IMG/VR virus record: IMGVR_UViG_3300038849_000072
Span: 500-64,499 of that record
Direction: 5' to 3' (one strand)
Origin: a virus
Taxonomy: Duplodnaviria; Caudoviricetes
Length of the DNA: 64,000 nucleotides
The position numbers and the translations under genes are program-made. Positions 1 through 64,000 of this stretch are shown here, piece after piece; positions within the stretch are counted from its first letter, which is position 1; the number at the start of each line of letters is the position of its first letter. Under the pieces are notes generated by a model. The model was given only the letters and a program-made list of their open reading frames with translations, did no database searches and was not told the origin of the DNA.

Positions 1-200
1 TTTTTCAGATAGTATACTTTCGCGAGGTCTGCAATTGTCTGAAGTTTGTCCCTGGTGAAGTCATTGCCGGATGAACCAGACAGGATCTCCCATCCGGATG
101 TGATAGGTAATGCCCGCTCTAATGTGTCTAGTCGTTCCTGCAGTAACGATAGAGCTAGAGACTGCGTTTGAATAATGCCTTCCGCTTCCTGGATCTCCAT
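1..200 (-). CDS. Portal protein, N-terminal fragment (runs off the window start)
   Basis: Own translation from ATG at 200: MEIQEAEGIIQTQSLALSLLQERLDTLERALPITSGWEILSGSSGNDFTRDKLQTIADLAKVYYLK, open to base 1. Resembles portal N-termini and is preceded by the late-promoter motif. Confidence 0.7.
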   Translation of the reverse strand, partial: MEIQEAEGIIQTQSLALSLLQERLDTLERALPITSGWEILSGSSGNDFTRDKLQTIADLAKVYYLK

Positions 201-217
201 GATTACAGGAAGAGTTC

Positions 218-246
218 AAAAATAGGAGTGATAAAGGGCAGGAGAA
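218..246 (-). promoter_or_regulatory. Late promoter motif, copy A (portal)
   Basis: + strand AAAAATAGGAGTGATAAAGGGCAGGAGAA; TATA-like core ends 29 nt before the portal ATG; 27/29 identical to the copy at 51614. Confidence 0.75.
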
Positions 247-396
247 TTAATCTAACCTGATACACATGATTCGGTGCCCTATCCAATCTTTTGGAATTAG
301 TGCCGCACCTGTATTCCCTTGTTGTCTGGCGATAACCTCCACCATCTCTCTTCCATGTTCATCATGGTAGATTGGATCCTTACGAGGTCTCCCCAT
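247..396 (-). CDS. Small DUF2080-like protein (49 aa)
   Basis: Own translation MGRPRKDPIYHDEHGREMVEVIARQQGNTGAALIPKDWIGHRIMCIRLD; GNxxxxxIPKDWIG motif; ATG overlaps the upstream TAA. Confidence 0.6.
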   Translation of the reverse strand: MGRPRKDPIYHDEHGREMVEVIARQQGNTGAALIPKDWIGHRIMCIRLD

Positions 397-914
397 TAAA
401 AAGAGCCCTCCCAGGCTTCTGAAAACTCTTCGTCTGCAAACATTTCAGCAAGCCCGCTTATTTGTTTCAGTCTCAATACCTCATCCGGACTCATCCCCAA
501 TTCTTTTCCGATCCTCTGATCTGACCAGTTACGCCGGGATAAATCCTGCACAATCTCACTCATAGCACCCACCTGATGCTTCCCTCGTGCCCGATTATGT
601 CGGATAGTTGATGCCATCCGGTCTCCTTTGTCTGTCCGGTCTTCATTTACCACAACCACAGGGAGATGAGATAACCCCATCTTCTTTCCTACAATGTGCC
701 TATGAAACCCATCAACCACCTCGTAGCCATCTTCAGTTTCCCATACTACAATCGGCTGAGTAAATCCATCACTCTCGATAGATACCCGCAGCAGTTCCAT
801 TTCTGGAGGCGCTACAGAGTTTGGATTATAATCATTTGCATATACTTTGTCGGCAGTCACCCATTGCACCCGTGATACTGGATGATTCTTTGTCCAACTT
901 AAATCAGGTTCCAT
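396..914 (-). CDS. ibrB: IbrB-like ParB/sulfiredoxin-fold protein
   Basis: ANDYNPN, DGFTQPIV, VVDGFHR and TIRHNRARGKH motifs; directly follows the ibrA-like gene. Confidence 0.85.
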   Translation of the reverse strand: MEPDLSWTKNHPVSRVQWVTADKVYANDYNPNSVAPPEMELLRVSIESDGFTQPIVVWETEDGYEVVDGFHRHIVGKKMGLSHLPVVVVNEDRTDKGDRMASTIRHNRARGKHQVGAMSEIVQDLSRRNWSDQRIGKELGMSPDEVLRLKQISGLAEMFADEEFSEAWEGSF

Positions 915-2116
915 TGTTGCCTCCTCCTCTTCATCAGTTTTTGATATTTCTCATACGCTGCTGTTTTTGTTGGGCTGAATGACAATCCCTTGCACCAGAA
1001 ATCATTACGCAGAATGATCTTACAGATACGTTTCCATGATGGATGGTTATCTGATGCACCACAATCCTCTTCCTGTGTATCAGGCAACCCATCAGGATAT
1101 CCTCGGATCTCATACCACCGGAGATAAACCGCGATCTTATTCTTGTAATGCTCCCGGGTTGTTTTAGGCATTGATTCGAGGAGGAGCATGGCGAACTCCT
1201 GCCAAGTCTGACCCTCCGGAAGCGTTATCTGATTAATACCTAATACGTTCCCGCGTTCGTTTGCGTATATTGCCCCAAAGTTTGCACCGCTCACACGTGA
1301 TACTATCTTGTTCCAAGACTCCGGCTCGATGACATGAAAGAGCCATAAGCCCTGCCTCTGTTCGCTTCCGTATGGCTCACATATCCGCATTTTATGCAGA
1401 GATACTCCGGCCTGGTGCATCCGATCATAGAGTTTGTTATATGGTTTTCCTGTCTTCCCGTGATACTTCCAGATGTCTGATGTCTTCCAGTCATAGATCG
1501 GATATACGTTATACAGAGCTTCCCCGTGCCATGTAGTATAGCATTTCCCGTCGAGTGTCTGTTTCTTCCCCATTGCCACGGTTCGGAACCGATGCAGACT
1601 CTCATCTGACCTGATACCCACAAGGCACGCAGTCAATTTTCCTGCACTATACCAATGCCCGAACGCCGGAGCGAACTCCTCAAACGTCATTGCATGAGTA
1701 TAAAACGGAAAGAACTTCTCATCAGTTATTGCGATATCTGGAGGTGAGCGAACCCATAGATCTTTTTTGTTTTGATCCCATGCTACCCATTCCGGCTCAT
1801 ATTGTGATACTGCATTAATAGTTTTTAGCGGGAGTGCAACCCAATATGGAATAATTACATCTTGATAGTGTGTGAACATCTCCACGACGTGATCAATCGT
1901 AAGTTTGTATTGAGCTTCCCAATCAATGAATAAGCACCCTATCTTCTTCCCACGTCTCCGAGCCTCTTCTGCTACTAAATGTAGCATTACAGAAGAGTCT
2001 TTGCCACCTGAAAAACTCACATATATTTTTGGAAAGTTGTCAAAAGTCCATTCAATACGTTGTTTTGCAGCAGTTAGAACATCAATCCCAATTGGAATCT
2101 TCAGGGAACATTGCAT
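899..2116 (-). CDS. ibrA: IbrA-like PAPS-reductase/PP-loop protein (DUF3440 type)
   Basis: VSFSGGKDS PP-loop, VGIRSDES, YPIYDW, MRICEPYG and WKRICKIILRND motifs. Confidence 0.85.
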   Translation of the reverse strand: MQCSLKIPIGIDVLTAAKQRIEWTFDNFPKIYVSFSGGKDSSVMLHLVAEEARRRGKKIGCLFIDWEAQYKLTIDHVVEMFTHYQDVIIPYWVALPLKTINAVSQYEPEWVAWDQNKKDLWVRSPPDIAITDEKFFPFYTHAMTFEEFAPAFGHWYSAGKLTACLVGIRSDESLHRFRTVAMGKKQTLDGKCYTTWHGEALYNVYPIYDWKTSDIWKYHGKTGKPYNKLYDRMHQAGVSLHKMRICEPYGSEQRQGLWLFHVIEPESWNKIVSRVSGANFGAIYANERGNVLGINQITLPEGQTWQEFAMLLLESMPKTTREHYKNKIAVYLRWYEIRGYPDGLPDTQEEDCGASDNHPSWKRICKIILRNDFWCKGLSFSPTKTAAYEKYQKLMKRRRQQWNLI

Positions 2117-2447
2117 TTACTTCAGCCTCCATTAATCGAATTATTTCACCGGTTTCTTTTACTGTGCAGAAATAACGATCTCGTTTTGTCCAATTTACCA
2201 TTTCAAACACCTCGTATGCTTCACCAGACTCTAAAATATAATAGTAATAAACACCACGCGTTCCTTTAGAGTTTGAATGCGTATAATCCACTTTTGGGTT
2301 TAAAAACACACGCTTAAATTTATAATGTAGATCTAACCCGGTTATCCTGGCCACCCAGGGTTTTGGATGATAATATCCAACCAAATACCCAACCGTGCCA
2401 TAATCTGAACCATCTCCAATTCGTTCCAGTTTTAAAGAGGCTTTCAT
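2082..2447 (-). CDS. Conserved-looking phage protein co-transcribed with ibrAB
   Basis: 121 aa ORF overlapping the ibrA start; KPWVARITG...DYTHSNSKGTRGV...DRYFC; function unknown. Confidence 0.6.
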   Translation of the reverse strand: MKASLKLERIGDGSDYGTVGYLVGYYHPKPWVARITGLDLHYKFKRVFLNPKVDYTHSNSKGTRGVYYYYILESGEAYEVFEMVNWTKRDRYFCTVKETGEIIRLMEAEVNAMFPEDSNWD

Positions 2448-2452
2448 AAAAA

Positions 2453-2710
2453 TTAGTATTTGAGGAGGCTTTCGAGATCCGAGATATATTGCTGAATCTC
2501 TACTCTGATCTCTTCTTTAATCTCTTCAAACTCGTAATAATCCCGCTTTCCAAACAGTTCCCCGGCAAGAGTGTATATTCCGGTTTCGTCCTCTTCCATA
2601 CCGGCGAGTTTCCGCACAACAAATTCTGGGCAGATCTTATATTCAACATCGAGATTTCTTTTGTCGTGCTTGTCTGCGTAGTAGTTTCTGACTTCAATTT
2701 TTGTTACCAT
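2453..2710 (-). CDS. Hypothetical acidic protein, first gene of the ibrAB operon
   Basis: 85 aa ORF with a GGTGA ribosome site; TATTTATA box at about 2750. Confidence 0.6.
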   Translation of the reverse strand: MVTKIEVRNYYADKHDKRNLDVEYKICPEFVVRKLAGMEEDETGIYTLAGELFGKRDYYEFEEIKEEIRVEIQQYISDLESLLKY

Positions 2711-2801
2711 TTCATTTCACCTGCTACAATATTACATTGGTTTACCAAATATAAATAGTTATCTCAAATCAATATGCCATATGCGATGGTATATCCATTT
2801 C

Positions 2802-2852
2802 ACTATGTTATGTTCAATAACATAGTAAGAGTCAATAAATAACATAACATAG
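2802..2852. promoter_or_regulatory. Operator-like inverted repeat in a divergent promoter region
   Basis: Perfect 10-bp IR ACTATGTTAT-GTTCA-ATAACATAGT (2802-2826) plus further ATAACATA half-sites at 2839 and 2844. Confidence 0.6.
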
Positions 2853-2863
2853 AATAATGAGAT

Positions 2864-3145
2864 GTGAAAGAGGACTGGGTAACGTCAGAGACAAAACTTC
2901 GAGGAGAGGTAATTGATGTCGAACCGTATATTTACCTATCAGAATACGGGAACAAATACCGAATAACAAAGAAACAGGAGAATGTAGAAGTTAGATTGTT
3001 TGGATTTAAGGTATGCGCTAATTGCGGTAAGGACATACCTGATGAAAAGCCAACCGAAATACAGGGCGTTTGTTTTTGTTCCGGCACTTGTGCTGATGAG
3101 TATAGAGCAAATGGCAACGTAGAGTATTACTCCCCGGATGAATAA
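2864..3145 (+). CDS. Small zinc-finger protein (TRASH/YHS-like CxxC...FCSxxC)
   Basis: CANCGKDI...CFCSGTC motif; first gene of a + strand operon. Confidence 0.55.
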   Translation: MKEDWVTSETKLRGEVIDVEPYIYLSEYGNKYRITKKQENVEVRLFGFKVCANCGKDIPDEKPTEIQGVCFCSGTCADEYRANGNVEYYSPDE

Positions 3146-3301
3146 ATGCCAACATACCACGAAATTGACGGAGTGAAATACCGGCAGACTACCGTCCTCA
3201 TCCGGGAAGATTTACACGCTCTAGCTAAATCAGAGAAGTGGAACGTTTCGGCTTTGTTGAATAAAGCGCTTGAGAACAAACGAGACGGGTGGAAGGAATG
3301 A
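3146..3301 (+). CDS. Ribbon-helix-helix / CcdA-like small regulator (51 aa)
   Basis: Own translation MPTYHEIDGVKYRQTTVLIREDLHALAKSEKWNVSALLNKALENKRDGWKE. Confidence 0.6.
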   Translation: MPTYHEIDGVKYRQTTVLIREDLHALAKSEKWNVSALLNKALENKRDGWKE

Positions 3302-3437
3302 GAACCGAACGGGAACTCAAAGACAAACTCACAGAGATTGAGATGAAGTTGCTATATCATAGATTCGATGATTTAGAATATCTCCATACTTTACAAGAAC
3401 AATATTCCTTCTTGGAATGGGTTTTGGGTGATGCAGA

Positions 3438-3647
3438 ATGATCCCTGAATGCTGCGGGGAATGCCCTGCCATATTCTACAATCGGCAGTCTTGTAATAAT
3501 GTGTGTTCTGTAATGAGGGGGCCAACAGGAAACATTTACATTACAACCAATAGACTAAAGGACTGCCCTATATTTAATCCTGAAAAACGCAGTAGGCTTG
3601 TTTATGGTGATGGGCTGTGTAAGGATTACTATGAGGTGTTTGAATGA
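3438..3647 (+). CDS. Small Cys-rich protein
   Basis: 69 aa, CCGECP...C...C...DCP; coupled to neighbours by ATGA overlaps. Confidence 0.55.
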   Translation: MIPECCGECPAIFYNRQSCNNVCSVMRGPTGNIYITTNRLKDCPIFNPEKRSRLVYGDGLCKDYYEVFE

Positions 3648-3826
3648 TCCCACCGGTTGAAGTCAGGCAAGATAGGCCATGTGAGGAATGCATCTGCCAT
3701 ATTCCTGGTTCCCCATCCTGCAAAATGGTATATCTCAACCGTAGATGGTTATCGAAAGAGCCATGTAAATACCATTTAACCGCACGGGAATTACAGGAAC
3801 TCATGGATACCGGAGTGATTGGATGA
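3644..3826 (+). CDS. Cys-rich microprotein, MIPP family member 1
   Basis: MIPPVEVRQDRPCEEC...PCKYHLTARELQELMDTGV; paralogs at 3823, 61147 and 61413. Confidence 0.7.
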   Translation: MIPPVEVRQDRPCEECICHIPGSPSCKMVYLNRRWLSKEPCKYHLTARELQELMDTGVIG

Positions 3827-4008
3827 TTATGAATCTATCCCAGCGCAAATTAAGAGATTGCTCATGGTGCATTGCGTGCTATGGACCTGATAATATGTGT
3901 AATAATCCAATATCCGATTATTATGGAGCAACTGATAGAGGTTATCGGGATTGTAAATTTAATATTACTCCCGAAGAGTTGAGAGAATTAATAGGAATGG
4001 TTGATTGA
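3823..4008 (+). CDS. Cys-rich microprotein, MIPP family member 2
   Basis: RKLRDCSWC...C...DCKFNITPEELRELI; same Cys spacing and C-terminal helix as the others. Confidence 0.65.
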   Translation: MIMNLSQRKLRDCSWCIACYGPDNMCNNPISDYYGATDRGYRDCKFNITPEELRELIGMVD

Positions 4009-4039
4009 ACTCATCGGAAATTCCGAATAGTTCGAGTGA

Positions 4040-4269
4040 TGAACCATTAAGCAATCCTTAACAGTTGGTAACATGATGACTAAACAGGAACTAGACGACT
4101 ATAAACGCCGGATAGAATTGATCATGAACGATCATGAAACATTGAAACGGTCCGAAGAGTTCCATCGTAAAATGCAGCGCAAGAACGCTGAAGATATGGA
4201 TTTGAGGTTTACAATATGAACAATCAAGTAAAACTTGAGAGTTGAACCATTAAGAAACTCTTAACAGTT
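4040..4269 (+). repeat. 27-bp direct repeats flanking a 48-aa ORF (4073-4219)
   Basis: TGAACCATTAAGCAATCCTTAACAGTT (4040-4066) and TGAACCATTAAGAAACTCTTAACAGTT (4243-4269), 24/27 identical. Confidence 0.75.
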
Positions 4270-4417
4270 CAATCCAGTTTTGTTATCCTCACCCTGTGAC
4301 CTATCCAGTCCTTAGGCGGATACACCCGGCCGGTATTGCCCTGTGCCGTCACAGTCTCCTCAATATACTCATTGCCATTCTCATCAACCTTGACCGGGTT
4401 CTTGCGTGGCCGGGCCA

Positions 4418-4804
4418 TTACAGATACTCCAGTTCAACATCTTTATACCAGTCAACACTGGCAGGCAATACATTATCTTCATTCATTCGTGATATTGGCC
4501 CGTCTTCTAACCAGTCCCATATGTTCCCTGTCCAAGGTAACGGGTATTCTTCGGTTGACTCATATTCGTTCTGGTCTTTCTCAGCTTGTTCCAGGTCAAC
4601 AGTAATCATGAGTTCAGTATAGTATTTGCCATTGAACCTGACTTCAGCCGTTTTCTCATATGATATCGAATCGGTGAACTTATCCAGGTTCTCAAGCGTT
4701 ATCGGTTCTGTGCTTCTGATAGTTGCCTTAATCTGCTGAAATAATTCGGGGGTATCTTCCAAGAGGAGGAGGTCTGATTCGTCTGTGGTTATCATATTAC
4801 TCAT
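4418..4804 (-). CDS. Hypothetical acidic protein (start adjusted from 4927)
   Basis: ATG at 4804 removes the overlap with the upstream gene. Confidence 0.55.
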   Translation of the reverse strand: MSNMITTDESDLLLLEDTPELFQQIKATIRSTEPITLENLDKFTDSISYEKTAEVRFNGKYYTELMITVDLEQAEKDQNEYESTEEYPLPWTGNIWDWLEDGPISRMNEDNVLPASVDWYKDVELEYL

Positions 4805-5054
4805 CCTCATCCCAGGGCTCATCAGTCTCTTCAACTGATACCACTTTTCTATCGGTGATTCTAAAGAAATCACACCATCTGGAGAACTCTGATGAGTATG
4901 TGCAGATAACCTCTGGCAGTTCTTCATCCCATTCCTCTACAGGGGGCATTTCGTTCTCTGGTGAACCTGCCGGATATCCCATCATCTTCTCATACTCTTC
5001 CGGGCTGACCAGTGCCGTGACTGTAAATGTCACCATCAAATTCTTTTTTACCAT
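4797..5054 (-). CDS. Hypothetical acidic protein (start adjusted from 5189)
   Basis: ATG at 5054 follows the stop of the 5074-5295 ORF. Confidence 0.55.
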   Translation of the reverse strand: MVKKNLMVTFTVTALVSPEEYEKMMGYPAGSPENEMPPVEEWDEELPEVICTYSSEFSRWCDFFRITDRKVVSVEETDEPWDEDE

Positions 5055-5851
5055 TTCATTCATCTCCAAAAAATTATACTCCATTCCGGAGTATTCTGTC
5101 ACACTCTGCTCTGTTCTCTGGTTTACAGAGTCTCTCAATTTCGTCTGAATCACAGCCCCAATCCCGGAGACAGTGGTATACATACTCATCGTCTTCGTAG
5201 TCGGTCAAATCCCCGCACATTTCGGGCTGGTTCTTTTCAATCTCTGCGAAGTGCTCATTCATGATTTTATATAGTGCGTTTGTCATTGTTTTCACCCAAA
5301 TACAATTCTACCAGTAGTCAGAAATTCTGTAATGAATACATTCAATCTCTCTGGTTCATCCATCTCAAATGTCCCGTTTCCTACTTCGTTCTCATCTTCC
5401 ATACATCTCACAATCATCACCGGTCTGAATGTAGTATCATAGTCGATCTTTACTGTGTTTGTGGTCATCTTACTCACCTTTTTTGTTGTTGATTTGTTCG
5501 GAAGTCATTCGTGGCGGTGATATTGCTTAATTCATTCCCGGTGATTTCACGGTTTTTACCTATCGGATTTTATTCGGTTATCGTTTCAGGGCGGTGATCT
5601 GGTAGAATTTTTATCCCGGTTTATCACGGCTTGTCTCCATTTATTGTAACAACACACCGTTCCTTCCAGAGGTTTTCCCGGTTGCCCGATAACCAACCCG
5701 AGGGATTTACGGTTTTCATGTCCGAGTTTTACTTGGCCTGTATGAGTGTGCTGTTACATTACAATAGTGGGACTCACAAATATAAATAACTATTCATTCG
5801 ATGTCAGCACATACTAAAACATACTAAAATGTGTAAAAATAGTAGAAGAGA

Positions 5852-7330
5852 TTAAACCGGGCTTATCTCGTATGGTTCTTCGTATGTAACCGGGACTGTA
5901 TGCTCCTGTTTCACCGGTACAAGCATTCGAGCAGCGTAAGCAGTCATGTCTACCTGGTCATCATTCTTCCCCTTCGGGAATTTAAGTAACTCCTCTTCAA
6001 AGCCGTCCAGGTATGCAGCAGCCACGCGGTGATAAACTTTCCCGGCCTTGTATCTCATAGCCATTGGAACCGCACGGCTGTATTTATCTGCGTCTGCATT
6101 GACATCATAGATAGGTAATCCTGCTATCTGCAAATACTGTAATGTTGCAAGTCCTATACCATTCTTCTCTACCCCTATTGCAACCGGGTGATACCGAGGG
6201 TAGAGTTTCTTAACCTCATCAACCTGGTCAGGCACAGTCATTTGCATAGATAACACATCAACGAGTAACAGATCAGCAGCAGGAGTGAGATACCACGTTC
6301 CTAAAACCCCATAGTCGGCAGACGTTTTAGATGAGCCTGTTGGATCATATGTCTGGAAACAAACACAGGTGTTTTTAGGGACTACTATATCTGTATTCGG
6401 AAGATGCAAAATGAACAGATCGTCTTTTATCTCAAAGTATCTGAAATATTCTTTCTTGAACAGGCTTCCCTTTTCAGATAATGGTTTCCCCCTATACAGG
6501 GATGCAAAATCGTATGGCCCTAATGTATGCTCAATGTCCTGTAAATCATCCAGGTTGTGAAGTTCCGGGCATAGTGGTGTCCCTGGCAATCTGCCGAGGG
6601 GATCATTCTCTTCTGCAATTGCAGGGAAATTTATAACCGTCCATTTCTCTCCTTCGGTTTTCATTAACCAGCCGGATAGATCCTCTGTGTGCCACCTGGT
6701 TTGAATAAGGATAATGCATCCGTCTTGAGATAACCGGGTACGAATAACTGTCTTATACCAGTCGATTACATCTTTCCGGATGGTTTCTGATTCCGCTTCT
6801 TTCCGGTTTTTGTGGGGGTCATCAATAATTATCAGATTTGCCGGCTTGCCAGTTATCGGGCCTCCAACACCGGCAGAAATCATATATCCCCTCTGGTTTG
6901 CAATCTTCCAGGAGTCTTTCGCTTGAGAAGAGTCTGACAGTGCCAAATCCCAGATATCTAATCCTTGCGTCTTAAACAAGTTCCGAGCATTTTCAGAGAA
7001 ACCTGATGCTAAATCAGCGCCGTATGAAGTTAGAATGATTCGGTTGTTTGGATGATTCCCGAGATACCACACCGGAAACAGTTCAGACGTTGTATAACTC
7101 TTCCCGTGCTGAGGGGGCATGTTGAGAATAAGCCTTCGGATCTCTTTTCTTGCGACCTTCTCAAGAATGTCACAGAGATAATCCAGGTGATTATAGGGTT
7201 GCCAAAATTCGTCAGTCGCATATCTACAAAAGAATTTAAGCGACTCTTTCGATCTGACTCTTGCCTGATATGATAACTGATTAAACAGTATCGGGTTCTG
7301 TAAGTTTAAGGGCTGCGAGCAGCTGGTCAT
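5852..7330 (-). CDS. terL: Terminase large subunit
   Basis: Walker A NMPPQHGKS, Walker B IIIDDP, nuclease motifs YDP and NDDQVD. Confidence 0.95.
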   Translation of the reverse strand: MTSCSQPLNLQNPILFNQLSYQARVRSKESLKFFCRYATDEFWQPYNHLDYLCDILEKVARKEIRRLILNMPPQHGKSYTTSELFPVWYLGNHPNNRIILTSYGADLASGFSENARNLFKTQGLDIWDLALSDSSQAKDSWKIANQRGYMISAGVGGPITGKPANLIIIDDPHKNRKEAESETIRKDVIDWYKTVIRTRLSQDGCIILIQTRWHTEDLSGWLMKTEGEKWTVINFPAIAEENDPLGRLPGTPLCPELHNLDDLQDIEHTLGPYDFASLYRGKPLSEKGSLFKKEYFRYFEIKDDLFILHLPNTDIVVPKNTCVCFQTYDPTGSSKTSADYGVLGTWYLTPAADLLLVDVLSMQMTVPDQVDEVKKLYPRYHPVAIGVEKNGIGLATLQYLQIAGLPIYDVNADADKYSRAVPMAMRYKAGKVYHRVAAAYLDGFEEELLKFPKGKNDDQVDMTAYAARMLVPVKQEHTVPVTYEEPYEISPV

Positions 7331-7772
7331 CTGTTAATGTGGCTCCAATATTATAATCCATTGCTCCCTGTTGAGGTATTAGTGGAGAGATATTCTTATC
7401 CATATCGTTCAATCCTTCACGGATCTCTTTTGCTAGTGCGGCTATCTCTTTACCGTCCTGGTATTCTCCCGCCATTTTCTTATTGAGGAGTTCCATGAGA
7501 ACTGATGTTAATCGTATTCTATAACTATTGATATCGAATGATTGAGCTATTGAGGTTGCTATTATTGTATCGTTTCGTTCTATGATATTCTGTATTAATT
7601 CTTCTCTGAGGTCGTCGTGAGTATCGAAAAACCTCTGAACGGTATTTGGTGTTATTCGTGTACCGGATGTACCGGATAATTCACTTGCAATATCACGATA
7701 TGATTTTCCGGCTTGTCGTAAATTATACGCAGATTCCTCTAAATTGAATTTCTCGATTTTATTGATTGCCAT
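7281..7772 (-). CDS. Probable terminase small subunit
   Basis: N-terminal HTH (GKSYRDIASEL), helical protein directly upstream of terL. Confidence 0.6.
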   Translation of the reverse strand: MAINKIEKFNLEESAYNLRQAGKSYRDIASELSGTSGTRITPNTVQRFFDTHDDLREELIQNIIERNDTIIATSIAQSFDINSYRIRLTSVLMELLNKKMAGEYQDGKEIAALAKEIREGLNDMDKNISPLIPQQGAMDYNIGATLTDDQLLAALKLTEPDTV

Positions 7773-7838
7773 TTGCTTGTACCGGTTTGTACCGGATAGG
7801 TATTATCAGGGCCCTTACTCCCTGTAAATCATAGTAAC

Positions 7839-7867
7839 AAAAACAGGATATTTAAACGGCAGGAAAT
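7839..7867 (-). promoter_or_regulatory. Late promoter motif, copy D (terminase operon)
   Basis: AAAAACAGGATATTTAAACGGCAGGAAAT; same 29-nt spacing as the other copies. Confidence 0.65.
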
Positions 7868-7870
7868 GAA

Positions 7871-8077
7871 TCAGTAAATCATCATCAGTCCTATCATACA
7901 CAATCCCACGATTGAGAGTAACAATCCTATTGTCATATACCAGAGCCTGACTATATTGTGCTCTGCGTTTGTTATCCCTGCATGCAGTCCTATTTGAGTT
8001 CTGCAGAGTGATGCGATCACTTCATTTTGAGACCTGACATGATCCATGATCATGTCCGTATTGGTATCTGTTGTCAC
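7871..8077 (-). CDS. Small coiled-coil protein with a C-terminal transmembrane helix
   Basis: Ends in WYMTIGLLLSIVGLCMIGLMMIY; a degenerate late-promoter copy lies at about 8091-8118. Confidence 0.55.
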   Translation of the reverse strand: MTTDTNTDMIMDHVRSQNEVIASLCRTQIGLHAGITNAEHNIVRLWYMTIGLLLSIVGLCMIGLMMIY

Positions 8078-8120
8078 AAAGAAGAGTTGTGAAACGGCTG
8101 ATATAAAGGGTAGGAATTGA

Positions 8121-8579
8121 CTATGGGTGCATTAACCCGAACCGCTGAAGAACCGATTGAGGATAGTAATCTTTACCGGTTTCTTCGTTGTATTTCAGGC
8201 ATTCCTTACAGCCTGCGAGAGACATCTTATGCTTAAGTCTCTTACAAGTAACGACACCGAATAACGAATCCTCTTTTGTTAAGTGCTTACATGCCTGCCG
8301 TGATGCGAGAAACCTTAACTGCTCCAATACCGGAGCATCAAACACCCATAGGTTTGCCGGTGTGCCACCTTTGCCGGTTTGCTTACCTCTGCTGATGATG
8401 AACCCGTGGCTATAGAGACTAGTGAGAGATGAGTTATCCAGCCTGAACGGCAACGAGTTGGCAGTCCATGGTGCTGAGGGATGATTACCTAGTGCTAAAT
8501 AAATCCTGAACGCAAGCGGATACCTTGGATTCTTGATACTTGGTGTTTGTCGTCTCATTGTCTGGTTGTAAGTCCGCAC
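8121..8579 (-). CDS. Winged-helix-like protein with a Cys-rich C-terminus
   Basis: LTSLYSHGFII...NLW wHTH-like segment; C..C..CKEC tail. Confidence 0.45.
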   Translation of the reverse strand: MRTYNQTMRRQTPSIKNPRYPLAFRIYLALGNHPSAPWTANSLPFRLDNSSLTSLYSHGFIISRGKQTGKGGTPANLWVFDAPVLEQLRFLASRQACKHLTKEDSLFGVVTCKRLKHKMSLAGCKECLKYNEETGKDYYPQSVLQRFGLMHP

Positions 8580-9257
8580 TTGTCACAGAGATAATGGATA
8601 TCATACGTCCTACCTGAGAATACTGTGATTATCTCTGGTATTGGTATTGGGTACTCAATCATCTCTGTTCCACATCTCGGACATCGTTTCATTCTAATGA
8701 TCCTACAACTTTCACATGGTTTGCAGGGCAGGAGAGAATAAACCCGCCCTGTATTCCCCATCCTGAATCAAAGATCCTGATGAGAAGATGATCATCGTTC
8801 AGGTTCAGGATTTTACAGGGTTTCCCCTGGAGACTCATAATCCATTCCGAGCCTGTCTTTGGTTCGTATCGGCCCCATATCTCATCCATTGTTTCAGAGT
8901 TTACCGGTTAAGAGATACCAGAGTCTTTGTCTGAATCCTGCTCTTTGAACCTTGTATTCGATTGCCATCAGTCGTTTGTGTTCTCTGATGAGTGTGTCAT
9001 CAATGGCTTTATCTAACAGATCCCGGGATTCCTGTATTTGTGCAAATAATTCATCTAATTCTGAACCATCTACTCTGACTTTTACACCAATTTCAATCGT
9101 GTTTGGTAATGGCTCTTTGACGGTTTCTATCCATGCCCCTTTCTCAAAATGTCCGCTCATGATGCTCCTAATATGAAATACCAGTATGTTACCAGTGCAG
9201 AGAATGAAATAAACAATGCAATTGACAGGGTTCTGAAAAACTCTAATGAATCTTCAG

Positions 9258-9614
9258 TCATAATCCCCCCTTCACAAACTGATAGATTGTGATGAATGCG
9301 AGTAACCCAGACAGCCCCCATGCTGCAAGTTCTCTATACCCCATCAATGCAGTTTTTGCTCCGGCATCCTGATCTTTCACGCTTTCAAGTGTGTTGATTC
9401 TGATTTCGTGATCATTCAGAGTGGTTTGTATCCCTTGGAATGTTTCAGTCTGTCTGCAATCTTCTTCTTTCTGTTCAAGACACCGGATACGAGTTTCGTG
9501 ATCATCAACTGATGCATCCAGTTTCTCTTTGATATATTGTACGTCTTTCTGAATCCCCGTAAGACATACAACCATATTTTGTTCAGTTATGACCGTTATC
9601 TTCTCATTCGGCAT
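9258..9614 (-). CDS. Coiled-coil protein with a C-terminal TM helix (XhlA/holin-like)
   Basis: DHETRIRCLE / DHEIRINTLE repeat followed by a hydrophobic C-terminus. Confidence 0.55.
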   Translation of the reverse strand: MPNEKITVITEQNMVVCLTGIQKDVQYIKEKLDASVDDHETRIRCLEQKEEDCRQTETFQGIQTTLNDHEIRINTLESVKDQDAGAKTALMGYRELAAWGLSGLLAFITIYQFVKGGL

Positions 9615-9642
9615 GATTACCTCAATAATTAATACACCTCAG

Positions 9643-9948
9643 TCAGGGGATGAGCCTGATATGCATCTCGGGTTATGCTCTGAAGTGCCGGTATGCTAAT
9701 AATGGGAATTTGAGCTCTATGGAATTGAATTGTAATCGATCTCATGTGTGGGTTTTTTGCGCTTTGGGGTTGCATACCGGGTAATTCTCATACCGGTTTG
9801 ACCCGGATGATGAGATGTTGTTTCCCTAAATTTTGTATTTAGGAGGAAACATAATCCTCTTCAGTTTTGGCGGATTAGTTTTACACATTTTCTTCATCAC
9901 TGGTGCCTCTGCTGAAGAGATCTCATACTCCGGATCTGAACCGGATGA
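9643..9948. ncRNA. Candidate structured non-coding RNA
   Basis: Nested helices: 9688-9696/9772-9780 (9 bp), 9803-9816/9920-9933 (12 of 14), 9857-9864/9912-9919 (8 bp), hairpin 9820-9850, hairpin 9643-9659. No convincing ORF. Confidence 0.4.
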
Positions 9949-10142
9949 ATTACAAAAATATGAGTTGTTGTTTAGATTCCGGCTTCTTTCTCAAACAGTT
10001 TTCTGATAGACTGTTCGTTCCCGGAATACTTCTCACCCGTTGGGAAAATTACCTGCCATCGCTTCTGCTCTTCGAGATGTGCGACATCAGGATTGTCATT
10101 GATTCCGATCTTAAATCCGTTCTTCTCTTCTTTTACCTGCAT

Positions 10143-10433
10143 TTATTCCACCTGTGTGAGATTTCGATATATGGCTCTTCCAACCTGCTCTACTACAGCA
10201 ACTAAAAAGCCATAAGACGTGAGTTGTGCTTCAATTCCTGCCTGCGTGATTTCAATCCCGCTGATTACCGATACTAAACCTATACAGGCACCTATCACCA
10301 GAGTCGCCCCCATCTTCCAGGGATCAAACTTTGGAGTTTCTTTCGTCGGATCTACTACCTGCCGTGAGAACCAGAGCAGAGAGTAAAGTAATGCTGCTGC
10401 TACAGCAACAATTACCGGCTGAAATTCAATCAA
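10143..10433 (-). CDS. Small multi-pass membrane protein (holin-like)
   Basis: 96 aa with 2-3 hydrophobic helices. Confidence 0.55.
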   Translation of the reverse strand: MIEFQPVIVAVAAALLYSLLWFSRQVVDPTKETPKFDPWKMGATLVIGACIGLVSVISGIEITQAGIEAQLTSYGFLVAVVEQVGRAIYRNLTQVE

Positions 10434-11170
10434 TCTTGTTCCTCCGAGGTATTGGCCTCTTCACCGGCCTCAATGATTGTTTCGTTCACTATCTCTTCGG
10501 TTTCAGTATCCCATAACCAATCAAACCCGCCATCTAGTGATTTATTAGTATCACTGTTCAGGACTGCATGATCGTGCCTATTGTATGAATACTGCATTAT
10601 GCTTGAGTTCGTATCTAATCCGGACTTTAACGAGCCTTTCACATCTTCATACAGGTATCCTGATGGAGTTGTGCCCTTGATTGATACTCCTACTGTTTTC
10701 CCCTGCACTTCAACCTGTGACTCATAGGTAGTTCCAGGACCGGACCCCATCAATCCCCATAGCCCTTCTACAGTTTGAGTTTCAGGGAGTCTGCTGCTTG
10801 ACTGATTCCCATATCCTGATAGGAAATTGCTCTGGTCACACATGGATTCAGGGATATTGGTTCGAGTAGAGAACATCCCGGCAGAATCAAACGCAGTCAG
10901 CATTCCCAGTGTTTCCACTTTGGTTGAATCGGTTTTCATTATCCCGGTTCTTCCTAAGCTCACTATTGTTTGAGATTTGCCGCCGTATTCATATGAATCG
11001 TTGACCGTTCCGAATCTCATGAGGTTATTCGAGGTTTCCCATGATTCATCAGTATTTACGATAATCGAACCGCCATTCGCGTATACAGACGATGAGATAA
11101 CCGCATCAGAGATTGAGCATATAAGCAGGCAAAAGAGAAGAGACCCGATTATTACGGCTAAATATTTCAT
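10430..11170 (-). CDS. Secreted or membrane-anchored protein
   Basis: N-terminal signal-like MKYLAVIIGSLLFCLLICSISDA; S/T/G-rich body; acidic tail. Confidence 0.65.
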   Translation of the reverse strand: MKYLAVIIGSLLFCLLICSISDAVISSSVYANGGSIIVNTDESWETSNNLMRFGTVNDSYEYGGKSQTIVSLGRTGIMKTDSTKVETLGMLTAFDSAGMFSTRTNIPESMCDQSNFLSGYGNQSSSRLPETQTVEGLWGLMGSGPGTTYESQVEVQGKTVGVSIKGTTPSGYLYEDVKGSLKSGLDTNSSIMQYSYNRHDHAVLNSDTNKSLDGGFDWLWDTETEEIVNETIIEAGEEANTSEEQD

Positions 11171-11778
11171 TTTCCGAATGGACAGATTTTCTTAAAGAAT
11201 TTTATCGCTTTTTGATGTAACTTGTCAGAATTCTTTTTTGCCGCCTGGTGTGCGGCCTGAAGTTCTTTATCAGAATATTCCGCATCTAACAGACTGCCGG
11301 AAGTCATACATAGTATAAGACTTGCTAAATAATGGCTTTTTTGAGAAGAAGAAGGAGAAGAAGAAGATAAATCAGTCTAAAGTGAGAATTACTTATTAAA
11401 ATGAGATGAAAATAAAATTCTACACCGGCCTTCCCGTGATTCCGAGATATGGCCGGTTGCAATCAACTTATCTATTGTTGTCAGGATATACGAGCGCGAA
11501 TAGTGCCCTATACATCGTTTCACTACCTGCTCTTGTTTTGTTCCCGGATGTTTTTCAATGTCTAATGTGATGAGCGCTGCTATTTCATTCTGATGGGACT
11601 GCCTGACAATCATCCGAATATCCTCCGTGTGGCTGTGATCTTTGGTTCAATGAGGTTCAACCATTTCAGGTTCTTGAAAGCACCTCTAACGATGCTTTCA
11701 GCTTCTGCCTGTGCCGTTTCAGTATCTTTCGCTTCTATCTTCCCTTCCAGTCTGACACAGACTAAAACCTGCCATGAT

Positions 11779-12327
11779 TCAGACATTTTTTAACTGCTCC
11801 AGGATCTGTTTCTTCTCCTCCTCAATCTGGTTGTATTTGTCTTTGAGTGCTGCTCTTTGTTTCAACCCTGCTGCAAGTATTTCAGTACCCAGCTCTTTCA
11901 TAGATAATCCTGTGATCTTGGATAAGTCCCTCAGGCAGTCAGCAACTGCATACCCTTTCTTCGTATTGAGTTTGATAGATGTCCCTGCAGGTTCCGGGTA
12001 TCTCTTCTTCGTTTTCTGAACTGTGTTCTTCCCAGGTAAACCGGGTATTTTTCCAGATGGTTTGATATCTGCTTCTGATTGTGTCTGAACTCTTCCTGGT
12101 TTAATGTTTGAGGTTATTGGTGCAGGTTCTTTCAGTTCTTTCTCTATCCTGCTCTTTCGTATGGTGAGTTGTTTCATTCCGGTTTCGGTGAGTGCCCATG
12201 TGCCAGATACTCTCTCTCCTTCGATGTATCCCTTGGTGATATAGTCCTGAATGGTGCCTGGTTTGTATCCGGTTTGTTTGTATGCTTCCTGAATGGTATA
12301 GTAGGTTTTCTTTTCGTGTACGAACAT
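11779..12327 (-). CDS. HTH (excisionase/MerR-like) DNA-binding protein
   Basis: YTIQEAYKQTGYKPGTIQDYITKGYIEG. Confidence 0.65.
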   Translation of the reverse strand: MFVHEKKTYYTIQEAYKQTGYKPGTIQDYITKGYIEGERVSGTWALTETGMKQLTIRKSRIEKELKEPAPITSNIKPGRVQTQSEADIKPSGKIPGLPGKNTVQKTKKRYPEPAGTSIKLNTKKGYAVADCLRDLSKITGLSMKELGTEILAAGLKQRAALKDKYNQIEEEKKQILEQLKNV

Positions 12328-12332
12328 TGTTT

Positions 12333-12689
12333 TTACTCCTTTATTTGTGATAGTAACTTTAATCCGAGTTCTGCATCGATTACCATGATAGGATCTTTGT
12401 AATTCTTCTTAACGAAGAGCAAAGGCCTTAGATCTTCTTTCTTCGCGTTTACTGTTGCCTGTTCCCAGGCTTTCCATATATTGATTGATTCAGTGCATTT
12501 ACATTCCACCCCATAAGGGAATTGCTTTCGTGCTGCGTTCGATAGTTTGATATCGCATCCCTGTTGTCCCATTGCGGTTGATACTGCATCTTCATCAGGG
12601 AAGTTGAAATATGACCGGATTAATTGAGAGATCTTCTTTTGAAACTCTCTTCCCTTTCCTTTCCGGCTTTGTGGCGTGTTTGCTGTCAT
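12333..12689 (-). CDS. Holliday junction resolvase-like PD-(D/E)XK nuclease
   Basis: KGREFQ...GCDI...GVECK...WEQA pattern. Confidence 0.75.
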   Translation of the reverse strand: MTANTPQSRKGKGREFQKKISQLIRSYFNFPDEDAVSTAMGQQGCDIKLSNAARKQFPYGVECKCTESINIWKAWEQATVNAKKEDLRPLLFVKKNYKDPIMVIDAELGLKLLSQIKE

Positions 12690-13225
12690 GGTTATTCGTG
12701 TGTGTTTGCTGCAATGCAGTCTTCACAGGGCAATACAGAGATGTCTGCATGGCCCAGACATCGCTCATATTTGTCGCACCATTTGAAGTCTTTGAAGAAT
12801 GTATCTCCTGATTCATATCGCACAATCTTCATCTGGTTGCATTTCTGACAGTTCATGGTTTTACCAATAGTCATTCATTGAATTGTTATTCTCTGATGTT
12901 TCGGTATGGTTCGGGCACCCGGGAACGGTTTTCGGGTAATTGATATTTAATACTCCAGGTGAGAAGAACTCACACCAATGCGCCGGGATTCCCTGGTAGG
13001 TGCCGACATGCTCACAGTTTTGGCAGTTCATTTAGTTTCCCCTCGAATCATCTCTATCAATTTATCCATCCGTTCTTCATAATCTGAATCCGGGTTCATT
13101 TTCTCTATCGTTATCACAACAAAAGGAATCGGAAAAATGATTAACCGAGTTCTGTATTTATTGCGATACCAAGACGCACCGATGCACCAGACATTCGGGG
13201 CAATATCGACTCTGATTGTAGTCAT

Positions 13226-13882
13226 TCACATCCACCTCTGGAGGTCTGCTTTATCTCTTATGGGATACAGGTGTGGAACGGTTACAATATGCATATATGT
13301 CCCCATCGGTACGCCTACTTCAGTTGATACGTGCTCCATAAGCCGAACCAATCCGTACGCATTTGGCCCGAATGCTTGAAGCATATCTTCTGATCTGAAT
13401 AAACAGATCATATTCAGCCGGTTATTCCGATACAAAAACTGGATATACTGAAGACAGGGGACGGTTGCCATTTCATCATCCCGATAAGAATCATACCTCG
13501 GATTCCAGGTTATTGCAAGCGCCCTTCTTGTGTTTGGTTCTGCTTTCAGATGCTGGATTAACCGGTCTATCTGATTGTATGTCTTATTTCCTGATATCGA
13601 GAAAGAATCATAGGAGAATAACCTATCATGATACGTATAATCGAATTCGGAGAATGTCCCTTCCATCAGTTGTTTTGCATATTCTTCACACTTCTGGAGT
13701 TGAAAAGAAGATTTAGGATGAATCCTATCATCTTTTGGACAGGTAATCTCTACATATGCCGGTCGTAACATCTCCCAGGTTGTTTCACCGTCTTCTGTCT
13801 CAATCTCGTTATGGTTCCAGATCAGATTATGCATGAACCACTGATGAGCTGCTGAAATAGTAGGCAATCTATGTGAGATCAT
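13226..13882 (-). CDS. thyA: Thymidylate synthase, archaeal ThyA type
   Basis: TRRA..ITWNP, catalytic PCLQYIQF, FRSEDM...NAYGL, HLY. Confidence 0.85.
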   Translation of the reverse strand: MISHRLPTISAAHQWFMHNLIWNHNEIETEDGETTWEMLRPAYVEITCPKDDRIHPKSSFQLQKCEEYAKQLMEGTFSEFDYTYHDRLFSYDSFSISGNKTYNQIDRLIQHLKAEPNTRRALAITWNPRYDSYRDDEMATVPCLQYIQFLYRNNRLNMICLFRSEDMLQAFGPNAYGLVRLMEHVSTEVGVPMGTYMHIVTVPHLYPIRDKADLQRWM

Positions 13883-14773
13883 GCGAATGCACCTGCCTGA
13901 TACATTCTATCCAGTTGTTTTATCGCTGCGATAGGTACGTGCGTATGATACTCGTTTACCAGTGCAATCTCACAGTATTCTGATTTGTCACCGCTTGTCT
14001 TTGCAAGTGCCCGGACAGTCGGTATGGATTTCTCCGGTATGGATATCTCCCAGATGTTCTCAGGAGTGATGAGAGTGACCGGTATCATTCAATCTCACTC
14101 CACTTCTTGAGTAATGTTTCAGGCCCGATGTCACCGGATAACAGGTAATCTATGAGATATACCTGGTGACTTAACCGTCTCAAGTCATCTGCAACCTCAC
14201 TGAACTTCTGCAGGACTTCATCAGGATAATCTCTTACAGTTCCCCATTCGTTCGGAATCTTGTTAGTTAAAACGCATTTATCAATCTCTTCTGCCATGTC
14301 TGCCAGTGCCCACCGATGAGTGAAATGCCCGCCGCTCATGATGATTCCACCGGGCACAGGCATTTCCATTCCGGTTCAGGTTCGGATGCAGACTTAATCA
14401 GGAGTGGGCGTAACCCAGGGACTCCCTCTATCTGCGAGATGTTTAAGATCTCATCGTCTGAATATTCTTTGAGTAAGTCGATTATCTGTCTCTTTGTTGC
14501 CTTAGATGGACAGGTATAGGAGTGCCCGAGTTTGATGAGTGCTGCGTGCTCGTTGTATCGCTCAATGATTTTCAGTTTTTCTGTCATTCTAATGTCTCCA
14601 TGTTGCCGTTTTCGTATACTCTGAATGCTTTGATGTCGCTTGCAGGGCTTTCAGTTCTGTCATTTTTCAACCGGTTCATGAACCTCGAAACGTCTTTGTC
14701 GGTTTGTGGCCGGTAAAGATCATGTTGAGTTTCTGAAGTGAAATTATACGAGAATATCACTGATTTCATGCAA

Positions 14774-15082
14774 TTACCTCACCAGATCTGATTCACATAC
14801 TGTTTTGACTGCCGTGGTTTTGCACATCTTACACCATCTCTGGTACCCATCCCGCTCGTATTTGCTCTTATAGAACTCTTCCAATGGTTTCAGCATCCCG
14901 CACCGGTTACACTGTTTGAGGTTCGGATCTTTGGTTTTGTTCGATCTGTGTGCGTTCCTCCGGTATTCTGCATGGCAACTTTTACAGAGATACGTGATCC
15001 CGTCTTTCCCGTGTCGATCAGAATAATACTCTGATAACGGCTTTTCCTGCTTGCATTTGGGACATATCTTTGTATCTGCCAT
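14774..15082 (-). CDS. Tandem double zinc-ribbon protein
   Basis: Two copies of K.C..C...KPL.E(Y/F)Y.....DG....CK.C. Confidence 0.7.
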   Translation of the reverse strand: MADTKICPKCKQEKPLSEYYSDRHGKDGITYLCKSCHAEYRRNAHRSNKTKDPNLKQCNRCGMLKPLEEFYKSKYERDGYQRWCKMCKTTAVKTVCESDLVR

Positions 15083-15380
15083 TTAAATTACTCCAATTGA
15101 TTTCTCTATTCGGTGTGCAAGTTCAGGTTTAAATCTCCAAGTCGATGGTACGTAGTTGTGCCTTCTTCTCACCATCTCAATTATCCCATCGGTTTTCATC
15201 CGCCTAAGTGCCATATAGTTCGGTAACAAGTCAGACACATCAGGATAACTGAAATGAGTTCTTCCCACTCGTTTAAACACTTCAACGATCGAATCAGTGT
15301 CTTCTTTGCTGTAGTATTTGAGTACACAACCGATTGCAGGAGGGTTCTGTCTATATCGTTCTGCTGAATATCCGGGCATG

Positions 15381-15980
15381 TTAGAGACTCCTGTTCTGGT
15401 GATATCTGCTTAACGTTGCTGATTCCTGGTTCTGGTATTTGGAGTTCTGTCTGTCTCCGTATGGTAACTCAGCGGGCATTGTCTGAAAGAATACTATCTG
15501 TGCAATAGGCATACCTGCAGAAAGAAGAATCTGGTTTAATGAACAGTTGTGGAGTTCAAGCGTGATGGTGCCTGAGAATCCTGCATCGATCCATCCTCCG
15601 GTTTGGTGGATGGATAAGCCCAATCGTGCTAATGAGCTCTTTCCCTCGACTGAACCAACGATATCGGCAGGCAATGTTATTTTTTCTTCAGTTCTACCTA
15701 AGATAAACTCTCCGGGCTGAATCCAGAGTTCTGAAACGGTTTTCTCATAGAATGCTTTCTCGACTGTTCTCTCATCGTATGGATTGATACCGCCGTTCGA
15801 TTTGGAGATTTGAAAGTTGTTACCTAAATGGAGATCATATGAGTTTGGATTGATTGAATCCTCACCATATGGTTCTATTTTTATTTTGCTGCACTGGATC
15901 ATTGCTCTGATCTGTTTATCGACTTGTATCAAGCTGTCACCTGCAATAGTTTGGCAATTCTCTCTTTGTCTTCCGGCCAT
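15381..15980 (-). CDS. dcd: dCTP deaminase
   Basis: INPNSYDLHLG, VEGKSSLARLGL, GWIDAGFSGTITLE, PIAQIVF. Confidence 0.92.
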   Translation of the reverse strand: MAGRQRENCQTIAGDSLIQVDKQIRAMIQCSKIKIEPYGEDSINPNSYDLHLGNNFQISKSNGGINPYDERTVEKAFYEKTVSELWIQPGEFILGRTEEKITLPADIVGSVEGKSSLARLGLSIHQTGGWIDAGFSGTITLELHNCSLNQILLSAGMPIAQIVFFQTMPAELPYGDRQNSKYQNQESATLSRYHQNRSL

Positions 15981-16911
15981 TCGATTGAGATTAAATCAGT
16001 TATACAATCCTGGAGTTGCAGAATCACATCATTCACATCCGCTTTGTTGTTGATCTCTATCTCCTGTGCTCTGAACGTGTATCCGTGGATGATTGATTCG
16101 GCTTCCAGTGCCTCCGGTTCTGCTACTCGTTGCCAGTCTGCGATATCATCCATATCATATCTATACGGACACATTGCAGGGGAATCATTTCCCTCAATGA
16201 CTTCCAGGATGCACGGGGATTCATCGGTTTTGTTACAGGCTGTACAGATGTATTTCTTCATTGGTTATCCTCCGGTGCGGCCCATCGCCGTTTGCTGATA
16301 TGTTTCCATCCATGATACGACATCAACCGGCAGATCATTGATGTTCGTGCAGAGTCTGATCGAAATTGTGATGCATACTGCGAGAGTTCAGGATACTGCT
16401 CCGGTTCATGCGTATACGCTTTGTAGATGTCATGAGCAGAGAGATAGGAGAGTGATCCTTTCAGTTCATGGAGTTCTGACAGGATAGGTTCTGCATTTAC
16501 GTTTCTGAACATTTGGCGCGACATTTCTAGTTCTCCGGTTTGTATACGTAAATCTGGTATCTGCGTTTGGTTTTCGCTTTGTTCTGTTTGTTTCTGACTC
16601 GAACCTGGTATCCCTTCTTGAGCATCAGGAGTTTATACCGGATCATGTCTTCCGGGCTCTTCTGAGTTGAGATGAGCCGAAATGGTAACCCGTCAATTAT
16701 TCTAGTGTTATCACTCTCTTCAGGCTCGCATCCGCCGACATGCCAGTGAAAGCAGAACGGGCAAAAATAAACGTGTAATGGTTTCATCTCACCGCGTGAA
16801 CGGATTCGCTGAAGACTTTTCTTTGCATCCTCCTCAGTGAGATGGCTTATTTTCTTTATGCAGCATGAATACCGGGAGAAACCATTTATCGAATCTGGTA
16901 TGCAGGACATT

Positions 16912-19017
16912 TCAGATCCTCCGGATTTTGCCTTTCTTCTCTGTGAATTCTGCAATCCGTTTCTTTTCAGAGATTATTCTTTCAACTTCAGAACGAGCAT
17001 GACCTGATTTAAGAAGAATCTCAAATATTACTGCTTCTTCAGCCCATCCGTCTGCATCCTGGTTTCGATCATACGTCTTATCGAATTCTTTGATAAGATC
17101 CCTGGTGCTCTTTGGTTTATCCCCGCCCCATCTATCTGAATCTAATTCTCCGGTTTTCGGATCATATGCTACTTTCCTCAGGCACTGATCTACGATATGG
17201 ATAACTAACTCTGCATCCCGCTCATCGACCGTTTCAGACAGTCTGACCCGTGCGGATGCTTCAGCGAGTCTTATGAGTGCTTCAATCTGACGTGCAGTGA
17301 TTGGTACTGGTTTTCCTTCTGATGCTTCTGACCGGACAGATACGAAATAGTTTTGAAGTTTCAGTTTTGCTTCTGGAGTGAGAACCGGGATGATCCGCTT
17401 TGCATAGGCAATGTATTTTCGCATTAATACCGGATGGATTGGAGGTAATACCAGATTCTCTAATATTACCGGTTCCCGTTTCTCATGTTCGGCTTTTAAT
17501 ATCTCTGTGCCGGTTGAATGAGCTGATAAGATATGGTTTGCAAGTTTCGTGTCATGAGTTGTTTCAGGTTTATCCGTAACCAGATAGATGAGATCAAACC
17601 GGGATAGCAGAGATGGAGGCATATTAATCTGTTCTGCTATCGGCAGATAGTTATCAAATCGTCCTAACTTTGGATTTGCGGCTGCGAGAACAGATGTCCG
17701 GGTTAAGAGCGTGGCACATATCCCCGCTTTGGCAACAGATAGGGACTGCTGTTCCATCGCTTCATGGAGGGATGACCGATCATGAGAGTTCATCTTATCA
17801 ATCTCATCAAGGGCCAGAACTCCCATATCTGCAAGAACCATTGCCCCGGCCTCTAGTGTCCATCTCCCATCAAACTCATCTTTTACAGCCGTTGCTGTGA
17901 GTCCTGCAGATGATGAGCTCTTCCCTGATGTGAAAATTGATCGCGGTGCAATCTTGGTTACATACCGGATAACCTGAGACTTACCTGAACCTGGATCCCC
18001 TATGAGTAATACATGAATATCCCCACGTAACCGGGATCCGTCCGGTAAGTTCTTTGGGACTCCTCCAAAGAGCTGGAGAACGATTGCTTTCTTGATGTCA
18101 TCCATCCCGTAAATACTCGGAGAGATGGAATGGAAGAACCTGATGAACACGTCTTTTTCTTTTGAGAGTTCGCGGATAGATTTCTCATCGTCTTCAGAGA
18201 TGGTTATCTCACCGAACTCTTTTTCCTGGATTTCAATGGATACGACTTCCAGGTATCGATCAAACGTTGTGGATTGTCCTCTTTGAAACCGCTTTACAAT
18301 CCCATTGATACAAACCCGATCACCAGCTTTGATGATACCACAAATATCATCGGATATCTGACAGTCGATGGTTTCTAATGATGAACCTGCACCAGCACCC
18401 TCTGGAGACTCCTGGATCTTTACTCTCTGTGTATCTACATACTGCGAGAACTCCTCTTGGAATTCTAAACGCGTCTGATTACATCCATCGGCTGAACACT
18501 CCTGAGGGACTTTGATAGGGCCTGGACCTTGTATCCTGGTGGTTCTGTGTCCTGCTCTACATCTGAATACTGCAATGGTGAGCCGGGATCTTACCTCAGA
18601 TGACTTTCTCACAATCCCTTCAATCGTGACTAATTTGCCTACGTGTAAGTTTTCACGGATATCAGGAATGGATGTTTTTCTTGGCAGGTTGAAGAACCGA
18701 ACATGGATTGGTATGTTCAAAGTCTTCTGATTAGATACTAACGAATGAACGAGAATACAGTCCTGAACGTCCTTCATCGTTTTTAATGGATTATCCAGGA
18801 TCTCATCTGCTAATGATATGCCGGGGAATCCGTATGCTTCGATGACTCTGTAATCCAGGTTTAATGATCGCTTTTTCGGGTACTCCCTGGAGAGTTTCAG
18901 GACTTCTTTCTTTATTGTCGGATGTTCATTCAGGATACTATACCAAATTGCGTCTCTATCAACAATGATTGCAGACACCCCGGATGATACTGAACCACAT
19001 GCATCGGAGAGATTCAA
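16912..19017 (-). CDS. mcm: MCM replicative helicase
   Basis: Walker A GDPGSGKSQ, Walker B LDEIDKM, AANP, arginine finger SRFD, ITARQIEALIRLAEA. Confidence 0.97.
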   Translation of the reverse strand: MNLSDACGSVSSGVSAIIVDRDAIWYSILNEHPTIKKEVLKLSREYPKKRSLNLDYRVIEAYGFPGISLADEILDNPLKTMKDVQDCILVHSLVSNQKTLNIPIHVRFFNLPRKTSIPDIRENLHVGKLVTIEGIVRKSSEVRSRLTIAVFRCRAGHRTTRIQGPGPIKVPQECSADGCNQTRLEFQEEFSQYVDTQRVKIQESPEGAGAGSSLETIDCQISDDICGIIKAGDRVCINGIVKRFQRGQSTTFDRYLEVVSIEIQEKEFGEITISEDDEKSIRELSKEKDVFIRFFHSISPSIYGMDDIKKAIVLQLFGGVPKNLPDGSRLRGDIHVLLIGDPGSGKSQVIRYVTKIAPRSIFTSGKSSSSAGLTATAVKDEFDGRWTLEAGAMVLADMGVLALDEIDKMNSHDRSSLHEAMEQQSLSVAKAGICATLLTRTSVLAAANPKLGRFDNYLPIAEQINMPPSLLSRFDLIYLVTDKPETTHDTKLANHILSAHSTGTEILKAEHEKREPVILENLVLPPIHPVLMRKYIAYAKRIIPVLTPEAKLKLQNYFVSVRSEASEGKPVPITARQIEALIRLAEASARVRLSETVDERDAELVIHIVDQCLRKVAYDPKTGELDSDRWGGDKPKSTRDLIKEFDKTYDRNQDADGWAEEAVIFEILLKSGHARSEVERIISEKKRIAEFTEKKGKIRRI

Positions 19018-19541
19018 AGCCTACCCCTCCGGACTTCAACTAACCAATTATATACCTCGTTTGTATCGTGGGATCCTGCACCGGTTTTGTTATCGTTATA
19101 TGCACCTGCTTCATCCAACAACCGATTAAGAAAAGAGGTCTGCTCTTGTGCAGACATGGAGTTCATAATCGCAAACGTGTATCCAGTGAATGTTTCTGAT
19201 GGTAACACGTCACGAATATTCTCATTGAAGAAATCAGTTAATGACTTAACGATAGTAATCTCGGATTGAATTGTTTTTATCTGCTCTGAAAACTTCAATA
19301 CCAATTTACGGACATTGTCAGGTGAGAATATTGATTGATTGGGTTTATCAAAAAAACATGAATATTTCTCTATAATGGATTCAGGTAATAATCCAGTCTT
19401 CCCATATGACAACCAGATTAATTCTGCACCCATTAAATAGATTGAATTGTGTTCAATTCCACATTCAGAGATGAATTCAAAGATTTCTTTTTCTTGTCGT
19501 ATATTTCTCTGATCAGGATTAGTATATTTTCGGAGTGACAT
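19014..19541 (-). CDS. Hypothetical protein coupled to MCM (possible initiator or loader)
   Basis: ATGA overlap with mcm; downstream of the palindromic iteron-like element. Confidence 0.5.
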   Translation of the reverse strand: MSLRKYTNPDQRNIRQEKEIFEFISECGIEHNSIYLMGAELIWLSYGKTGLLPESIIEKYSCFFDKPNQSIFSPDNVRKLVLKFSEQIKTIQSEITIVKSLTDFFNENIRDVLPSETFTGYTFAIMNSMSAQEQTSFLNRLLDEAGAYNDNKTGAGSHDTNEVYNWLVEVRRGRL

Positions 19542-19566
19542 CAGAGATCACTTCCTAAAGATACTA

Positions 19567-19599
19567 ACACTAAGAGTACACTAAGAGTACTCTTAGTGT
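19567..19599. repeat. Three 11-bp units (forward, forward, reverse) forming a perfect 22-bp palindrome
   Basis: ACACTAAGAGT ACACTAAGAGT ACTCTTAGTGT. Confidence 0.85.
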
Positions 19600-19637
19600 C
19601 TAAGGTACTAGAGAGATTATTAGAAAAACACAATTCA

Positions 19638-20075
19638 TCAATCATGACAGATCTCCTTATGACATTTTTTACAAAGAGTCATGCCATTTGAGACATCTAA
19701 AATCAATTCTGGATGAGAATGAACCGGTTTTATATGGTGAGCTTCTATTTTGTATTCAGAACCACATTTCACACACTTAAACCCATCGCGGTATTTTACA
19801 GCACCAACCCATTGAATATATTGATATGAGTTTCTACCAATATCCCCATTTGAAGGGATTTCAAATCGTACAGGATATTCCATTTTTGCAAGTGTAAAAA
19901 TAACGGATCCTGCGTGACTTAATTTAATAGAGAGTTCTTTGTCACAGTTAAATCCATAATAGTACATGCCAAATGCAATTTTACGGAGTTTCCCGAGTTC
20001 ATCTTTGGTTAAAAATTGATTTAGCAATTTGAACATAGATAAATCAATATCAAAAAATGAGGGGGAGTTCATCAC
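19638..20075 (-). CDS. HNH endonuclease
   Basis: RDGFKCVKCG...EAHHIKP...NGMTLCKKCH. Confidence 0.85.
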   Translation of the reverse strand: MMNSPSFFDIDLSMFKLLNQFLTKDELGKLRKIAFGMYYYGFNCDKELSIKLSHAGSVIFTLAKMEYPVRFEIPSNGDIGRNSYQYIQWVGAVKYRDGFKCVKCGSEYKIEAHHIKPVHSHPELILDVSNGMTLCKKCHKEICHD

Positions 20076-20908
20076 TCACCTCTCATCAGGATCTCTTCTC
20101 CCTGCTTTACCATCTGCATGAGCTGAGGGAACAGGGATACCGCTTTCTCGTAGTTATCCTGGTGTGCAGAGATAGGATACTGCTCAAAACAGAGTGTCAG
20201 TATATCCTTAGCAATATTGCGAGCATTCTGTTTCTCAATTGATGCTTGTCTCCGTTTCTCTGCTTCAGGATCATACGGCCTCTTGAATCCTCCACCGAAC
20301 GAATTGAGTGATCCCTTAGGGCCTACCTTGACAGGTAGAAAGTTCTTCTGAACATAATCGATCTCTGTCCCCTCCTGGAGAGTTTGAAGAGACTCTATCA
20401 GAGACTTTGAGTTCTCCAGGATGTTCAGGTCGTAGAACTTCACATCTCCGGATGGCTTACCATCTTTGATCCGCTCCAGGCTGAACCCGAAGAAGTCTTT
20501 CGTTGCATCCATCTGCTTCTTTCGGAGAATGCCCTTCATGTTGTATGGCTTATCATCCCCGGCAGGCTTTGGTGCCTGTACCGGGACTGGTGGCTTTGGT
20601 GGCACGATGGGATGATGAGGTTGTGCTGCGGGTTCAGCCGGTTCGGTCCCCGGCATGAATGAGAGTTTGAGCAGTTGCCTTCCCTGACAGGTTGCCATGA
20701 TAGGCATGTCACCGGACTGGATACGAGGATCAACATCAGCCCCGGTCAGTGAGTATTCAATCAACTGGTCTTTGTCCACCCCTGACAAGAATACCAGCCG
20801 GACAGTGTTCTTTACCCGGTCGATGCTGCTCACTTTGGTTTTGTCAGTGATTACAGCATATGGAGCTGATACCGCTTCAGTCATCAGCACACCCCCAAGA
20901 TGCACCAT
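20072..20908 (-). CDS. Hypothetical two-domain protein with a Pro-rich linker
   Basis: 278 aa; linker EPAEPAAQPHHPIVPPKPPVPVQAPKP. Confidence 0.6.
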   Translation of the reverse strand: MVHLGGVLMTEAVSAPYAVITDKTKVSSIDRVKNTVRLVFLSGVDKDQLIEYSLTGADVDPRIQSGDMPIMATCQGRQLLKLSFMPGTEPAEPAAQPHHPIVPPKPPVPVQAPKPAGDDKPYNMKGILRKKQMDATKDFFGFSLERIKDGKPSGDVKFYDLNILENSKSLIESLQTLQEGTEIDYVQKNFLPVKVGPKGSLNSFGGGFKRPYDPEAEKRRQASIEKQNARNIAKDILTLCFEQYPISAHQDNYEKAVSLFPQLMQMVKQGEEILMRGE

Positions 20909-21206
20909 TGCCCGGGATCCAGTTCAGTTAGTGGGGCTGCAATCTGACGCATGGATATCACTTGCTGGATGTCTGCGATATAAACACAGTAGGATCGCTT
21001 ATCCAGGCATACGAGAAGTGTATCCTCATCGTTCCAGGATATGATACCTGAATTCCGGTTCTGCTCATTCAGGAGAGTCTCATTGTATCCGTGCCGGATA
21101 ACTCGGAGGAGTTTTGGCACTTCGATGTGATGCTCTTCTCTCCCGATCTTGAACAGAATGGTATTGCCTGATAGGTATACCCGGCCTGGAGGATTGCGAG
21201 GAGTGA

Positions 21207-21788
21207 TCATAACTCCACCTCACCGGCTTTCTCGGGCATTGCCAACTTGAGTTCGTATCCGGATACTTTCTCTTCTCCAGGGATGAGAACCGCATCGTAC
21301 CCCTTCCTGAACACGTATTTAAGATCCGTGATAGTAGGGACGTAATTCTCTTTGAGTTTCTCCCATTCTTGAGGATACATCTTCCGGATGAGTTCGGTAT
21401 CCGGTTTTCGGTTGCCGTGTTTTATGACAGGTTCAAGTCTGAAACAGCCCTCCTGCAGGATACCTGCAGAGACATGATCATCAATTATGATATCTCTCCG
21501 GACTCCGAGGTCTTTCTTCAGTTCCTGCAGGCGGTTAATCACCTGATCAATGCTTGTGATGGATTCATCGATTTTGAAGACATCAGATAACGAGGTTCCG
21601 AGTTCAGACATTGCAGACGGCAGATCCTCTTCAATGAAATGATTCACACGCTTATCGGTTGCAAAGTTGTTTATGACATCCAGGACAGGATTGTCTGAAA
21701 CAGATTTTGCATATCCAAGAGTATGCAGTTCGGCTGCATTCCGAAACTCTGAAATGAGTGATTGAGTAACCATTTCACTCACCATCAT
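21207..21788 (-). CDS. Hypothetical protein in the recombination/replication arm
   Basis: 193 aa ORF in a coupled operon. Confidence 0.55.
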   Translation of the reverse strand: MMVSEMVTQSLISEFRNAAELHTLGYAKSVSDNPVLDVINNFATDKRVNHFIEEDLPSAMSELGTSLSDVFKIDESITSIDQVINRLQELKKDLGVRRDIIIDDHVSAGILQEGCFRLEPVIKHGNRKPDTELIRKMYPQEWEKLKENYVPTITDLKYVFRKGYDAVLIPGEEKVSGYELKLAMPEKAGEVEL

Positions 21789-22922
21789 CCGGGCACTCGT
21801 CGATATACGGTTCTGGGAACTCGTCTTCTAGGACTGCTATCTCATCTCGCTTCTCTTTGAGTTCTTTCAGATGATACTCAAGCACCTTGATTGATTCATC
21901 AAGTTCATCCAGAGTATCAACCGGGTCAAACTCCAGGCAATCGAGGACATCAGATGCAGACTCCAGGAGTTGTTTTTTCTCCTCCTGTGCATCATACCAC
22001 TCAATAAAAGCGGGTGATTCTTCAGGCGGCTGGAGCCACTGGTTGTGAGCCCTGGAGAATGCAGCTGAACTCATGCCAGTGCCTCCATGACTGTTGCCAT
22101 TGCTTCAGACGGTTCAGCGTTCTCCATGCCCTTGAATATCTCATGATACCGTGCCATGACTGACTCTACATCATCACGTGGGATTGTGTCAGTCACTCCA
22201 GCCAACAGGGATCTGATGTCCTGCAGGGCTGATGAGTACCCGTGGATGAATCCCTTCTGATGGCCTTGGTCAAATGCCTCAACAACTTCTTGACTCATTC
22301 AAACCACCGGCCTGTAATGAGTATTCAGTCCTGGCTCACACCGCTTGTCAATGCAGACACTGACATTGTATTCGATGTGGCCGTCCGGATGGTGCAGGTT
22401 CCCTGATTTGAGTTTCCGGCAGTTGTGGCAACCGACTGGAGACATTAGTTATCCCTCCTGAACTCAACAACTTCAAAAACACCTGATTCAATGAGATGAT
22501 TGATCTTACTCTCACCGAACATCTCACAGGCCTGGTGATAGGATTCTCTTAAAATCTGTTCTGTCATTAGTGCCACCCCCGGATCTTGAGCTCGTTATCC
22601 GGTGTGCATCGGTCCATCCGGGCAATGATTCCCCGCTCTGTTTCCGAAATGGTTAAGCGGTTTGAAATCGAATAGTAGTTATTATCCCGGCTTCCTGTGT
22701 CTTCTTGGCAGTTGTTCACGTCTGGCCGGGTAAGTTCTGATACTTTTTTCATGCTGTTATCTCCCGAGCGTATTTCTTCTCAAGTTCCAGGCCTATCTTT
22801 TCAATACCGGCCCGTGCGGCATCTGATTCTGTGCTATACTCTCCACATTCAACGGCCTTTGCGAGAATCGCAAGGTGTCTTTTTGGTAGTCTGAATTGTT
22901 TCAGTCGCATCGACTCCATACA

Positions 22923-23017
22923 TTACATGTGTAATTACAATATATAAAAGTTATGAAATGATCAATTACCTATGTAACACGCAGCCTTATTTATACTCAA
23001 TCAGATTACTCATGTAA
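22923..23017. promoter_or_regulatory. Three TTAC-N4-GTAA operators in a divergent promoter
   Basis: Sites at 22923, 22966 and 23006, flanking TATA-like TATATAAA and TTTATA boxes. Confidence 0.7.
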
Positions 23018-23019
23018 GT

Positions 23020-23277
23020 ATGGGAATTGAGGGTGCCCCGAAGGGTGTAATAAAAGAGCCGGTACAGATCAGGTTGCCGGTCGAAACGATTGAGAAGATA
23101 GATGATTTAATCAGATCAGGTAAGTATTCTTCGCGCTCTGATTTCATTCACCAACTTGTAATTAAAGAACTGTCTCACAGTAATGCAGCACTGATTGAGA
23201 AAATGGATGACCCAGAAGTAAAAGCAAAAATCCAGGAGATTTGTAAAGAAATATTCTCATCGGTTTTCTCAAAATAA
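23020..23277 (+). CDS. Ribbon-helix-helix (CopG/Arc) regulator
   Basis: VQIRLPVETIEKIDDLIRSGKYSSRSDFIHQLV. Confidence 0.85.
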   Translation: MGIEGAPKGVIKEPVQIRLPVETIEKIDDLIRSGKYSSRSDFIHQLVIKELSHSNAALIEKMDDPEVKAKIQEICKEIFSSVFSK

Positions 23278-23484
23278 CTTCTACTTATTTTTTACTTTCA
23301 CCCTGTGCACGTCTACATTTATTACCCCTGTATGCAATCTATTAGTATGAGCGAAAATGAACCCTCCATTAGCGCTGAAACGTTAGTTCACTTCTTTGAG
23401 TCTCCCGAAGGGATCACGTGTATTAAGCACGCGCTCATAGAAACCATGTGCACCAGTATTAAAGCAGTCTCACTTTGTAAAGTT

Positions 23485-23512
23485 TGAGATATATATCTCA
23501 TTTCTTTTTTTC
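23485..23512 (+). terminator. Palindrome followed by a T-tract
   Basis: Perfect 16-bp TGAGATATATATCTCA followed by TTTCTTTTTTTC. Confidence 0.45.
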
Positions 23513-23525
23513 AACTACTTTTCAA

Positions 23526-23566
23526 TTACATATGTAAACGTTAAAATACCCCTATGACATATGTAA
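23526..23566. promoter_or_regulatory. Two further TTAC-N4-GTAA-type operators
   Basis: TTACATATGTAA (23526) and TGACATATGTAA (23555), upstream of the second RHH gene. Confidence 0.7.
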
Positions 23567-23570
23567 TAAT

Positions 23571-23774
23571 GTGAAAACGAACATCACAATCTGTCTGGAT
23601 CACGATGTCCGGATCAGGTTCAAAGAACATTGTGATAGCACCGAACAGAAAATGAGCGGTGTTATTGAGAGTTTGATTGTTGAACATTTAGAGAAAAATG
23701 GATCCCTGTCCCAGGCGCCAACCAACGAGACAGGGATGATCAACCGATTCGAGAAAGAACAGGTGATCAATTGA
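23571..23774 (+). CDS. Ribbon-helix-helix regulator
   Basis: TNITICLDHDVRIRFKEHC...KMSGVIESLIVEHL. Confidence 0.75.
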   Translation: MKTNITICLDHDVRIRFKEHCDSTEQKMSGVIESLIVEHLEKNGSLSQAPTNETGMINRFEKEQVIN

Positions 23775-23826
23775 GTTTTGGTTTTTATTTAAGTTATTTC
23801 TTTGGCTTTTTTGGGGGGATTTTCTC

Positions 23827-24969
23827 ATGACCCGGTGTGTGGATTTCTATAAAAAGGTAGAACGCGACGGTCCGGATTGGTGTGAGAAGTGCCCGGATGC
23901 AGTAAGACGGATTGAGAAATATCTAGAATTATGCAGAGAACTTGAAGAATCGGGTATTGAGAAAGAACAGACAATTGTCTGTTTGCCGGAAGGCGTAGCA
24001 CGCCCTCTATTTGCCATTCGTGACCCGGAAGTAAAGCGAAAAGCGCTAGAAAAAACCAGAGAGCGTTTAAATTCAAAACAAGGGGCGGGGAGAGGAAATA
24101 CTAAAAAACTGAAGGAAAGTGATATTAAAAAAATTGTAAATGATGCGAAAAAGGAATGTGAACCGGTCACATTAAACGGATCTGATACCAGAGAAAAACC
24201 ACCTAAAACAGTTAAGAAGGGATTCAACCGTTCAAACGATAACATAGAGTGGGCTCGTTGGTCATGGAATCCAGTGACGGGATGTTTGCATGGATGTGAT
24301 TATTGTTATGCCCGAGATATAGCGAATTACATCTATAGTTCGTCCACTAAATTCGAGCCGGCATTCCATGAGGATAGGTTGTCGGCACCTGAAATAACTC
24401 CATATCCAGATAACGCAGACAAGGAAGTTGGAGAAAAAAACGTTTTTGTATGTTCAATGGCTGATTTATTCGGAGAATGGGTGCCGAACGAATGGATAAA
24501 TGCAGTTCTTGAAAAAGTTGAACAGAATCCGAAATGGAATTTCTTATTCTTAACTAAAAACCCGAAGAAATTATTGGATTTTACATTTCCTAAAAATGCA
24601 TGGGTTGGAACTTCAGTAGATACGCAAGCACGGGTTAAAACCGCTGAAGAAGTATTCTCGCAGTTAGAAGCATCTGTTAAATTCCTATCGTGTGAGCCAT
24701 TGCTCGAGCCGGTCAGATTTAACAAGATGAGTATGTTTAATTGGATAATCATTGGGGCACGAAGTAAGAATACAAGAGGCCCTGCATTCAAACCAGAATG
24801 GAAATGGGTTGAATCATTGCTTATTCAGGCTCGTGCAGATGGGTTGAAAGTGTATTTTAAACCGAACCTATTCAGGCACGCCCCTGAAGAATACGGACCT
24901 GAATACACTAAACAGAATGAATTCTTACCTGAATTGATGCGGCCGAGAGAATACCCCGGAGGTGTTTGA
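23827..24969 (+). CDS. DUF5131 (phage Gp37/Gp68) radical-SAM-like protein with an extra N-terminal domain
   Basis: WNPVTGCLHGCDYCYAR (CxxxCxxC), VFVCSMADLF, LTKNP, FLSCEPLL, WIIIGA. Confidence 0.9.
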   Translation: MTRCVDFYKKVERDGPDWCEKCPDAVRRIEKYLELCRELEESGIEKEQTIVCLPEGVARPLFAIRDPEVKRKALEKTRERLNSKQGAGRGNTKKLKESDIKKIVNDAKKECEPVTLNGSDTREKPPKTVKKGFNRSNDNIEWARWSWNPVTGCLHGCDYCYARDIANYIYSSSTKFEPAFHEDRLSAPEITPYPDNADKEVGEKNVFVCSMADLFGEWVPNEWINAVLEKVEQNPKWNFLFLTKNPKKLLDFTFPKNAWVGTSVDTQARVKTAEEVFSQLEASVKFLSCEPLLEPVRFNKMSMFNWIIIGARSKNTRGPAFKPEWKWVESLLIQARADGLKVYFKPNLFRHAPEEYGPEYTKQNEFLPELMRPREYPGGV

Positions 24970-26218
24970 AATGAGTGATGTAAGCAGTATGGGGCAATCA
25001 AGCCACACACAACACAAACAAAAACACCTTCGGGAAATGATTGAAACCATAGGTTCGACTATCAACAACATATCGCGTAAATATGATTGGCCGGACGGGA
25101 TATTCCATTGGGTTGATGCGTTCTGCGGGTCTGGAATAAATGAAGATGTAAATGTGGACGGTTCTCCTCTAGTTTTCCAATCCGTGATGAATGAACACAA
25201 CTGGAAATATTCTGCTCATTGCATTGACAATAACGACACGTGTATTAAATTACTTAATGAACGTATTGGACAGGATCCCCATTTTAATTTGATTCACGGT
25301 GATGCATATCGTGCTGTCAAATCAATAGTATCAAAATTAAAAAGCAATGCATTTGGGGCCGTGTATTTCGATCCGAACGGGAATTTAAACTGGGATGAGA
25401 TTTCAGCAGTATCACATGAATTCACTCGTGCAAAAAGAATCGATTATTTATTACACGTTCCTGCAACAACAATTAAACGAGATTACTATTCTGGAAGACG
25501 CGATTGTAAATTAATTCAGTCGCTGAAAAAAATTAAAAAAGATAATTGGTATATCTGCTTCCCAGAGCAGGGCGATTCAAAAGATCAGTGGTGTTTTTTA
25601 CTAGGAAGCAATTTTAAAAACTGGAACGGGTTACAAGCAAAGGGGTTCTTCAACATTCAAACCGATGGGGCCTCAATCATGAACAGGTTAAACTCATCGA
25701 AAAATGATTACACTCTGTGTACATCTCAGATTCCTATTGATTACTGGACTGAAGAACATAAACCGAAAATTAAGGCAATCCCTCAAGAATATGATGGATA
25801 CACATTCAGAAGTTCGTTGGAATGGCGATGGGCCGTATTTTTTAAAAAAATCGGGTTGGAATATGAATACGAGAGGGAGGGGTTTGAAACCCCATTCGGA
25901 AGATATTTACCCGATTTCTTTATTCCCTCTACCCGGTATTTTATTGAGATCAAATCCTCGGTTGATGCGTGTTCTTCAAGGGATTTAAACCGAATTAAGT
26001 GGTTAAACGAAAACCCCCCAGAATATTCAAACGGAGTTGTCACAGTTTACGGAATGCCTAAAATTGTGAAAAACCCGAATTCCATGCAAGTAAATGGATT
26101 TGATGGGGAATTCATTTATCAAGTTCTGGGAATTGAAAATAACTATTCAAACGTTATCAATCATGCAATTAAGGCGGCAAAGAGTGCAAAACGGGATTCT
26201 GTAATTGATGCATCATGA
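24962..26218 (+). CDS. tcmP: TcmP (three-Cys-motif partner) domain fused to a C-terminal PD-(D/E)XK nuclease
   Basis: HTQHK, VDAFCGSG, DGSP and YFDPNG motifs; then FRSSLEWRWAVFF...YEYE.EGF...YLPDF...FIEIK. Confidence 0.75.
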   Translation: MFEMSDVSSMGQSSHTQHKQKHLREMIETIGSTINNISRKYDWPDGIFHWVDAFCGSGINEDVNVDGSPLVFQSVMNEHNWKYSAHCIDNNDTCIKLLNERIGQDPHFNLIHGDAYRAVKSIVSKLKSNAFGAVYFDPNGNLNWDEISAVSHEFTRAKRIDYLLHVPATTIKRDYYSGRRDCKLIQSLKKIKKDNWYICFPEQGDSKDQWCFLLGSNFKNWNGLQAKGFFNIQTDGASIMNRLNSSKNDYTLCTSQIPIDYWTEEHKPKIKAIPQEYDGYTFRSSLEWRWAVFFKKIGLEYEYEREGFETPFGRYLPDFFIPSTRYFIEIKSSVDACSSRDLNRIKWLNENPPEYSNGVVTVYGMPKIVKNPNSMQVNGFDGEFIYQVLGIENNYSNVINHAIKAAKSAKRDSVIDAS

Positions 26219-26545
26219 AAGAACAATTATTTTTTCCGAAATTTGAACCATGCAGAGATAATTTCAATTCATTACTTGAGAATAGAAAAAAAGAGAACAC
26301 CAAGCGATCTAAAAGTGATTTAAGACACGGTTGGGCATCGCCTGAAACATCACCCATTTATCAGCACTTAAAAACCGCCGAATCCGCAATTGTTTGTGGA
26401 TTACAAAGCGGTGAAACGGAAGTTCTTTTTGAAGGATTGGATTTACTTCAAACCGCAATAAAGCGTGTGATCGAACAAGAATTCCCAGGACATTATTCTG
26501 AAAACCAGAACCACACTTGAAACACCCACAAACGGAGAATAAACC

Positions 26546-27001
26546 ATGTTACCACGTCCATACACAAAAATTGAAGAATACCAATACGAACGGTTTATCG
26601 AACGCCTGAACGAGATTGAAAATGGTGCAATGTTTGAAGCGTTCAGAATGTTGGCTCATGCATACATGAAAAAATTGAAAGAAATGCCACAAACAGAAGA
26701 ACGCCGGCCTTTGGAGAATATGTTTGCAGACATCATGGATGCACGAAACATCTGGTTACATGACCGGATCCAGAATCTTGTATCAAGTTATTACCAATGG
26801 GATGAAGTAGAAACAGAGGCGATGTTTCAGCGGTTGCAGCTTGAACACAACACATACAAACGGCTGGTTGAACTAATCAACGAGAAAGAATCAGCCAGGA
26901 GAGAAGTAGGAGTTAAGAATCCGCTGAATATCTCAATTACCGATGCTGAAATCCTCCGGATGATCGAGTTGGTAAGCCAGGATGATGAGAATGAATCGTA
27001 A
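26546..27001 (+). CDS. Hypothetical helical protein
   Basis: 151 aa ORF with plausible composition. Confidence 0.55.
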   Translation: MLPRPYTKIEEYQYERFIERLNEIENGAMFEAFRMLAHAYMKKLKEMPQTEERRPLENMFADIMDARNIWLHDRIQNLVSSYYQWDEVETEAMFQRLQLEHNTYKRLVELINEKESARREVGVKNPLNISITDAEILRMIELVSQDDENES

Positions 27002-27744
27002 ATGTAGAACCGGCAGGTTTGGACACTCTGCACGCGAATTCAAACGAATAATGAGAGACGTAACTGAATCTGACAATCAAACGAATCCAAAAGGCGGATA
27101 TAGAAAACGGCAGGTGAGAACGCATGAACCCAATAACCAAACTCCTCTATTATTTTAAACGGAATGACAAGCCATCAGTCGAAATCTGTATCGGGAACGG
27201 ATCACCGGAAGCATTGATCCAAATAGCCGATACCTGTGAATGCATTGCCCTGGCTCTTCGTGAAACGGTGAAGAAAGCGTGAGTTACCCGAATTGCCCTA
27301 AATGCAAGTATCACAGAGTAGTAAAATGTTTTCAGAAGATGGAGAACGGTGATTGGAATGAATACGATGGTTCAAAATGCTTTCATCCGAACGCAAGAAT
27401 CGATAACAAACCGGATAAGTCAGGTGGCGTACCGGTTGGTAAAATATGTTGGTCCTGCCGAGGTAATTGGCTATGATTCGTAAACCTGTATTAAAACCGG
27501 TGAAATGCCGGTTAAGCTCACTTGGCAGGGAAGACACTGAAACACTGATGAAAATCTGGAACAGAGTAGGCCGGAACCGGTTTAAATTCGTGGAAGTGAC
27601 CGATATCACTCCGAATAATGGATTCGCAAGAAAGATGAGCGCAAAGAGCATCTTTGAACGTGATGGAATGGAGTTTCGACTAACCGTCTGGAGAATCAAT
27701 CCGGATGTATGCAACAGGTTTGAACTGACAGGAGAGATGAGAAC

Positions 27745-28062
27745 ATGACTGAACAGAAATACAAGTGCCATACGTGCCATATCGTGATAAATGAGAGTGA
27801 TTTGATTGGTGGGAACTGTCCGAAGTGTGAGAGCAATTTAGGATTGAAACCGATGTGCCCGAACGATCACATAGATTGTAATCATGAAATAGTGGATAAA
27901 CTGGCATATTGCCCGATTTGCGGCGAACCTATGTGCCCGGAGTGCGGATGCCATGATGTTTCACAGATCAGTCGCGTGACTGGATATCTCGCATCCGTCG
28001 AAGGTTACAATAACGCGAAGAAGCAAGAATTAAAAGATAGGGTTCGATATAACCCCATATAA
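27745..28062 (+). CDS. Stand-alone NrdD C-terminal domain (Zn ribbon plus glycyl-radical loop)
   Basis: CPECGCHDV..ISRVTGYL...YNNAKKQELKDR, matching the class III RNR C-terminus, plus extra Cys clusters. Confidence 0.75.
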   Translation: MTEQKYKCHTCHIVINESDLIGGNCPKCESNLGLKPMCPNDHIDCNHEIVDKLAYCPICGEPMCPECGCHDVSQISRVTGYLASVEGYNNAKKQELKDRVRYNPI

Positions 28063-28098
28063 GTAAGTTATTTATGGGTAGAATGCAGATTAATATAT

Positions 28099-28821
28099 AT
28101 GGGGAAACTAACCCCCGAACAAATTTCGCAGATAACAACTCTGTATAAACAGGGGTTGTCTGCAGGTGTTATTGCAACGCATTTTGATGTTACAAAAGAA
28201 GCGATTTTGTATCAATTGCGAAAACACAACGTTGAACGAAGACAACAATCGCCAGTTGATTTAAACATGAACGATGTGGTTGAAATGTATAATTCAGGTG
28301 TTTCTACGATTGAGATCGCTGAAAAATACAATACAAGCCATACCACAATCAACCGGCACCTCAAGGAATATGGAGTGGAGTTACGGACTAAAGAAGATGC
28401 ATTACAAAAGTATGCCCGATATAACACGTGTGTTATTTGTGGCAATGAATTTCGAGCGAGGAAAAATTGGCGCACCAAAACCAACCCCAATCGAAAAACC
28501 TGTTCGAAAAAATGTTTCACTGAATTGATGAAACGCATAAATTCAAACGAAAACGCGCCAAACTGGCGGGGCGGCTACTCTCAAGCACATTATCAAAGGG
28601 TTGCAAGAGAAATAAAGCCCCGCCAGTGCGAGATGTGCGGAAAGACCGATGTGAGATTAGATGTACATCACATTGATCACAACCGCACAAATAACTCAGC
28701 CGTCAATCTTATGATTCTTTGTGTTTCGTGTCATGCAAAGTTGCACTATTTCAGTGGAGACACGGGGCTACAGGGGGCCCCGGTTAAATCCCCCTCCTCT
28801 ATTCAAATGGTGTTAACATGA
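28099..28821 (+). CDS. HNH endonuclease with tandem HTH domains
   Basis: Two HTH segments, a C..C...CS..C finger, then CEMCG...VHHIDHNRTNN...LCVSCH. Confidence 0.85.
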   Translation: MGKLTPEQISQITTLYKQGLSAGVIATHFDVTKEAILYQLRKHNVERRQQSPVDLNMNDVVEMYNSGVSTIEIAEKYNTSHTTINRHLKEYGVELRTKEDALQKYARYNTCVICGNEFRARKNWRTKTNPNRKTCSKKCFTELMKRINSNENAPNWRGGYSQAHYQRVAREIKPRQCEMCGKTDVRLDVHHIDHNRTNNSAVNLMILCVSCHAKLHYFSGDTGLQGAPVKSPSSIQMVLT

Positions 28822-28873
28822 TTGAATTAAAAGACCGTCACAGAATAAACATCTCTGATGAGAGTGGGAAGAT

Positions 28874-29806
28874 ATGAGCGGTGAAATCGTATACGAGAAA
28901 CCCCATATCTTTCAACTCCGAGAATTAAACGCCGGATGGATGAACAAACTCACTGATGGAGTTAAATCATTCATTGACTCACATCATTTTTACCCGTCAG
29001 TATTCTACAACGAGAACGACATCAATCACCCGATTAACGGAATCAGATACGCAGTCCCTGATTTAGACAATTATTCAGGGGTGTTTGTTCATCAGGATGC
29101 TCCAGACACTCCCATTGCAGGATTTGACGGTATAGAGTTCAGATCCAGCATCACGAAAACTATCCGATGCATCACCAAAGCAAAGCAGTTGCTATGGACT
29201 GTGCAGGACTTAACGCACCTGAAACCATTGAACCCGTCAGAATATCATGAGAAACCATCTATTCAATTCTGCGGAACGGCAGTAAAGAGAACCGATGGGT
29301 CGATATTCACGCAGCAGGTACAGAGATTCAATGCACTGGAGGCCCTGAAAGAGTCCGGATTAGAACATGAGATCAACCTGAAGATTCAGAGATTCGATGC
29401 GGGTAAGTTCATCCTGGAGTCAGGTACGCACCTGTCTGATGAACAATATTGGAAACAGATGGAGGATCACCCGTATGGGTTATCTGTCCGTGGATGGGGC
29501 AATTGGGATTATCGGATGTATGAGATGTTAGCATCCGGCCGGATCCCGGTCCACATCAACACAGACGATGAGTTACTCTTTGAGAACTGGATTGATTGGG
29601 ATGAATTTATTGTAGTTGTAAACAATCCTGCAAAGATGAAAGCAGAGGTTGAAGAGTTTCACTCGCAATTCTCCGATAACAAATCATTACGACACCATCA
29701 GAAGCAGTTGGTAAAACTCTATCATGAGTTCTTATCGTTCCCTGCATTCTGTAAATGGTTTGGTGAATACTATGAGGATGACTTTAGGAAATGGGGATTA
29801 GAATGA
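28874..29806 (+). CDS. Exostosin (GT47)-like glycosyltransferase
   Basis: LSVRGWGNWDYRMYEMLASGRIPV...IDW resembles the exostosin PRG.G...R.YE.L..G.IPV motif. Confidence 0.6.
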   Translation: MSGEIVYEKPHIFQLRELNAGWMNKLTDGVKSFIDSHHFYPSVFYNENDINHPINGIRYAVPDLDNYSGVFVHQDAPDTPIAGFDGIEFRSSITKTIRCITKAKQLLWTVQDLTHLKPLNPSEYHEKPSIQFCGTAVKRTDGSIFTQQVQRFNALEALKESGLEHEINLKIQRFDAGKFILESGTHLSDEQYWKQMEDHPYGLSVRGWGNWDYRMYEMLASGRIPVHINTDDELLFENWIDWDEFIVVVNNPAKMKAEVEEFHSQFSDNKSLRHHQKQLVKLYHEFLSFPAFCKWFGEYYEDDFRKWGLE

Positions 29807-30066
29807 GTGAAATAATTGTATTCAGACTTGAAACCTGTCCGAACTGTGACCGGTTGGAAGAACTATTGAGAGAGAATGGTATCGAATTCAGAGAAGTGGA
29901 TTTAGAGGATACCCGGCACCCGGACATGATCACGATGCGGATGCATGGCATATTCCCCCAGGAAGCCCCGGTTATCCGGGTTAATTCATGTTATGCACAA
30001 TCAAAAACCATCTTCGATGGTTCTGAATTGTCAGGGACTGTAAAAGCAATGATAGGGATAGAATAA
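29791..30066 (+). CDS. Glutaredoxin/NrdH-like redoxin
   Basis: CPNC active site and a cis-Pro APVI motif. Confidence 0.8.
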   Translation: MGIRMSEIIVFRLETCPNCDRLEELLRENGIEFREVDLEDTRHPDMITMRMHGIFPQEAPVIRVNSCYAQSKTIFDGSELSGTVKAMIGIE

Positions 30067-30461
30067 TGGTTATTCTATCTATTGACTTTGACGGTACTAT
30101 CGTGAAAGATGAGTATCCTGGTATCGGTAAAGCCCTGCCTGGAGCAATACAGGCGATCAATGAACTGTATGATGATGGTTACTGCATCATCATCAACTCC
30201 TGCCGGGCACGGGAGAGAGAGGATGAGATGATTGATTGGTTGGATAAGAACGGAGTGAAATACTGTCATTGTAATGAGAATTGCCAGTGCCGTGTGGTTT
30301 CGTATCGCACGGACTGCCGGAAGATATCAGCCGACTGCATCATTGATGATAAGTCTTTGATGATGCTGAACCTGGAGCAGGATAACGGATGGCATAACGT
30401 GAAACACATGATCCGGCTGAAGTTCGGTGAGAATCATGAGAGGGAGTGTGGGAAGGAATGA
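30066..30461 (+). CDS. HAD-superfamily phosphatase
   Basis: DFDGT motif I and IIDD motif IV. Confidence 0.8.
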   Translation: MVILSIDFDGTIVKDEYPGIGKALPGAIQAINELYDDGYCIIINSCRAREREDEMIDWLDKNGVKYCHCNENCQCRVVSYRTDCRKISADCIIDDKSLMMLNLEQDNGWHNVKHMIRLKFGENHERECGKE

Positions 30462-31217
30462 CTAAAAATTCAGATGTTTCATGGATACCGAAGCCCGTCG
30501 GATGTTCGCTGAAACGATTCACAACCGATGAATTGAAAAACTGCCCGTTTTGTTATTGTGGAGCAACAGCAAAACAGTGGAATAAACGATACACCACTCA
30601 TATATGCCCCCAGTTCGGCGTGATTGGAGCAGTATGTTCAGACCCAGAAAATCTCTGCGACCAGTATGTTTTTTGCAAACGGGCTAGGGAATTACAAAAA
30701 ACGTGCCTGTCATCGATAGATAACATCACACTGATGGCAGAATCTGTCCGGAGAGGTCTTGCAACAGTTGAACCCGACACCCTCCCACAATGGGCGATTG
30801 ATGTGATTAATCATATGATTGATACCTGTAATATCAAAAATGAGGATTATGCACTAGGATATCTGGCAGCACTTGATGATGTGTTATACCTGCGCAAGCC
30901 GGAGGGAAAATGACGCATCCACACACTGATTGTATATATTACAGACTTATTCATGAGTATGGGATCGATTACCACTGTTGCACGCATCCAGATAAACAGG
31001 ATCCAACTGATGAGTATTGGGCAACATGCGAACAATCTTGCGATTATTATAACTTGGGGATAGAATGAAACTTGCAGTATGGCTCGATGAGCCATTGACG
31101 TTTTTAAAAATGATGGATTTTGAATCCATGCCTGAATTAGATTCTAAAATCATTGTCGATGGAGAGATATATTTTGTGCATAGGAGAAATCCAAGAGAAA
31201 TGTCCCTGCGTAAACCG

Positions 31218-31441
31218 GAGGTGCGGGAATGATTGCACCTTGCAAGCATCTAAACCACGATAAAACCGCATATCCACAACTTGAATTGAGAACTGAAGGC
31301 GAGATAACATATTGGTATAGACCGTATGAAACGCAGAATAAACGGTGCCAATATTGCAAAATTAAGCGGTTTAGGATTAATAATTATGTGGATTGTTATG
31401 AACCGGGATATTGCAGCGAATATGAGGTGCGGGAATGATTG
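31218..31441 (+). repeat. 18-bp exact direct repeats flanking ORF 31229-31438
   Basis: GAGGTGCGGGAATGATTG at 31218-31235 and 31424-31441. Confidence 0.8.
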
Positions 31442-31810
31442 GTGTGGAATTCATCCGGGAATTATTTAGACTCGATGAGTCTGATTACGACTTCAATTGT
31501 AGATGCACCACATACGATATGATTCAGTTGATGGGTAGTTCTGATGAATTGAGAAAGCGCAGAGTGGTTTGTAAAGGTTGTTTTGGAAGGAGATTGGACC
31601 GGTATCAATGAAGGATGCGAAATATGGTTGAATTTATTAAAGTGTATAAAGATGGTGATTGTTGGGGTGCATTTACCCGTGAGAACATTGTAGAGGGTGA
31701 ATGTGCGTTTGCAGACACCCCTCGCGAAGCAGCTCAGAACCTGTTTGATGAATTGAGAATGTGGGAAGGCAAACACAAAAAAGAAGCGATACAAGGAAAG
31801 GATTGGGATT

Positions 31811-32011
31811 ATGTGTAAGAACGTAACTGATGAGAAGATATGCCCGTTTATGAGCAAAAATAAAATCTCATACATCAATGAGGATGGCGGGGAGGAAGTT
31901 GAGTTTGCTCCTGTGATCTGCCAGAAAGAGCGATGCATGGCATGGGAATCGCATCATCCGGTGGATGAATATGATACATTTGAAGGCGGGAGATGCAGGT
32001 TGATACCATGA
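31811..32011 (+). CDS. Small Cys-rich protein
   Basis: KICPFMS...CQKERCMAW...GRCRLI. Confidence 0.6.
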   Translation: MCKNVTDEKICPFMSKNKISYINEDGGEEVEFAPVICQKERCMAWESHHPVDEYDTFEGGRCRLIP

Positions 32012-32761
32012 ATGATCCTATTCTTATTTTGCTTGAATGCCACTCAACACAAATTCGCGAGTTGTCAGATTTGCTTTTTAAACTCACAGAATCGCATTAC
32101 AAAGATAAATCCCGAATATCTGAACTCGAAACCGAAGTTAAGAGTCTTAAACGGTTGATACCATGATTGTATTTCAGTGTTCAAATTGTGAAAAAGACCC
32201 GTGTTTGATTATCTGTGACAATGCAGACACTCCGGAATATTGCCCGTTTACAGGCAGTATTGAACACCCGGATTGGAACATGATGAGAGTGATACCATGA
32301 AGATTGATGTGGAAACTCATTGCATAATCACCCGGGAAAACGGAGAACAGATTGTAGTTGATAATGTCTCTTCGATTGCGGTTATAATTGGATTTATGGG
32401 TCAGAAATACAATGCATTCAAAACGATCAACGAGTTGATATTAGACGGGAGATGGAAATGACTAACCGATGTCGTAAGGGGTGCCCGAATAAAGCGTATA
32501 TGGATCACGAATGGGTTTGTGCTGCTATAGATTGGGCTGAAGATAATGAACCGGGATTTGTTGTGCAGAAGTTCAGAATAATCGATATGAAACAACCCAC
32601 TCCTGAATGGTGCCCGCTGGAGGAGAAATGAAAACCATTCAGAACCAGTGCGGTGAGTGTTCGTGTGAAGTCATCATATACGAGGATGGAATGAGGCAGA
32701 TTAGCAAAATAAAATGGGATTGCATTGATCCCACCTGTCCATATTTGGGGAAGTGTGAATA

Positions 32762-33085
32762 ATGGCACGCATCAACCTCAAATTCTCGCCGGAGATGGAA
32801 TCCCTGATAATGCAGGGCAAGAAGATTTGCACCACTAGAGATGAACAGAAAGGAGAAATAGGCGATACGTTCATCGTTTGGGATAGAGAATACCGGATTG
32901 TAGGAATTGAATACGATGAATTGGAATATCTTGAAGCGTGGCACCTATTAGAAGGATTCGAGACTCCTGAACAATTTATTGATACATTAATGGAGTATTA
33001 TCCAACGTTGGTATCAGACGATACGTTATACCTCCATTGGTTTGCATATGTCGGCCCTGTTCAGGGGATGATGAAACATGGATGA
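32762..33085 (+). CDS. ASCH-domain protein
   Basis: LKF.......I..GKK..T.R ASCH signature. Confidence 0.75.
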   Translation: MARINLKFSPEMESLIMQGKKICTTRDEQKGEIGDTFIVWDREYRIVGIEYDELEYLEAWHLLEGFETPEQFIDTLMEYYPTLVSDDTLYLHWFAYVGPVQGMMKHG

Positions 33086-33223
33086 ATTGCTCAATTGCAC
33101 TTGCGGAACATCACCAAAACTAGATAACATGCATCAATGGTTTTTCGTTCAGTGCCCAAAATGCCATAGTCGCACGAATTACTATTTAGAACCTGAATTA
33201 GCGGTTACGGAGTGGAATAAACC

Positions 33224-34732
33224 ATGAACTACTTTTCTCACTTTTTAGTAAAACCAAATACCGTTCAACTCCGTGATTATCAAACCACAATATCTGAAAA
33301 AGCATTAAACGAGAATACATTAGTTATTCTGCCGACAGGACTTGGAAAGACGACTATCGCCCTGATGGTTATCGCTCAACGGATCACCGGAGAGAGAAAA
33401 TGCGTGTTAGTTGCACCTACAAAGCCACTGTGTGAGCAGCACTTTGATTATTTCTCTAAACACCTGCCATATACCTCAGTCAGGATCCTCACCGGAGAGT
33501 TACCATCTCATGACAGATTGACAGAGTGGAACGATGCACAAGTCATCATAGCAACCCCTCAAACACTTGAGAACGATATCAAAAACAAAGTGTATGACTT
33601 CGCCCGGGCTTCTGTGCTGGTAGTGGATGAAGCTCACCGGGCTGTAGGAGGATATGCCTATACGTTTTTGGCTCAAGAGTTTCAGAATACATCCAATGAG
33701 CCGCTCATACTTGCGATGACTGCATCACCTGGAGGGAACGAAGAGAAAGTGAACGGCATCAAAGAGGCATTGTTTATCTCACAGGTTCTTTCTCGAAACG
33801 AGGAATCACCGGACGTTAAGCCGTATGTCCATGAGAAAGAGATAGATAGGCTTTACCTGGATTTACCTGAACCGCTCAAGAGAGCTTCAACCGTATTTCA
33901 GTCTGTTATTTCTGACCGGGTGAAACAGATCCGTGAGATCGGTATCAAGTGCTCTTCTCAGGTAAGCATGAAAGAGTTGAACCGGATCAAAGCAGAGGCA
34001 ACCAAACTGATAGGAGAGCAGAACGGATCCGGGTATCAGTTAGCAGCGGTCCACGCTGAAGTGATGAAACTCAAACATGCTATCCTGGTAGCAGAGACAC
34101 AGGGGATCCTGCCGTTACTCAAATACATGGACAAGATGTCTTCAGACGGCACGAAGAGCTCAAAGCGGATCATGGCAGAACCGGATATCCAATATCTCTA
34201 TCGTGATCTTACTAACTTGAAACAGGGAGAGATCCATCCTAAGGTGCTTCGGTTGCCTGCTATCGTGATTAACCAGCTGAACAAGTATCCTGATAGTAAG
34301 ATCCTGATATTTGCTTCGTTCCGTGATACCGGAGCGTATATTGCAGATGTGTTGAAACATCAGGGGATTAAGTGCAGCGTATTTACCGGGCAAAGTGCCA
34401 GAGGCAAAGAGAAAGGCATGTCACAAAAGAAGCAGCAGGAGGTTATTCAGCGGTTCAGGGATGGAGAGTTTCAGGTTCTCATCAGTACATCGATTGGAGA
34501 AGAGGGTTTAGATATCCCATCAACAGACGTAATCATCAACTATGAACCGGTATCGTCAGAGATCCGGGCAATTCAGCGCAGAGGGAGAACCGGCAGGTTT
34601 GCAGCAGGCAGGATAATTGAACTGATAACGAAAGACACACTGGATGAAACCAGTCTGTTTATCAGTCTGCGTAAAGAGGAGAAGATGAGGAACGGGATAA
34701 CCGGGATAGTCGAGCAAAAAGCATTATCCTGA
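33224..34732 (+). CDS. hef: Hef/FANCM-like SF2 helicase without the nuclease domain
   Basis: LRDYQ, PTGLGKT, APTKPL, DEAHRA, MTASPG, IGEEGLDIP and QRRGRTGR motifs. Confidence 0.9.
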   Translation: MNYFSHFLVKPNTVQLRDYQTTISEKALNENTLVILPTGLGKTTIALMVIAQRITGERKCVLVAPTKPLCEQHFDYFSKHLPYTSVRILTGELPSHDRLTEWNDAQVIIATPQTLENDIKNKVYDFARASVLVVDEAHRAVGGYAYTFLAQEFQNTSNEPLILAMTASPGGNEEKVNGIKEALFISQVLSRNEESPDVKPYVHEKEIDRLYLDLPEPLKRASTVFQSVISDRVKQIREIGIKCSSQVSMKELNRIKAEATKLIGEQNGSGYQLAAVHAEVMKLKHAILVAETQGILPLLKYMDKMSSDGTKSSKRIMAEPDIQYLYRDLTNLKQGEIHPKVLRLPAIVINQLNKYPDSKILIFASFRDTGAYIADVLKHQGIKCSVFTGQSARGKEKGMSQKKQQEVIQRFRDGEFQVLISTSIGEEGLDIPSTDVIINYEPVSSEIRAIQRRGRTGRFAAGRIIELITKDTLDETSLFISLRKEEKMRNGITGIVEQKALS

Positions 34733-35002
34733 TTTCTTATTTTTATCTATTGCGATTCTTAACGTACTGCCTATCTGTTCAACCCTCATGGATTCAAGTG
34801 ATTCAATGCGTTTTTTCATCTCGTTAATCTCTGATTGTAGTGATTCAATAGAGGGCGATTCGGACTCTTCGCGCTCTAATTTCTCTCTGATGGATTTATC
34901 TACAAAATCCGTTATACTTCGATATTTGAGTGAATCAACTAATTCTTGTATTTTTTCTTTGTTTTCCGCTTTAATCCGAATTGTTATAGATGGATCAGCC
35001 AT
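34724..35002 (-). CDS. RHH regulator with a coiled-coil tail (start adjusted to 35002)
   Basis: MADPSITIRIKAENKEKIQELVDSLKYRSITDFVDKSIREKL. Confidence 0.8.
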   Translation of the reverse strand: MADPSITIRIKAENKEKIQELVDSLKYRSITDFVDKSIREKLEREESESPSIESLQSEINEMKKRIESLESMRVEQIGSTLRIAIDKNKKSG

Positions 35003-35005
35003 TGA

Positions 35006-35093
35006 GTAAGACAAATATTTCATTTTACTTAATTTTAAGAGTTGCACGCATTTGTAAGAATTATGCTTATCTTTAAGTAGATGTAAGACAAAT
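35006..35093. promoter_or_regulatory. GTAAGA repeats in a divergent promoter
   Basis: GTAAGACAAAT at 35006 and 35083; GTAAGAATTAT at 35054. Confidence 0.55.
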
Positions 35094-35112
35094 GATATAA
35101 TAGCGCCGGGAG

Positions 35113-35271
35113 GTGATTAAAATTCAGTCTGTGACGATAAGAGCACCAAGGAAGGTTGTGGATGCAATTGATAACGCATTGGATCCATTAACCGGAGAAA
35201 CCAGAAGCACGTTTTTAAGAATTGCAGCCATTGAACGGCTTGAGAAACTTGGTATTAATGTGAGAGAATGA
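35113..35271 (+). CDS. Small RHH (cro-like) regulator, 52 aa
   Basis: Own translation MIKIQSVTIRAPRKVVDAIDNALDPLTGETRSTFLRIAAIERLEKLGINVRE; GGGAGG ribosome site. Confidence 0.7.
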   Translation: MIKIQSVTIRAPRKVVDAIDNALDPLTGETRSTFLRIAAIERLEKLGINVRE

Positions 35272-36134
35272 GAAAAAAAGGGATAAAGGAAAATCCCACC
35301 ACTAACTCAGGTGATGAGGGATTTAAAGAGTTCATATCCATATCTGCTTTGAGAACTAATGAAGGTTTTCACATTGTTCAGATGTTTGGATATGATATTC
35401 GTGTGGATGTGAGAGGAATAGAACCTTGGTTTGTAGTTCAAGACTTTTCAGATGCATTGGGGATTGCACGAAATACCATCCCGAAAATGATTGAACGAAA
35501 TTCATCATTGTTTGAAGGATGGGTCTCTTCGGTAGACGTAACATACCCCGAGGAAAAATCCTCTAAATTGAAAAATCTGAACAATTCAGGGAGTTCATTA
35601 TTAGTCATGAATGAACAGGCCACATATTCAGTATTAAGTCGGTTGTCATCAGGCAGGATGAAATCTGAATTAGCAAAGGTCGCTGTGTTGAAGTTTCAGC
35701 GTGCATTCCCTGAACTCCTGAAGATGATTCGGACAGGAGAACTCATTGTTGTCAAGAACGAGGAATGGGATCTTAAGAGGTACCTGAGCAAAGACGGGTA
35801 TAAGCGGATGAGTAAATCCATTCATGATTTCATTAATACATTAGCACGCAACCCGGAACATGAAATTCGTGTGCATACCAACAATGCGATAATGATTAAT
35901 AAAATCGTGTTCGGGCAACATTTCAAAGGGATTCGTGATACTGCTACAATAAAACAACTTGAAGCAGTATACGCACTTGATTCTCTGAACAGTTCATTAA
36001 TTGAGCAGGGGATCAACGTTCAAAAGGAGAGACAGAAGATCTTAACCGATTACTATAATCGGCACTTCGGAGATATTCGGGTATCACTCCCGAAACAATC
36101 TCTTTTGTTCAATGGATGTGAGTTAAATGGCTAA
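35268..36134 (+). CDS. Bro-N-type antirepressor-like protein
   Basis: FGYDIRV...EPWFVVQDFSDALG...VMNEQATY. Confidence 0.7.
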   Translation: MRKKGIKENPTTNSGDEGFKEFISISALRTNEGFHIVQMFGYDIRVDVRGIEPWFVVQDFSDALGIARNTIPKMIERNSSLFEGWVSSVDVTYPEEKSSKLKNLNNSGSSLLVMNEQATYSVLSRLSSGRMKSELAKVAVLKFQRAFPELLKMIRTGELIVVKNEEWDLKRYLSKDGYKRMSKSIHDFINTLARNPEHEIRVHTNNAIMINKIVFGQHFKGIRDTATIKQLEAVYALDSLNSSLIEQGINVQKERQKILTDYYNRHFGDIRVSLPKQSLLFNGCELNG

Positions 36135-36705
36135 ATGTCCTGAATTATTTCATAAATTTAAAGTGTATTCTGAATCGTGTGGTATTGGAAATCCTAAGGA
36201 TATGGAGAGACATATCCAGATAGTTGAAGAGATATCAGAAGAGTTTGATATCCATGAGGATAAGATATACTTACTTTTCCCGATGACCTCATCAAAGAAA
36301 CTTGCGAAGTATCCAAAGGATTCAAAAGTCAGAAAGAATGTAACTCAAAAGATTGTGAACGCAATCAACGACAATAACCGAGTTACAAGTAAAACCGTTG
36401 ATCTCTGGTTACATGATGAGGGAGTACCAATCAGATTAAAACCGGTATCCCCTGCAAAAATAGCAAAGAAAGCAGATATCGATCCTGCAATATTCAATCA
36501 GAATAACCATTCTGAAATCGCTTCGGTTGTCGGTTCAGGAGATATCAAATCAAAGATATACGCTCTAAAGTCTGCATTAACTCCAGGGCAACTTTCAATA
36601 CTGAATGACATCATGTTGAAGTATGATCATAATGATGAACTTGGAGCAATATCATTAGCATTGATTTGGGCTAAGGAGAGATTGGAGAATGAGCAGCGAA
36701 GTTAA
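36127..36705 (+). CDS. Hypothetical protein sharing an N-terminal domain with the DUF5131 protein
   Basis: Manual alignment of the first ~100 aa with ORF 23827. Confidence 0.55.
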   Translation: MAKCPELFHKFKVYSESCGIGNPKDMERHIQIVEEISEEFDIHEDKIYLLFPMTSSKKLAKYPKDSKVRKNVTQKIVNAINDNNRVTSKTVDLWLHDEGVPIRLKPVSPAKIAKKADIDPAIFNQNNHSEIASVVGSGDIKSKIYALKSALTPGQLSILNDIMLKYDHNDELGAISLALIWAKERLENEQRS

Positions 36706-37627
36706 AGTGTGCCGGGTTTGTGGGTGTGTATTAGTTGTGGGGATGAATATATTACAAAGCCAAATCATGAAACACGATTATATGTGCAAATCTTGTAGAA
36801 GTGTGTATCAGCGATCATATCAACAATCACATCACAAACCGCGGCAACAACCAGATCCAAAGAAACTAGAAAAATTGCAACCGCCGATGTGTAAAAAATG
36901 TGGCGCTGTATTAGTTGAAGGGGAAAATTGGTATTCATCATTTAAAAAAAATGGATTTCACTCTTGTAAAGATTGCACAAAAAAATATCGAGCACAAAAA
37001 TCAGAATCCCGTAAGAACAATATGGATGTACACCACAACTGTAAATTTTGCGGAGAACTGTTGATAATTGGAGAAAATTATACTGCCAACAGATATGGCA
37101 ATTATCAGTATTTTTGTAATAATTGTCGTCGTGAAAATGCAGCAACATGGCAGAAAAAAAACCCAAACTATCATTTACAATATAGTAGAGTATGGAGAGA
37201 GAACAATAGGGAACATTTACGCGAGAGAGATAGAAAATATAAAAATCTACATCGAGATAGGGTTCGCAGGAATGAACGAATTCGAAGACATAACAACCCC
37301 GAACCATTCAGATTACGGCACAAACACTGGGTAGAGAGAAATCCAGATAAAGTAAAGATGCTGAGGAAAAAATATTATGAAAATAATTCAGATAAACTGA
37401 TAATAAAACGCCGTAAATGGTATGAATTGAACCGGGATGCGATTTTAGAGAATAGGAAACTTAACTCCGCACAATATGCAGAGTATAAAAGGCGGATGAG
37501 ATCCCGCAATATGACTTTAAAAATTGAATCATACATCAAATACCGACAAGAACGAGAAGAGATGCACAGAATAGAGGATGCATTCTCGTTTCTTGATTCG
37601 TGCATCTCCGGAGAGGTTGAAGCATGA
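36689..37627 (+). CDS. Triple zinc-finger, highly basic protein
   Basis: Three C..CG..L..G.N...C..C repeats followed by K/R-rich helices. Confidence 0.7.
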   Translation: MSSEVKVCRVCGCVLVVGMNILQSQIMKHDYMCKSCRSVYQRSYQQSHHKPRQQPDPKKLEKLQPPMCKKCGAVLVEGENWYSSFKKNGFHSCKDCTKKYRAQKSESRKNNMDVHHNCKFCGELLIIGENYTANRYGNYQYFCNNCRRENAATWQKKNPNYHLQYSRVWRENNREHLRERDRKYKNLHRDRVRRNERIRRHNNPEPFRLRHKHWVERNPDKVKMLRKKYYENNSDKLIIKRRKWYELNRDAILENRKLNSAQYAEYKRRMRSRNMTLKIESYIKYRQEREEMHRIEDAFSFLDSCISGEVEA

Positions 37628-38233
37628 GCGGGTGGTTTAAATCTGCTAAATATTCAGACAAAACCCGATGGATTAATGCAGATAATGTGTCGTGGGTTTA
37701 TGTTTGGAACAATGTAAAGCCCCATGTATGGTATGCTGTGATTGCCGGGAAAGAAATTGAGATAGAACCGAAGATTTATTCAGATCCATTTAAGGAGATA
37801 TAATATGAAAGACTTTACAAAAGAAGAACTGGAAGAGGGAAGGCCGCATGAGAATGCATTATATCTCATCGATTTCTGTTTAGATGCATTATACGCGGAC
37901 AAAATACATACGATTGATCAGGACTTTGCAAATAATAGATTAACTTATGAAGAACTCATAGGCACTCTACTGAAAGCAAAGGATACGCTTATCGAACTAC
38001 AAAAAGAAAATGATGAGTGGGCTGATGCCTATTACAACGAATGAAACCAGATGAACTCCTCTTCTTCTTTCTTTTCGTCATCATCTCAATATGCTCGTTT
38101 ATTCTCTCGTTTGTAAACCTGATGGATGCAGCCGTCAGAGCAGGGATATTACCTCTACTCTCACCATTATGGCGGTTCCCCCATGCGTGTGTGGATGATT
38201 GGTTTTGTATCTGATGAGATCTTAACCGGGATA

Positions 38234-39400
38234 TCAATTATCTAACTCTCCTCTATCCTTTAGCGCTTGTGTTATCTTTTGCATGTCGGATTGTATTCTC
38301 TCTATCTTCTCTAATTTCGCGTTCAGTTGTTGGATCTCAGATTCTTTTTTGATATTATCAGACATAAGATACTGAAGAGAATGGCTCATCGATTCTCGTT
38401 CCGCTTTGATTTCAGGTAAGTTTTCAGCAGAATGCAGAGATATAGCATAATACGCTTTATCATACTCTTTCTTGAGTTGATCAACAGAATAACGGCGATA
38501 TGAACCGGATAAGTACCCTTCATGCCCCATTAACGCTTCTACCATTTCAGCAGGCATTACTGTTTTTAACTGACTGTGAAAGAATTTCCTGATAGAGTGG
38601 CTGGTAATCGTAGCCCATCCGGTATTCGGGTCACGTTCTAACAACCCTGCTTTTTCAAGTCCGTTAGTATAAACAACTTGTATAGTGTTGTTTGATGCAG
38701 GGATTATCCGAGTATCTCCCATATTCCGATGTTTCCCCATCCACCTACGAGACGATTGGTGTACCCAGGTATCCCGATACTCAAGCCATTCTTTCAAAGC
38801 GAATATTGCTTCATTCGATAAGAAAGTCACCCGTTCTTTTTGGTTCTTGGTAGTCGTCCTGCCTGCATTTGAACGCCGGACATACACGATCCCATCCTCA
38901 ATATCAACATCTTCAGGCTCTAATCCCAATACCTCTCCTATTCGCATCCCTGATGAGAGCTGCATCATCAATGCTACTCTACCAATCCGGGACAAATGCT
39001 CATACCATCGTTTGATCTCGTCGTGAGTCAGTATGTGATCCTGTGTCTGAACTCTCCGTTTCTCAATTGATGACTTCAAAAACTGTATTTGTGATTTCTT
39101 GAGACTGATATCGTTTAGATCCAACCAAAGAATCACGGTTGTTAAATGCAGGTTTTTAGGATTTGGTGCATATCCGGACAGGTATGTGATGAACTGCAAC
39201 AGGTTTGAGATGTGATCCTGTTCTGACTTGAGATACTCCAGGCTCAACTCATCCATCCGGGCAACATGATCAGCAGAACGAGAGTAACCCTCGTATTTCG
39301 TGCCGGATAAACACTCAAAGAACAGGCACAATGACTGACGGTATTGATGTTTGGTGCCCTGAGTTCTGCGTGAGTTGACAAACTGGAGGAGAGAGATCAT
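38234..39400 (-). CDS. int: Tyrosine integrase
   Basis: SSGMRIGE (R), KNQKER (K), HSIRKF (HxxR), LMGH...Y catalytic motifs. Confidence 0.92.
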   Translation of the reverse strand: MISLLQFVNSRRTQGTKHQYRQSLCLFFECLSGTKYEGYSRSADHVARMDELSLEYLKSEQDHISNLLQFITYLSGYAPNPKNLHLTTVILWLDLNDISLKKSQIQFLKSSIEKRRVQTQDHILTHDEIKRWYEHLSRIGRVALMMQLSSGMRIGEVLGLEPEDVDIEDGIVYVRRSNAGRTTTKNQKERVTFLSNEAIFALKEWLEYRDTWVHQSSRRWMGKHRNMGDTRIIPASNNTIQVVYTNGLEKAGLLERDPNTGWATITSHSIRKFFHSQLKTVMPAEMVEALMGHEGYLSGSYRRYSVDQLKKEYDKAYYAISLHSAENLPEIKAERESMSHSLQYLMSDNIKKESEIQQLNAKLEKIERIQSDMQKITQALKDRGELDN

Positions 39401-39426
39401 GAGTAGTCATTTGACATACTCATAAT

Positions 39427-39492
39427 TATGATCTTACACAGTCAACTCTGTAATGGTGCCATTCGTTACACTGCCCACTGTGTAAGATCATA
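39427..39492. repeat. Perfect 16-bp inverted repeat upstream of the integrase (attP or terminator candidate)
   Basis: TATGATCTTACACAGT (39427-39442) / ACTGTGTAAGATCATA (39477-39492), with a 34-nt partly self-complementary spacer. Confidence 0.8.
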
Positions 39493-39600
39493 TTTTTCAT
39501 TTCAGATACATCACCAAAGCGCCACGCTATACGATGTGAGCAATGACCATAGAAAGATAGGGGAGAGAAAAGATCTGCCAATACCGGCAGTCTATGAGTG

Positions 39601-40242
39601 TCAAAACCTACCGGCTTGTTTAATTTGTAATCCCCCGGTCACACATTGAGGTGTTGGAAAATTATATGTTGGAGACGGGGTATTTATCGACCCGTTTGAT
39701 GATGATGTGGATAGTTCGATACTAACGGTTCGGGTATATGTATCACGGGCCGGAATAATCTCTTCAATTCTACCTCCCCAATCAATATACTCAATCGGGA
39801 CTTTGAAATGAAGTGACATTTCACCCCTCCACGAAGATCCGGAATACTCCCAGAAATGTTGCCAGTAATGTGCAACCGGTTCACCATTATAATAATCGGT
39901 TCGTTCAACTGATCCCTGTTTCACAATCGTCTGACACAATGTCATCAAATTCGATTGTGATTCCTGCAACCATTCTTCAGGATATGCAGCAAGCCCCTCA
40001 ATCGTTTCGACAATCATTGCACTATCGTTCGCGTATATCCTCCGTGGGCGCAATGCATCAGGAGCTTTGCCTTTCTCGCATAAAACAATGCCCCATACAA
40101 ACCGGTCATGGTCAAACGCATCAGAAAACGGGTTAAAAGGCACGCATTGACCAATGCAATCTGAACCCTCTGATTCGGGAGTATATCCGACATACGCCAG
40201 TTGTCCCGGTTCCAACCCCGAATACACTGCTTCTGCGGGCAT
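39601..40242 (-). CDS. Putative minor tail/baseplate protein
   Basis: Last gene of the tail operon. Confidence 0.5.
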   Translation of the reverse strand: MPAEAVYSGLEPGQLAYVGYTPESEGSDCIGQCVPFNPFSDAFDHDRFVWGIVLCEKGKAPDALRPRRIYANDSAMIVETIEGLAAYPEEWLQESQSNLMTLCQTIVKQGSVERTDYYNGEPVAHYWQHFWEYSGSSWRGEMSLHFKVPIEYIDWGGRIEEIIPARDTYTRTVSIELSTSSSNGSINTPSPTYNFPTPQCVTGGLQIKQAGRF

Positions 40243-41723
40243 TATTTTTTAATCCTCTCACCCCATGCACGGGTCTGAACCAACCGGCCTGACGATCTCA
40301 ATTGTAGATTTGCATAGACTCTGCCAGGAGATAACGATTTTACCAACCCCATTTTGTTATTAATTACATTTCTCTCTATGGATTGTTTCAAGTATAAATT
40401 ATTACTCCGTAAATCGTCTTGAGTCTGCGCAAACTTGCGTGCTGCCTGCAATTCCACATCAGGGACTAATACCAGTCTGACAGTATCTCCACCGTCCCCA
40501 TCGTGCATGAACGAGTATTCTATCTCTGTAACTCTTAAAACCTCATGCGGGATAGAATCAGGGAACCCGTAAATAATCACCTTCTGATACAACTGGAAAT
40601 TATACAAATGATGCTGATCTAATAACAGGGATACCTCATACTGCCTGACATCAATCTCAAGATGATTCAGCAACTCATCCGCTTTTGCGTCTGTAATCTC
40701 CTGGCATTTATCATTCTCGGCCTTTGTCCCAAACGATATTCCCCCTGTCTGGTCCTGATACCCAGGAATGACGGTTATACACCCTGCGTTCTGCGTTTTC
40801 GGGTCCGTAATCTTTGCGCCCGTATCCGGATTGATGAATTCATCCGCCACCGGGTCAGGTAACAGAGACGATGACCGATATACCATAATTCTTGGCTTTT
40901 CAGTCCCATCTATCACAGACTGGCATCTCCGTTCTGCAAAAAACCACGCATTATCCTTTTTCCGGCACAATTCTACCCATATGACGTTTTTACTATCCGT
41001 CATATCTCTGGATGTAACCGGCCCAGGGTTGCCTACAAACCGATATATCGAAGCATCCAATACCAGCGGGGATTCAGGCAATCCAAGAAACTCGTCTATT
41101 TTATCAAAATCTATCAGGTATAGATAATGCTTTGGCGTTCCAAATTCGTTGAAAATCTTCTCAAAACAAACCCGGTCATAATCCTCTGCAATCTCCTGTA
41201 TGAGTTCGATAAACGGATGAGCATCATACGTATATTGCTTATCCATCGCGTATTTTGTTGTGTCACCCTCTTCTATCGTCTCTGGTTGTGCCGGAATCTC
41301 CTGCATCCATAACGTCAATCCAGGATCTAACAGGTTCCAGATACGATGCATATAGAGAAACGGGTTCTCATACGACTTTATTTCCCCTCCCCGGCTTTCG
41401 TTTTTTTCGTTTTTATCTGCTGCCGTATAGAGTTCGATTTTGCTTTGACGTTCACAGAGCGGTAATGGATTGTTCAGAAAAATAGCTCTTGAATACCCGG
41501 TTATCGTGGTTTTAATATCCGGGTAATCCTCATGGATTTCGTAACTCGTAGGAACGCAGCAAATTAACGGCTGATTCGTGTATTGATACTTATATTCGAG
41601 TATTTGAAATAATGGGATATTTGACGCATCCCCATCAACCTCTATCGAATACGTCCACATCACATCAGTTATACTCATACGTGCAGTTGCTGATATCCAA
41701 GGATAATCATTTAGATTAGCCAT
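40242..41723 (-). CDS. Putative baseplate hub/Tal-like tail protein
   Basis: Position after the Dit-like gene; C-terminal LYQKVIIYG...LRVTEIEYSF hub-like strand pattern. Confidence 0.5.
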   Translation of the reverse strand: MANLNDYPWISATARMSITDVMWTYSIEVDGDASNIPLFQILEYKYQYTNQPLICCVPTSYEIHEDYPDIKTTITGYSRAIFLNNPLPLCERQSKIELYTAADKNEKNESRGGEIKSYENPFLYMHRIWNLLDPGLTLWMQEIPAQPETIEEGDTTKYAMDKQYTYDAHPFIELIQEIAEDYDRVCFEKIFNEFGTPKHYLYLIDFDKIDEFLGLPESPLVLDASIYRFVGNPGPVTSRDMTDSKNVIWVELCRKKDNAWFFAERRCQSVIDGTEKPRIMVYRSSSLLPDPVADEFINPDTGAKITDPKTQNAGCITVIPGYQDQTGGISFGTKAENDKCQEITDAKADELLNHLEIDVRQYEVSLLLDQHHLYNFQLYQKVIIYGFPDSIPHEVLRVTEIEYSFMHDGDGGDTVRLVLVPDVELQAARKFAQTQDDLRSNNLYLKQSIERNVINNKMGLVKSLSPGRVYANLQLRSSGRLVQTRAWGERIKK

Positions 41724-43366
41724 TATGCAGTCTCCTGCTCAAAATCAACCGTCCACGTATAGAGTCTGGCTGTTCCATCTCCAATCTTCCGGGTGCCTGA
41801 CAAATTGGAAATATACATCGATGGATACATCTCCCCATCTACATATAACGGGTATTTATACGATATGTTTGAGTATAACTGATTCCATACGGTTTTACTA
41901 TTAGCCATGCACGTAAATGTAAATCGCCGTGCTGCAACCGTCCCGATACGTGCCACGGTTTTTCCGTTCTTCAATACAGTTCTTGATGATAGGATTTCAA
42001 CCGATTCTTCCCCTGATTCCGATGCATTCGGTAAAACGATACTATTCCATGATACTGATATCGGGTTTTCTCCTGCCCGCCTCGAAAACTCTATCGTATA
42101 TTTCCAGCAATACCCACCACCTCGAGGCTGCAATTTCGATAACGAGGAGATATAACAGTGCGGAATCTCTTTACCATTGATGTTCAGGGTTAGTTTTGAC
42201 CCCATCAGGCTCATGAGAGTTTCAACCTCACTCACCGATTCAGTGACGCATTGGACTGCATACCGGTGAGTAATCACAGGAATCGGAGTTGTTAAAGATA
42301 TTCCGGCAGACATATCAACCGAATATTCAGGGGATATATCATGCGAGTTAGGGAAAAACGGATTGGATAATGCCACGGTTCCGAACGTAACCGAATCAGA
42401 TGCATTGAAATGATACCATTGCAATTCAACAACGAAGATTTTAATCAATCCGCCGCCCTTCGGAGAATACGCAGTAACGTTTACTATTTTACATTTCTCC
42501 GTGTATTCTCCGTTTATTGTTGTGGTGATTGATTTGCCGATACGTGCCTCTAACTGACTGCCAAATTCACCGTGAAAATCTATGAATTCCACTATTCTCG
42601 AAGCAGAATAACCGATTGGTTCACTTACTCCGGCGTGAGCAAACGAATCATCTATAAACGGAGTCTTTTTCACTTCGCTGACAGATATGACCGTCGGCAG
42701 AGTCATTCCGTCAATAATGGCTTTATCTACAGATTCAAATTGATGACAGGTGAACTCTACATCCCATGCCCATCTCGCTAATCCTGGCCTTTTCTGTAGT
42801 TCTGATAGGTTTGATATGTATGCGTCTGCGTATGGAAATCCGTATACAGATAATGTTCTCCGAAGCCCGTATAATTCCTGTAATGCACCATACTCGGTAT
42901 AATCGTTCGTTTCAGCGGTTATGAAGATTTTCCGGGTGTATATCTTTGGCTCATTCACTCCGAACCGTGAAAACCGTTCATCTGATTCAACGGATACAGA
43001 ATCAGGGGTATTTCGTTTTGCGTGCGTAAATTTGAACTCCCCAAACTCCACGCTTTTTGTATCAGGAATCCCCGGAATAACCTTAATCATCATCGATGGA
43101 GCATAACAGGCAATATCAAACCGGCAATCGCCCCGGCCTATATCATACCTGATATTATCAGCATATGCACTGATTTGAGGTGATACCGTCACTCCTACAT
43201 ACGTTTTTGTGTGCTGAACATCATCCGCATACGCTGAAATGGGAACAGAGATTTTAATTGGAGTTATCAACGATGCCGGATTTGCATATACGTTGATATT
43301 CGGAACGGTTAATGTGAAAACTCCCCTTACATCAAACGATGACGTATGAATCGCTGTATCTGCCAT
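41723..43366 (-). CDS. Tail protein with four tandem ~110-aa Dit-like repeats
   Basis: Repeats end in YISNLS...W.VEF, KIVNVT...F.VEL, YISSLS...W.Y.IEF and YISNLS...W.VDF. Confidence 0.6.
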   Translation of the reverse strand: MADTAIHTSSFDVRGVFTLTVPNINVYANPASLITPIKISVPISAYADDVQHTKTYVGVTVSPQISAYADNIRYDIGRGDCRFDIACYAPSMMIKVIPGIPDTKSVEFGEFKFTHAKRNTPDSVSVESDERFSRFGVNEPKIYTRKIFITAETNDYTEYGALQELYGLRRTLSVYGFPYADAYISNLSELQKRPGLARWAWDVEFTCHQFESVDKAIIDGMTLPTVISVSEVKKTPFIDDSFAHAGVSEPIGYSASRIVEFIDFHGEFGSQLEARIGKSITTTINGEYTEKCKIVNVTAYSPKGGGLIKIFVVELQWYHFNASDSVTFGTVALSNPFFPNSHDISPEYSVDMSAGISLTTPIPVITHRYAVQCVTESVSEVETLMSLMGSKLTLNINGKEIPHCYISSLSKLQPRGGGYCWKYTIEFSRRAGENPISVSWNSIVLPNASESGEESVEILSSRTVLKNGKTVARIGTVAARRFTFTCMANSKTVWNQLYSNISYKYPLYVDGEMYPSMYISNLSGTRKIGDGTARLYTWTVDFEQETA

Positions 43367-43861
43367 TTATTCCCCTGATACCATCAGAGATATCTGAACG
43401 CCCCGCAAATACGCTGGTAACGTTTCAGTCCCTGTAATCGTTCTTTTAATCCATACCGGCTGTGATTCTCCTGTATAAATGTCACATAACAGGGACGTAT
43501 CAAAACTTTCATCCGCGGGTTTTGTTGTCATCGTATCATCTGCCGTCCCTGCTGCAATCGTGAGCGTAATCCTGCCTGATATGGATTCAGGTGGATTGAC
43601 AAGCACCGGGGTATAGGTCTTTGTCAGAACGTCAGATTCAGTCGCTTTGATAAACGCTTTCCGGTAATCCGTTAATCCTGCTACGTTTTCCGCTTCGGTG
43701 ATATCATCAAACAACGATGCGACCTCAATGGTTCCGATTGTCCCGCCGTGACTTGTTCCCTCGGTCCAATTCGCACATTTGAGCAGGATTAACCCTGAAA
43801 CCGACGTGATGAGGGTCTGATCAAACCCTTCCAAATCAAACTGACCCAGATCAAACTTCAT
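43367..43861 (-). CDS. Minor tail protein
   Basis: LFDDIT..EN..G..DYR and PVWIKRTI motifs; tail context. Confidence 0.55.
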   Translation of the reverse strand: MKFDLGQFDLEGFDQTLITSVSGLILLKCANWTEGTSHGGTIGTIEVASLFDDITEAENVAGLTDYRKAFIKATESDVLTKTYTPVLVNPPESISGRITLTIAAGTADDTMTTKPADESFDTSLLCDIYTGESQPVWIKRTITGTETLPAYLRGVQISLMVSGE

Positions 43862-44631
43862 ACGATCATCATCCCTGAATTCAGGATCGGACCACCTTTC
43901 CGGCTGATTGGAGTTAAATATCGAACGATAACAACACCTGAACCCCCAATACCAGTTCCTGATGTATATGACCCTCCAGCACCCCCGCCATAATCGTTTG
44001 TGCCGTTTTCTCCGGCTACCGTGGATGACATCCCCCCATTGCCCCCACCACCGGCACCCCCAAGTCCTTTTAGTGAGGTATTCGTTGAATTACTGCATAT
44101 TCCCCCACCGCCTCCACATCTCAAAACCCCATCGATCCCAGTGGTCCCGCTACATGGCGATGGGTTGTTTTCCGTTGATCCGGTTCCCTGTCCGGTTCCC
44201 CCACTATATGCTCCCGGTCCTCCGTTTCCCCCATTCGATCCTCCTGCACCTCCTAACGTTGATATCGATCTCCCCCCACCACCCGAGCCGCCGTTTGCGC
44301 CATTTTGTTCGGATGCTGCCTTTTTTCCACCAAGCGCCTGAATAGTTCCAAATGACGATGTCCCCCCATCACTATTTTGAGCCCCTGCACCAACAACGAT
44401 TTGGATATTGCCTGATACGTCTTGGTTAAACCTGGATACCATGTATCCCCCACCAGCACCGCCATAAAAATATGCTGGTCGGTTGCCCCCCCCTGCCCCT
44501 ACAACCGTTACATCTACCGTTCCAGGGCAATCGTTAGGAACAGTCCAAGACGTAGAACCGGCACCGGTGAACTTGTAATAGGTATAACCATCAGTTCCAA
44601 CCGAATATGGACCGGTTACGGTAACAGCCAT
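43858..44631 (-). CDS. Glycine-rich tail fibre/adhesin domain protein
   Basis: VVGAGGG...GAGGGY...IVVGAG...GGSGVVIVRY. Confidence 0.75.
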   Translation of the reverse strand: MAVTVTGPYSVGTDGYTYYKFTGAGSTSWTVPNDCPGTVDVTVVGAGGGNRPAYFYGGAGGGYMVSRFNQDVSGNIQIVVGAGAQNSDGGTSSFGTIQALGGKKAASEQNGANGGSGGGGRSISTLGGAGGSNGGNGGPGAYSGGTGQGTGSTENNPSPCSGTTGIDGVLRCGGGGGICSNSTNTSLKGLGGAGGGGNGGMSSTVAGENGTNDYGGGAGGSYTSGTGIGGSGVVIVRYLTPISRKGGPILNSGMMIV

Positions 44632-44636
44632 TTATA

Positions 44637-45149
44637 TCACTCCGGATGAGTTGGCCATACGATTGATTCAACCGATGAATAGGTATCAGGGATATCCCTC
44701 AAATCCTGCCGGTATTGTTTCCAGCCGTTCTTTTTGTCATCGGATAACGGAGCATCAGATACCTGCGTCCAATCGCAATCAGATAACAGATTATTCCTAA
44801 CTTTCCTGACTGCTTTCCACTGGTTGTCTGGAATACGTTTCTTCTCTTCAACCGATTCAAAAACCATCTGATTATACTGGATATCAACATCGTGATTATC
44901 AGATACGATCTGATCGTCCTGTGCCACTAATGCAGACAGTTCTGATTTTAATTTCTCAATCAGAGCCAACCAGTCCTGTTTTGTCCTGCCTTCTGGATGT
45001 TGTCTCACCCTGTTCAGTTCTTCATTTTTCGCGTATATCTGGTCGATAATCCGGTCCTTGTGACCAGGATGAGTTACCGATACCTGCGAATAGGCAATTT
45101 CACTTAATGCCTCATCGTATCTGGTTTGAATTTCTGCAGGAAATGTCAT
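44637..45149 (-). CDS. Tail fibre assembly chaperone-like protein
   Basis: WKAVRKVRNNLLSDCDWTQVSDAPL...W..YRQDLRDIP...WP. Confidence 0.8.
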   Translation of the reverse strand: MTFPAEIQTRYDEALSEIAYSQVSVTHPGHKDRIIDQIYAKNEELNRVRQHPEGRTKQDWLALIEKLKSELSALVAQDDQIVSDNHDVDIQYNQMVFESVEEKKRIPDNQWKAVRKVRNNLLSDCDWTQVSDAPLSDDKKNGWKQYRQDLRDIPDTYSSVESIVWPTHPE

Positions 45150-46396
45150 TATGCGTCCTCATATGCTTCGGTTGTGTATGTCAGATATACATCGGTCAAA
45201 ACTACATCAGCGGCGCTCGTATCGTCCCCCTTTCGGTATAGCCGGAATATTATCTCTTCTCCTCCAACTACTGTCAGCCCTGACGGCGCTTTTGCAGGAG
45301 TGAGAGCAGACGATACGGATGATAGTTTCAGCACGTTTGCAGCCACTCCAGACACATCAGTAGTGACCTCGACGGCCGTTCCCCATGCAGTATCAAGACT
45401 GCCAGCATTTCCAACTATGAGTGCCTGGAGCCCGAATATTACGTTTGTTGATGCAGCCGATTCTGATTTAAGAAAGAATCCGGTTCTGAACGTGAACCCG
45501 GCAGATGCCTTGTAATTCAGTGGCAATCTAAACCGCCATTGAGCATACGTGTCAGTAGCCCCTGCTGCAAACTTCGTCCCTGTCACTACCTGCTTATTCG
45601 TGCTCATTTCAACCGAATCAGACGCGGCTGCGTTTGCGGCAGGGTATTCTGCCGTGGAACCGAGCAATATCACCGTTCTCTTTGCATCGGTCGGCATTTG
45701 TGATGTTGTGAACTGTCCGGTGATTTGAGTCGGAACCAACCCGGTGACGGCTGAAGCATCAACGGCAGGGAGTTTGGCGCTTCCATCGAGCTGAACAAGA
45801 TTATTCGCTGCCGTTCCTACCGCTAATCCGTCTTTCAGAATCTTTTGAGTGCCTGACCACTGTGCAACCTTGTTTTCAGTCGTGGTTGCAGGTGCACCGG
45901 CTTTTGCTGCGATATCCGTCGTGTGCCCTGATATCGTGGATTCAGCGGTATCAAGACGCCCGTCAAGTGACGAAATGTCTGAAGTGTTCGTTCCGATACT
46001 GGTTGTATGCCCCGATACGGTTGATTCTGCCGATGATACGCGACTTGCCAAATCCTCTATGTTGTATTTGAACAGGTAATGATCATACGCGGAAAAATCC
46101 CGCTCGACTTTGGCACCAGCATCAAACGTCAATGCAGCATTGAGCGAATCGGTTGAAGCGTGCCCGTCTCCTGTCCTGGCAATCGTGACCGTGCCCTGAC
46201 CGCTGGAATTCGATTTGTTTGAATAGATACATCGTTCCCAATGGGTAGGACCGGTATAAATCCGGCAAATGCCCGTGCCATCAGGCAATACTCCCAGATC
46301 TGCTACTTCAATCAGCGTGGTTTCAGTCGTAATCGAAATGAGAGTTGTTGTTGATGGAGACCCGTCTTTTGCCGGATACATGGTTTTTTGTGCCAT
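45149..46396 (-). CDS. Tail fibre/spike protein
   Basis: Coiled-coil repeats (AESTVSGHTT / AESTISGHTT), a LVQLDGSAKLPAVDAS linker and a beta-rich C-terminus. Confidence 0.7.
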   Translation of the reverse strand: MAQKTMYPAKDGSPSTTTLISITTETTLIEVADLGVLPDGTGICRIYTGPTHWERCIYSNKSNSSGQGTVTIARTGDGHASTDSLNAALTFDAGAKVERDFSAYDHYLFKYNIEDLASRVSSAESTVSGHTTSIGTNTSDISSLDGRLDTAESTISGHTTDIAAKAGAPATTTENKVAQWSGTQKILKDGLAVGTAANNLVQLDGSAKLPAVDASAVTGLVPTQITGQFTTSQMPTDAKRTVILLGSTAEYPAANAAASDSVEMSTNKQVVTGTKFAAGATDTYAQWRFRLPLNYKASAGFTFRTGFFLKSESAASTNVIFGLQALIVGNAGSLDTAWGTAVEVTTDVSGVAANVLKLSSVSSALTPAKAPSGLTVVGGEEIIFRLYRKGDDTSAADVVLTDVYLTYTTEAYEDA

Positions 46397-46408
46397 GTTT
46401 CACTCCGG

Positions 46409-46780
46409 TTAAGCCGGTGGCCGTGAGAGTGTACACGTTCCCTCTACAATGAGGTTTCCGCCATTGTGGAAATAATCCGGGAACGTCCCTGATATCGGAA
46501 CGTATCGAGTCAGCATCACGTTGTTTGCATTCAGGAAACAGATAGATCTTACCTGTTTTGACCCTGTAAATTCAAATTGCGTGCTGATCGTAACCGTTCC
46601 GGTTGATGTGCTGTGTGAAGCGGTTGCCTGCTTCCGGTCATACCCATCCCCGGACAACTCGATCTGCGGTCCTGTCTGCGCCGTATTATACGCGGTATCG
46701 CTTCCATCGAGCGCTATGTTGTTAAATGCTAAATATGCCTTTGATAACTCTTTCAATCCTGCATCTGATATTTGGGACAT
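46409..46780 (-). CDS. Minor tail protein
   Basis: 123 aa, beta-rich; between the tape measure and fibre genes. Confidence 0.55.
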   Translation of the reverse strand: MSQISDAGLKELSKAYLAFNNIALDGSDTAYNTAQTGPQIELSGDGYDRKQATASHSTSTGTVTISTQFEFTGSKQVRSICFLNANNVMLTRYVPISGTFPDYFHNGGNLIVEGTCTLSRPPA

Positions 46781-46919
46781 GGTTTAACCTCCGATACAAT
46801 CATACCCTGATATTCTTCTTCCGATACTTCCCGCATGGCTGATTCATGCCATGGCCCGCCCGGATACTCCTGATACCGGATTTTAACGGTCATTTTTGGT
46901 TCTGGTGATGTAATTTCAA

Positions 46920-49900
46920 TCATATCGATCCTCGTGCGAAATAAGCCCGCCTCGCTGCTCTCGCAAACAATTTAGGCAGGTCTTTTGCAATTTCAGCGTT
47001 CCCGAACCGGGAATTGTTCATGTTCACGTTTAGTTGGATGTTTGCGCCTCCTTTCCCCATCCGTTCAACCTCGTTTCTGGATAGGATGTATTCCCCTTCG
47101 TGGACAAGTGCAGGACCGGTTTCAGTTACTTTGCCGCCGGATTCAAATGCAGAACCCCATCCACATGGAGACGGATTTCTCCATCCGGGTCTGAACCCCT
47201 CAAACATCTGCCGGTTGCCTGAATAGGTCATACCAGGCATGTAATTTGATGCAGAAATCGAATTCCCTGAATTTGAATACGATAAACTGTTTATTGCGGA
47301 GTTTGCTTGTGCTATTTTATCCGCTGCTACGTTCACGACCTTATTCATCGTTTCAACTGCTGCGTTTCCAGCCGCCTGGTATGCTGATGATAATAGATTT
47401 GTAGTTCCAACATTCGAGTATATTGAGTCTTGGAGCCGTGTATTCGCTTCAGTGAGCGAATCCACCTTTGCAGAACCCTCTTTCAGTCCGAGAATGACAT
47501 CAATATCCAGGTAAGACCTCTGAACCGGCTTCCCGGTTTTCGGATCAATCATCGATTCGTAACTCGAACTGGTAGCAGTTTTCCAGCCGTCAGATGCGAG
47601 TGAACTATTAAGTGCGTCTACCGCTGACGATTTTAAATTACTAATGAATGTAATCAGTGCAGTTGCAATATCCTGTAACGCCGGGGGCAATTTTGAGATA
47701 TCGCCTACGGTTTTTATTCCCGCATCACCAAGAGATTTGGTTGATTCAGTTAATGTGGATTGTATTTTCGAGGCTTCATCTGTTGTAAGGATGCCATCAT
47801 CCATGTATTTTGTATATAAGGACTGTGCTGCAGATGCCAACCTCACAGAGTTTTCCATTTCTGATGATTGTTTTGTTGATGTGGTTACAGTACGATTGTA
47901 TTTCCGGATCTCTGCTGATAAATCGTATATTACAGACTGTGTCGTTTTTGTAGATTGTTCAATGTCATTTGTGTAATCGCTGATTAATCGACCAAAATTA
48001 TCAATTACTTCTGCGTTTTTCGCATATTGTTTAATTCCTCCCTGTGATGATACCAGGGTATTAAATTCTGAATCAGAGGCATACGGGACTCTTCCCCGCA
48101 TTATGGCAGTCAATTCTGCATCAGTTAATGGAGAACCGGAACCGGAACGAGACTGTGAAGATTTACTTAAATTGAAATTAACTAGATTACTTATATCGAG
48201 TTTTGCAATTTTGCTCAAAGTATCGTTTGCACCGTCGGTGGTTTTCGTTAATTGGGTAACCGATTCGGATTGTTTTTTATGTTCATTATATAGTTTAATT
48301 AGTTCATCTGTGGAGATTCCTAACTCACTCGCCCATAATTTGAGTTGTCCACGCTCTTTTTCTGCTTCCACCTCCGAATATTTTTGATTGTCTTTTAATG
48401 ATTTGGAGATATCCGACGACGAATCGTATTTAGAGTTTATATTTCGGACATTTGCATCAGTTTCTTTCCTGATGTAATACTGATCCATTGACTCAAACAG
48501 AGTTTCATATTTTGATTTAAGTCGTTCTAATGCTTTCTGCTCATCGGTTTTGGCTTCGGTTGATTTTCTTGTTGCTGTTGTATTGTCTGAAGTCGCCTTA
48601 GTATTATCTGATTGAGATGGTTGGGAACCACTAGATGATTGTGATGCAATGCGTTTATCATTATTATAGGCTGCAAGTGCAGTATCTACTGACGCCCCTT
48701 TGTTCTGGAGCATATATTGCGATTGATAGGTATCCCAATCAGAGAATTTTTTATATAGTGCACTAACCTGTTCTGTATTTTTGGTATTGGATTCTGTATT
48801 TTTATTCTGTGCATCAGTATTCTGATTGACGGTTTTATTGTCTGGGGTGGTTTGTGTTCCTCGAACATCATTTATGTTCTTACCCGTTCCGCCGCCTTCG
48901 TTGCTGATCCACTGTGTATCAGGGGACAATGTAGATACGTCTGGCCCCATCATCTGAACCATTATCGGGGCGTTCTCGATTTGAGACTTGTAATCCAGGT
49001 ATATTTCATACGCGGATCGCATATCGTTCTCATAATCGTTCAACTCCATCATGATTTTGACGGGGTTATCTATAATCGGAGTTAAAACGCCGTTCTCGTA
49101 TGCGTAGAAGATTGAACCGTCTTCAAACTGTACCGGTTTGAAATCCAGTTGTTGCATTACATTAGCAGCACCCCCGGCCTTCTCTGCAAGCTCAGGATAT
49201 TTGGCTGCGAATGCATCCATGTCAGATATGAACTGACTATAATCACCAGACTTCTTTAACGATTCAGTCCATTTCTCTAACGATTGCCCGCTCTTCTCAA
49301 ATGCATCCTGCCATTTACTCATGGCATTATTCAGATCAGCTGACGATTTGTCTGCGAACGTTTTTACTTCAGTCCCTGCATTCTGCAGGCTTTTAGCCAC
49401 TGCACGTTCAAACTTTTCAATTTCATCAGAAGTTTTCTTATACTTTTCAGGATTGAAATATCCATCTAGGATGTTTCCAGATTCCCCCCCTAATACAGAT
49501 GCAGCCCCCCCAAACGGATTTGAGATGAGAGTAATCATATCCAGAGCTGGTTGTAATTTGGAGGTTAGTGAATCAACTCCATCGAGCAATTTCCCTGCAT
49601 CGATTTTACCATTAGTATAGAACGAATCTTTGAATTTACCGGCTGCATCTGCAGCAGCCCCCTCCCAATCACCATTTCGTAACGATTCAGAGAATGATTT
49701 AGCAAACGCAGCATCATTTATAGCGAACTGTTCAAATGCAGCCCCGGCACTAGCCAAAGCCCCATCAACCATTTCGCGAAGAGCAGCACCAAAGCCCCCG
49801 CTCATATCACCAATTGCAACACGCATTTGTGAATCTAATTCATACGCGAATACAGCTGCATCAGGAATGCCTTTAACAATGAGATCCTTTGCGGTTGCGA

Positions 49901-51596
49901 ACCCATCACCAACAGCATTCGCTAATTCTCTTCCGGCTTGCTGATACTGACCACGATCAATAAGGTTTGCTGCGTTATTGACATGCTCAATTGCGTTATC
50001 TACATTTGTCCTAAAGTCTGCAAAATTGGTTTGATATGCGACAAAAGCACCTGCAACAGCACCAGCACCAACAATTAATGCAGGGCCAACCGCTACAAGA
50101 GCAGAGGACAATAACCCCACTTGAGACGCGGCACCGGATGCAGCAGGCCCTATAGGTGCAATGTATTGAAGTGCAGGTGTAGGATTGATCTTCTCAAGTT
50201 GTGCAAGAGAACTAACCAGAGTAGTAACACCAGTTGCTGCAGTTGTTGTCTGTGCAATTTTACCGATAGAAGCTAACGTACTAACTAATGATCCGCCTGC
50301 AGACACAAACGGACCGAGGACCATCATTAAAGGCCCTAATGCAGCTGCAAAGATTCCCACTCCTGCAGCGGCCTTCTTTCCCTCTCCATCAAGATTAGAG
50401 AACCAATCAGCAAAGCCTTTGATTGTAGGGACAACAGTATTCTGAATATACGGCACTAAATCGTCTTTCAGAATAGGCATGATATCGTTCTGAAGAATCG
50501 GTAAGAACGATTCTCCGATATCGATAACCATGTTATGCAGTTCGGCTTTTACCTTGTTCATCTGCTGAACTGCAGTATCTGACATGGTTTTATAGGCTTC
50601 ATCAACAGCGCCAGATGCATCTTTCATCTGGTTTGTAAAGTTCCCCATCATCTCTGATGAGAGAACCATACCGGCCTGTGACGCTTCAATTGATCCGGTG
50701 ACTTCAGTCCACTGTTTGCCGTCCTCTTTCAACCCATTGTTCAGAATTGAGATAATATCAAACAGAGACTTCCCAGAATCACTTAACTGTTTAAAGTCTG
50801 CTCCTTCTGTGACTTCATCCAGGTATTTCGAGAGTTCCGAAGCAGGATCTAACAACTCTTTAAACAGAGCCTTCATCTGCGTAGCAGATACGTTTGTAGG
50901 AGTGCCCTGTGCGGTTAATGTTGCGAATGCTGCAGCCACATCCTCAATGGAAATACCTAAAGCGTTTGCCATAGGGGTTGCCTGATACATTGACTGAGAT
51001 AATTCCTCGAAATTAGTTTTACCTAATTTGACTGCCGTGAACATTGCATCTGCAGCCCTTTCAGCAGACACCTGATCGTTTGTATAACTGTTCATCACAG
51101 TTGTCAAACCATCGACAGCCGTCTCTAAATCAGTAACCCCGCCTATTGAGGACTTCGCTGCAACCTCAAGAAAAGAGAATACATTATCTGAGGGTACACC
51201 GGCAGATATGGCCTGATACAATGCAGGAACTACCTGTTCAGACATTATACCAAACTCTGATGAGAATGCCTTCACATCATCAGACATCTGACCCATGGCC
51301 TCTTTTCCGAGTCCGGGCATGAGCGTAAAGACTTCAGCCATTTGGCTTTGGAAGTTTGCAGCCTGCTGAGTCATTGCCCCGATTGAGGCAACAGCCACAG
51401 TCATGGGTGCAGTAATGCCTGCTGTGAGCCCTGCACCGATTGAAGACATTGAAGCACCTAATGCTTCAAACTTCCCGCCTATTCCGGCCGCCTGTGTCTG
51501 AAGTGTTTCAAATTGATGAGTGACATGCTGAATTGCAGAATCAACACCAGATGCATCAGCGTTTATCTTTACCGTTGGCCCTTCGATGTCACTCAC
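46920..51596 (-). CDS. Tape measure protein (TP901-type)
   Basis: 1558 aa, Ala-rich and helical; ALYQAISAG...LETAVDGLTTVMNSY...AVKLGKTNFEEL core. Confidence 0.92.
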   Translation of the reverse strand: MSDIEGPTVKINADASGVDSAIQHVTHQFETLQTQAAGIGGKFEALGASMSSIGAGLTAGITAPMTVAVASIGAMTQQAANFQSQMAEVFTLMPGLGKEAMGQMSDDVKAFSSEFGIMSEQVVPALYQAISAGVPSDNVFSFLEVAAKSSIGGVTDLETAVDGLTTVMNSYTNDQVSAERAADAMFTAVKLGKTNFEELSQSMYQATPMANALGISIEDVAAAFATLTAQGTPTNVSATQMKALFKELLDPASELSKYLDEVTEGADFKQLSDSGKSLFDIISILNNGLKEDGKQWTEVTGSIEASQAGMVLSSEMMGNFTNQMKDASGAVDEAYKTMSDTAVQQMNKVKAELHNMVIDIGESFLPILQNDIMPILKDDLVPYIQNTVVPTIKGFADWFSNLDGEGKKAAAGVGIFAAALGPLMMVLGPFVSAGGSLVSTLASIGKIAQTTTAATGVTTLVSSLAQLEKINPTPALQYIAPIGPAASGAASQVGLLSSALVAVGPALIVGAGAVAGAFVAYQTNFADFRTNVDNAIEHVNNAANLIDRGQYQQAGRELANAVGDGFATAKDLIVKGIPDAAVFAYELDSQMRVAIGDMSGGFGAALREMVDGALASAGAAFEQFAINDAAFAKSFSESLRNGDWEGAAADAAGKFKDSFYTNGKIDAGKLLDGVDSLTSKLQPALDMITLISNPFGGAASVLGGESGNILDGYFNPEKYKKTSDEIEKFERAVAKSLQNAGTEVKTFADKSSADLNNAMSKWQDAFEKSGQSLEKWTESLKKSGDYSQFISDMDAFAAKYPELAEKAGGAANVMQQLDFKPVQFEDGSIFYAYENGVLTPIIDNPVKIMMELNDYENDMRSAYEIYLDYKSQIENAPIMVQMMGPDVSTLSPDTQWISNEGGGTGKNINDVRGTQTTPDNKTVNQNTDAQNKNTESNTKNTEQVSALYKKFSDWDTYQSQYMLQNKGASVDTALAAYNNDKRIASQSSSGSQPSQSDNTKATSDNTTATRKSTEAKTDEQKALERLKSKYETLFESMDQYYIRKETDANVRNINSKYDSSSDISKSLKDNQKYSEVEAEKERGQLKLWASELGISTDELIKLYNEHKKQSESVTQLTKTTDGANDTLSKIAKLDISNLVNFNLSKSSQSRSGSGSPLTDAELTAIMRGRVPYASDSEFNTLVSSQGGIKQYAKNAEVIDNFGRLISDYTNDIEQSTKTTQSVIYDLSAEIRKYNRTVTTSTKQSSEMENSVRLASAAQSLYTKYMDDGILTTDEASKIQSTLTESTKSLGDAGIKTVGDISKLPPALQDIATALITFISNLKSSAVDALNSSLASDGWKTATSSSYESMIDPKTGKPVQRSYLDIDVILGLKEGSAKVDSLTEANTRLQDSIYSNVGTTNLLSSAYQAAGNAAVETMNKVVNVAADKIAQANSAINSLSYSNSGNSISASNYMPGMTYSGNRQMFEGFRPGWRNPSPCGWGSAFESGGKVTETGPALVHEGEYILSRNEVERMGKGGANIQLNVNMNNSRFGNAEIAKDLPKLFARAARRAYFARGSI

Positions 51597-51613
51597 AATA
51601 AGAGTTTCATCTT

Positions 51614-51642
51614 AAAAATAGGAGATATAAAGGGCAGGAGAA
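51614..51642 (-). promoter_or_regulatory. Late promoter motif, copy B (tape measure)
   Basis: AAAAATAGGAGATATAAAGGGCAGGAGAA; core ends 29 nt before the start codon. Confidence 0.75.
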
Positions 51643-51649
51643 AAAAAGA

Positions 51650-52129
51650 TTATATGAAAATGGCAGTTACTTCGGGAATTGTTTTAGATGCACCTAATAC
51701 AGTAGTATATGTTTTCATCCCTGTCATTACACCAATGACTTTTACATAATCCTCTTCAAGAGGCCTGGATCCTGTAGTTCTGTATGATACCCAAACATCT
51801 TGTTTCCCCCCATCTAACCAATTCGTGACCGATACCCGGAGTATATAGTTATCTCCGCTCTGTTGAACCTGTAATACTTTTCCATTGAACTTAATGAGTT
51901 CGCCTTCATATTTGCCCGGTGTTCGTGCTACATCCTCCATAAATGGTTCATCTGCTTTCTTCTGAAGTTCAGACTCACTCATTCCACTGTATTTGTTTAT
52001 GCTTTCCTGATAGGGTGAGGGTGGAAGCATAAATAACCATATCACAATCGCCACAAATATGAAGAATCCGAGCACTATGCGGGCTTTCCATTTCTTGTCT
52101 TTCGCTTCATCATCAAATAATTTAATCAT
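51650..52129 (-). CDS. Membrane-anchored OB-fold-like protein
   Basis: N-terminal TM helix, then KYEGELIKFNGKVLQV...EEDYVKVIG...KTY.T..G...IP. Confidence 0.65.
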   Translation of the reverse strand: MIKLFDDEAKDKKWKARIVLGFFIFVAIVIWLFMLPPSPYQESINKYSGMSESELQKKADEPFMEDVARTPGKYEGELIKFNGKVLQVQQSGDNYILRVSVTNWLDGGKQDVWVSYRTTGSRPLEEDYVKVIGVMTGMKTYTTVLGASKTIPEVTAIFI

Positions 52130-52394
52130 TCTTTTTCACCTATGTATTACTTTACCGAAAAATGTTATGATTTGATTTTCTCCGGGTCTCTTACCCGTGC
52201 ACCGGAGCATACTTCTATCGTCTGCCAGTCCTCCAGGAGTAACCGGGCTTCTGATTTGAGTATTATACTCAGCTGCTTGTCATACAGGTGTTGGCAGTTG
52301 TCCCGGTATGACTGAACTGACTGGTAATGATTCGATTCGTGGACGATTAAGTCAAATGAACCCATACAGTAAACGCAGCACCAAGGATCGGAGG

Positions 52395-53189
52395 TCATAT
52401 TTCCACCCCAGATAATACTCCAACTGAAATCAGTTTCATAAACTTTGCAATCCCTTCTTCAGAGGGACGGGCACAATCACCCACACCTTTAACATTTACA
52501 ACAGACATGATCCCTGCTTCTTGCATCTCAAAGAGTAACATATGAAACCGTTCAGGCGGGATCTTCGTGTCTTTAAGTTCCGGGTGCATCTCATTAATAT
52601 ACAATTGTGTTAAAATGTCGATTGCAAATACCAGACCTTTCTGAGATAGTTTGATGATTCCTTCAGTTGATTCTAGTATCCCTGAATTAATTGCTTCGAG
52701 AACATATCTTTCAGATTTTGCTTTCTCTTCAGCTCTCATCGCAACCATCATTTCTTCGGTATAATGAATTTGAACCGCTTTCACAAGTTCAGGTGCTTCA
52801 GATGCATTGTGATCTACATCATTAATGAGCATTACCAAATGCCCAACCGAATTGATAAAATATCTCCCTCGTATGTGTTTTTTACTACTTGGAAACTTCT
52901 TAATAGCAGCTCGTATATCTCTCCAGGTAATTTTTAAGAGATTCGCAACAACCCTCATATCATAAACGGGAAGTTTGCTATCAACATAATTTATGACTGC
53001 CTCAATCTCATCTTTGTGAGTTGCCATATATTCATTAAGAGCAAGTTCGGCATCTGCACAGTCTGACATATCCAACCCATGCACGCAATTAGCAAAAATG
53101 TGATGATTATCTTTAATCATCTTAATTGCTTCATCTTCACTCATTCCGAATTGTTCTGCAACAGAAGAGAGAGAATATAATTCGGTCAT
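52395..53189 (-). CDS. Hypothetical protein in the inserted cassette
   Basis: 264 aa ORF coupled to the antirepressor gene. Confidence 0.6.
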   Translation of the reverse strand: MTELYSLSSVAEQFGMSEDEAIKMIKDNHHIFANCVHGLDMSDCADAELALNEYMATHKDEIEAVINYVDSKLPVYDMRVVANLLKITWRDIRAAIKKFPSSKKHIRGRYFINSVGHLVMLINDVDHNASEAPELVKAVQIHYTEEMMVAMRAEEKAKSERYVLEAINSGILESTEGIIKLSQKGLVFAIDILTQLYINEMHPELKDTKIPPERFHMLLFEMQEAGIMSVVNVKGVGDCARPSEEGIAKFMKLISVGVLSGVEI

Positions 53190-54103
53190 GCTTCTTCCTC
53201 CAGGGTAGACTGTTCCTCATCAAGAAACACTGCTCTTCTAACAACTTCTACAATCTCCCGTCTCCAAAGAATATACTGAACGTCAGCCCCTCCATGTCGT
53301 TCTAGTATAATCTCTCCATAGACTTTACCGGACTGGGTTAAGTTCCATACTTTTTGTTTTGCACCGGTTTTCTTTATCCGGTAATCGTGCTTCTGATACC
53401 CAAGCTTTTCGAGGATGTTATTTACTGACTGTGCAGAGAGTCCGAGTTCTTTACCTATCTCTGTTGCAGTTAAGGTCGGGATATCCTCATCAGATCGCCG
53501 TGCGACAAGCGCCCTCAGATAATCAAGCGGTTCACCAAACTGATCCTCTAGCTTTGCGAGACAAGCAGATGCAGCCCTGGAGATGTCAACCCCGATAATA
53601 GTCATTGCATCTGCCCTTTTCATCTCTTCTTTAAGAGAGTCAGATAATAAGATGGTTTGAGATGGAGAAGTCAACGTAACAGTTTCGCCCATTAACAGTT
53701 TTTCGGCAGTGTCTGTTAACCAATTACGCATCCGAATGAGTTTCTCTCTTCGCTCATCTTTGTATCTCTTATAATTAACAAGCGTTAAGAAAGATACCGC
53801 ATCTCTGATGCTTAAATCGTAATCGTAGACGGAACCATTAGCCGATCGTGTAATACGATCGGTGCCCAAATCTCTAAAGAAATCGGAATTGCCCGTTAAT
53901 TTTTCACTTGCATGAGAGAATTTAATATCATAATACTCTGCAAGCAGCCGTAATGAGGTTCTCCATTTTCCATCAGAATTCTTAAACTGGATCGCAGTGT
54001 CCTCAAACGATAACTCTTTTACTTCAGGAATCGAATCTTTCATTGTATTTGTGTCCAGCGGTTCACTTGGCGGTGTTGCTGGATTGCCTTCTTTTTTAGT
54101 CAT
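53186..54103 (-). CDS. Antirepressor with a KilAC/ANT-like C-terminal domain
   Basis: TATEIGKELGLSAQSVNNILEKLGYQ...W.LT..GK.YG...W. Confidence 0.75.
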   Translation of the reverse strand: MTKKEGNPATPPSEPLDTNTMKDSIPEVKELSFEDTAIQFKNSDGKWRTSLRLLAEYYDIKFSHASEKLTGNSDFFRDLGTDRITRSANGSVYDYDLSIRDAVSFLTLVNYKRYKDERREKLIRMRNWLTDTAEKLLMGETVTLTSPSQTILLSDSLKEEMKRADAMTIIGVDISRAASACLAKLEDQFGEPLDYLRALVARRSDEDIPTLTATEIGKELGLSAQSVNNILEKLGYQKHDYRIKKTGAKQKVWNLTQSGKVYGEIILERHGGADVQYILWRREIVEVVRRAVFLDEEQSTLEEEA

Positions 54104-54342
54104 TCAATCAACTCGTTTCCACACTCTGAACAGAATTTACTTTTCTCACCATTCATTGTTTTACACTTCGGGCACATCCCAGGAAGAGATACCCCGAAAT
54201 ACTCAATTGCCATGCGTTCAATGATAGCGGTTTTAGGTTTTTTAAGCCGTTTTGCCTCATTGTTAATTGCATCAAATAATCGTTTATCAATTCTTGACGA
54301 AAAGTGACATTTACACACAGTCACTCGTTTCACCTCCTTCAC
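54100..54342 (-). CDS. RHH plus zinc-ribbon regulator
   Basis: FSSRID...AK...IIE..IEY...PGMCPKCKTMN...FCSECG. Confidence 0.75.
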   Translation of the reverse strand: MKEVKRVTVCKCHFSSRIDKRLFDAINNEAKRLKKPKTAIIERMAIEYFGVSLPGMCPKCKTMNGEKSKFCSECGNELIE

Positions 54343-54365
54343 AGGATGTATTTAGATAATATACG

Positions 54366-54466
54366 CTACAAATATTTATACATTCTGTATTATTGTAGTT
54401 TTACACACTACAATTGAGCACAATCTTAAATAATTGTCAGGAATTGATACTACACACAACTACAAT
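54366..54466. promoter_or_regulatory. CTACAA(T) operator sites in a divergent promoter
   Basis: IR ATTGTAG-N9-CTACAAT (54392-54414); further copies at 54366 and 54460. Confidence 0.6.
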
Positions 54467-54920
54467 GGTAGAGTATTACCCTACAAGCGTTCGGCTTCCG
54501 GTTGACGTGCGCAATAGAATTAAGTCAATAGCTAAAACCAGAAATACAACGCCGTCACAGATAATTATAGAGGCCTGCATTGAATACCTGGATAAATCCA
54601 CTCCCGGCCTATGCCCCTCCTGCCATACTCAAAACAATCCCGATTCACAATACTGTCAGAAGTGCGGATCATCTCTGTTGTCAGGGACATCAGATCCGTT
54701 CAAGAAATACAAAGACGAAAGAGATGAACTCATATCAGAAGTTGATAGGGTACTTGAGATACTTGAGCCATATAAACCGCTTATAGAACTTACAAGAGAA
54801 TTCTCGAAAGAAGACATTTTATTATTAGTCAGATTAAGCGGGGCTTTGATGAAAAATAAAGATCTCATGAGAGAGATGGTTGAAAAAGTGCATGAAAAAG
54901 AAGATAATTCTTCAGAGTGA
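54465..54920 (+). CDS. RHH plus zinc-ribbon regulator with a coiled-coil tail (start adjusted)
   Basis: PTSVRLP...AK...II...IEY...PGLCPSCHTQN...YCQKCG. Confidence 0.8.
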   Translation: MVEYYPTSVRLPVDVRNRIKSIAKTRNTTPSQIIIEACIEYLDKSTPGLCPSCHTQNNPDSQYCQKCGSSLLSGTSDPFKKYKDERDELISEVDRVLEILEPYKPLIELTREFSKEDILLLVRLSGALMKNKDLMREMVEKVHEKEDNSSE

Positions 54921-55079
54921 ACCCTTCAAATCATGTATTTAAGTTTTATCTTCAACACTTCGTTGATGATGGGTTAATTTTCGTTTATTTACTGATTCTA
55001 GCATTAATAGGCCCGGTTCCATGTGGTGTGTAACCGCCTGCATAATGCGTCCGTTTGGAATTCTGACCGATTTTAGATA

Positions 55080-55142
55080 GTAACAATAAATCGTTGTTAC
55101 TGCAAAATAGAGCGAATTATAATAGGGAGAATTCCCCCTATT
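55080..55142. terminator. Two hairpins between convergent genes
   Basis: GTAACAA/TTGTTAC (55080-55100) and near-perfect AATAGGGAGAATTCCCCCTATT (55121-55142). Confidence 0.55.
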
Positions 55143-55386
55143 AACTCAAATCCACACCGAAGAACATACCAATCGTATCGTATGAAGTCTCATGAGTTGC
55201 AATCAAATCCTCCTCACTCTTCTTACTCATCTCTGCATCCACATCAACACCGTTCATATGGCCTGCAATCCTAAGGGCGTGCATCTTCTGATTGATTGAT
55301 CCCTGTCTCCAGTACACAACCAGTTGGCTGAACGTCAGACGATAGAGACAGTATTCTCTGGTTGCCCAGGAGTAAAACCATCCCAT
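55141..55386 (-). CDS. Tail assembly chaperone, T part (likely made by frameshift)
   Basis: Frame stays open upstream through the slippery site at 55548-55542. Confidence 0.65.
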   Translation of the reverse strand: MGWFYSWATREYCLYRLTFSQLVVYWRQGSINQKMHALRIAGHMNGVDVDAEMSKKSEEDLIATHETSYDTIGMFFGVDLS

Positions 55387-55394
55387 CTCTGTAA

Positions 55395-55868
55395 CTATTC
55401 TGACGTATTGAGTAATTGCGGTTTCGAGTTCTTTGATGACTTCTTCGCGAGTTCTTCCTGGATCATTGCTTTGATCCCCGGAGTCAGAAGATCCAGCATC
55501 GCCTGTTGGTTTCTCTCCTGTTTCCTCTGTTTCGCCTCGTATAAAGGGCTTAGAACATGATCCACCACATCATCATACACAGATCCAGGTATGTTCTGCT
55601 CTACCCAGGACTTATCGATCCATTCTGGTTCAGGTAATCCAGCGTTCAGACAGGCAACCAAACACCGGAGTTTCATTTCAGTCTCATCCGGTTTAGAACC
55701 ATCAGGATCAACGAGAGTCTGATAGTAGAACCGTGAATGCATCATAGATGCAATGGCAGGGATACGAGGGAGAGAGAATACTCTTCCCCCTACCCTGATT
55801 GGTGATCGCTGTTCATCCTTAGCGAGAATATCAAAATCTTTGATTGAGTTATCTATATCCTGACTCAT
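55395..55868 (-). CDS. Tail assembly chaperone, G part
   Basis: Follows the tail tube gene; contains C CCT TTA in the 0 frame. Confidence 0.7.
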   Translation of the reverse strand: MSQDIDNSIKDFDILAKDEQRSPIRVGGRVFSLPRIPAIASMMHSRFYYQTLVDPDGSKPDETEMKLRCLVACLNAGLPEPEWIDKSWVEQNIPGSVYDDVVDHVLSPLYEAKQRKQERNQQAMLDLLTPGIKAMIQEELAKKSSKNSKPQLLNTSE

Positions 55869-55874
55869 TCACAA

Positions 55875-56444
55875 TCAGCTCAGTGTCGGCTTAGTAACTT
55901 CTCCAGAAGTCCACGGTTTCAAGGTGACTAACTGCTCACCATCAGTGAGAGTAGTATCACACACCGCGATCAAATCAATGGAGAACGTAACCGGCTTATC
56001 TATCTTTTTGTCTTCCGGGATGTTGAACTTTCCGCCACCAATGGCGTATACTTTCTTGAAATACAGATAAAACCCGCCGCCGCCGGCCTTTGAGTGAACG
56101 AAGAGCAGTTTGCAGGATCCCATCTCATCAACGTTACCACCAAAAGATACCTCAGTTACGTTGCCTGATCCGTCTTTGGTGACTTTAGCAAGCCCGCCGA
56201 ACAGTTCAAAGAAAGCGGCCTGCTGCCACTGTGCAATCTCTACAGATACCTTAAACGTTTCATCACCGGGCACAGTTCCGAAGAATGCATTCTGTGCGGT
56301 GAGTTCCTGGATATCCGGCTGGTATTCCATACTCAGGTTGTAAAACGGCCCGAGTTCAGTCCAGGTAGTTGAAACCGGCACCCAAAGAGTACCTGATTTC
56401 ACGTACATCGGTACGTTTGCGAGTTTCTCAGTTTGATATGCCAT
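55875..56444 (-). CDS. Major tail (tube) protein
   Basis: Position in the tail module; beta-rich, ending in PVTFSIDLIAVCD...GEQL. Confidence 0.7.
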   Translation of the reverse strand: MAYQTEKLANVPMYVKSGTLWVPVSTTWTELGPFYNLSMEYQPDIQELTAQNAFFGTVPGDETFKVSVEIAQWQQAAFFELFGGLAKVTKDGSGNVTEVSFGGNVDEMGSCKLLFVHSKAGGGGFYLYFKKVYAIGGGKFNIPEDKKIDKPVTFSIDLIAVCDTTLTDGEQLVTLKPWTSGEVTKPTLS

Positions 56445-56973
56445 GATTATCTCTCATTAAATTAGCCAACTCTTCCCCGGTTGGCTCCAGGTGTTCAGCA
56501 GTCCGCCCCATCTGTTTCATGAGTTCGATGAATCTGAATCGGTAATAGATATCCTCTTTCATCAGGAACAGGCAGATATCCAGGAGTTTCAGCATGAATG
56601 CAGGCTTCCTGAACGGTTCCGGATCCTCTTTACTATCGAACAAATTGATGATACAATCGTGCCCGGTTTTGTATAACGCCTGCAACCGTTCATCAGAATA
56701 GGTATACGCCTCTGAATCATATCGGAGAATGGACGAGTGAACGAAATCAATCGTCTTGATAATCGACCCCTTAACCTTCCCCTGCAAGAACTTCCCGAGC
56801 GGATGAAAGTATGGATTATACAGAAACCCTACTCTGCTATGAGTGCCTATAGCGTGCGGGTTCGGCTCTTTTGCCGGGTTATAATTGAAAAATACTTCAC
56901 CGTCTTCTGATACTGCTTTGAGATTGAATGTCTCTTTCTGTTGCTCTGATAGTTTAGGCGGAATCCAACTCAT
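56428..56973 (-). CDS. Unassigned protein between the tail terminator and tail tube genes
   Basis: 181 aa ORF overlapping both neighbours. Confidence 0.6.
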   Translation of the reverse strand: MSWIPPKLSEQQKETFNLKAVSEDGEVFFNYNPAKEPNPHAIGTHSRVGFLYNPYFHPLGKFLQGKVKGSIIKTIDFVHSSILRYDSEAYTYSDERLQALYKTGHDCIINLFDSKEDPEPFRKPAFMLKLLDICLFLMKEDIYYRFRFIELMKQMGRTAEHLEPTGEELANLMRDNHGISN

Positions 56974-57353
56974 GATTCGTAAATCACCCGGAACAGTTCT
57001 ACACGCTCGTATACCGGAACAGTGAGATCACAGGTTTGATTCATCTGACCCGTCGAGAGAATGCCGGATATGGTTAATCCGTCCTGAATACCTGCATACC
57101 CTCTGAAACAATCCCTGATTGCAGCCATTACATTCTCTGCGCTCATGAACGTTGAACCCTGAACGGTATACGCGATGACTGCGTTGTGAATCCCGGTATT
57201 CTCCCTGTCAGGATCACTGATCTTCTCGTATATCGCTCTTGGGTACGTAGCAGAAGCAGGGAACGCGACCGGAGTCATACGAGTGGAGATTAAATCGGTT
57301 AATGGCTTGTATGCCATCAGTTTGTTTCGGAGTGCGACTTCGATCAGTGTCAT
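56970..57353 (-). CDS. Tail terminator (DUF3168-like)
   Basis: L..LISTRMTP...P..ATYP...Y..IS pattern. Confidence 0.7.
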   Translation of the reverse strand: MTLIEVALRNKLMAYKPLTDLISTRMTPVAFPASATYPRAIYEKISDPDRENTGIHNAVIAYTVQGSTFMSAENVMAAIRDCFRGYAGIQDGLTISGILSTGQMNQTCDLTVPVYERVELFRVIYES

Positions 57354-57745
57354 ACCTTAAACCCTGATGATATGATTCTAACCATCTCCTGCTCGCATTC
57401 ATCTCTCAAATCTTCAACCGCGTTTGTCATGTAGAACGTACCCTTGATTCTGGTTCTGTGCCCTCTTCCAGTCACGCCCCCGTATTCCTGGATACGTGCA
57501 TATTCTACATTTTGAGGACCCACTCTACCCTCTACCGAATATTTACCCGTTCTCTCGACTCGTGGCGGGGCTTCTGCAGCCATCTTGAGGTTTCCGGTAT
57601 CGTATGGTGCATTCTTACCGGCCCGCTCAGCGATCCTATCTCCTGCTGCAGTCACAGCAACTTCTAACGTATCTGCAACCGAAGTCCCCATCTCCTGTAA
57701 TGCTGCATTGAGTTTGTCAAGTCCGTGGATCTCTATCTTCAGCAT
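57350..57745 (-). CDS. HK97 gp10-like tail completion protein
   Basis: I.GLDKL...APYDTGNL...YARIQEYG. Confidence 0.8.
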   Translation of the reverse strand: MLKIEIHGLDKLNAALQEMGTSVADTLEVAVTAAGDRIAERAGKNAPYDTGNLKMAAEAPPRVERTGKYSVEGRVGPQNVEYARIQEYGGVTGRGHRTRIKGTFYMTNAVEDLRDECEQEMVRIISSGFKV

Positions 57746-58092
57746 ACTGATACCACCTGCAGAACGGTTGAATAACCCAGAGCATCCCGGTACACGTCTA
57801 CAATGTTGTAAGCAGTGCCGTCAATGACTGCCTGGTGCCTGGTTGTGATGGAGGGATACGAATCGAATAACGTGATCTTGAGCGGATTAAACGTCAGAGT
57901 CATGTTATCTTTAACCGTTTCACCTTTCACCGAACCATCCCCCCTGGATACCGAACATTTCAGGTTGGAGTGTCCTGCCAGTGTAGTCCATGCCTGTATA
58001 ACCTCTCCTGCCTCATCCTGTGTCTCCGTATAACTCTGTATAGTGCATTGTTTGACGAAATCACCGGTTAAAGACGCAAGAGGAGAAGTCAT
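57739..58092 (-). CDS. Head closure protein
   Basis: Position; IQSYTETQDEAGEVIQAW...VIDGTAYNI. Confidence 0.7.
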   Translation of the reverse strand: MTSPLASLTGDFVKQCTIQSYTETQDEAGEVIQAWTTLAGHSNLKCSVSRGDGSVKGETVKDNMTLTFNPLKITLFDSYPSITTRHQAVIDGTAYNIVDVYRDALGYSTVLQVVSVC

Positions 58093-58412
58093 GAATAATC
58101 AGCCACTCCAAAAACAGATGAGTTTTCTACCGATGACCTCAGGGCCGATGCTCTGCTCATCAGAGTTTTTGCCATATCAACTCCGGTGACAAGTTGGATG
58201 TCTCCCACCTGTTTGACTTTCTCAGTCAGGGCTTTGTTGTTGGCTATATCCTCTAATGCGAGAGCTGCAGCAAGCCGGATATCATTAGACTCAAGAGATA
58301 GGTACGCCTGGATCTCCTCATCAGAAAAGATCCATGTTCCTCCTGTCCCTCTATCCTGACAGAATAACCGGACTTTGCCTACATCAGTCCCGGGATCATA
58401 GGTGTTTGTCAT
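58089..58412 (-). CDS. Head-tail adaptor
   Basis: TYDP.T.VGKVRL...FSDEEIQAYL...AAA.ALE.IA. Confidence 0.75.
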   Translation of the reverse strand: MTNTYDPGTDVGKVRLFCQDRGTGGTWIFSDEEIQAYLSLESNDIRLAAALALEDIANNKALTEKVKQVGDIQLVTGVDMAKTLMSRASALRSSVENSSVFGVADYS

Positions 58413-58417
58413 TTAGT

Positions 58418-59557
58418 TTAACTTCCTGAACCGTTTGAAGCGACTGCAAAGCGCCAATCCTTCTGACATCCGCCGAATACGTGAGTGACCTTGTATTCAA
58501 ATGAACGGCTGTCAAAGTCGCCGATTGCGGCCTCTACTCCGCCCATTACCTCAGCATCTGCCTTCTTCTTCAGGACAAGTGGCTGATCTCCGATACCTCT
58601 GAGGAATCCTATCTCAAACGCTCCTCTTCCCTGGTTTGGATCTCCGAGTAAGAACCATGACTCATCGTCCGGCCCGTCTGCAGTGACGATGTTTGGAAGC
58701 CAGTCGAGTACACAGAGCTGGAGACCTCCGAACCGGTTGGAGTTCTGCAGAGTGAAACCTACCTGCTTACTGTTTGCAGTGTTCAGGTTGGCAAACATCA
58801 GGTTTGATGCACCTAACAGATCCTTTGCAGTCTCTTCAAGTGCTGGAGCCACTGCGAGGATTGCCGGAGTGGTGTTCATCGGACTTCCGTCAGGTTTTCT
58901 GATTGCCCGGAATGCCTTTACACCTGCACGTAACCCGTCTGCATTGAGCTTGTTGGTAATCAGGTTTACCTGTCCGGATTCTGATTTGAAGAAACTTGCG
59001 TGCGGACCTGCTGCATCGACAAGCAGAGAAGTAGCGAATCTCTCCACAGTGTTCTTTGCGTCCTGTCCGAGAGTTGACGGGAGAGACTGGAATGCGTTCA
59101 GATCATCGTTTACGAGCATCTCCCATGAGAATTTCATTGATTCCTCATAGGTTTCAACTGCGTAGTAGTATCTGCCTTCTTCTGGAACCGGGATCTCTGG
59201 ACCCTTCTGTCCTTCCTTGACTTTCTCAAGCAGGTTACCAGTGTTCAGATACTTCAGGTACTGAGTTCTGAAATCACGGACGTTTCGATTGATATAACAC
59301 CAAGTCTGATAGGTGGATGGTGCCTCATTGTATGCTCCGAGAAGTCTGGAGCTGAGGTTATCCCCTAACAGGATTGGGAAGTCAGACGTTCCCATTGCTT
59401 CTGAAAGCAGATGAGATGGCATTTTGCCGTTCACAACACCGTTAATGAGGTTGTTTGCTTCTGCGAGTGCCTTTCTATATCCGGGATCGTCCATCCGTCC
59501 CTTTTTGATAAGCCCTGCAGAGTTATACGATTCCATTAACGCTGAAAAGTTTTTCAT
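58418..59557 (-). CDS. Major capsid protein (HK97 fold, Mu gpT-like)
   Basis: TSDFPILL...LL.AY...DF..., FSWEMLVNDDL.AF..LP..LG..A, L.V.PALE..A. Confidence 0.85.
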   Translation of the reverse strand: MKNFSALMESYNSAGLIKKGRMDDPGYRKALAEANNLINGVVNGKMPSHLLSEAMGTSDFPILLGDNLSSRLLGAYNEAPSTYQTWCYINRNVRDFRTQYLKYLNTGNLLEKVKEGQKGPEIPVPEEGRYYYAVETYEESMKFSWEMLVNDDLNAFQSLPSTLGQDAKNTVERFATSLLVDAAGPHASFFKSESGQVNLITNKLNADGLRAGVKAFRAIRKPDGSPMNTTPAILAVAPALEETAKDLLGASNLMFANLNTANSKQVGFTLQNSNRFGGLQLCVLDWLPNIVTADGPDDESWFLLGDPNQGRGAFEIGFLRGIGDQPLVLKKKADAEVMGGVEAAIGDFDSRSFEYKVTHVFGGCQKDWRFAVASNGSGS

Positions 59558-59571
59558 TTTCTATATCCCCC

Positions 59572-59931
59572 TTAAATCGCAGCCTTCAGGATATTCACGG
59601 TTGCATTACCGGAATCGTCGACTACTCCGAGAACATACCCGCAGAACGGATTCCCAGAACTATCCCCGGTGATCGGGTTTGCTGAATCGTCAAAGTAGAC
59701 TTTTGAGCCCGCTGCAAGATCGGTGCCTCCTCCGAGGACAAGCCCCTTAATCTCCCGCTGATTGAAGTCTACGAGAGTATATCCGCTTGCATCTTCATCC
59801 TGCAGAGCATACCCCACCATATCTCCAACACGGACGATATCACCGGCCTTAGGTGCAGAGGGATAGGATACAACAACGTTCTGAATGAGTGCCGGGTTTC
59901 CGTCCCTGACTGGCATATATTTTCGAGTCAT
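59572..59931 (-). CDS. Capsid cement/decoration protein (DUF2190-like)
   Basis: 119 aa, beta-rich, AG.IV.VG...G.A...G.KVYFD; immediately upstream of the MCP gene. Confidence 0.65.
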   Translation of the reverse strand: MTRKYMPVRDGNPALIQNVVVSYPSAPKAGDIVRVGDMVGYALQDEDASGYTLVDFNQREIKGLVLGGGTDLAAGSKVYFDDSANPITGDSSGNPFCGYVLGVVDDSGNATVNILKAAI

Positions 59932-59933
59932 GT

Positions 59934-61094
59934 TTAGAGCCTCCGAACAATCTCTTTGGCAGTCTCTTCACTCATGCCAGAATCAACATACGACTGAATG
60001 AGCGCCTTATCTGCCTCTTCCATAGTCGTGGTAGTTGGTTCTGGAGTGGTTGAACCCATGCCTTTGACAGTGCCCTTAGATCCGGTGAGAGACTTTGCAT
60101 AGGTGATTTCAGATTCGATGAATGCCTTGAGTGACTCTACATCGAGTTTGCCTTCGATCATCTTCGCGTTCTGAACTGCTGCAGTTTTAATCCGCTCTTT
60201 TGCGAGTTCAGGGACTTCTGATTTCTCAATCAGTTCTGATGCAAATCCGGCCGCTTCTGCGAGGATGTTCTTTTCCTGCTCTTTTGCCAGTGATTCTTTG
60301 AGATTGGTATTCTCTGCTTCAATTGCAGTTATCTGTGCTTTGAGAGTATCGTTCTCTCTCATAAGAGTCTGGTTCGCCTTTTCGGCTTCCCTCATTGACT
60401 CAATCCGTGCGAGCCAGTCCCCCCGTGATTCAGTTACAATCTCAGGTGAGATTTGGCCACTTTCCTTGATTTCAGCCATTTTTGTATTCCCTTGAGTCTC
60501 ACTGATTTGTAACTCGTGAGTCTCATCGTCCGAATTGACGCCCGTATTTACCCAGGACTCGTATATTGCCCCGATAGAGCCTTTGGCTCCCGGCTGTGTC
60601 ACGAAATCAACTGATAATACTGCATCAATGCTTTCGACAATCGGCCCTGTTTTGCCGCCTGCTTCACCTATCCGGGTTTTTCCTAATACAAAGTGACTGA
60701 CACCAATTACCGGTGCAGCCTCTTTGATAAAATCAGCATAGTTTGGCAATGCTTTTGCAGTCTGGTAAAGCCCCGGCCCATAAATCCCGTTATCCTGCCA
60801 TGTTGCCTGATCTTCTATGAAGTATGCAGCCAACTGGTTCAGATCCCTCTCGGGCCGTTCTTTGAGTTCAGCCCTTGAAGCGTGATTTATGAACATCTTC
60901 GTGCCGGATTTGTATAATCCGGCTGATTTAGTCAGGATCTTTTTTGAATAAAATCCTGAACTCCCCCATCCTTCTGCAATGATTCTGACCGGAAAAGTGC
61001 CGTCTGAGTTAAAAGCAGACTCTGATAGCGGGCAGGATGCATCGCTCGTCAGCGTGCGCTGAGTCATCACGGAATCTAGCCCTGACTCTGTCAT
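59934..61094 (-). CDS. Prohead protease/scaffold
   Basis: VRII.EGWGSSG.YS...H..., VGVSH, SVDFVT.PGA.G followed by a coiled-coil scaffold region. Confidence 0.8.
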   Translation of the reverse strand: MTESGLDSVMTQRTLTSDASCPLSESAFNSDGTFPVRIIAEGWGSSGFYSKKILTKSAGLYKSGTKMFINHASRAELKERPERDLNQLAAYFIEDQATWQDNGIYGPGLYQTAKALPNYADFIKEAAPVIGVSHFVLGKTRIGEAGGKTGPIVESIDAVLSVDFVTQPGAKGSIGAIYESWVNTGVNSDDETHELQISETQGNTKMAEIKESGQISPEIVTESRGDWLARIESMREAEKANQTLMRENDTLKAQITAIEAENTNLKESLAKEQEKNILAEAAGFASELIEKSEVPELAKERIKTAAVQNAKMIEGKLDVESLKAFIESEITYAKSLTGSKGTVKGMGSTTPEPTTTTMEEADKALIQSYVDSGMSEETAKEIVRRL

Positions 61095-61107
61095 ATACGA
61101 ATATACT

Positions 61108-61136
61108 AAAAATAGGAGTTATAAACGGCAGGAAAT
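61108..61136 (-). promoter_or_regulatory. Late promoter motif, copy C (capsid operon)
   Basis: AAAAATAGGAGTTATAAACGGCAGGAAAT; core ends 25 nt before the ATG. Confidence 0.75.
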
Positions 61137-61146
61137 AATTAGTGCA

Positions 61147-61416
61147 TTGAAAACAGATTATACTGGTATGATCCCGCCGGTTAGTGTGAGGGAGATAAGA
61201 TCCTGTGAGTCATGCCATGCCTGCAATCAGGATTGTGATTATGGTTGTAATTGTGGATTGGATGAGTTGTTTGTAACCAGAAATGATAGTGATTCTCACT
61301 GGCATGATTCATCTTCTCATGTTAATATCACTTTGAATATCCCTATTCTACCTTGTAAATATCATTTAACAGACGATGAATACATAGAACTGATTGATTC
61401 CGGAGTGGTTGAATGA
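61147..61416 (+). CDS. Cys-rich microprotein, MIPP family member 3 (likely ATG at 61168)
   Basis: MIPPVSVREIRSCESC...PCKYHLTDDEYIELIDSGV. Confidence 0.7.
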   Translation: MKTDYTGMIPPVSVREIRSCESCHACNQDCDYGCNCGLDELFVTRNDSDSHWHDSSSHVNITLNIPILPCKYHLTDDEYIELIDSGVVE

Positions 61417-61604
61417 TCCCACCAATTGAAGAAAGAGCATTTAGGACGTGTTCAGATTGTATATTCTCATATGAGACACATATGGGAGATACTGAATGCA
61501 AACTACAGATAGATGTGCTAAAAAGATATGTTCTGGGCAAATCCTGTATTTATAATTACGAAATTGACGAAATGAAAGAACTACTTGATAATCTTGAAAA
61601 ATAG
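61413..61604 (+). CDS. Cys-rich microprotein, MIPP family member 4
   Basis: MIPPIEERAFRTCSDC...C...SCIYNYEIDEMKELLD. Confidence 0.7.
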   Translation: MIPPIEERAFRTCSDCIFSYETHMGDTECKLQIDVLKRYVLGKSCIYNYEIDEMKELLDNLEK

Positions 61605-61606
61605 AG

Positions 61607-61840
61607 TTAATCAGAGAATAACAGACTCACATCAATCTTTTTGCTCAATTCGTCTCTGATTTCAAACCTGATACCATTGTCACCGGGATACGGTTTCCTG
61701 TGATCGAATGGAGGAGTATTCTTACCCAGATCTGAATACCTAAGATCATCAGGTATACCGTCTCGGAATGCGTCGCAAGACCGCCCGTCGGCGTGCATGT
61801 GTTTACAAAAAATACAGTTTCCTTGTCGTGGCTGTGTCAT
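61607..61840 (-). CDS. Small Cys-containing protein downstream of MuF
   Basis: CIFCKH...CDAF.DGIP...DHRKPYPGDNGIRFE. Confidence 0.65.
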   Translation of the reverse strand: MTQPRQGNCIFCKHMHADGRSCDAFRDGIPDDLRYSDLGKNTPPFDHRKPYPGDNGIRFEIRDELSKKIDVSLLFSD

Positions 61841-61846
61841 AAAAAA

Positions 61847-63040
61847 TTATTTCTTTGGTTTCTTCATACGTTTCTTTGGTAAAAGTTCTGGTTCTGTTTT
61901 AACTCTACCAACCGGCATTGGTTCTCCAGGGATGTATAAGTCCACAGGTTCATCATAGATTTGTTTCACTGCAGTCGGTGCAGTTTTTGTCGTTACTAAA
62001 TCATCAGTTTTCTTAATTAGTTGATTTATCTGGTTTATTCTATCATCAATTTGAGGTTTCGGTTTCTTTGGCTTATCTGGCAATGGTTTATCATACCCGT
62101 TCTTGTATTTCGGATTCGGTTTTACAATTACTCTATCCCCCTGCCGGGTAACAATCCACCGATCATCAGGTAGCCCTGAACGCTCTTTCCTGTCTCCAAC
62201 CCTTGAACCAGTACCACACCTGCAACCGGGGAACCGTGGCGGGAATTGGTGCCCTGACGGGAATGCTTCACGGCTATCAATCCATGATGCAGCACCATTC
62301 TCAATACATCCGTCAGATACCCGAGCATCACCCATATTCATCCATCGCTTGAGCATCTGCCATCCTTTCGCCTCCATCTTGTCTCTAGCTAACTGCTTTG
62401 ATGTCTCCCCGGCTTCCCTCAGCTCTGTTACTGCTACAAGATGTGCCCGGTTACGAATATGACTCGGGCCTTTGACAGGTGCCCCAAAATCCTTGAACTT
62501 GTCTTTAATCTCTTTGGCTATCTGCTGATGAGTCTTGTATTTGGTTGTGCCGTCCGGTTGAAGCTCACCTTTGAACCCTTTGGCGATAATCTCCCGGATG
62601 TCTTTCTTCGTGGTATCATCTATCTGTGAGATCTTTTTTCCAGCGTTTTGCTCAATATGTTTGTATGCCTCCTCATCAAAGTCATCAAAAGAGATTTTAG
62701 TACCTATCGTCCTCGGCTTTGCTGCTTCTTCAAGCGGTATGGATAACTCGTTCTCAAGTGCCCGTAAACAAGTATACGCTGCTCTTCGTTTGTGCTTTAG
62801 GAGTAGGTCTCTGAACTCCAGGTATGTTTCAAGCTGAGTACGATCCCAGGCACGCTGAAAGTCATCCTCGTCAAACTCTTCAGGCAGGTATTGGAGCAAT
62901 ATGTTTCCCTGGTGCCGGAAGAACCGGGCCATATCATTTGCCATAGACTTCTCGAGAGAGACCATGGCGATCTCTCCCTGCCTGAACGCTTTCAGCCGTT
63001 GGTATTCGGCTGTTGCTTCAAGAAACGGAATCAGTATCAT
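61847..63040 (-). CDS. Head morphogenesis protein (SPP1 gp7/MuF)
   Basis: I..IDDTT...I, RA.LVAVTE..., K.W...D.RV...C..NG...FP.G...PP..P.CRC. Confidence 0.85.
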   Translation of the reverse strand: MILIPFLEATAEYQRLKAFRQGEIAMVSLEKSMANDMARFFRHQGNILLQYLPEEFDEDDFQRAWDRTQLETYLEFRDLLLKHKRRAAYTCLRALENELSIPLEEAAKPRTIGTKISFDDFDEEAYKHIEQNAGKKISQIDDTTKKDIREIIAKGFKGELQPDGTTKYKTHQQIAKEIKDKFKDFGAPVKGPSHIRNRAHLVAVTELREAGETSKQLARDKMEAKGWQMLKRWMNMGDARVSDGCIENGAASWIDSREAFPSGHQFPPRFPGCRCGTGSRVGDRKERSGLPDDRWIVTRQGDRVIVKPNPKYKNGYDKPLPDKPKKPKPQIDDRINQINQLIKKTDDLVTTKTAPTAVKQIYDEPVDLYIPGEPMPVGRVKTEPELLPKKRMKKPKK

Positions 63041-64000
63041 TTAGTGATTCCTGAATCTTGTTTAGTGTCTTTGCTATCTCTCTATCCAGGGACTCCCATG
63101 TGTCTTCAACTGGTTCATCCTGTGGATCATCCTCCTCCTGTCCCGCCTTGTTCAGGCGCTGCATAACTATCTCATCGGTTGGAAACAGTTTTGCGAGGAG
63201 ATCATCTGCATCGTCGAGTTTCAGGATCCGGAGTAGTAACCGGGTGATGGTTTTCATATCCATCGTCCCTGCAAGTTCTCTCCCGTCTAACGTCGCTGCA
63301 TGGATGATTGCCAGTATCTGTTCATTTACGTCGTGTTCTACGATGTCAGGGAACGTAACGGAAACTTTACGGGATATGCCCCCGGATAAGACGATCTGTT
63401 CTTCTCCATACTCATCTTCGATGATATCGCCCTGCAGGATCCCATGTGGCGCTTTGACTGACTGATCAATAACATACTGACAGATGTCCTGTAAGATGTC
63501 TGACCATAGTCTCTGCCGGTCCATGAACTGAAGCTCAGACGGCCTTTCTAAACTTTTACTTGTCGCGAGGTTTGCGGTACTTGGATCGGCTGCTAGTAGT
63601 TGCTCTGGTATGCCTACTGCAGAGCCCACCATCAGTATGTATCGCCGTGAATCGTCTACATCAGTCGTTGCTCCGCTGAACTTATACGGCTGGAGTTGTG
63701 TGTTTTGGTTGCCTACAAAGATACCTGCACTTGCGTAATCACCGTTGCTGTCAGGTGTAAGCATCGCCTCCAATCCGGTTTTGGCTGCTGCAACCGCACT
63801 AGCCCCGCCCTTAACCGTGGCGTTCCAGGCAAAACGACTGTAAGCTTTTACCAGCTTGAGCCAGTCCTCTAAGAACTCTTTGTATCCTCTGCTCCAGTCT
63901 ATAGCACAATATACCTCAGAGACTCCCCACAACATATCAGATAATGAATTGGTTTTGATATGCAGCACGGGTATATCCCAGTTCACTGTCATCCCGTCAA
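63018..64000 (-). CDS. Portal protein, C-terminal part (runs off the window end)
   Basis: Frame open to 64000; GVSEVY.A.DW...Y.EFL, VGIPE..L.ADPST.NLAT..SL.RP; upstream of MuF. Confidence 0.85.
   Translation of the reverse strand, partial: DGMTVNWDIPVLHIKTNSLSDMLWGVSEVYCAIDWSRGYKEFLEDWLKLVKAYSRFAWNATVKGGASAVAAAKTGLEAMLTPDSNGDYASAGIFVGNQNTQLQPYKFSGATTDVDDSRRYILMVGSAVGIPEQLLAADPSTANLATSKSLERPSELQFMDRQRLWSDILQDICQYVIDQSVKAPHGILQGDIIEDEYGEEQIVLSGGISRKVSVTFPDIVEHDVNEQILAIIHAATLDGRELAGTMDMKTITRLLLRILKLDDADDLLAKLFPTDEIVMQRLNKAGQEEDDPQDEPVEDTWESLDREIAKTLNKIQESLNDTDSVS

Follow-up and report, generated by a model that had tools for sequence, protein, structure and literature searches.

What are the four small, cysteine-rich proteins that this archaeal virus encodes on its plus strand, in two tandem pairs set among genes of the opposite strand, and do they belong to this one genome or to something larger? 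The four genes are members of an undescribed protein family, referred to here as MIPP after its N-terminal motif, and the main new fact is that this family has cellular homologues. Among everything searched, it is confined to the methanogen genus Methanospirillum and to temperate tailed viruses that presumably infect this genus.

The window, which is the entire stretch of 64,000 nucleotides that was analysed, comprises bases 500-64499 of a 64,499-bp IMG/VR virus record of the class with direct terminal repeats. The 107 nt at the beginning of that record recur at window positions 63894-64000, giving a unit genome of approximately 64.4 kb. The viral genome is circular or terminally repeated and is that of a temperate tailed archaeal virus, with minus-strand genes assigned by Pfam to a ParB-like protein (396-914), a PAPS-reductase/DUF3440 protein (899-2116), the large terminase TerL (5852-7330), an MCM helicase (16912-19017), a tyrosine integrase (38234-39400), an HK97-type capsid protein (58418-59557), and a Mu-F-like head protein (MuF, 61847-63040). 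We assigned a further minus-strand gene as the putative scaffold gene (59934-61094), and a 524-aa ORF that runs from window position 200 across the junction to 63018 was taken to be the portal because it lies upstream of MuF. Due to the 107-nt terminal repeat, the two MIPP pairs are separated by only about 6.4 kb on the circle, and both of the plus-strand islands that contain them sit within the packaging/head module. The first pair has the TerL side on one flank and the PAPS-reductase/ParB block on the other, while the second forms a two-gene island between MuF and the putative scaffold gene. A preliminary description of this DNA had placed both pairs antisense to morphogenesis genes and beside portal and MuF. 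The pairs are indeed on the plus strand among minus-strand genes, but there is no antisense overlap, as the ORFs occupy intergenic gaps, and only the second pair adjoins MuF, whereas some 3.4 kb separate the first from the start of the portal. Nor is an orientation opposite to the morphogenesis genes a trait of the family, since MIPP genes are co-directional with portal and MuF at loci L005/L006 and L014 of other viruses.

All four small plus-strand ORFs were confirmed, each with a strong match to the family profile: gene 1 (3644..3826, 60 aa, E 1e-20), gene 2 (3823..4008, 61 aa, E 5e-15), gene 3 (61147..61416, E 2e-21), and gene 4 (61413..61604, 63 aa, E 2e-19). Their predicted products have pI values from 4.5 to 6.7. 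Both pairs are translationally coupled via ATGA overlaps: the start of gene 1 overlaps the stop of the gene upstream in the same manner, and the start of gene 4 overlaps the stop of gene 3. The assertion that all four proteins start with MIPP is true of the ORFs at 3644, 61168, and 61413, but the product of gene 2 begins MIMNLSQRKLRDC; its divergent N-terminus (MIMNLSQRKLRDCSWC) lacks the P-P, yet it still has M-I, R8, R11, and the CxxC. Gene 3 encodes 89 aa from a TTG at 61147 or 82 aa from an ATG at 61168, and the former is probably its start, because three relatives (P0010, P0021, and P0051) keep an MKTDxxx leader, the inner M being replaced by V in one of them. The middle of its product is occupied by a long Cys/His/Asp-rich insert. 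The similarity among the four is significant, as BLASTP of the gene 1 product gives E 3e-6 against the protein from 61168 and 3e-5 against that from 61413 (2e7-residue search space). The reported DNA match between gene starts also holds, with positions 3636-3693 being 71% identical to 61405-61462 and 62% identical to 61160-61217, as does the C-terminal PCKYHLT...ELxDxGV that gene 1 has in common with the gene at 61147.

A profile of the four proteins, the check proposed for this family, retrieved 82 representatives at E<1e-3 from 1.84 billion 50%-identity clusters, 13 of them at E<1e-10, and nearly all of the 82 align from residue 1; in a set of 5.8 billion proteins, the same profile yielded 12 close clusters. 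The family consensus is MIPPVEERxxRPCxxC...C...PCxYHxTxxExxELIDSG. In a 55-sequence alignment, the invariant columns are I2, R8, C13, C16, C26, C41, and E49, and the four cysteines (13, 16, 26, and 41 in the numbering of the 3644 protein) are likewise invariant in a second alignment of 53 sequences, the four window proteins included in both. Their spacing is C-x2-C-x9-25-C-x14-50-C, with a median of 29 residues, and up to 59, between the CxxC and the last conserved cysteine. Members are recognisable from an N-terminal arm, M-I-P-P-V-E-(E/V)-R-x-x-R-x-C-x-x-C, located at or near residue 1, and all four window proteins also have the C-terminal helix (P)C-x-(Y/F)-(H/N)-x-T-x-x-E-x-x-E-L-(I/L/M)-D. 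Members are about 55-110 aa in length and mostly acidic, with a median pI of 4.85 and 41 of 55 below pI 6. Two apparent members were discarded. The 5144-aa protein P0084, with 14 matching stretches, is repetitive, and its matches cover only about 10-24 profile positions at i-E 0.05-1, which we regard as spurious. P0007, an apparent fusion of an S4 domain with MIPP, is represented by one 1.6-kb contig, where its MIPP portion begins at an internal V-I-P-P, and is probably an over-extended ORF call.

The preliminary description did not recognise this family, and neither do the databases: there was no recurrent match in Pfam, NCBIfam, or PHROGs for the window's four proteins or the 55 members. No Pfam family recurs among the 55 at E<=0.1, zinc-ribbon and treble-clef models included, and the family profile found nothing among PDB sequences even at E 10. 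Similarly, tblastn of the family against deposited phage and virus genomes gave no match, the ESM Atlas returned only unnamed viral clusters, below 0.9, and our literature search found no relevant Methanospirillum virus paper and no mention of Mhun_0544, the M. hungatei member. An AlphaFold2 model of the gene 1 protein, built from the 55-sequence alignment, has a mean pLDDT of 81.6, with values of 87-91 at the ends and 56 in the middle. It contains little regular structure beyond a turn at residues 5-8 and a helix at 47-56 (pLDDT about 90), and the model of Mhun_0544 adopts the same topology at lower confidence (66.8). No significant fold match for the model was obtained with Foldseek against PDB, with VIA-align against 48,161 chains, or in BFVD, and as modelled the small fold is probably new. 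When a homodimer was modelled with Zn riding along, the ipSAE reached 0.61, 0.59, and 0.61, versus 0.04 for the best of three controls, with a partner pLDDT of at least 79 and at least 96% of contacts shared among runs. The mark applied to such dimers was reached in calibration by 20 of 30 pair-solved proteins and 1 of 23 single-chain proteins, although it is a rough guide here given that the model used its own alignment and a ligand. The modelled interface (residues 2, 4-5, 17-21, 27-32, and 42-60) draws largely on three elements: the conserved arm, the stretch immediately following the CxxC, and one side of the C-terminal helix. On the opposite face of this helix, the model places the invariant E49, E52, and D55, where they may clamp the invariant R8 and R11. 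Such a clamp would account for the joint conservation of the two ends, with the loop left free to vary.

The genes surrounding the first pair form a compact plus-strand operon of small ORFs. Its first gene (2864..3145) encodes a 93-aa protein with a zinc-finger-like C-terminal CxxC...CxxxC and sub-threshold Pfam matches only (zf-FCS, E 0.005). It is followed by a 51-aa ribbon-helix-helix-like (RHH) protein (3146..3301; sub-threshold CcdA match, E 0.001), a 50-aa helical protein (3289..3441), and a 69-aa Cys-rich ORF starting MIPE (3438..3647), which is translationally coupled to gene 1. This last ORF scores 0.8 bits against the family profile, which does not support it as a fifth member, although it is possibly a degenerate relative. 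The last gene of the operon, on the plus strand at 4073..4219, encodes 48 aa and lies between copies of a repeated hairpin element. Operator-like repeats occupy the operon promoter region (2796..2859), comprising a perfect 10-nt palindrome at 2802-2826 and a third half-site, an arrangement that fits autoregulation by the RHH-like protein, which is likely the autoregulator of the operon. Both the operator palindrome and the RHH-like gene accompany the first pair, while the second has neither. The start of gene 3 instead adjoins one of four copies of a 32-nt TATA-containing motif (61107..61138, minus strand) heading the putative minus-strand scaffold gene, and this may constitute a shared or bidirectional control region. 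Between MuF and the second pair lies a minus-strand 77-aa CxxC ORF (61607..61840), which has no Pfam match and is not a family member, but has a homologue at locus L012. We found no convincing flanking inverted repeats around the second pair of the kind expected for an invertible cassette. A Rosetta-stone link between the ORF at 3289 (..FLEWVLG) and some longer family members ending in ..LEWVLSL.. is likewise not supported, as BLAST yields only a 5-residue identity at E about 5; the recurrent order of RHH, 3289, and MIPP genes does not depend on it. Contigs from RNA libraries touch the window only at 2914-3135, 3384-3523, and 4155-4295, and the MIPP genes are covered only in run X2, which is probably DNA. 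The habitat labels attached to the virus (wastewater and digesters) rest on shares of at most 0.27.

When examining other viruses, it is evident that this organization is not a peculiarity of the window. The family is carried by 12 IMG/VR loci and several metagenome contigs, and tandem arrays of 2-4 translationally coupled copies recur (L011, L012, L013, and L020). In L005 and L020, genes for homologues of the RHH-like protein immediately precede the MIPP region, and both loci repeat the order RHH gene, 50-aa gene, MIPP gene, while homologues of the 48-aa gene (87-92% identity) come after the arrays of L011, L012, L016, and L018. At other loci, a MIPP gene is located downstream of MCM (L007/L008) or on the strand opposite to adjacent minus-strand ORFs, 241 and 465 aa long (L011, L016, and L018).

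The preliminary description portrayed MIPP as a diversifying scaffold with constant ends and a hypervariable middle. Orthologues argue against diversification: by the Nei-Gojobori method, dN/dS is 0.05-0.19 when the window genes are compared with orthologues from other viral contigs, and 0.06-0.13 in those pairs of cellular orthologues with unsaturated dS. These values, being far below 1, indicate that MIPP genes are protein-coding and under purifying selection. As examples, the orthologues of gene 1 at L011/L012/L013 are 73-78% identical (dN/dS 0.08-0.19) and that of gene 4 at L005/L006 is 64% identical (dN/dS 0.16). The contrast between ends and middle holds across the family as a whole, where the middle varies in both length and sequence, but not within each subfamily, where the middle is conserved; residues 26-46 of the gene 1 group, for example, are nearly identical across four viruses. 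In a tree with an unresolved backbone, each of the window's four genes falls in a different subfamily with its own orthologues elsewhere, gene 2 grouping with P0015/P0011 and L007. It follows that the variability lies between old paralogue lineages.

The suspected shuffling of modules found support beyond the window. P0002 and P0008 are identical at 44 of 46 positions over residues 1-46, but at only 5 of 14 over the C-terminal helix, and P0012 combines the ends of P0003 (12/13 and 19/21 identities) with a P0027-like middle (score 70 vs -17). Exchange is also apparent at the scale of whole genes, with gene-sized units passing between otherwise dissimilar viruses. In one metagenome contig, homology to the window spans exactly 3643-3826 and the DNA on either side is unlike, and window positions 3288-3406, in the region of the ORF at 3289, are 97.5% identical in DNA to positions 868-986 of L005, whose scaffold, capsid, MuF, portal, and terminase have no detectable similarity to those of the window virus. 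Where genes follow one another in an array, a conserved 3' end meets the conserved 5' end of the next gene, and the resulting repeated junction of about 60 nt could promote the exchange of middles. Truncated copies (L015, L016, and L018) and a copy fused to another N-terminus also occur. One array member is Cys-less and another carries C13Y, which implies that not every copy can work through a metal site.

Among the genomes searched, cellular copies occur in a single genus. When 185,579 species genomes were scanned for the pattern of a 12-sequence alignment, one locus emerged, in Methanospirillum stamsii Pt1, and a profile search of this genome found four chromosomal copies. Between one and four chromosomal copies are present in 22 of 25 Methanospirillum genomes, the three negatives being genomes of 1.6, 1.6, and 2.5 Mb. 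In a sample of the class, 17 of 301 genomes were positive, all of them Methanospirillum, and the family was not found in any of 400 further genomes of the phylum, so that the class and phylum samples together cover about 680 genomes from outside the genus. The cellular proteins fall into orthologous groups. One, of 83 aa, is represented in M. hungatei by Mhun_0544 (WP_011447591), a protein annotated as hypothetical; in at least eight genomes, the genes of this group have retained the same neighbours, which encode a DUF5698/DUF2179 membrane protein, a PAS-domain response regulator, and a universal stress protein. A 107-aa group, the near-universal cellular form, consists of the domain followed by a strongly basic C-terminal tail. 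In three genomes its gene comes after split YeeE-like sulphur-transport genes and converges with that for TFS, while in three others it is beside formate dehydrogenase and a NUDIX gene. A 93-96-aa group has varying neighbours. Overall, the cellular neighbourhoods vary from one orthologue group to another and offer no consistent clue to function. The capsid protein of the window virus has homologues in three Methanospirillum genomes (56%, 49%, and 32% identical), from which we infer that Methanospirillum is its host; among isolates, Methanoculleus virus Blf4 comes nearest, at 35%.

Based upon these features, the explanation that we favor, at a probability of roughly 40%, is that MIPP proteins are dimeric protein-binding scaffolds built around a Cys4 metal knot, the viral copies of which mimic or compete with their host paralogues. 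The four invariant cysteines would be expected to hold one metal centre, either Zn or Fe-S. In the models, the conserved N-terminal arm and C-terminal helix pack together to form the core and the interface of a symmetric homodimer, and the middle would be a loop that tolerates insertions and replacement. MIPP proteins would thus act as adaptors, with the variable loop presumably setting specificity. In the viruses, the genes are amplified into translationally coupled tandem arrays inside operons of small genes, and their products would bind the same cellular partner as the host copies or heterodimerise with those copies via the shared interface. The outcome would be a host process reprogrammed during infection or lysogeny. 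Protein binding is favored over DNA binding or catalysis because the proteins are acidic and predicted to be dimeric, pair a stable scaffold with a loop that can be exchanged, and lack constant enzyme neighbours, while the coexistence of host core paralogues with viral arrays is what suggests mimicry of, or competition with, host proteins.

Several other explanations deserve consideration. Small, acidic, and predicted dimeric products, encoded by multiple paralogues in arrays that differ between related viruses, would also be expected if the viral copies were anti-defence proteins of the anti-CRISPR or anti-restriction type, organized in acr-aca style operons with a small repressor. The operator-like palindrome and RHH-like gene of the first operon and the swapping of gene-sized units among otherwise dissimilar viruses are consistent with this notion as well. 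We nonetheless consider it unlikely, as dedicated inhibitors of host immunity would not be expected to have chromosomal orthologues, two groups of them syntenic, in 22 of 25 Methanospirillum genomes, which means that the family is not confined to mobile elements. Furthermore, selection on these genes is purifying, with an arms-race signal absent, and they resemble no described inhibitor. The symmetry of the predicted dimer could equally be read as that of a metal-dependent transcription regulator or nucleic-acid binder, with viral copies retargeting host or viral promoters. This would be in agreement with the invariance of R8 and R11, the co-operonic RHH-like regulator, and the basic tail that the 107-aa cellular form adds, the gene for which is convergent with TFS in three genomes. 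Such a role strikes us as decidedly improbable, given that most members are acidic (median pI 4.85), that the viral forms lack the basic tail, and that no DNA-binding motif is recognisable; in addition, the invariant arginines are equally explicable as salt bridges to the E49/E52/D55 face.

Four invariant cysteines in a C-x2-C...C...C arrangement, aromatic residues beside them, and little regular secondary structure are likewise reminiscent of ferredoxin- or HiPIP-like Fe-S carriers, which might serve the redox enzymes of the virus itself, particularly since the host is anaerobic and the virus encodes a PAPS-reductase-like enzyme. Even so, there is no recurrent Pfam ferredoxin or HiPIP match among the 55 members, one of which has a single Fer2 hit, Foldseek finds no PDB match, and in BFVD only a HiPIP-like phage protein appears, at E 9.6. 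Divergent paralogues, replaceable loops, and a Cys-less member would all fit binding better than electron transfer, and we regard the carrier role as very unlikely indeed. Lastly, the extreme shortness of the ORFs, the lack of RNA-library contig coverage, and the truncated copies at L015, L016, and L018 might raise the suspicion of chance ORFs or non-functional remnants. This is scarcely credible in the face of dN/dS values far below 1, 82 clusters with conserved motifs, translationally coupled starts, and cellular orthologues in conserved synteny.

One gene family present both in the core genome of the host and in expanded viral arrays is the pattern expected for host mimicry, and a partner, if found, would expose a host process that these viruses target. 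To our knowledge, the means by which viruses of methanogens control their hosts are almost entirely uncharted, and we know of no cultured virus of Methanospirillum, a genus of key importance for syntrophy in digesters and wetlands. Irrespective of its function, the family serves as a lineage marker tying uncultured MCM-encoding tailed viruses to Methanospirillum, and it offers a small, tractable protein without a known fold relative.

Comparisons with known systems place the family in perspective. Like MIPP, the archaeal RNA polymerase subunit RpoN/Rpb10 (PF01194) is about 60 aa long and, in the Methanospirillum RpoN translation, has an MIP..R.CxxC N-terminus and a C-terminal cysteine followed by an ...LT..E..ID helix. 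However, the profile comparison is insignificant (hhalign probability 0.7% over 4 columns), no member matches PF01194, and the MIPP model matches no PDB chain, so the likeness was treated as coincidence rather than homology. Archaeal zinc-finger micro-proteins such as HVO_0758 (PF23137) and DUF2116 (PF09889) are similarly under 100 aa, have four cysteines, and are presumed to be metal-stabilised, but they form a zinc ribbon or treble clef from two CxxC knuckles, whereas MIPP has one CxxC and two isolated cysteines. No MIPP member matches models of this type; the only matches were sub-threshold ones to the unrelated neighbouring ORF at 2864. The operons themselves recall acr-aca operons and the anti-CRISPR families of archaeal viruses, in which small acidic proteins share one operon with a small repressor and its operator and the gene content is variable. 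The operon of the first pair likewise combines small acidic proteins with a small repressor-like gene and operator-like repeats, and gene content varies between related viruses, although MIPP is distinguished by its conserved host chromosomal orthologues and by the absence of detected homology to known inhibitors.

Another parallel, albeit by analogy only, is found among the WhiB-like (Wbl) proteins, which are small, have four invariant cysteines, are confined to Actinobacteria, and occur as several chromosomal paralogues as well as copies in actinophages. MIPP differs from Wbl (PF02467) in its cysteine spacing and motifs, in the absence of any Pfam match at E<=0.1 to that family in the 55 members, and in being archaeal and genus-restricted. 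By extension of this analogy, MIPP might constitute a genus-specific regulatory module of Methanospirillum, a functional analogue of WhiB acting on transcription or other core machinery, which viruses captured and multiplied into recombining arrays whose products heterodimerise with host paralogues through the arm-helix interface and thereby take over a host control circuit. This proposal is a speculative one and, in our estimation, rather improbable; if true, it would mean a new fold as well as a novel kind of virus-host mimicry among methanogens. As to the features in common, both MIPP and Wbl are small Cys4 proteins of a single host lineage with chromosomal paralogues and viral copies, and the 107-aa cellular form of MIPP even has a basic C-terminal tail, as do Wbl proteins.

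Comparison of the window with L005, another viral contig carrying the MIPP family, points to a recent exchange of a small-gene cassette, as positions 3288-3406 are 97.5% identical in DNA to L005:868-986 despite the lack of any tblastn similarity between their head/packaging genes (scaffold, capsid, MuF, portal, and terminase). A hairpin-forming element, GAACCATTAAG-N5-CTTAACAGTT, brackets the 48-aa gene at 4073-4219, with copies located at 4034-4066 and 4237-4269 (cores 4041-4066 and 4244-4269), and none would be expected by chance. The same element adjoins small genes in L005 and in four further viral loci (L014, L015, L016, and L018) with 94-100% identity, even though these viruses are otherwise dissimilar. 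It could serve as either a cassette-boundary or a terminator element.

The plus-strand small-gene operon is immediately preceded, at 2796-2859, by a perfect 10-nt palindrome, ACTATGTTAT/ATAACATAGT, together with a third half-site, which is likely an operator for the RHH-like protein encoded at 3146-3301. A separate 32-nt TATA-containing motif occurs in four copies (217-248, 7838-7869, 51613-51644, and 61107-61138), all of which are located directly upstream of minus-strand structural or packaging gene starts; the 61107 copy also lies next to where MIPP gene 3 begins on the opposite strand.

Within the operon, MIPP gene 1 is coupled to a plus-strand ORF (3438-3647) encoding 69 residues with seven Cys and an N-terminal MIPE. 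Its final codons are similar to those that close a MIPP gene, but the family profile does not pick it up. Decayed or remodelled family copies are also found in five positions of the viral arrays: one has Cys13 replaced by Tyr, another is reduced to the N-arm and C-helix with a middle devoid of Cys (L012:1553-1732 and L012:2328-2486), and the other three are truncated to the C-terminal part alone (L015:2547-2654, L016:5983-6090, and L018:891-1040). Three longer metagenome members (P0083, P0091, and P0034) share a second Cys-rich C-terminal module without a Pfam match, which reads ..C.(F/L)LGHP..(I/D)DDNY.N...RC.CR.KKY in P0083 and P0091 and is looser in P0034.

The 107-nt terminal repeat of the virus record implies a genome unit of ~64.4 kb, and a 524-aa ORF spans the window ends (63018-64000, record positions 108-499, and window 1-200); it was assigned as the portal due to its position beside MuF. 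Since a tyrosine integrase is encoded on the minus strand at 38234-39400 (Phage_integrase, E 3e-18), the virus is probably temperate. Three Methanospirillum genomes (L040-L042) hold related capsid genes. A 107-aa cellular form is near-universal in Methanospirillum (L043:3989-4309, L044:3908-4228, L045:3989-4309, and also L046-L048), in which the family domain is extended by a tail (..SLRFRTSVQTRRS..GRR..NRK) that is highly basic. Its gene lies downstream of split YeeE-like sulphur-transport genes and is convergent with that of TFS in three genomes.
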